Assembly (NCBI RefSeq): GCF_963921235.1
Contig: NC_086103.1
Location: 24,738,001 to 24,802,000 of the forward strand
DNA length: 64,000 nucleotides
Direction of reading: 5' to 3'
Origin: Mobula hypostoma
Lineage: Eukaryota
Numbering within the stretch: the stretch's first letter is position 1; every line of letters begins with the position of its first letter. The position numbers were made by a program, and so were the translations under genes. Positions 1-64,000 of the stretch are shown one piece after another. The notes beneath the pieces are model-generated. The model ran no database searches and was not told the origin of the DNA. It worked only from the letters and a program-made list of their open reading frames with translations.

Positions 1-652
1 GCAGAATACAAAAACAGGAGCTACAAGCTGATTAGTACTAATGACTCAAGCTGCTACAAATTAATATCTTGCAAGTTACAAACAGATTTCTCAAACATTA
101 CAACCTTGATCTCTTTTCAGCACAATTTTCCGTGTCAATTTAGATCATAAGACATAGCAGCAGAACCAGGCTATCCGACCCAATTCAGCGTGGGGAAAGG
201 GATTGCTGACATTTCCGGTCAAGACATCGCATTAGGTCTGCTCTCCCCAAGGAGTTCCTTCAACAATTTATTTGTTTTGTTCCAGATTCCAGCAGTACTT
301 GTTTCATATGTCTCCTTTAAAATTGTTTGCCTCTCCTTGTGCGCTACGTGATCTGCAGCCTACTTCCAGGCTTTCAAATTTAACTAAGCGCCGACTGTGA
401 TCAAATGAAGGTGCTTCAAATGAGCAAGAATTTAGATGATTTCATGTTTCATCATAATAACATAAATCAACTTCATACCACACACTGCAAAGGGAAAATC
501 TTTACTGATCAGGTTTTTCCTCAAACACACTGTAGCAGTGATTAGTATCACTGGAACTGGGTCAACTAACTGCTGTTAAAGTATATCCAGAGGAGGCCTT
601 GAAAGGAAAAAGATCAAAGCATATGGTACTGCATTAACATAATGACACATAC

Positions 653-27615
<26,963 letters not shown>

Positions 27616-27619
27616 CGTG

Positions 27620-28248
27620 CTGGACACGCGGCTGACAACTTAAATCTAGTCCGCCTGCCAAAAGCTTCCCTCGGTCACCACAAACCGGCTAGCTGCGCGG
27701 ACTGCGCCGGCGTGACCTGATGTGTCTGATGCTGCTGCACACTGGGAAATGTAGTTCAATATTTGGCCCCAGACATACGTAGCCTACACCCCCCAGAATG
27801 CACCACTTCTCACCCTTTCCACACTCTCCCACTTTCTATCGCCTCGGCGGCTGTAGCTTTTCGGTAGGGGCTTTGCTCTTCCCAAGTAGAATGAAACGCT
27901 TTAAAGTGGATATGTAATTAGATATCCTTGGAGTTTTTAAGCGTGATTGAATTATACTGTGAAAGGAGTGGGGGGGGCTGTGTATGTTTATGGCAGGGTC
28001 GTAAAATGCCCCCCCCCTCTCCTGGTCAGCGAAGGAATACATTGAAAAGAAAATTGACTCAGGCCAAGCGTTTTGAAGTTATCTAAATGAAAATATTTTA
28101 AAGTGTAATTGTGTTACTATTCAATACAATGATTAAGCAATTACAAATCAGGGCGTGAGAGATGTTCTGAACCAGATGTGTTCCTGTATGTGGATGGGAA
28201 AGGCGTTGCATTTGCCGCCTCTGTTGGATGTGTGAGAGAGATGCGAAA
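27620..28248. promoter_or_regulatory. Bidirectional LARS1/NUDCD2 promoter with two divergent ZNF143 (SBS)/ACTACA motifs
   Basis: Minus strand ACTACATTTCCCAGTGTGCA (27736-27755); plus strand CCTACACCCCCCAGAATGCA (27783-27802); local CpG enrichment; start codons at 27615 (-) and 28581 (+). Confidence 0.8.
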
Positions 28249-28580
28249 GTAAGACTTTAAATGTTTACGATTGTTCATAAAAAAATCATTAGAAATGCAC
28301 TGAATGTTAAGTTATCTGGTTAGTCGATGGTAAAGAAATAACAGCTTCAATGATGATACTGGCTTACGTGTTTGTAGTTAAATACAGTAAATGGGTCTGG
28401 TAATGTTATGAAGCCATTTTATGTGTTGAATGAACTCAAGACAAAATGACTTTTGCAAAAATTAGAAAGATTAAAGCACAATAACAAGTTTTGCTGGTTC
28501 ATTTTTAACACTATAGTAATGTTTCAGTAATTACTGGCATTTCCAGTGTAATATTTTTAATGTACATTTATTTTTCAGTT

Positions 28581-28769
28581 ATGTCAGTTCATTTTGAAGA
28601 AAGAAGTGGGATTGTGCCCTGCAAGACCCCGTGGGGTGAATGGTATCAAACTATGGATGAAGTTTTTATCGATGTCCATGTTCCAATTGGAACAACTGCG
28701 AAAGACATTAAATGTAACCTGGGTAGTAAGGAGATAGCTTTATCTGTCAAGGGGACAATCATACTGAAG
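28581..28769 (+). CDS. NUDCD2: NUDCD2 coding exon 1
   Basis: 189 nt; ttttcag acceptor 2 nt before ATG; gtaaac donor. Confidence 0.95.
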
Positions 28770-31700
28770 GTAAACTGATCCCTTAACATTTACGTTTCTG
28801 ACACCTACAAGCAAGTTTATTTGTATAGCGCTTTTCAAACACAAAGCAGTTCAAAGTGCTCTGCATAGAACAAGATATAAAAATCAAACAATATATAAGA
28901 GAATAAAATCACAAAAAAAATAGGATAATTAGAAGTTACAGTGCAGGAGATTCTAATTAAAAGCTACAGCGAAAAGAAAAGTTTTAAACCTCGATTGAAG
29001 AGTTTAAAAGTTGGGGCAGACTTCAGGACCTCTGGAAGGTTATTCCAGGTATGTGCAGCATGGTAACTAAAAGCTGCTTCATCACATTTAGGTTTGACCC
29101 TGTGTACAGTAAGCAAACGAACCATTTTCATTTTACTTTGAAATTATAACTTATCTACTTTTCTTTAAATTTTAAAATAAAATTAACTATCTCACTTTTC
29201 TGATAATAAATGTCATGTTATTATCCTAATTGTAATTTGGAGGTAATTCAACTGTGGAGCTTAAGTTTAAACAAAATAAATTCTCAGTTAAAATGTTAAG
29301 AAATCAAATATTTTCATTTTTTTAATCAGTGACTTATATGTATACTTCATGTTTCCAGATATTATTTATTAAAATACTATATTTGTCAACAAATACAAGT
29401 AAGTATTTGTCTTTACTTATTTATGAGCATTTTTGGAAGTGAAGCCATGAGCTCTGTTTGATTTCACACTTGGCAAAAATTGCTAAAGATTGAAATAATT
29501 ATTTGCACAGTTATACATGTTGAGAAAAACAAATCAGGCTTACAAGAAACCGGTAGTTTGAACCATACTACGTAAACTATTGTCTTGGAAACTGCTTAGA
29601 TTAAACCATAAAATATAGGAGTAGAATTAGGCCATTTTGCCCATCGAGTCTGCTCTGCCATTTCATCATGGCTAATCCATTTCCCTGTCAGCCCTAATCA
29701 TCTGCCTTCTCCCCATATCCCTCCTTGCCCTGGCTAATTAAGAATCTATCAACCACTGCCTTAAATATACCCAACTTGAAGACAACGAATTCCACAGATT
29801 CACCACTATCTGGCTAAAGAAATTCCTTAAGATTGTTGATACTTAAATCTTTAAAAAAAAAATTCCATTTAGGGAATTAAATCAGATCCTAGCTTTGTGT
29901 GGCTCTCTAGATAACAAATTAATCTTGCTTTTTCAGGGTAAACTTTATGGTTCTACTGTTGCTGATGAAGGAACCTGGACATTAGGTAGGCAGTAACTGA
30001 AGCCAAAAACAAACATTTCTTCCTGAACAATAAGCTTGTTTTAGTGCTTCAGTGTACGAACATGTTCCATCTTAATACAATACTTAGATAAAAAAATAAA
30101 AGTATGATTGAAAAAGAACTTTACTTTCTTCCATCTCAAACAAATTTTATTCTGATAGAGGATAATAAGCAGGTGTCTATAGTGCTGATGAAATGTAATC
30201 GAGAAGCCGGGAACTGTTGGTCTTCGTTACTGGAAGGACAGTATAATGCTGACCCTTTAGTACAAGATGAGATGCAGAAGAAGCTCACACTGGAGAGGTT
30301 CCAAAGGGAGGTAAGCAACTTAATGCATAGTTTCCAGCATAGTTACTTTGAGAAAACAATAGATATGTCATTGGATTATTATTACCCAGAATTTTAAAAT
30401 AAATATAATGAAAAGAAAATGTAAAATAGTTAAATTGTAACAACAACATTTAATTCTGAAGCTTCTGATGGTACCAACATTGGTAGCCTGGAGAATACAA
30501 TAATGAAGTTCTGGACTATCTATACAATTTACAAACTATATGTTGTGTTTTTTTTAATTTCTCTGATTACACCCGAAGTTTCTGTCACTATGAACTAATG
30601 CAGTATCATTTTGACCTCTTCAACTGATATATTGTAAGTCTCAGTTCGGCTAGTGGCTTAATCTAGGGGAAGACAGCCCTCAGCCAGGCCAAACTTAAGA
30701 AACCTTGTTTGGGTGGATGCTGTGTGATGTGTCCCCTGTTACAAATCAGTACCATGAAATAACAAACAGTGCACAATATGAGATTAATGATTGAGCTTTA
30801 TAATTCTTAATTTGACTATACGGTTAGTAAAGAAACAAGAAAACATATAGAATAGTACAGCACAGTACAGGCCTTTAGGCCCACAATGTTGTGCCGACCC
30901 TCAAACCCTGCCTCCCATATAAGCCCCCACCTTAGATTCCTCCATATACCTGTCTAGTAGTCTCTTAAACTTCACTAGTGTATCTAGTGAAAAGAGCCCA
31001 TTCTCATGAAGCAGTCTAATGTGCAACGTTGGAGCTCACTGATAAGACCGTTAGTCCACCATCGACGGCCTCCGAGCATCGCTGATCTTTGGACCCTCGC
31101 TCCAAGTCCACTCCATCTAGCGGTCAACCAACTCGCTCCAGTCGCGTCTTCTCTCTTCATCTCTCCCTGGCAAAAGACCACAAAATCCCTGCTCCCTGAC
31201 ACGCAAAGAATAACATCCCTCTCATTGGATAGCCTCATATGCCAAAGGCCCATTATCGCTAGTTATAACCCAAACATTGCTGCTACAGAGAAACATTACA
31301 TTAGCAATGAAACCGTACAGTGCATTACATATAATTCAGAAATTAGTGGAAATGCTCATTTTATTTCTATAATCAATGGGCAGCACTAATAGATGAAAAT
31401 ATTCAAGTTGTAGGGCTAATTGAGTTTGTGACTCTACTGAAAGTCTGCATTTCTCAACAATATGGATGGCTTACAAAACATTTTTTCCACTGTATCTTGG
31501 TATATGTGACAATAATAAATTACCAATTAGAATCATAGCAGCATGCTAGATGCTTCCTGATGTGCTGAATATTCTAGCATTTTCTGTTTTAAGGTGATAC
31601 TTGAGCTCGACAGAGTGAGGAACAAAGAGATCAAAGGGACTTTGTGATGGGAGCTAGAAAATAATATTGAATTTAGTTATGTTGCTGATGAATTAGGATC

Positions 31701-33606
31701 TCTGTGGAATGTCTTCAAAGAGCATTTGATAGGAGATATGAGGAAATCTGCAGATGCTGGAATTTCAAGCAACACACACAAAAAATGCTGGTGAACGCAG
31801 CAGGCCAGGCAGCGTCGATAGGAAGAGGTACAGTCAACATTTCGGGCCGAGACCCTTTGTTTGACGAAGGGTCTCGGCCCGAAATGCCGACTGTACCTCT
31901 TCCTATCGATGCTGCCTGGCCTGTTGCGTTCACCAGCATTTCTTGTGTTTGATTGGAGATGTTTGAGGTAAATTCTGCAAAAAAAAAAAAAAAAAATTCT
32001 CTTAAAATCAGAAGGATCCTGAAAGTGGTTTTGTAGAAAAAGTCAGAGTTATACAGAAAGGAAACAGCTTTTCGGCCCACTGAGTCCATTCCGACCATCT
32101 CCCATACATTTAATCCCACACTGATTACACTCTGTTTACTTTCTCCACATTGTGTGGAATTCATTTCTTTGAAATTAAAGGAAATGAATTACATTGAAGA
32201 CAATGTAAAGAAAACAATCAAAGTGGTGAAACAATGAAAATTAGAATATTGTTTTATATTTCCCTTTATGGTCATCTTCCTGTGATGTAATTGGGAATTC
32301 TCCAGCTTGTTGAATCTTAAGATATTCTATATACAGTATGTTCCATATAAACCTACCAACGCCCACGGCTATCTTGACTATACCTGTACCTTCCCTGTCT
32401 CCTGTAAAAATGCCATTTCCTTTTCTTGGTTCCTTCATCTCTGCTGCATCTGTTCCCAGGATGAGACTTCCCTTTGCAGAACATCAGAGGATGGGGTTTC
32501 ACTTCCTCCACCATTGATGCTGTCTTTGCCTGCGTCTCCTCTATTTCTTGGATGTCTGCCTTTGCCCCATCTTAACAGTATAGCATTCCTCTTGCCCTCA
32601 CCCATTACCCACTACCCATGAGCCACTTCATCTAGCACATCATTCCCTGCAACCTCTACCATCTTCAATGGGATCCTATCACCAAACCCATCTTTACCTC
32701 CTCTCTACTCTCCACTTTCTGCAGGGATCACTCCCTCCATTATTTCCTTGTCCATTCATCCCTCCCCAATCATCTCCCTTCTGGTACTTATCCCTGCATG
32801 TCCATTCATTTCCTTCCTCACCTCCATTCAGGGCCCCAAACAGTCCTTCCAGGTGAGGCAGCATTTCACCTGTGAATCTGTTGGGGTTGTCTACTGTATC
32901 CAGTGTTCCCCATGTGGTCTCCTCTACATTGGTGAGACCCGACGTAGATTAGGGGATTGCTATATTGAGCACATTTGCTCTATCTGCAAAAAGAAGGATT
33001 TCCCGATGGCCAACCATTTTAATTCCAATCCCTGTTCCCATTCTATCATGTCGGTCCATGGCCATCTCAATTGCCACGATGGGCCGCTCTCAAGCTGGAG
33101 GAGTAACAGCTCTAGGTAGCATTCAACCGGATGACAAGAACATTGAATTCTCCAACTTATGGTAATTTTTCCTCCTCCCTCTTCCTTCTTCAATTCCCCA
33201 CTCTGAACCTCCTGTTACTTTTTCTCTTTTCCTCACCTGCCTATCACTTCCCCATGGTGCCTTTCCTCCTCCTGTTCTTTTCCCTGCCTTTCCAGAACTG
33301 ATGAAGGGTCTCAGCCTGAAAGTCGATTCAGTTCCGTAAGTGCTGCCTGACATACTGAGTTCCTCCAGCACTTTGTGTGTGTTGCCGTGGATTCCCAGCA
33401 TCTGCAGAATCTCTTGTGTTTATGAATCTTGATTTTTTTTTTGAAGCTGGCAGTACTATAAAGGCTCACACTTCCTTTTAAAGTCTATATGTAAACATCC
33501 TAATTGAACTCTTTCTTCCTAGCATCCTGGCTTTGACTTCAGTGGAGCTGACATTTCTGGAAACTATAGCGGTGGAGGTCCAGATTTCTCAAATTTGGGA
33601 AAGTGA
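28581..33606 (+). CDS. NUDCD2: NudC domain-containing protein 2 (complete, 157 aa, 4 coding exons)
   Basis: Exons 28581-28769, 29937-29985, 30159-30310 and 33523-33606 total 474 nt: MSVHFEERSGIVPCKTPWGEWYQTMDEVF...GKLYGSTVADEGTWTL...KKLTLERFQRE-HPGFDFSGADISGNYSGGGPDFSNLGK*. Confidence 0.97.
28805..29120 (-). mobile_element. L2-type LINE 3' end
   Basis: caagtttatttgtatagcgcttttca...aaagtgct terminus; YHAAHTWNNLPE-like coding remnant on the minus strand. Confidence 0.55.
29606..29830 (-). mobile_element. CR1 3' end
   Basis: ataggagtagaattaggccatt...gaattccacagattcaccact, homologous to the 3' end of the intact CR1. Confidence 0.8.
29937..29985 (+). CDS. NUDCD2: NUDCD2 coding exon 2 (GKLYGSTVADEGTWTL)
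   Basis: 49 nt, cag/gtaggc. Confidence 0.94.
30159..30310 (+). CDS. NUDCD2: NUDCD2 coding exon 3
   Basis: 152 nt, tag/gtaagc. Confidence 0.94.
30633..31329. mobile_element. Probable solo LTR containing a CR1 3' fragment (about 30844-30985)
   Basis: TGTAA...TTACA termini; flanks TATAT/TATAA. Confidence 0.5.
31738..31947. mobile_element. Fold-back PLE derivative
   Basis: About 80-bp inverted arms turning at the hammerhead core (about 31855-31865); TSD TTTGATAGGAGAT/TTTGATTGGAGAT (31725-31737/31948-31960). Confidence 0.85.
32325..33421 (+). mobile_element. Decayed Penelope-like element (RT C-terminus, GIY-YIG, pLTR)
   Basis: YKPTNAHGYLDY...CKNAISFS...ICSQDE; FTCESVGVVYCIQCSPCGLLYIGETRRRLGD; hammerhead-like CTGATGA...GAAAGTC 33298-33324. 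Confidence 0.88.
33523..33606 (+). CDS. NUDCD2: NUDCD2 coding exon 4 (HPGFDFSGA...LGK*)
   Basis: 84 nt, tag acceptor, TGA stop; NudC PGFDFSGA motif. Confidence 0.95.
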   Translation, partial: HPGFDFSGADISGNYSGGGPDFSNLGK

Positions 33607-34371
33607 AGACAACTCAAAGACATGAGGAGTGTGATTATTTTCTGCAGGGCCAACATGTGGGTATTCAGAAGACCAGTGCAAAAGTCAGATTGTTATAGTG
33701 CCTGAAGGAGTTAATGGCCCAGAAATTGTTGAGATAAAAATGATGTATTTAGAACTGTTGTCCATGCAAGAAAAGATTCATTATTTGTAGGAGATGGGGA
33801 TTGACTTATGAATTGCCAGAAATGACTGATTTGTGCTGCTTTGCTATCAATCTCAGGTCATTAAGCTCTCAATGAGGTTGAAGAAACTGTTGGATTTGTG
33901 CTATAAATACAGATTTTAAAATGCCAAAGCAAATTAAAGCTGCAGTGTAAGGAATTTATTAAAGGGGTAGTTAATAGAACTGAAACATCATTCAGTCTTA
34001 GAAGACAAAAGAACAGTTTAATTTCTTGTCTCACTCCTGCAGATAATTTGTCCCAAAAGTGGTCCAACTATAATTTTTTTTGAGGGAGTGATATGTTAAA
34101 CATCAAAATAATCAGAAAAGAGCGGTGGAAGCTTATCACATTTAGCTAACCCACAACAACAGATTCAATCCCCATTGGCTAGGGAAGATTCAGTGAAAGT
34201 TATGAACTCCTTCCATTTGGCCCTTTATGTGTGGATACAGCCAAGGATAAGAGAGGGAAAACCAAAATCACTGTTCCCACCAATCATATCTGTTTGTTTT
34301 TCACTAAATTTTCATTGTTTGTGATTAATAGGCTTATTGATATTGCAAAGCTATATTATACATAGCACTTT

Positions 34372-36120
34372 ACAAACGAGAAAATCTGCAGATGCAGGAA
34401 ATCCAAGCAATACACACAAAATGCTGGAGGAACTGGACAATATCCAGGCTTGGGCTGAAAAATGTCAAGTAACCTTTGAGCCACTCAAGTGCCAGGCAAT
34501 GATCATCTCCAACAAGAGAGCTCTAACTATCATCCCTTGATATTCAGTGGCATCACCATCACTATATCCCCTACTATCAACATCCTGGGGTTAATCATTG
34601 ACAGGAAACTGAACTTGTCTAGCCACATAAACACAGTGGCAACCAGAGCAGGTCAAAGACTTGGAATCCTGTGGCATGTAACTCACCTCCTGACTCCCCA
34701 AAGCTTGTCCACCATGTACAAGGCTCAGATCAGGAGTGTAATGGAATACTTGCCACTTGCCTGGATGAATGCAGCTCCATCAACACTCAAGAGGCTTGAG
34801 ACCATCCAATACAAGGCAGCCCACTTGATTGGTACCCCTTTCATGAGCATCCAGTCCCTCCACTATTGATGAACAGTTGCAGCAGTCTGTACTGTCTACA
34901 AAATGCACTGCAACAACACACCAAAGTTCTTAAGACAGCACCTTCCAGACTCACGACCACTACCATCTAGAAGGATAAGGACTGCAGATACCTGAGACAC
35001 CACCAGTTGGAAATCCCCCGACAAGCCACTCACCGTCCTGACTTGGAAGCATATTGCTGTTCCTTCATTGTCGCTGGGTCAAAATCATGGAATTCCCTCC
35101 CTAACAGCACTGTGGGTGTGCATACACCTCAGGGACTGCAGCAATTCAAGAAGGTCAGCACCTTCTCAAGTGCAAGGAGTGATCCAATAAATGCTGGCTT
35201 AGCTGGCGACACCCACATCCCATAAATGAATAAATTTTTTGAAAAAGGAACTCAGCAGGCCAGGCAGCATCCATGGAAAGAAGTACAGTTGAAGTTTTAG
35301 GCTGAGACTTTTCGGCAGGACTGGAGAAAAAAAGATGAAGAGTAGATTTAGAAGGTGGAGGAAGGGAGAGAGATGCACAAGGTGATAGGTGAATCTGGGA
35401 GGGGGAGGGATGAAGTGAAAGAGCTGGGAAGTTGATCGGTGACAGAAATACGGGTCTAGAGAAGTTGGCCACTGGGAGGTGTTCCTGGTGTGGCCTCCTG
35501 TATATCGGTGAGACCCGACATAGATGGGGTCTACTTTGCTGAGCACCTACACTCTGTCTGTCAGAAGTGGATCTCCCGGTGGCCACCCATGTTAATTCCA
35601 CTTCCCATTCCCATTCTGATATGTCAATCCATGGCCTCCTCTCCTGTTGCGATGAGACCTCACTCAGGTTGGAGGAACCTTGTATTCCGTTCGGGTAGCC
35701 TCCAACTTGATGGCACCAACATTAATTTCTTGAACTTCTGGTAATGCCCTAACCGCTTCACCATTCCCCATCCCCTTTTCCCTCTCTCATCTTATCTCCT
35801 TTCCTGCCTATCGCCTCCCTCCGATGCTCCTTCCCCACCCTTTTCTTTCTTCCATGGCCTTCTGTCCACTCCTATCAGACTCCCCCTGTATTTCTTTCAC
35901 CAATCAACTTCCCAGCTTTTTACTTCATCCCTCCCCCTCCCAGTTTCATCTATCACCTTGTGTTTCTCTCTCTCCTCCCCTCCCCTCACCTTTTAACGCT
36001 ACTCCTCATCTTTTTTTCTCCAATCCTGCTGAAGGGTCTCGGCTTGAAACGTCGACTGTAGCTTTTTCCATAGTTGCTGCCTGGCTTGCTGAGTTCCTCC
36101 AGCATTTTGTGCGTGTTGCT
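34372..36120. mobile_element. PLE with inverted pLTRs (minus pLTR, then plus GIY-YIG and pLTR), interrupted by a LINE
   Basis: Minus pLTR 34372-34434 and 35246-35465; LLYIGETRHR...GSLQLDGTNINF 35490-35744; plus pLTR to 36120. Confidence 0.75.
34435..35240 (+). mobile_element. CR1/L2-group LINE 3' fragment
   Basis: DNIQAWAEKCQVTF...YKAQIRSVMEY...AW; 3' end aataaatgctggc...cccacatcccataaatgaataaa; AGGAACT present at both junctions. Confidence 0.8.
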
Positions 36121-36834
36121 TATTTCGCAGTTTATATTTGCCACTTACCTCTGATTATTTCAAGCTAATCAAAGTCTAAAGGTAATGTAAAATTCCAAAA
36201 TAAGATGCAGAATATGAGTTTCTCTATCCAGCAACTTCTGGACCACTTGGTACATTAATGCAATGTTTTTTATTGCTTAAAAATAAAATACTTCACATAT
36301 GGAATTTGGTTTCTGTGCTATGTTGTATGGATAGGTTGTGAAGGGCCTATATTGCAAGATTAAAATCAAAATATATTTATAAAAATATTGGAGCAATATT
36401 TCATTCAGTGTCCTGTAGTTTATCTTGAGAATTATCTTACAGCTCTGCTCACATTGCCCAAGGAATTTACTGAAATTATTTCCAAATTGTTCAGTCTTCA
36501 TCTTAAGGAATTTTAGGGAAGAAATTTAGTGTTTTTTTAAATACACCTTGATATTTTATTAGGTGAGCTCAGTGACAAAGCATTTATTGAGATGTTCATG
36601 TAAATGATTGAATTCTAGTTGATAACATTACAGATTTCCTTCCAAGTAGAAGTTTTGCTCATGCTTTTCATTTTGAAGTTAACTGGCATTTTAAGCATGG
36701 TATGTTTCCATACCTAATTTACTGAGAAAATCATTTAATAATCTAGTGCTGAGTTTTCTTTGGCATCATTTGTTGACCACAGTAGACAGGAAATAGGTGG
36801 CCAATATTGGAGACTATTCAGTGTTGCTGTAATA

Positions 36835-37700
36835 GGTCGGTACCATGGTGTAGCAATTAGCACAAAGCTGTACAGCGCCAGTGATTGGGGTTCAATTCAG
36901 TGTGGACATGGTGGAGGATTACAAATACAAATACCTGGGGATACGAATTGACAATAAACTGGACTGGTCAAAGAACACTGAGGCTGTCCACAAGGAGGGT
37001 CAGAGCCGTCTCTATTTCCCGAGGAGACTGAGGTCCTTTATTATCTGCCGGACGGTGCAAAGGATGTTCTACGAGTCTGTGGTGGCCAGTGCTATCATGT
37101 TTGCTGTTGTGTGCTGGGGCAGCAGGCTGAGGGTAGCAGACACCAACAGAATCAACAAACTCATTCGTAAGGCCAGTGATGTGGGGATGGAACTGGACTC
37201 TCTCTCACTGTGGTGTCTGAAAAGAGGATGCTGTCTAAGTTGCATGCCATCTTGGTCAATGTCTCCCATCCACTACATAATGTACTGGGTGGGCACAGGA
37301 GTACATTCAGCCAGAGACTCATTCCACTGAGATGCAACACAGAGTGTCATAGGAAGTCATTCCTGCCTGTGGCCATCAAACTTTACAACTTCCTCCCTTG
37401 GAGGGTCAGACACCCTGAGCCAATAGGCTGGTCCTGGACTTATTTCATAATTTACCGGCATAATTTACATATTACTATTTAACTATTTATGGTTCTATTA
37501 CTATTTATTATTTATGGTGCAACTGTAATGAAAACCAATTTCCCCCGGGATCAATAATATATGACTATGACTAATTCCCACTGCTGTTTGTAAGGACTTT
37601 GTCTGTTTTCCCAGTGACCGTGTGGGTTTCCTCTGCTGTTCCAGTTTCCTCCCATATTTTGAAGACTTGCATGTTAGTAAGTTGTGGCAATATTGGAAAT
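36835..37700 (+). mobile_element. tRNA-derived V-SINE-like element split at its B box by a Rex1 fragment
   Basis: ggggttcAATTC|insert|AATTCccactgctg...gtgggtttcctct...cagtttcctcccat. Confidence 0.65.
36899..37572 (+). mobile_element. Rex1/Babar LINE 3' fragment
   Basis: YKYLGIRIDNKLDWSKNTEAV...QSRLYF.RRLRSF...MFYESVVASAIMFAVVCWG; (TATGAC)n tail; 5-bp TSD AATTC. Confidence 0.85.
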
Positions 37701-38459
37701 ATTTGAGGAGGAAGTGCATATATTTTAGAAAGATGGGCAATTCAAGGCTCTGAGAAATGCTGGTGAAAAGCACTTAAGATTTTGGGCACGGGCTTCTCTT
37801 ATTAAATTACTACTTCAGCCCTTTAACTCTTCCACCTATTCCCTCCCCCACCCATGCAGATTTCTCTTGACCTAGTCTCACCTATCACCTGTCAGCTTGT
37901 ACTCCTTTGCCTCTCCTACTTTCTTATTCTTGCTCTGCCCTTTCGTTTTCAAAGTTGATGAAGGGTTTTGGCTACCTGAGTTGCTGAGTTCCTCCAGTAT
38001 TGTGTGTGTATTATTTAAGATTTTGGACAGATCGAGTATGATTGTACTGAATGGCAAGCCAGGCGTAACCCTCATCAGTCTCTTGAAGCAAAGGGGATAA
38101 CTTCTCTCAACTTCATCTGCCCCATAATTGAAATGCTCCCACAACCTATGAACTCATTTTCAAAGACACTTCGTCTCATGTTCTCGATATTTATTGCTCT
38201 TTTTTTTTGCTTTCTCTTTGTATTTGCAGTTTGTCTTTTGCACACTGGTTGAAAGCCCAAGTTGCTGCGGTCTTTCATTGATTCTATTATGGTTATTACT
38301 CTATTATGGATTTAATGAGTATGCCCACAGAAAATTGCTTGTATATGGTGACATATATGTACTTTGATAATAAATGTACTTCAAACTTTGAACTTTTGAT
38401 GACGAAGACCCACCAAAGCAACAAACAATCTGCTGGACGAGCTCAGTTGGTCGAACGGC

Positions 38460-38770
38460 ATTTCCGGAATGAATTAAGAACTTTTGGTGAATCATGACGC
38501 ATGACGTAACTCATAGAGACGGACGTGACGTCAGCGCGTCAGACTCCGGACCCGGCGAGGAGGAGGTAGAAGTGGAACAGTGAAGAAGAAATGTCTGATC
38601 TGTTCGTGAAACCAGGTAAAGTGAGAGAAAAGCGGTCACTGGCGAATGGACGGAGTTAAAGCTGGCGTAAGTGGGGGGGGGGTGGTGAGCGTTGAGAAGT
38701 GTCGGGCATGCAGGCGCTCCGTCTACGTGGCGTTCGATTGTGCTCAGCACCGCTTCATGACGTAATGGTA
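38460..38770 (+). promoter_or_regulatory. SRA1 CpG-rich promoter with CRE/ATF site cluster
   Basis: TTCCGGAA 38462; TGACGCA 38495; TGACGTAA 38502; perfect CRE TGACGTCA 38526-38533; CGTCA 38537; TGACGTAA 38758. Confidence 0.7.
38591..38615 (+). CDS. SRA1: SRA1 exon 1 coding part (MSDLFVKPG)
   Basis: 25 nt, CAG|gtaaag donor; matches the SRAP N-terminus MxxLYVKPG. Confidence 0.88.
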
Positions 38771-41700
38771 TCCCGGGAAACGCGCACAATACTGGAGGAA
38801 CTCCGGAGGGTCCCGGTCCGAAAGTCGACTGTTTATTCTCTCCATGGATGCTGTTTGACTTGCTGAGTCCCCTCAGCGTTTTGTGTGTGTTGCTCAAAGT
38901 TGCCAGCATTCTTGTGTTTATGGTATCCCGGTTCCGGGAGGAGGGTTGGGAGCAAAGTTCAAAGTAAATTTATTATCAATGTACTATACACCACCCTAAA
39001 ATTATTTTTCTTGCGGGTAATTCACAGTAAATTCAAAGAAACATAATAGAATCAAGGAAAATCGCACACAGCAAGGTGGAAAGTCAAACTGCAAATACAA
39101 AAAGAAAACAACAATAGATGAGCAATAAATAAGGGGTATAGATATGGAAAATGCAAACGGGCCCTTTCCTCTGAAATTGGATGTGACTACAACTAGAGGC
39201 ATGGGTTAAGCGTGAAAGGTGTGTTTAAGGGGAACATGAGGAGGAACTTCTTCACCCAGTGGTGAAAGTGTGGGACAAGCTGTCAGCGGATGCAGGGTCG
39301 ATTCCAACATTTGACAGAAATTTATCTGGGCACATAGATGGGAGGGGTATGGAGGGCTTTGGTCCAGTTGAGGTCAATGGGACTACACAGATTAATTGTT
39401 CAACACAGACTAGATGGGCCAAAGGGCCTGTGTCTGTGCTGCAGTCTTCTATCTGAACGTGAGATCCTTGAAAGTGAGACCATACTGAGAACAGTTCATT
39501 GTTGGGATGAGTGAGGTTATACTCTCTGTTTCTAGAACCTGATTGTTAAAGGGTAATAACTGTTCCTGAACCTGGTGGTGTGGGTCCTGAGGGTCCTGTA
39601 CCTCCTATCTGATGGCAACAGTACTAAGAGAGCATAGGCTGGATGGTGAGAGTCCTTGATGGATGCTACTTTCCTGCAACAAACTCCTTATAGAGGTGTT
39701 CAAAGGTGGGGGGGGGGCAGCAGGTGGGCTTTACTCTTAATGAACTGTGCTGTACTCACTACTTTTTGTAGGCTTTCTATTCAAGGGTATTGGTGTTTTC
39801 ATACCAGGCTGTTATGCAACCACTCAGGATACTCTTCACCATATATAGAAGTCTGTCAAAGTTTTAAATGAAATGCTGAATCTTCAAGAACTTTTAAAAT
39901 AGAGGTGCTGCCATGTTTTCTTTGTAATGTCACTTACAAGGGGACCCAGAACAGATCCTCTGAAGATGATAATGCTGAGGAATGTAAAATTACTGACCAA
40001 CTCCATCTCTGATCCCCAAATGACTGTTTTATGGACCTTTGGTTTCTTCCTCCTGTAATCAATAATCAGCTCCACGGTCTTGCTGACATTGAGTAAGAGG
40101 TAGTTGTGGCACCATCCAGCCAGATTTCCAATCTCTTTCCTATATGCTGATTTGTCAGCAGGGATTGTTGCTGTAGAAATGAAGGATAAACGATCAACTT
40201 TATTTACATGTACAAACCCCATTTCCAGAAAAGTTGGGATATTTTCCAAAATGCAATAAAAACAAAAATCTGTGATATGTTAATTCACGTGAACCTTTAC
40301 TTAACTGACAAAAGTACAAAGAAAAGATTTTCAATAGTTTTACTGACCAACTTAATTGTATTTTGTAAACATACACAAACTTAGAATTTGATGGCTGCAA
40401 CACACTCAACAAAAGTTGGGACAGAGGCATGTTTACCATTGTGTTACATCACCTTTCCTTTTAATAACACTTTTTAATAATTTTGGAACTGAGGATACAA
40501 ATTGTAGTAGATTTGCAATTGGACATTTTGTCCATTCTTTCTTGATATAAGACTTCAGCTGCTCAACAGTCCGTGGTCTCCGTTGTCTGATTCTCCTCTT
40601 CATGATGCGCCATAGGAGATAAGCAGCAGGCCAGTCAAGCACACGCACTCTGTGTCTACAAAGCCACGTTGTTGTAGCCTGTGCAGAATGTGGTCTGGCA
40701 TCGTCCTGCTGAAATAAGCATGGAAGTTCCGGGAAGAGACGTCGCCTTGATGGCAACATATGTCTCTCTAAAATCCTAATATACGCTTCAGAGTCAATGG
40801 TACCTTCACATACATGCAACTCACCCACGCTGTGGGCACTGATGCACCCCCGTACCATCACAGATGCTGGCTTTTGCACCTTTCGCTGATAACAATCTGG
40901 ATGGTCGTTTTCATCTTTGGCACAGAGAACTTGATGCCCATTTTTTCCGAAAACTAGCTGAAATGTGGACTCACCTGACCACAGCTCACGGTTCCACAGT
41001 CTTTCGGTCCATCTGAGATGAGCTCGGGCCCAGAGAACTCGCCGGCGTTTCAGCATAGAGTTGATGTATGGCTTCCTCCTTGTGTAATACAGTTTCAAGT
41101 TGCGTTTCTGGATGCAGCGACGGACTGTTGAGTGACAATGGTTTTCCGAAGTAGTCCCGAGCCCAGGTGGCTATAATTGTCACAGTAGCGTGACGGTTTC
41201 TTAGGCAGTGCCACCTGAGGGCTCGAAGATCACGCGCATTCAACAGTGGTTCCCGACCTTGCCCTTTACGCACTGAGATATCTCTGAATTCTCTGAATCT
41301 TTTCACAATAATATGTACTGTAGATGTTGAAAGACCTAAATTCTCTGCAATCTTGCATTGAGAAATGTTCCTTTTGAACTGACTAACAACTCTCTCACGA
41401 ATTTTGGCACAAAGGGGTGAGCCATGACCCATCCTTGCTTACAAAAACTGAGCCTTTGATGGACGCTACTTTTATACCCAGTCATGATACCTCACCTGCT
41501 ACCAATTAGCCTGCTTAATGTGGAGTCTTCCAAACCGGTGTTACTTGAATATTCTGTGCACTTTTCAATCTTGATTTAACTCTGTCCTAACTTTTGTTGA
41601 GTGTGTTGCAGCCATCAAATTCTAAATTTGTGTATGTTTACAAAATACGATTAAGTTGGTCAGTAAAACTATTGAAAATCTTTTCTCTGTACTTTTGTCA

Positions 41701-44700
41701 GTTAAATAAAGGTTCACGTGAATTAACATATCACAGATTTTTGTTTTATTGCATTTTGGAAAATATCCCAACTTCGCTGGAAATGGGGTTTGTATATAAT
41801 GCATTGGGTACTTACTGTGCTGTGTTGGTGCGGCATTCAACAAAAGCAACATTGAACAATTATAAGAAAGAATTATAAAAAAGTTAGATGTTAAAGTATG
41901 GAAAGTGAGTAAATGTGTATAAATACTATTATGTATTCACAATATTAGATTATGAGAACACTCAGTCCTCCTTTATAGTCATTTAGAAATGCATACATGC
42001 ATTAAGGAATGATGCAATGTTTCTCACAGATATCACAGAAAACAGGACAAACCAAAGACTAACACTGACAGAACCACATAATTATAACATATAGTTACAG
42101 CAGTGCAAAGCAATACCATATTTTGATGAAGAACAAGCCATGGGCACGGTAAATAAAGTCTCAAAAGTCCCAGAGTCAATCGACTCCCGAGTCCCTGATA
42201 AGCAGGCGGCAAAAGGGAGAAACTCCCTGCCATAAACCTCCAGGCACCGTCAACTTGCCAATGCCTTGGAAGCAGCCGACACTGAGTCCATCCGTCCGAA
42301 AACTTTGAGCTTCCAACCAGCCTCCCGAGCGCCTTCGACCTCGCCCCGGCCGCTGAAACACGCAAAGCCGAGAATTTCGGGGCCTTCTACTCCGGAGATT
42401 CCGGTTACCACACAGTAGCAGCGGCAGCGAAGCGGGCATTTCAGAAGCATTATAAAAAGTGGTTTAAAGTGTTTTTGCTGTCCAGTGCAATGACTGAGGT
42501 AATAGATAAGGGGGATGGGGAGGGTGGCTAAATAGAATGGTTGATCAGATTAACTGCCTGGGGGGGAGAAACTTTTATATGATGTGAAGTTTTTGTTTTA
42601 ATAGCCATAGCACTTAGCAGAACGAAGCTTTTGGAAAAGGCAATTTGCTGGGTGGGTAGTGTCCACAGTGATTTTGACTGTCCACTTCTTTGTCCTGGAC
42701 ATGTACAAGTCCTGCAGTGATGGTAGACTACAATGACCTTCTCAGCTGATTTGACAGATCATTCTATTTCTTCTATATTGTGAGAGTTTGCTGATAAACC
42801 AGACAGTAATGTTTTGACCGGAAGAAACTCCAATCTACAAATCGGTGGATGTGGATGAATCAAAGAGAGGGAGAGCAGACTTTGTTTGCCCCCCCTCACC
42901 ACCGCCCCCCATTTTGTGAATTCTGAACTGATTTTTGCTCTGGGATAATCTAATCAGAGCAGTTGAATGTGGGCATAAGGAACTTTAGCTAATGACCTGC
43001 TAAACCTGAGACCATTCTCGGATGACTAACTATTTATTATGTAAGTGGCAGACGTACCGGAAAAGTGATCTGTAGTCTCACTAGATTCAGTGTCTAGGTC
43101 ACCTAGTTTTGACAGATTTGAACCAGCCAGAGCTGAAAGGAACAAGGTCAGGGGACAGAAACCATAGACATTAGTTGTAGCCCTGGACTAGAGCCAGTAA
43201 GAAGGTGACCCAGGTAGGTCAGGTGATATTGGGCCAGTGGGATGGAGATTCATCAGTTCAACTGATAAGGAATACTACAAGTGTCAGGAGCTCCAAATAT
43301 GTTATGGTAATGAGAGGACAACCATCGTGGACGAGGAGGACCCCACTGACACATGGAGATCGGGACCACAAGAAATGCCTGACCAGTGTAGACTGCTTTC
43401 TCAGGTAATACCTTTTCTCTTCATTGACTGTTCATGAAGGATCAAGGAATTCTAGCGGGAGTGCGTTTTAGATGAGACCATACATACAGATTACTTGTCG
43501 GTAAATACAGATTCTCTCTATGCCTCCCTGATCATTATTACAAGGAGTGATTCTTATAACAGATGTTAGGTTCTTTATGATGACAGTTTATATTTGCATC
43601 AGTATGTTCTGCAAAAGATGGAATTTTACTGATTGTCTCAAGAAGTACATCCTCTACCGAGCCTTTTTGCTAATGAAGGAGATACATGAGGTCCACATGA
43701 GGTCTTGAGAAATATTGATGCCCAGGAAGGTGAATGTTGACATGTTACTAACTGTAGGCTTGTTGCTGATCAGTGAGTAGAGAGGAGACATTTCTCCTGA
43801 AGTCAATATGGATCTCCATGGTCTTGAGGGTTTTTAGCTCCAAGTTGTTGTGATTGTGTTGTGAGGTACTGGAGCCTTATAGGTCCCACACCACCAGGTT
43901 TAGAAACAGTTACTATCCTTGTTGCATTGTGTTGTTTTAATCCAAGGTCCTTTGAGATATCAGGATAGAGGCACAAAACCTGTGGTTCCACGATCATTTT
44001 ATTAAGAATTAATAGAACAAGGGAAATTTGAATGAACAGTGATAGAGGTCTTCTAAGTGAAGGGAAAGCTAAGATTAAATGAGGCTGCTTTGTGTTTAGC
44101 CATTTTATACCCATAGAGATGAGGAAAATTCCATTCATATTTGTAGATTAGAGTCAACCAATGAGAAAGCAGTTATTCAATATTGCAGTACCAAGTTAAC
44201 CAATGAGAAAACACATTCAATAATGCAGAACAAAGGGGCTTCTAGAGCTTTCCAGAATTATATTTTGTATAGCCATTGGAGACATATTAAACTGTTATAT
44301 GGATATAAGAGCTACTTAAAATGCAAGCAGATAATTGTTAAACTGCAAAGAAAATAACAATTAAACAGTCTACTCTAAGAATTAAATAGTCAGATCCAAC
44401 AAACCCCCTTTGACTATGACTATTCTAAATCACACATTTAGGATCATTACACCTGAAAATTCAGACGCAGAAAAACTTACGGTATATATGTTATGTACAA
44501 TTTAATCAAAAAAAATGACGGGTTATGAAATATCAAAGGATACATATTCTTCAACGTAAATATAGGATTATGGTTTGGCAGATTTGTAGACATTCTTATA
44601 CAAATTTGAACTATTAATGATTGCCTCTAAGCAAGTAAAAAAAGATATAGCTTATGATAAAACAGAAGTTTGTACATGTAGGCAAAATTGGCAAAAATAT

Positions 44701-47700
44701 AGCAACAATTAATATTGGAATAAACTTCATAATGTTCAGTAGTTATCAACTTGAAGTCTTCTGGCTGATTAGTGATTTGCTCACTGTAGCCCAGCAATGG
44801 GGGTATTTTGGCCAAGAGACCAATAGGTTTCAATATGTGCATTTAATGTCAGAGAAATGTATACAATATACATCCTGAACTTATTTTTCTTCTCAGACAT
44901 CCACGAAAACAGAGGAGTGCCCCAAAAAATGAATGACAATTAAAACATTAGAACCTCAAAGCCCTCCACCAACTTCCCCTTGCACGCACAAGCAGCAAGG
45001 CAATGACCCTCACCCACCCCCATCAGGAAAAAAGCATCAGCACCCTCCACCGAGCACTCAAGCGTGCAGCAAAGCATCAATAATAACACAGACTTGCAGT
45101 ACCCCAAAAACTATATTTTCACCTGACAATAAGGGAAAACGAGGCGACCCCGTTTCACAGCGAGAGGAGAGGTATAACCAACAACTCGCTGATTTATGAT
45201 GTTAAAAGTCTGGTGCGTCGCTTTTTCCGAGCTCTGTCCCTGGAGAGTCAGGGCCAAAAAGGTGCAGCCCCCGATAGCTGACCCTCCGCTCCCAATGTTA
45301 CGTGTTCTCCTACGAGGCTTCACTTGGGAGCACCAGCCTAGAATCGACAGGTCTCCGGACCCACAAAATCCTGAACCCTGAAGGCGCACTTGTCTTCCAG
45401 GCCGCGTCCTTGGATATCAAAAAGTGGCCGATCGTGAGGCCCTGAGAGTGGGTCCCATTCCACAGAGAACCGCAGTCAGAGTGTAACTCCAGGTCAGGGT
45501 CTTCAAGAGAACCCCTCCCCCCCCAAAACTCTGAAAAGGGAAAAAATAGATATCAAAGATAGAAATAAAGCTGTTTCGGAAGAAGCAAACAAACGCGTCG
45601 CCATTTAGCGCCACCTTAACTGCTAGCATATTAACCACAGCGCTTGGTGACCTCCTTGAATACCACTTTAGCTTGCATGCAGTAAGTATCCACTTACTTT
45701 TACCTTCTACTTTCATTGCCAAGTTGGTAATTAACAGCACTTGATGCTACCAATGATTGCATATGTGTTTTCTTAATGAGGACCCACTCACCAGGAATCA
45801 GGGAGATTCCTCCTTTTGCTGGGTCTTCCTAAGCGGCAGAAACCTGTGAGAAGCTTGGGTTAGTTTCACACGATAGGTAAATAAACTGTTTGCCATAATG
45901 TGTATACCAGTCTCCCTGAGATTGAGGGCTTCTGGTAGTGACATAGGGCGCCCTGTTACCATCTGGAGTGGACATATGTTTTCTTGTTTGAGGCTGCTCT
46001 GATGCGACGTAAGACCATAGGGAAGAGCTGTAGGCTATGGTATGCCTTCCTCGTGATAGTTGGTCATTGATGGATGGTTCCATTCATTGTTTGCCTTGGC
46101 CTGATGCTTCTGGGTGATGTGGACAATCGAAAGGCCATTCAATGTTCATCAGTCGACAGAAGTCCTGACAAATACTCCCAGTGAAATATGTTCCTTGGTC
46201 AGTCAATGTGACATGGGAATTCCCATCTAGGAATATGGTCCTTAATCAGAGATTTTGCTGTGTGTGTGTCAGTAGCTTTCCTTGCCATAATCGCTTCCAC
46301 CCATCTTGAATACCTTTCCACGACTACCAGTATAGAAACATAGAAAACCTACAGCACAATACAGACCCTTTGGCCCACAATGCTGTGCCGAACATCTACA
46401 GGTCGACCTTCACTAATCCAACTACCTGTAATCTGGTTCCTTCGATAATCCGGCACTGATTATGCTTAATGTGATCCTTCTGTAATTTGGCATTTTCACT
46501 AATCCAGCACTCCTCAGGTCCCAATGGTGCCATATTAGTGAAGGTCAACCTGTACTTACTTTAGAAATGACCTAGGGTTACCATAGCCCTCTATTTTTCT
46601 AAGCTCCATGTACCTATCCAGGAGTCTTTTAAAAGACCCTATCGTATTCGCCTCCACCACAGTCACTGGCAGCCCATTCCACGCATTCACCACTCTGCGT
46701 TTTAAAAAAAAACAATTTACCCCTGACATCTCCTCTGTACCTGCTTCGAAGCACCTTAAAACTGTGCACTCTCATGATAGCCATTTCAGCCCTGGGAAGA
46801 AGCCTCTGACTATCCACACAATCAATGCCTCTCATTATCTTATACACCACTTTTAGGTCACCTGTCATCCTTCGTCGCTCCAAGGAGAAAAGGCCAAGTT
46901 CACTCAACCTATTCTCATAAGGCATACTCCCCAATCCAGGTGACATCCTTGTAAATCTCCTCTGCACCCTTTCTATAGTTTCCGCATCCTTCCTGTTGTA
47001 AGGTGACCAGAACTGAGCATCCGTGTATCCTTGACACTTTGGGGGGAAAAAAAATGTAGTCCACTTGTAAATGTATTCATTTCCCCAGTATTAATTTTGG
47101 GGTGGCTTTTACATTTTAATATGGCAACTTTCTGACAACAGTTGTATGATATCCAGAAACTCTTGTACTAGTTGACCATTCTTGGTTGGAGTTCTTAGAG
47201 CTGTAAGAAATCCTCTGTCTCCATAAATTTCCAAAATTATGACAACTCCTGCCAACTTACGGGCTTTAATCAGAGTTTTTAGCTCTGTCTGTTACACAGA
47301 GGTGCCAGGAGCCATGCTTCCTCATGTCAGCATTCTAGTTTCAGAAATAACTGCCCATTCAGCCATTCAAATTCTCCCCAATCACAGGGGAGTCATCAGT
47401 ATGTATGAACATAGAATTCTACAACTTCCGGTAATTCCCTCCCCCTCCCTTCCCCTATCCCTATGTCACTCTGCCCCCTCCCCCAGCTGCCTACCTCCTC
47501 CCTCTTGGTTCCGCCTCCATCTACTACCCATTGTGTTTTCCCCTATTCTTTCTTCACCTTTCCTGCCTATCACCTCCCTGCTTCCCCTCCCCCACCCCTT
47601 TATCTTTCCCCTGACTGTTTTTTCTCCTGGAACCTACCAGCCTTCTCCTTCCCACCTTCCCCCCACCTTCTTTATAGGGCCTCTGCCCCTTCCCTCTACA

Positions 47701-50700
47701 GTCCTGACGAAGGGTTCTGGCCCGAAATGTTGACCGATCTTTTCCACGGATGCTGCCCGACCTGCTGAGTTCCTCCAGCGTGTTGTGAGTGTTGCTTTGA
47801 CCCCAGCATCTGCAGATTATTTTGTGTTTAGTCATCAGTATACAGTATGCAGAGTAACGACCGACAGGATGCTCTTGGTATCCATGGTCTTAAATTAAGA
47901 CAGTTTTCATGTGTTTCTCGTTGAGATACAGGGTAAATGGTCTACCTCAGGGGTCCCCAACCTTTTTTGCACTGCGGACCGGCTGATCCGGGGGAGGGGG
48001 GGTAGGGTTGTCAACAGACAAGAGTAGCAGTCAAATACTTTGAGCTTACCCCGAAAAAGACTACAATAACCATGAAGCCTTGCGCGAGCACCAGTGCACA
48101 TGCGTGACTAGCGAATGCGTGTTTGGGCCGATTTTTCTCAACAAATCGTTTTTGGCAATTCTGTTCGGGAGGGGGGTTAATCACGACCGGAATATAGGTG
48201 ATAAGGTGCTAGTACACTCGATTTCATTTCTAGAAGGGTTTATCTAATGAATTTAACATTAAACACACAGCGCATATTTTCCTCGCATGAATATAGTGAT
48301 AAGTCAAGGGAGGGCAGGGGAGCTTGAAGTAAGTGTGGAACAAACTTCCAGTAGAAGTGGTAGAGGCAGGTTCCATATTATCATTTAAAGAAAAATTGGA
48401 TAGCTATATGGACAGGAAAGGAACAGAGGGTTATGGACTGAATGCAGGTCAGGGGGACTAGGTGAGAGTAGCGTTCGGCTCGGACTAGAAGGGCAGAGAT
48501 GGCCAGTTTCTATGCTGTGAATGTTATATGGTTATATAAGTCACTTATAATTCAATAGCATCATTTTAAGTAACGTTTGGATATTAAGCACACAGCACAT
48601 ATTTTCCCCGTATGAACATATAAAATCATTGCAACGCACCAATATCGCTGAATCGGGGAGCTCTAGGCTTGTTTCCCTGCAACAAGACGGTCCTATCAAT
48701 GGGTGATGGGAGACAGCGATACTTGAAGGGGTTTCTTTATGTCCACTCTATTCCGCAATTTAGTTCTCGTTGCATTCATTGCAGAGATACGTTGGAAATG
48801 GAAGCAACGTTTTCAGTGCTTTCGTGGCTATCTCAGGATAGTTAGCCTTGACTTTGATCCAGAATGCCGGCAGAGATGTTATGTCAAACATACTTTTCAG
48901 CCCACCCTCATTTGCAAGCTCGAGGAGTTGATCTCCTTCCCACGCTGACATGGATGACGCATGGGTAATGACCTCGCATGCATAATGGCCTCGCATGCAT
49001 TCAAGCTCAACAGTGGGCGTGACAGGGAATGAGGAAAGGTGCAGCTGACTCATATCGCCAAATCATATCGTTTCCTCGCGGCCTGGTAGCTCCTGCTTTG
49101 CGGCCCGGTACCGGTCCGCGGCCGGTGATTGGGGACCGCTGGTCTACCTGTCTTAGGATTCTTAATTCAGGTACGGTAAACAAAGTCGTATTGAGAGTTT
49201 GAAATACTTTCAGTTGCTCTTCATTAAGAGTCAGAGGGTTGTCTGAGCACTTACTATACTTCAGCAGATTGTTGAGTGGTTGTGCAATAGTTGATAGGTT
49301 GTCGCTCTGCCCCTCTACCAGACGACTTTAGGTTCAGACCAAGGGAATAATTGTCAAACACAGTTTACTTAAAATTACATACTGTTTATTAACAAGCTTG
49401 CGTCTCAGTTGATATTACAGAGCCCCACTCAATAGAGCCTGGAAACCTGGAATCAAGTGAGCCTTCAGCACTCTCTGGGGCTGCTTGTTAAACATTCATT
49501 ATCACATACGTACTCTGATCATTGCCAGCCACCCTTGATTAGAGTTTATGCAAAGCAGCTGTCTCATGCAACAAGCACTCCTTTGTTCCTTGCATCCATC
49601 CCATGGTTAGCAGATCCCATGGTTATCTTGCAACATTATTCACATAGTGTGACTAATCAAGCTGCAAATGTCAGTCAGGTTTTAGCCCTTTTAGTTCTGT
49701 AGATAATTCCTCAGGTCTGTCACTAGCTTATCAATACTGATGAACAATAGTTTCATCCTCAGACCTGCGTCTCTTCACTCCCTTGGTCTCTATTGAAGCA
49801 AGCTGTGACAGCTGTCAATCTTACTGTTTCAAAAAAAGCTTGCCTGACAAATAGTTGGAAGTCATTGAAGAAGGATAGACAAAGGAGAATCATTTGATGT
49901 TGTGTACTTAGATTTTCAGAAGGCCTTTGATGAGGTACCACACATGAGGCTGCTTAACAAGTTCTGAGTCCATGATATTACGGGAACGATTCTAGCATGG
50001 ATAAAGCAGTGATTGATTGGCAGGGGGCAAAGAGTGGGGAGAAAAAGAGAGTCTTTTCTGATTAGCTGCAGAGGACTAGTGGTGTTCCTTAGAGGCCTGC
50101 ATTGGGACTGGTTCTTTGGAATTCTTTGCCACAGTCAGCTGTGGAGGCCAAGTCTTTATGTATATTTTAGGCTAAGGTTGATAGATTCTTAATTGGTCAA
50201 GGCATGAAGGGATACGGTGGGGAAGGCAGGAGATTGGGTCTGAGAGGATCAGCTGTGATGAAATGGTTGAGTAGACTCGGTGGACCAAATGGCCTAATTC
50301 TGCTCTGAATCTTAAGGTCCTCACTGATGTCAATAGGGGGCTGCTGTCCATGTCATGTCAATCCTGTAATTCCTCAGAATTCAGATGGTGTTGCTGCCTG
50401 GGAGGACTGTCAATTCTCCAGAGTTCAGATGGTGGCTCTGTCTGTTTGATGTAGGCTGAATCTCTGGGCAAAGCTTCAGAAGTAGGTGTTTGCCAGGGTG
50501 GAACACCAGCAGTAGCATCACTGGAAGCGTCACCAGCAGAACTTCTAGGAGGATTGCTCACTTGAAGTCATGGTGAGCTATTCCACATGTGTTTTAGTTT
50601 ACTTCTGAGCTCTGCACAGTGCACTTCAATTGAATTACCGTCTTGTTCTTTTGCTCATTCAGTTAATGCAAGGAGTTGCTCCTTAGACTTCTTACTGTCG

Positions 50701-53700
50701 TTATCATGCTATTTTTGTAGTTTATCACAAGTTTTGCATTTCTTTTGATTAGTAAAAGACTTTACTTATCCCATTAACTCTTTCACTCACTCACAGATTC
50801 AATCAAACCAACCACGCTCTCTTATCTCCAAATCAGTAACACATTTTTCTTTAGATTGAGGACACGCAATCCTCTTTTATTGTCATTTAGTAATGCATGC
50901 ATTAAGAAATGATACAATGTTCCTCCAGTGTGATATCACAGAAGCACAAGGCAGACCAAGACTGAAAAACTGACAAAAACACATAATTATAACATATAGT
51001 TACAACAGTGCAAGCAATACCGTAATTTGATAGAAGAACAGACCATGGGCACAGTAAAAAAAGAAGTCTCAAAGTCTCTCGAAAGTCCCAACATCTCACG
51101 TAGACGGTAGATTGTTATGCGAGCAAACTAGATTGTAACCAAATAGGTTACAACCAAATAGATTGCAACTGTTTTATCTTTAAAATAACAATGTACTGTC
51201 CTCAATCCTAATTTCTATCTGATATTTGAAGCTGGGACCCTTTTTCTCTTTGACAACGAAGAAATCCCTTTTGTTGTACACTAAAAATTCTACTTTTGTC
51301 TTTGATTGTTCCAAGTCCTAAACTTTGATATCCTGCCAACTTGGCCACTTGTTGGATTCTAATGTTTTAATCTAAGATTCTTTCAGAAGTCAGGAAAGGG
51401 GCACAAAATTTGCCGTTTCACAATCATTTTAAAAGTTGATAGAATAAAGGAATGTTGAGGTCTACTAAGTGCAGGGAAAGCTGAGATTAAGATGGCACTG
51501 CTTTGTGTTTAGATATTTTATACCCATAGAGATGAGGAAACTTCCATTCAAATTTGTAGATAAGAGTTAATCAATGAGAAAACACTTCTTCAAATCTGCA
51601 GGACAAACAAGCTTCAAGAGTTTTCCACTATAGCCACTAGAGGCATGTTAAACTGTAATATGCACATAAGAACTACTTAATGTACAAGCAGATGATTAAT
51701 TATTAAACTGCAAGAAAATAATTAAACAGTCTAATCTAGGAATTAAGCAGTCAGATTCAACACCCTTCAACCACCTGACTCCTGAACCAGAGTGGATAAC
51801 CTCAACACTGAACTGATTCATAGAAACATAGAAACATAGAAAATAGGTGCAGGAGTAGGCCATTCGGCCCTTCGAGCCTGCACCGCCATTTATTATGATC
51901 ATGGCTGATCATCCAACTCAGAACCCCGCCCCAGCCTTCCCTCCATACCCCCTGACCCCTGTAGCCACAAGGGCCATATCTAACTCCCTCTTAAACATAG
52001 CCAATGAACTGGCCTCAACAGTTTCCTGTGGCAGAGAATTCCACAGATTCACCACTCTCTGTGTGAAGAAGTTTTTCCTAATCTCGGGCCTAAAAGGCTT
52101 CCCCTCTATCCTCAAACTGTGACCCCTCGTTCTGGACTTCCCCAACATCGGGAACAATCTTCCTGCATCCAGCCTGTCCAATCCCTTTAGGATCTTATAC
52201 GTTTCAATCAGATCCCCCCTCAATCTTCTAAATTCCAACGAGTACAAGCCCAGTTCATCCAGTCTTTCTTCATATGAAAGTCCTGCCATCCCAGGAATCA
52301 ATCTGGTGAACCTTCTTTGTACTGCCTCTATGGCAAAGATGTCTTTCCTCAGATTAGGGGACCAAAACTGCACACAATACTCCAGGTGTGGTCTCACCAA
52401 GGCCTTGTACAACTGCAATAGTACCTCCCTGCTCCTGTACTCGAATCCTCTCGCTATAAATGCCAGCATACCATTTGCCTTTTTCACCGCCTGCTGTACC
52501 TGCATGCCCACTTTCAATGACTGGTGTATAATGACACCCAGGTCTCGTTGCACCTCCCCTTTTCCTAATCGGCCACCATTCAGATAATAATCTGTTTTCC
52601 TATTTTTGCCACCAAAGTGGATAACTTCACATTTATCCACATTAAATTGCATCTGCCATGAGTTTGCCCACTCACCCAACCTATCCAAGTCACCCTGCAT
52701 CCTCTTAGCATCCTCCTCACTGCTAACACTGCCACCCAGCTTCGTGTCATCCGCAAACTTGGAGATGCTGCATTTAATTCCCTCATCCAATTCATTAATA
52801 TATATTGTAAACAACTGGGGTCCCAGCACTGAGCCTTGCGGTACCCCACTAGTCACCCCCTGCCATTCTGAAAAGGTCCCGTTTATTCCCACTCTTTGCT
52901 TCCTGTCTGCTAACCAATTCTCCACCCACACCAATACCTTACCCCCAATACCGTGTGCTTTAAGTTTGCACACTAATCTCCTGTGTGGGACCTTGTCAAA
53001 AACCTTTTGAAAATCCAAATATACCACATCCACTGGTTCTCCCCTATCCACTCTACTAGTTACATCCTCAAAAAATTCTATGAGATTCGTCAGACATGAT
53101 TTTCCTTTCACAAATCCATGCTGACTTTGTCCGATCATTTCACCGCTTTCCAAATGTGCTGTTATCACATCCTTGATAACTGACTCCAGCAGTTTCCCCA
53201 CCACCGACGTTAGGCTAACCGGTCTATAATTCCCCGGTTTCTCTCTCCCTCCTTTTTTAAAAAGTGGGGTTACATTAGCCACCCTCCAATCCTCAGGAAC
53301 TAGTCCAGAATCTAATGAGTTTTGAAAAATTATCACTAATGCATCCACTATTTCTTGGGCTACTTCCTTAAGCACTCTAGGATGCAGACCATCTGGCCCT
53401 GGGGATTTATCTGCCTTCAATCCCTTCAATTTACCTAACACCACTTCCCTACTAACATGTATTTCACTCAGTTCCTCCATCTCACTGGACCCTCTGTCCC
53501 TTACTATTTCTGGAAGATTATTTATGTCCTCCTTAGTGAAGACAGAACCAAAGTAATTATTCAATTGGTCTGCCATGTCCTTGCTCCCCATAATTAATTC
53601 ACCTGTTTCTGTCTGCAGGGGACCTACATTTGTCTTTACCAGTCTTTTCCTTTTTACATATCTATAAAAGCTTTTACAGTCCGTTTTTATGTTCCCCGCC

Positions 53701-56700
53701 AGTTTTCTCTCATAATCTTTTTTCCCCTTCCTAATTAAGCCCTTTGTCCTCCTCTGCTGAACTCTGAATTTCTCCCAGTCCTCAGGTGAGCCACTTTCTC
53801 TGGCTAATTTGTATGCTACTTCTTTGGAATTGATACTATCCCTAATTTCTCTTGTCAGCCACGGGTGCACTACCTTCCTTGATTTATTCTTTTGCCAAAC
53901 TGGGATGAACAATTGTTGTAGTTCATCCATGCAACCTTTAAATGCTTGCCATTGCATATCCACCGTCAATCCTTTAAGTGTCATTTGCCAGTCTATCTTA
54001 GCTAATTCACGTCTCATACCTTCAAAGGTACCCCTCTTTAAGTTCAGAACCTTTGTTTCTGAATTAACTATCTCACTCTCCATCTTAATGAAGAATTCCA
54101 CCATATTATGGTCACTCTTACCCAAGGGGCCTCTCACGACAAGATCGCTAATTAACCCTTCCTCATTGCTCAAAACCCAGTCCAGAATAGCCTGCTCTCT
54201 AGTTGGTTCCTCAACATGTTGGTTCAAAAAACCATCCCGCATACATTCCAAGAAATCCTCTTCCTCAGCACCTTTACCAATTTGGTTCACCCAGTCTACA
54301 TGTAAATTGAAGTCACCCATTATAACTGCTGTTCCCTTATTGCACACATTTCTAATTTCCTGTTTAATACCATCTCCGACCTCACTACTACTGTTAGGTG
54401 GCCTGTACACAACTCCCACCAGCGTCTTCTGCCCCTTAGTGTTACGCAGCTCTACCCATATCGATTCCACATCTTCCCAGCTTATGTCCTTCCTTTCTAT
54501 TGCGTTAATCTCTTCTTTAACCAGCAACGCCACCCCACCTCCCCTTCCTTCATGTCTATCCCTCCTGAATATTGAATATCCCTGAACGTTGAGCTCCCAT
54601 CCCTGGTCACCCTGGAGCCATGTCTCTGTGATCCCAACTATATCATAATCATTAATAACAATCTGCACTTTCAATTCATCCACCTTATTACGAATGCTCC
54701 TTGCAGTGACACATAAAGCCTTCAGGCGCTCTTTTACAACTCTCTTAGCCCTTTTTAATGCTTGCCCTGGATTTGTCGGCCTGCCACTTTTACTTTTCTC
54801 CTTTGTACTTTTTGCTTCTACGCTCACTTTACACCCCTCTGTCTCTCTGCACTGGTTCCCATCCCTCTGTTGTGAACTAACCTCCTCACGCCTAGCCTCT
54901 TTAATTTGATTCCCACCCCCCAACCACGGGCTATGGAGTGACTTTTAAGGACTGTACAGTTCATGTTCACAGTATTATTTATTGTATTTGCACAGTTTGT
55001 CATCTTTTGCACATTGGTTGGTTGTCAGTCTTTGTGTAGCTTTTTATTGATTCCATTGAATTTCTCTGTTCTGTGAATGCCTACAAGAAAATGAATCTTG
55101 GGTTAGTATATGTTGACATATTGGTACTTTGATTATGAATTTACTTTGAACACTTGCCTCTCTATTTCCTGGTGATAATTTGATTCATCACCTCTGGTGA
55201 TCAGTCCAGTGACAACAGTGTTAATTGTCTGCAAACTTATCAGTTTAATAGATGGGTCGCTGGAGATGCAGTCATTGGTGTGTAGAGAAAATAAAGCAGG
55301 AGAGAACTCACCATGTGGCACACCAGTGCTGATTGAACAGGATGTGCCGATGTGCTTTCTTAGTCTCCTATACTGGCTCCTATCGCAGAGGGAAGAATCA
55401 ATAAATATATAAAATAATGTTTATAAAAATAAACATGGTGCAAAGAGTAGTTACAGTGATGCTAGAAAGTTTCTGAATCCTGTCGAATTTTCTGTATTTT
55501 TGTATAAATATAACCTAAAATGTAATTAGATCTTCATGTAAGTCCTAAAACCAAATAAAGCAAACCCAATTAAATAAATAACACAAAAAATTATACTTGT
55601 TCATTTACTGAGGGAAAATGATCCAATACTACATGTATTTGTTGGAAAAAGTATGCGAACTTCTGGGTTAATGCCTTCTACAAAAACTATTTGGAGTCGG
55701 GTGTTGCATTCAATGAGATAAGATTGGAGGTGTGGGTTGTAGAGGTGTCCTGCCCTATTAAAAAAAACTACACACAGTCAGTTTACTACAGCGCCTGGTC
55801 TTTTCAAGAACGATGCTTATGTGCACCGTGCCTCGATCAAAACAACTTTCAGAGGACCTTAGTATATGAATTATAGCGGTGCGTGAACCTGGAAAAGCAT
55901 TTCTAAAGACCTAAGTGTTCATCAGTCCACAGTAAGAGAAATTATCTACAAATGGAGGAAACTCCCAAGGAGTGGGCATCCTGCAAAGATCACACCAAGA
56001 GCACAAGGAGGTGAAAAAGAACCCAAGGGTAACAGCAAAAGAACCTGCAGAAATCTCTAAAACTTGCTAAAGTCTCTGTTCGTGTGTCCAGTATAAGAAA
56101 AACACTGAACAAGAATGGCGTTCATGGATTGGTGCTCTTCAAAAAAAAAAAATTGCTGAATGTCCTAAGTTTGCAAAAGACCACCTGGATGTTCCACAAC
56201 ACTTCTGGGACAATATTCTGTGGACGGATGAGACAAAAGTTGAACTTTTTGTCAAAAATGCACATTGCTATGTTTGGAGAATAAAGGGCACTGCACACCA
56301 ACACCAAAGCCTCATTCCAACTGTGAAGCATTGGGGAAGGAGCATCATGGTCTGGGGCTGCTTACTGCCTCAGGGCCTGGACAGCTTGTGATCGTTGAGG
56401 GAACAATTAATTCAAAATTTTATCAGGACATTTTACGAGAGAATGACAGGGTAGCAATCCATCACCTGAAGCTTAATAGAAGTTGGATAATGCAACAAGA
56501 CAATGATCTGAACGACAAGAGTAAATCAACAACAGAATGTTTTAAAAAGAAGAAAGTTTGTGTTTTGGAATGGATGAGTCAAAGTCCTGACCTTAATCCT
56601 ATAGAAATGTTGTGGAAGGACCTGAAGCAAGCAGTTCATACAAGAAAACTCACCAACATCCTAGAGTTGAAGCAGTTTTGTAAGGAGGAATGGCCTAAAA

Positions 56701-59700
56701 TTCCTCCAAACCAGTGTGCAGGACTGATCAACAGTTAACAGAAACGCGTGGTTGAAGTTATTTGCTGTACAAGGGGATCATACTTGTTACTGAGAGCAAA
56801 GGTTCACATACTTTTTCAAACAAATAGATGTAATAGTAGATCATTTTTCTCTAAGTAAATGAGCAATATAATGTTTTTCATATTGTTTATTTAATTAGGT
56901 TCTCTTTATTTAGTTTTAGGACTTGTGTGAAGATCTGATCACATTTTAGATCATATTTATGCAGAAATAGAGAAAATTATACAGGGTTCACAAGCTTTCT
57001 AGCACCACTGTAAGTTGCTGGGCAAGTATTGAGAAACCTGAACAATTCATTAGGAATTCAAAATCAAATTATTTATAAATTTGAGATTAAAAGTGTACTT
57101 TATATATTATTGTTTCTTTTAAAATAGAAGAAAGCAGGACTGGTCCATTGATGGCAATTAGGGGGTTAAATCGATGAATGAGTTTTACCCTTCATGTGCT
57201 TGTGGGCCTTGGGCAGGAGGTAGAAGCAAGCTGTGTGGATTTGCGGCGGTAAAAGGTAAAAAGCTGTGAAGAGAAGATTTCCTGAACAAATGGAGTGTAT
57301 GATTGTATGGTACAATGGAGTGAGATTGTGGTGCAGAGGGGAGATTAGGAGGTGTCTGAGAGCTCATGTTTGGTCTCTGCGTGATGGAGCATGATTTACG
57401 AGACCACAACATGACCTTTATTGTCAGAGTTGTTTCGTAGTGAAGGAATTCTACAAGTCGACAGGATAGAGCATAAGACACTACATCACAGTAAAGGGCC
57501 CTTCAGTCCATGATGTTAAGCTGAGTTTTTTTTTAATCTTCTCTGAGATCAATCTAATGCTTCCCTCCCACATAGCCCATCATTATTCTATTACCCATTT
57601 GCCTATCCAAGAGTTTCTTAAATGTCTCTAATGTATCTACCTCCACCACTACCTTGGCGGGGTGTTCCACACAACCATCACTCACTGTGGGGGGGGGGGT
57701 GAATTACCTCTGACCTCCCCACACCCCCAACTTTACTTTCCTTCAATCATATTAAAATTACGTCATCTCATACTAGCCATTTCCAGCTTGGAAATAAATC
57801 TCTAGCTATCCACTTGATGTGTTCCACTTATCACATGCATGTCTATCAAGTCACCTTTCATCCTGCTCTCCAAAGAGAAAAGCTCTAGCTCACTCAACCT
57901 ATCCTCATAAGGTATGCTCTCTGATGTAGACAGCATCCTGGTAAATCACCTGTACACCCTCTTAAAGCTTCCACATCCTTCCTATAATGAGGGGACCAGA
58001 GCTGAACACAATATTCCGAAGTGTAATCAGGGTTTTCTGGAGCAGCAGCATTCCCTCACGGCTCTGGAACTCGATCCCTGACTAATGACCAAAACACCAT
58101 ACGCCTTCTTAACCACCCAATCAACTTGTGCTGAAGCTGGGTGATCTATGGACATGGAGCTCAAGAACTCTTTGTTCCTCCAGACTGCTGAGAATTATAC
58201 CAGAGGAATCCTATAGGGAGCCCAGCTCTGGATCTTGTCAGTGTCCTGTTGTAACCTATGACAATATTCTACACTACCAACTTTCCTGGCATCTGCAAAG
58301 TTACTAACTCACCCTTCCACTATCTCATCCAAGACATTTATATAAAAAAAAATCACAAAGAGCTGGGTACTCAGAACAGATCTCTGAGGAACTGCCAGAC
58401 AGAAAATGGTCTGTCTACAACTATCTTCTGCCTTCTGGATGATGATGTGGTAAATTGGATCAACAAATTTGCTGATGATACAAAGATTGGAGGTGTAGTG
58501 GACAGTGAGGAAGATTTTCAGAGCCTGCAGAGGGACTTGGACCAGTTGGAAAAATGGGCTGAAAAATGGCAGATGGAGTTTAATACAGACAAGTGTGAGG
58601 TATTGCACTTTGGAAGGACAAACCAAGGTAGAACATACAGGGTAAATGGTAAGGCACTGAGGAGTGCAGTAGAACAGAAGGATCTGGGAACACAGATACA
58701 AAATTCCCTAAAAGTGGCGTCACAGGAAGATAGGGTCGTAAAGAGAGCTTTTGGTACATTGGCCTTTATTAATCAAAGTATTGAGTATAAGAGCTGGAAT
58801 GTTATGATGAGGTTGTATAAGGCATTGGTGAGGCCTAATATGGAGTATTGTGTTCAGTTTTGGTCACCAAATTACAGGAAGGGTATTAATAGGTTGAAAG
58901 AGTGCAGAGAAGGTTTACAAGGATGTTGCCGGGACTTGAGAAACTCAGTTACAGAGAAAGGTTGAATAGGTTAGGACTTTATTCCCTGGAGCGTAGAAGA
59001 ATGAGGGGAGATTTGATAGAGGTATATAAAATTATGATGGGTATAGATAGAGTGAATGCAAGCAGGCTTTTTCCACTGAGGCAAGGGGAGAAAAAAACCA
59101 GAGGACATGGGTTAAGGGTGAGGGGGGAGAAGTTTAAAGGGAACATTGGGGGGGCTTCTTCACACAGAGAGTGGTGGAAATATGGAATGAGCTGCCAGAC
59201 GAGGTGGTAAATGCGGGTTCTTTTTTAACATTTAAGAATAAATTGGACAAATACATGGATGGGAGGTGTATGGAGGGATATGGTCCGTGTGCAGGTCAGT
59301 GGGACTAGGCAGAAAATAGTTCGGCACAGCCAAGAAGGGCCAAAAGGCCTGTTTCCGTGCTGTAGTTTTTCTATGGTTTCTGTGGTTTCTATGGGGAAGC
59401 AAATTTTGAATCCACAAAGCCAAGTTTCCCTGAATCCCATACCTCCTGACTTTTCTATTGAGCCTGGCATGGGTAACCTTGTCAAATGTCTTACTAAAAT
59501 CCTTACACACTGCTCTGCCTTCACCAGTGTACTTAGTCACATCCTCAAGGAATTCAATTAGGCTCGTGAGGCATTACCTACCCTTCACAAGCCACATGGA
59601 CTATTGCTAACTGGACTGTGCTTCTCTAAGTGTTTGTAAATCCTGTTTCTAAGAATCTTCTCAAATAATTTGTCTACCACTGAAGAAAGATTCAATGATC

Positions 59701-62700
59701 TATGATTCCCAAGGGTTTCCCTGCTCCCTTTGTTTTAGCAAAGGAATAACATTTTTTTTAGATTAGATTAGATTATGAGAACTCCCAGTCCTCTTTTATT
59801 GTCATTTAGAAATGCATACATACATTAAGAAATAATACAATAACATTTTCCACTCTCTAATAATCTGGTACTACTTATGTGGTTAGTGAGGATGAAACGA
59901 TCATTGTCAAAAGCACAGCAGCAATCTCTTCCTTCGCTTCCTAGAGTAACCTAGAGTATATCCAGTCTGGTTCCAGGGACTTATCTACCCTAATGTTTTT
60001 CAAAGGTTTCAGCACGTGTCCAGGATGATATATTAATACAAGTAATGGAGTTAGCAGTAGTTAAGTTGAGAGAAGATAATGTGAAGGGAGGTCTACTTGA
60101 TTTAGGAATTCTGAATGTGGGAGAAGGAGCTGCAGCCTGGGATAAGCATTCTTTCCCAAAAATATGGCAGCAGCAGAAGAAAAGTTAAGATGGGAATGTG
60201 GGGTTGATCCTTCGAGATAAGACTGGTGAAGGTTAGAGAAGATGATGAAAACATCAGGAAAGGCTTGTGATCTGCACCAGCTGTTCATATGACCATCCAC
60301 TACCTGCTCCCATGGTTTCATTTGACCCTCATTAGGTGGGGGGGTGGGGTGCAGAATGGCTAAGCAGGTGCTACACCTTGCCCAAGGGTGAGCTGGAGGC
60401 TAGTGGAGGGAAGGTGCCTTACACCTCCTTTGGTAGAGATGTATCTCCACCCAGCCACCCTCAAATGTAGTTTCAGCAGGCTAATTAAGAGCTGCAGTAC
60501 TGCCAGTAAGTGTATATGTTGTGATCTGAAAGCATAGAGTGGTACAGTGGTGCAGAAGATAGAGCCTCTGCCTCAGCACCAGAGCTCTATCCTGACTTTA
60601 GATGCTGGCCGCATGGGTTTCCCTCAGGTACTCCAGTTTCTTCCCATATCCCAAGGATGTGTGAGTTAATAGGTATTTGGCCTCTGCAAATCTTCATAGT
60701 GTGCTGGTGAGTAGAAGAATATGGGGGAATTTGATGGAGTACTGTGAGCAGTTCTCGTCTCCTTACTTGAGGAAGGATATACTGGCTTTGGAGGCAGTGC
60801 AGAGGAGGTTCACCAGGTTGATTCCAGAGATGAGGGGGTTAGATTATGAGGAGAGAATGAGTCACCTGGGACTGTACTCACTGGAATTCAGAAGGATGAG
60901 AGGAGATCTTATAGAAACATCAAATTATGAAAGGAATAGATAAGATAGAGGCAGGAAAGTTGTTTCCACTGGTAGGTGAGACTAGAACTAGTGTCATAGC
61001 CTCAGGATTTGGGGGAGTAGATTCAGGACGGAGATGAGGAGGAACTGCTTTTCCCAGAGAGTGGTGAATCTGTGGAATTCTCTGCCCAATGAAGCAGTGG
61101 AGGCTACTCAGTAAACATGTTTAAGACAAGGTTCGATAGATTTTTATATAGTAGGGGAATTAAGGGTTATGGGGAAATGGCAGGTAGGTGGAGATGAGTC
61201 CAAGGCTCGATCAGCCATGATCTTATTGAATGATGGAGCAGGCTCGATGGGCCAGATAGCCTACTCCTACTCCGATTTCTTATGTTCTTATGTAAGGGCC
61301 ATCTTTCTTTGACTATGAAGAGTAGCTAGCGCATCAGAAAGTAGTGCAAAAAGTTCTTTTTTTTTCATCCCAGAGTGGTTCTCAACAAGAACCCTCTTTG
61401 AGATGATGCAGACAGTAAGGACTGCTCATCACATTGATGGATTTGGAGTTGCATATACACCCGATGTAGAAAGGTAAATAGATTTTCTTCCCTGAAGGAT
61501 ATTAGTGAATTAGGTGGATTCTGCTAGTTCCATGAGGACTATTAATTGGTACCAAATTGGTGTCCAAGTTTTTTGGAAGAACTGATGACCAAGTTGCTGT
61601 AAAAATAGCTATACAGGGAGCTCATTTAAAGGAATTGAGAACTTACTGTAATGGCGAATGATCTTGGAAGTACTAAGCACTACTGTCCTCCTTAGTAATT
61701 GAAAATAGTTTGTGACATATATCTATGTATAATTGTACTCAATTAAGTTCTTGTAAAGCATACATCAATTTCCTCTCTAATCACCGAACAAGTAGAAAAA
61801 TCAATTACTGTTGCACAGAAGTATACAATTTTGAAGAATGATTTTCATTCACTTTAAGGAGCAAGACGTTCTTGTGAAAGATTTGAAAAATTGGAAAAGA
61901 AACAATTTTGCGAAGAGCAACACACAAAATGCTGGAAGAACTCAGCAGATCAGACAGCATCAGGCCTGGACTGGAAGGGAAGAGGGAGGAAGCCAGGATA
62001 ATTAGTGGGGGGTGGGGGGAATTTTGAAAAGACCTGTATATTTGTGCGAATATGCAAAACTTTTAAGCTGTTCATTTCAGTTTTAAAATAGTTCTTAAAA
62101 TATTCTTTTATTGTATGAAACATTAATAGTGATAAAACATACATTAAACTATTTTGTTTGAATTTTTTTGTGTGGTGTTATATATCACCTTAGGATGACT
62201 TGCTTAACTTTGTGTTGTTTTAAATCAGGAAATCAAGAGCGAGGCTGGAATGATCCTCCTCAGTTTTCATATGGTTTGCAGACTCGAGCACAAATTGGTC
62301 AAAAGAAACCATTTCTCACAAAGAGAGTAATAGCACCTCAGATGGATACAGCACCAAAAGGTGAGCATCAATTATTTGCTGCAAATTCTGCCAAAGATTT
62401 GGAACCTTTAGAAAAAATGTACTTTTATGTCAAATTGTGATAATTATGAATTATTTTTGTATAATCATGATTTCCCATTTGAGTCTGTGTTTCCCAGCTT
62501 CTACAACTATTTGGATTTTTATTCGGATTACAACAGCCGAAAATGTTCTGTTACTGGGTATCCTCAGTATAAAAAGGCTTTAATTTTTAAATAAATGTGT
62601 AACTATTATTTCTATTCACTTCACTGCTCCAATCAATAGTGATCAGGCAGCTCCTGCATATGCTAATTTTTAGCTTGACTTTTGGAGGCACAGAACAATA

Positions 62701-63213
62701 AAACAGAAAATTTCCTTAATGTCCCTTTGCCTCGTGAGAGCAATTAGAGAGAAATGTTTTCAAGTTTACATTTCCTCTGAGCCATAATTGGTAAATCACC
62801 ACATGGAAGAGTGCATATCCTGCACACCAGGCAGCTCCTCTAAGTCAGAGATTAATGCAGTCCCTCCATAGATGTGGCAGAAATTACTTTTATAAGAGCA
62901 CATGCTGTATTTCATTGGCTGCAATGATGTGATTATTTAATAAATTGAATATTAAATGTCAGGTTACTAAAAAGTATTGTGCATTTTTCCTGTAGTTTGT
63001 GGACCTACTGGAATTCCCCCTGGATTGACACCATCTGGCAGTTCCACACCCAGCCAGCAAAGACTTCCACCTCCACCCAAACTTCCTAGTTTGTCGAACA
63101 CTTGCCAACCTCTTCAAAGCACAACGGTTATTTCTGAATGCAATGTAAAGGAGGTGGAAGATGTTTTAACTCCTTTAAATAAGGCGCTGGAGGCTTGTAG
63201 GACATCAGTTAAG
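38591..63213 (+). CDS. SRA1: Steroid receptor RNA activator 1 protein (SRAP), exons 1-3; continues beyond window
   Basis: Exons 38591-38615, 62229-62360 and 62996-63213 join in frame: [27 protein letters not shown]...LTKRVIAPQ...[20 protein letters not shown]. Confidence 0.93.
38777..38919. mobile_element. Short fold-back PLE derivative at the start of SRA1 intron 1
   Basis: Perfect 12-bp TSD ATGGTATCCCGG (38765-38776/38920-38931); hammerhead remnant gggtcccggtccGAAAGTCgactg. Confidence 0.8.
38955..40160 (-). mobile_element. Rex1/Babar-like LINE fragment with nested plus-strand CR1 3' end (about 39160-39450)
   Basis: [34 protein letters not shown]; 3' UTR ending gataataaatttactttgaactttg. 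Confidence 0.75.
40213..41792 (-). mobile_element. Tc1-family transposon, near full length, defective
   Basis: About 214-bp TIRs (CAAACCCCATTTCCAG...) with inner direct repeat AAAAGTTGGGA; TA TSD. The transposase is frameshifted, first D changed to G (WSGES), and the catalytic-E segment is deleted. Confidence 0.93.
43920..44401 (-). repeat. ERV 3' LTR
   Basis: Direct repeat of 51350-51762; TATAAAA about 44103-44109, AATAAA about 43998-44003, duplicated CCAAT-containing segment. Confidence 0.85.
45620..46331 (-). pseudogene. Retroviral integrase remnant
   Basis: [14 protein letters not shown]...[17 protein letters not shown]....[13 protein letters not shown]; C-terminal PGEWVLIK...[18 protein letters not shown]. 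Confidence 0.8.
46332..47019 (-). mobile_element. CR1 (HER1-like) 3' fragment inside the ERV
   Basis: Near-identical to 14094-14620; (TTTCTATG) tail. Confidence 0.9.
46399..46552. mobile_element. Tc1/mariner-pogo (Tigger-like) MITE, 154 bp, inside the CR1
   Basis: TA-CAGGTCGACCTTCACTAAT...ATTAGTGAAGGTCAACCTG-TA. Confidence 0.85.
47020..47390 (-). pseudogene. Retroviral RNase H remnant
   Basis: [15 protein letters not shown]...[28 protein letters not shown]...[10 protein letters not shown]. Confidence 0.75.
47403..47829 (+). mobile_element. PLE 3' fragment (second subfamily) inside ERV pol
   Basis: MNIEFYNFR* endonuclease end; hammerhead-like CTGACGA...GAAATGTT 47704-47731; perfect 12-bp TSD AGTCATCAGTAT (47391-47402/47830-47841). 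Confidence 0.85.
47948..49141 (-). mobile_element. hAT Charlie3/MER1-like non-autonomous transposon carrying a CR1 3' fragment (48307-48535)
   Basis: TIRs CAGGGGTCCCCAA/CAGCGGTCCCCAA; perfect 8-bp TSD GTCTACCT; dimerisation domain [16 protein letters not shown]...[28 protein letters not shown]. Confidence 0.92.
49840..50320 (+). mobile_element. CR1 fragment (internally deleted) inside the ERV gag region
   Basis: [19 protein letters not shown] motif joined to a CR1 3' UTR. Confidence 0.8.
51330..51347 (-). other. Primer-binding site, tRNA-Ser-like
   Basis: TGGCCAAGTTGGCAGGAT, 2 nt after the LTR end; 15/18 match to recalled tRNA-Ser PBS TGGCGTAGTCGGCAGGAT. Confidence 0.65.
51350..51762 (-). 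repeat. ERV 5' LTR
   Basis: TGTTGAATCTGAC...AATCCAACA followed by the PBS. Confidence 0.85.
51819..54925 (-). mobile_element. Young CR1 LINE, 5'-truncated, with uninterrupted EN-RT ORF
   Basis: (TTTCTATG)3 tail 51819-51842; open frame 51918-54923. Confidence 0.95.
51918..54923 (-). CDS. CR1 ORF2: APE endonuclease and reverse transcriptase (1001 codons open)
   Basis: GITETW, MGDFN, GKSDHN (EN); [25 protein letters not shown] (RT). The track's start is a TTG at the truncation point, not a true initiator. Confidence 0.93.
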   Translation of the reverse strand: MGGGNQIKEARREEVSSQQRDGNQCRETEGCKVSVEAKSTKEKSKSGRPTNPGQALKRAKRVVKERLKALCVTARSIRNKVDELKVQIVINDYDIVGITETWLQGDQGWELNVQGYSIFRRDRHEGRGGGVALLVKEEINAIERKDISWEDVESIWVELRNTKGQKTLVGVVYRPPNSSSEVGDGIKQEIRNVCNKGTAVIMGDFNLHVDWVNQIGKGAEEEDFLECMRDGFLNQHVEEPTREQAILDWVLSNEEGLISDLVVRGPLGKSDHNMVEFFIKMESEIVNSETKVLNLKRGTFEGMRRELAKIDWQMTLKGLTVDMQWQAFKGCMDELQQLFIPVWQKNKSRKVVHPWLTREIRDSINSKEVAYKLARESGSPEDWEKFRVQQRRTKGLIRKGKKDYERKLAGNIKTDCKSFYRYVKRKRLVKTNVGPLQTETGELIMGSKDMADQLNNYFGSVFTKEDINNLPEIVRDRGSSEMEELSEIHVSREVVLGKLKGLKADKSPGPDGLHPRVLKEVAQEIVDALVIIFQNSLDSGLVPEDWRVANVTPLFKKGGREKPGNYRPVSLTSVVGKLLESVIKDVITAHLESGEMIGQSQHGFVKGKSCLTNLIEFFEDVTSRVDRGEPVDVVYLDFQKVFDKVPHRRLVCKLKAHGIGGKVLVWVENWLADRKQRVGINGTFSEWQGVTSGVPQGSVLGPQLFTIYINELDEGIKCSISKFADDTKLGGSVSSEEDAKRMQGDLDRLGEWANSWQMQFNVDKCEVIHFGGKNRKTDYYLNGGRLGKGEVQRDLGVIIHQSLKVGMQVQQAVKKANGMLAFIARGFEYRSREVLLQLYKALVRPHLEYCVQFWSPNLRKDIFAIEAVQRRFTRLIPGMAGLSYEERLDELGLYSLEFRRLRGDLIETYKILKGLDRLDAGRLFPMLGKSRTRGHSLRIEGKPFRPEIRKNFFTQRVVNLWNSLPQETVEASSLAMFKRELDMALVATGVRGYGGKAGAGF
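55454..57010 (+). mobile_element. Tc1 (DD34E) transposon, near full length, defective
   Basis: TA-CAGTGATGCTAGAAAG...CTTTCTAGCACCACTG-TA, long TIRs; LWTDETK, QQDND-34aa-E (SPDLNPIE); frameshifted. Confidence 0.92.
57470..60010 (-). mobile_element. Older minus-strand CR1 split by a younger plus-strand CR1 and a family A tail
   Basis: CR1 3' end about 57470; RT remnants ([14 protein letters not shown]) resume after 59391. Confidence 0.7.
58437..59393 (+). mobile_element. CR1 3' fragment (young, frameshifted)
   Basis: [13 protein letters not shown]...[13 protein letters not shown]; (GTTTCTATG)n tail. Confidence 0.9.
60535..61295 (+). mobile_element. V-SINE-like fragment followed by CR1 3' fragment (about 60733-61293)
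   Basis: atgggtttccctcaggtactccagtttcttcccatatcccaag; [29 protein letters not shown]; ttcttatg tail. Confidence 0.75.
62229..62360 (+). CDS. SRA1: SRA1 exon 2
   Basis: 132 nt, cag/gtgagc; [14 protein letters not shown] motif. Confidence 0.94.
62996..63213 (+). CDS. SRA1: SRA1 exon 3 (Pro-rich linker and start of helical domain)
   Basis: 218 nt, tag/gtaagc. Confidence 0.9.
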
Positions 63214-63705
63214 GTAAGCAATTAATTCCTAAAGTAGGGATTACTTTGAAGGTATATTGGAACAGGAGAATGCTATTGAGCCCGTGGAGATCATAAATGA
63301 TGTGACTGCACATAGTGTGGGGAAGTAATTTGTGCTGCTGCCACAGAATTCCAGAGACTTAGTTTTGATCCTGATCTCAGAAGCTGTCTTCATGGAACTG
63401 GCACTTTCTCCCTTTGTGGGTGTCTTCTTAGCTTTCAATGACAAGCTGGAAGGTTAATTGACTGTTGTTGATAACTCATAGTATTGGTCAGGGGAAGGGG
63501 AATCATAAGGGCAGTGTTTATATAGAAGGTGATTTTAGCTGTGTATGGAAATTAGGTATTTACAAATGGTATCTTGTTGGATTGTAGGAAACAAAGCACA
63601 CCCTGATGGTCAATGTACTCACTTCTATTGTTCAGATTATAGTTTGAGGAAAGGGATTACAAACCAAGCATATTCTCAGAAAGAGAAATATAGTAGGTGG
63701 ATGAC

Positions 63706-64000
63706 AGACACAAGAAAATCTGAAGATTCTGGAAATCCAAAGCAACACACACAAAATGCTGGAGGAACTGTAGTCAATGGTTGCCTCTCTGACTTGGGGG
63801 CCTGTAACTAGTGGAGTGCCACAGGGAATGGTGTTGGGTCCATTGTAGGTTGTAATCAATATCAAGTATCTGGATGATAATGTGGTTAACTGGATCAGCA
63901 AATTTGCTGATGACACCAAGACTGGGGGGTTCTAGTGAACAGTGAGGAAGGCTATCATTGACTTGGAGCAGGATCTGGACAAGCTGGAAAAGTGGGCTGA
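63706..64000 (+). mobile_element. PLE tail fragment joined to a CR1 RT fragment (runs off the window)
   Basis: cacaagaaaatctgaagattctgg...ggaggaact then SGVPQGMVLGP...KFADDTK. Confidence 0.75.

What the first reader, a model, noticed from the sequence alone, without database searches (positions are those of the whole stretch)
43920..51762. Hidden two-LTR endogenous retrovirus, apparently env-less, with tRNA-Ser-like PBS in SRA1 intron 1
Seen: paired LTRs with TGTTG...CAACA ends, PBS, PPT and 4-bp flanks (TCCT/CCCT). In order are a possible gag start (about 50774), RT thumb/connection (49150-49300 and 47842-47940, split by the hAT), RNase H and integrase remnants. After removing insertions only about 0.4 kb separates the integrase end from the PPT; it holds a short hydrophobic stretch ([16 protein letters not shown]...) and no recognisable env. 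Established: RT-RH-IN order, these RH/IN motifs and a 4-bp TSD fit class I ERVs. Inference: an old, possibly uncatalogued chondrichthyan ERV lineage, antisense to SRA1. It is barely visible in the ORF track.
Basis: partly seen in the sequence, partly recalled or inferred. Interest (0 to 1): 0.7.

Follow-up and report, generated by a model that had tools for sequence, protein, structure and literature searches.

The report
Old gutted retrovirus copy, envelope deleted
This is a dead, internally deleted copy of an old fish-type retrovirus family with over 80 other copies read in this genome; many of them still carry the envelope gene this copy lost, and the family's large shared deletions keep the protein reading frame, which likely helped the shortened copies spread using enzymes borrowed from full-length relatives.

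Summary
The provirus is real. It has two LTRs (85.5% alike, K2P 0.16), a tRNA-Ser(AGA) primer site, a PPT and a 4-bp target duplication, and it lies antisense in SRA1 intron 1. Its integrase groups with teleost ERVs beside the walleye epsilonretroviruses, not with Gypsy (AU p=0.003). It is not an env-less lineage. The proposed gag ATG is probably CpG decay. Most copies also lack capsid, nucleocapsid and protease (24 of 25 lack protease), and many lack the RT palm, through precise shared joints. All 5 large shared gag-pol joints are in frame, against 7 of 17 single-copy deletions (p=0.03), while the env joint is out of frame. A shared 4-bp frameshift in integrase argues against strict selection. 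Best reading: a non-autonomous class I family that spread by trans-complementation, like HERV-H deleted forms and IAP 1Δ1. The junction is shared with four other species labels. A sequence look-up of earlier scan notes found no match.

The parts
51763..51766 (-). 5' copy of the 4-bp target-site duplication (3 of 4 match to the 3' copy)
51350..51762 (-). 5' LTR, 413 bp, TG...CA; TATA-like box near 51522
51330..51347 (-). primer-binding site for tRNA-Ser(AGA), 15 of 18
50851..51111 (.). nested short repeat, also at about 41993-42158; not part of the ERV
50318..50850 (-). 5' gag stub, decayed; start codon not located
49833..50317 (.). nested repeat fragments (CR1/SINE-like; label from recall)
49714..49832 (-). 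end of gag stub and gag-to-RT joint region; CA, NC, protease and RT N-terminus are missing
49300..49713 (-). nested solo-LTR-like repeat of another family (223 candidates, best 87%)
49142..49299 (-). RT-palm deletion joint (in frame, shared) and RT thumb
47948..49141 (.). nested hAT-like DNA element with terminal inverted repeats and 8-bp TSD
47830..47947 (-). RT connection piece ending at the shared tether deletion
47406..47829 (.). nested SINE-like repeat with target duplication
47080..47405 (-). RNase H remnant, class I type, with a private ~48-bp deletion
47018..47079 (-). start of integrase core, after a private ~470-bp deletion that removes the RNase H end and the integrase HHCC domain
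46337..47017 (.). nested CR1-like 3' fragment holding a 158-bp inverted-repeat element (46397-46554)
45675..46336 (-). integrase core and C-terminal domain, frameshifted
44821..45619 (.). nested LINE-like tail, high copy
44678..44820 (-). env leader and signal peptide (ATG at 44730)
44412..44668 (-). end of env membrane anchor, cytoplasmic tail and 3' UTR; SU and TM ectodomain (~1.1 kb) deleted
44404..44411 (-). polypurine tract
43920..44401 (-). 3' LTR, 482 bp
43916..43919 (-). 3' copy of the target-site duplication
38591..38615 (+). host SRA1 coding exon 1 (context)
62229..62360 (+). host SRA1 exon 2 (context)

Best explanation
The element is a dead, internally deleted copy of an old epsilon-like (class I) endogenous retrovirus family whose parent had gag, pro, pol and a gamma-type env, and shortened genomes like this one likely spread in one old burst by being packaged, reverse-transcribed and integrated with proteins from full-length relatives. 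Shown: the family, the parent's gene pieces scattered over decayed copies, the shared deletion joints, the star-shaped tree and the shared orthologous site. Inferred: (1) the deletions arose during reverse transcription at 1-3 bp microhomologies and were shuffled by recombination between co-packaged RNAs, since they occur in many combinations; (2) the kept LTRs, PBS, leader and PPT let helper proteins act in trans; (3) the large gag-pol deletions were likely filtered to stay in frame, because translating the Gag-stub/RNase H/integrase frame favoured that RNA in cis (step 3 is about 45% likely); (4) env was under no such filter. After insertion the copy took seven nested elements and private deletions, and it has no coding capacity now.
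For: Family size: 1885 LTR, 561 integrase, 508 3'-region and 369 env candidates, 40 scored each. Placement: the family (100/100) sits in a teleost ERV clade (100/99), next to the WDSV/WEHV group (93/92), inside an epsilon-like clade (95/95); holding family with Gypsy is rejected, p-AU 0.003. The RT tree agrees on the clade. MLVIN_C hits above cut-off in copy L020, RNase_H PF00075 just below cut-off in L010. Env: TM present in 14 of 40, SU part only in 5, signal joined to tail or LTR in 14, undetermined 4, no signal 3. The TM profile hits filovirus GP2 and syncytin-1 (E 4e-11, 1e-5). Parent pieces: protease in L015, L034 and L171, capsid-region and zinc-finger pieces in L013 and L029. Deletions: of 25 family loci picked by a 15-mer, 24 lack protease and 16 lack the RT palm. 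Joints in frame: gag-RT type a 22 of 26, type b 6 of 7, RT palm 25 of 25, tether 21 of 22, integrase linker 7 of 8 (after dropping 2 mis-assigned rows from type a and 1 from RT palm). Single-copy deletions are in frame in 7 of 17 (judged by eye); Fisher p=0.03. L019 keeps a 203-codon open frame across two joints. The env joint gives an immediate stop in 4 of 5 true short copies found. Burst: mean pairwise identity 78.0 +/- 1.9%, 1 of 49 inner branches starred; LTR-pair K2P 0.12-0.24 in 13 pairs. Contigs of organisms B, E, F and H bridge the 3' junction.
Against: A 4-bp frameshifting deletion in the integrase core is shared by about 15 of 52 copies, including this one, and a 5-bp one by about 5 of 57. 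With them and the four small in-frame shared indels the tally is 9 of 11 (p=0.04). Only five large joints were available, and microhomology may favour in-frame joints by itself. Env-deleted copies do not cluster on the tree (9 changes against 10.5 shuffled; 96 of 500 as low), so a single origin is not shown. No single copy holding all genes was seen, so the helper is inferred. Window fragments alone give only sub-cut-off rve hits. The sample is about 80 of several hundred copies and is biased to good BLAST scores.
Confidence: 0.8

Rival explanations
1. Same family and same trans-mobilisation, but no selection on frame: a few deletion hot spots at microhomologies happen to be in frame.
For: Joints carry 1-3 bp microhomology. 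A shared out-of-frame 4-bp lesion exists. Deletion states are not clustered on the tree. One singleton (L012) reuses the right edge of the integrase-linker joint.
Against: 5 of 5 large shared joints are in frame against 7 of 17 singletons. The env joint is out of frame. The joints stop at the RNase H start and spare the HHCC motif.
Confidence: 0.4
2. A primordially env-less retroviral lineage that moved as an autonomous intracellular retrotransposon.
For: This copy has only about 475 bp between integrase and 3' LTR, and 14 of 40 copies show the same lack.
Against: 14 of 40 copies keep TM. The window keeps the signal peptide and anchor tail of that env, and it lacks protease and the RT active site.
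Confidence: 0.03
3. The shortened copies are reverse-transcribed spliced subgenomic RNAs.
For: The joints are precise and recur.
Against: None of the four deleted segments inspected begins with GT and ends with AG. Copies have two LTRs and a 4-bp TSD.
Confidence: 0.04
4. A Ty3/Gypsy LTR retrotransposon.
For: The RT of this clade has an RLTIDY-type motif. Automatic names of relatives include 'Gypsy integrase-like' and 'transposon 412'.
Against: AU p=0.003. MLVIN_C, a tether followed by a second RNase H, and a gamma-type env are present. The relative P0151 scores 386 bits with MLV/XMRV RT against 176 with Ty3.
Confidence: 0.02

Closest known systems
Epsilon-like class I ERVs of fishes (clade Mu, Xu et al. 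2018, PMC6001957, passages read; CmiERV lineages II/III, Han 2015, PMC4422223, part 1 of 2 read)
   Same: Grouping near WDSV/WEHV, RT-tether-RNase H-IN order, MLV-type integrase C-terminus. Xu et al. state that cartilaginous-fish retroviruses are spread through the tree by host switching, which fits nesting among teleost elements.
   Different: LTR divergence 0.12-0.24 against 0.024-0.033 for CmiERVs. Most copies are shared deletion derivatives.
Unnamed teleost ERV clade (database proteins from Serrasalmus, Alosa, Coilia, Astyanax and Danio, and clusters holding Gadus and Cyprinus proteins)
   Same: Nearest relatives; one clade at 100/99.
   Different: Those records hold long open Pol or Gag-Pol frames. 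Seven other class I elements of this genome fall outside the clade in the tree, and none of 20 such loci matches the family at DNA level.
Mouse IAP 1Δ1 (review PMC6466679, passages read; Saito et al. 2008 not held, cited through the review)
   Same: A non-autonomous ERV subtype whose gag-pol deletion gives an in-frame fusion and which out-spreads its helper; the review says the fusion protein works in cis.
   Different: IAP is class II, young and active, with one 1.9-kb deletion. Here it is class I and long dead, with at least five large in-frame joints in mosaic combinations, env often kept, and no functional test.
HERV-H RTVLH2-like deleted forms (PMC6629862, passages read)
   Same: A class I family dominated by copies with shared pol and env deletions, with a minority of fuller copies.
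   Different: Here capsid and protease are lost too and the primer is tRNA-Ser. The passages read do not mention frame-keeping ('in-frame' 0 hits).
Gamma-type Env of anamniote ERVs (bioRxiv 10.1101/2021.11.23.469661, passages read)
   Same: Heptad, ISD, CX6CC and anchor; found in 6 cartilaginous fishes; similarity to filovirus GP2 is noted there.
   Different: Env subtype (C.1-C.9) was not assigned here; supplements of the preprint were closed.

Membership tests
Class I epsilon-like ERV | Pol groups with gamma/epsilon retroviruses, apart from Gypsy and foamy viruses | tested here: met
   References are unnamed viral contigs labelled by length and ORF layout from recall (L120 layout). SnRV, ZFERV, SSSV and lokiretroviruses were not identified in the set.
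Class I epsilon-like ERV | RT, tether, then a second RNase H, then integrase | tested here: met
   Fuller copies and relatives; the tether is deleted in the window copy
Class I epsilon-like ERV | GPY/F-type MLV integrase C-terminal domain | tested here: met
   MLVIN_C 42.5 bits against cut-off 29.2 in L020; the window copy alone has no hit
Class I epsilon-like ERV | Gamma-type env with ISD and CX6CC | tested here: met
   In other copies; TLV_coat only below cut-off; ectodomain deleted in the window copy
Class I epsilon-like ERV | TG...CA LTRs, tRNA PBS, PPT, 4-bp TSD (TSD length recalled as typical) | tested here: met
Genus Epsilonretrovirus in the strict sense | Accessory ORFs (cyclin, orf B, orf C) and membership of the WDSV/WEHV clade | tested here: not met
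   Family lies outside the WDSV/WEHV clade in both trees; env tail runs straight to the PPT
Ty3/Gypsy | Groups with Gypsy; single RNase H without a tether | tested here: not met
   p-AU 0.003
Env-less ERV lineage | No env in any member | tested here: not met
   TM in 14 of 40; 369 env candidates
IAP 1Δ1-like non-autonomous ERV | Shared gag-pol deletion with in-frame fusion | tested here: met
IAP 1Δ1-like non-autonomous ERV | Fusion frame acts in cis to raise mobility | not testable with these tools
   Only the frame statistics bear on it; a shared 4-bp lesion argues against a need for intact integrase

The most novel reading that the evidence does not exclude
An ancient class I retrovirus in a cartilaginous fish evolved, independently of mouse IAP 1Δ1 and through at least five separate deletions, a streamlined parasite genome that drops capsid, protease and polymerase but keeps one continuous Gag-stub/RNase H/integrase frame. 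Translation in cis would then be a general rule for successful defective ERVs, readable from fossils alone.
Probability: 0.4. Interest if true: 0.55.

Novelty: new member of a known kind. Interest (0 to 1): 0.33.

Why it matters
The copy itself is ordinary genome debris in a known class. The family adds three things. It is an old, datable marker shared by several related species. It is one more case of a cartilaginous-fish ERV nested among teleost elements. It is also a natural data set for asking why defective ERVs out-spread their helpers. If the frame bias holds genome-wide, the cis-translation effect known from one mouse family would extend to class I viruses and deep time.

Tried and rejected
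Pfam on window fragments gave only sub-cut-off rve hits. A word-based protein search with one integrase fragment found nothing. No tRNA gene or Rfam match lies in the window. I first thought all copies lacked gag-pro (note); some searches showed copies with protease and capsid pieces, so I dropped that. Splicing as the source of the joints was rejected. The regex for the env joint gave 5 false rows of 10 and the 9-bp joint 6 of 32; these were left out. Deletion lengths against single reference copies are unreliable for frame because the references carry their own indels, so frame was read from codons across the joint. A calendar age was not set. Han's assumed 2.2e-10 per site per year would give about 370 Myr for K=0.163, which I do not trust; 1e-9 would give about 80 Myr. 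No RNA holder was listed. Organisms C, D and G showed no listed contig bridging the junction; the tables were cut, so this is no evidence of absence. Saito 2008 and Magiorkinis 2012 were not held. Literature searches (listings and abstract starts only, except the papers named) found no description of this family. No supplements were read; ERV lists in the supplements of PMC6001957 and the env preprint, and Repbase or Dfam, may already hold it.
Full report
Observation. On the minus strand, 51350-51762 and 43920-44401 align end to end as LTRs of 413 and 482 bp, with 348 of 407 columns identical (K2P 0.163) and TGTTG...CAACA ends. The flanks match at 3 of 4 bases. Among 20 fetched LTRs, 4 proved to be 5' or 3' LTRs of proviruses and were set aside; 9 of the remaining 16 match at 3 or more of 4 flank bases (binomial p 1e-7), while 5-base matching is at chance. 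Two bases after the 5' LTR lies an 18-mer matching the genome's own tRNA-Ser(AGA) end plus CCA at 15 of 18; copy L064 matches 17 of 18. SRA1 exon 1 (38591-38615) and exon 2 (62229-62360) are on the plus strand, so the element is antisense in intron 1. Of 7,843 bp, about 4,260 are seven nested repeats and about 3,585 are native.

Family. DNA searches of the genome gave 1885 LTR, 561 integrase and 508 3'-region candidates, of which 40 each were scored, the best at 70-90% identity. I read 60 ten-kilobase loci (40 chosen by integrase, 20 by env) and 30 loci chosen by a 15-mer, of which 25 are family and 3 repeat ten-kilobase loci. Fifty-two integrase rows form a star: mean identity 78.0%, 1 of 49 inner branches starred. 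Thirteen LTR pairs give K2P 0.12-0.24 (one pair has only 55 columns). This points to one old burst. Contigs of four other organism labels (B, E, F, H) bridge the 3' LTR-flank junction; those of E, F and H differ by about 7-9%. Earlier scan notes call the host a ray; I did not test that.

Placement. A profile of integrase pieces found its best relatives among teleost proteins and unnamed records. In a careful integrase tree of 53 rows the family (100/100) nests in that teleost clade (100/99). The clade sits next to the group holding the walleye viruses (93/92), inside an epsilon-like clade (95/95). Forcing the family with Gypsy costs 99 log units, p-AU 0.003. The three window fragments fall with the family. 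An RT tree keeps the same clade (100) but places it as sister to all other class I rows (92), so the exact position is open. Viral references are unnamed contigs that I labelled from recall. Copy L020 hits MLVIN_C above cut-off.

Env. In fuller copies it is followed by an SU with a CWVC motif, a basic cleavage site, a heptad, an ISD, CX6CC and an anchor. A profile of the TM pieces hits filovirus GP2 and syncytin-1, as reported for gamma-type Env (bioRxiv 2021.11.23.469661, passages); Pfam TLV_coat stays below cut-off. Of 40 integrase-selected loci, 14 hold TM, 5 part of SU only, 14 go from signal to tail or LTR, 4 are undetermined and 3 lack the signal. The window jumps from the signal to the anchor end across about 1.13 kb, at a joint shared with at least six other copies. 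In 4 of 5 true short copies found by motif the joint gives an immediate stop.

Gag-pol deletions. Protease and RT N-terminus survive in L015, L034 and L171, and capsid-region and zinc-finger pieces in L013 and L029, all decayed. In the 15-mer sample 24 of 25 lack protease and 16 of 25 lack the RT palm. Five large joints recur: two gag-to-RT joints, the RT palm, the tether (two variants) and the linker before the integrase HHCC. A survey against two reference copies found no other long deletion shared by three or more copies in the RT-to-integrase span. Codons read in frame across them in 22 of 26, 6 of 7, 25 of 25, 21 of 22 and 7 of 8 copies (three mis-assigned rows dropped). Seventeen single-copy deletions are in frame in 7 cases (by eye). 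Fisher p is 0.03 for 5 of 5 against 7 of 17. The joints are not GT-AG; they carry 1-3 bp microhomology and occur in many combinations. The window carries the RT-palm joint in frame, the tether joint with a further small deletion, and a private loss of the HHCC region.

Against the frame reading. About 15 of 52 copies, including the window, share a 4-bp deletion in a tandem repeat in the integrase core, and about 5 of 57 share a 5-bp one. Counting all shared indels, 9 of 11 are in frame (p=0.04). Env-deleted copies do not cluster on the tree. Intact integrase was therefore probably not required; if selection acted, it may have been on translation or RNA stability.

Mechanism. Shown: cis signals kept, enzymes lost, joints shared among separate insertions. 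Inferred from general retrovirology: template switches at microhomologies made the deletions, recombination between co-packaged RNAs shuffled them, and full-length relatives supplied Gag and Pol. I put this at 0.8, and selection for the open frame at about 0.45. The closest parallels are IAP 1Δ1, whose in-frame gag-pol fusion acts in cis (PMC6466679, passages), and the deleted HERV-H majority (PMC6629862, passages). Epsilon-like ERVs in cartilaginous fishes and their scatter among other hosts' viruses are already in print (PMC4422223 part 1; PMC6001957 passages; PMC4977317 part 1 of 4; PMC10699275 passages; class I markers from PMC4724089 passages).

Verdict. A real, old, ordinary class I ERV fossil and a new member of a known kind. 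The env-less claim does not hold for the lineage. The in-frame deletion series is the one lead worth a genome-wide count. Interest 0.33.

Noticed in passing
window 51918-54944 (-): A CR1-like LINE with an open 1008-codon frame (endonuclease and RT hits) ends about 100 bp from the 5' LTR; apparently young.
   Followed up: partly
window 40208-41797: Tc1-like transposon with inverted repeats of about 220 bp at 92-97%; another Tc1-like remnant at about 55450-57010.
   Followed up: partly
window 12700-24030 (-) and 38591 (+): Exons of leucyl-tRNA synthetase (label recalled) on the minus strand lie head to head with SRA1; a CpG-rich patch lies at 38501-39000.
   Followed up: no
window 49300-49713: Solo-LTR-like repeat of a second, younger family; two copies lie 9.75 kb apart on contig C71, which suggests a provirus.
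   Followed up: partly
G000 genome-wide: 1235 candidates for the MLV-type integrase C-terminal domain; at least three other class I lineages, one close to a pike element and one to a skate element.
   Followed up: partly
L018 and L020 (contig C62, 54.45-54.55 Mb): Near-duplicate family copies in a local tandem array, with their own deletion running from the env signal into the 3' LTR.
   Followed up: no
P0345 (Danio rerio, 1632 aa) and the P0186 cluster (3937 members): The related teleost clade has long open Gag-Pol frames and an RLTIDY-type RT motif unusual for class I; I could not find a name for this clade.
   Followed up: partly
L070 1087-1830 (+): An intron-free-looking frame resembling a host ER-Golgi protein (label recalled) lies upstream of a class I ERV; possibly a retrocopy.
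   Followed up: no
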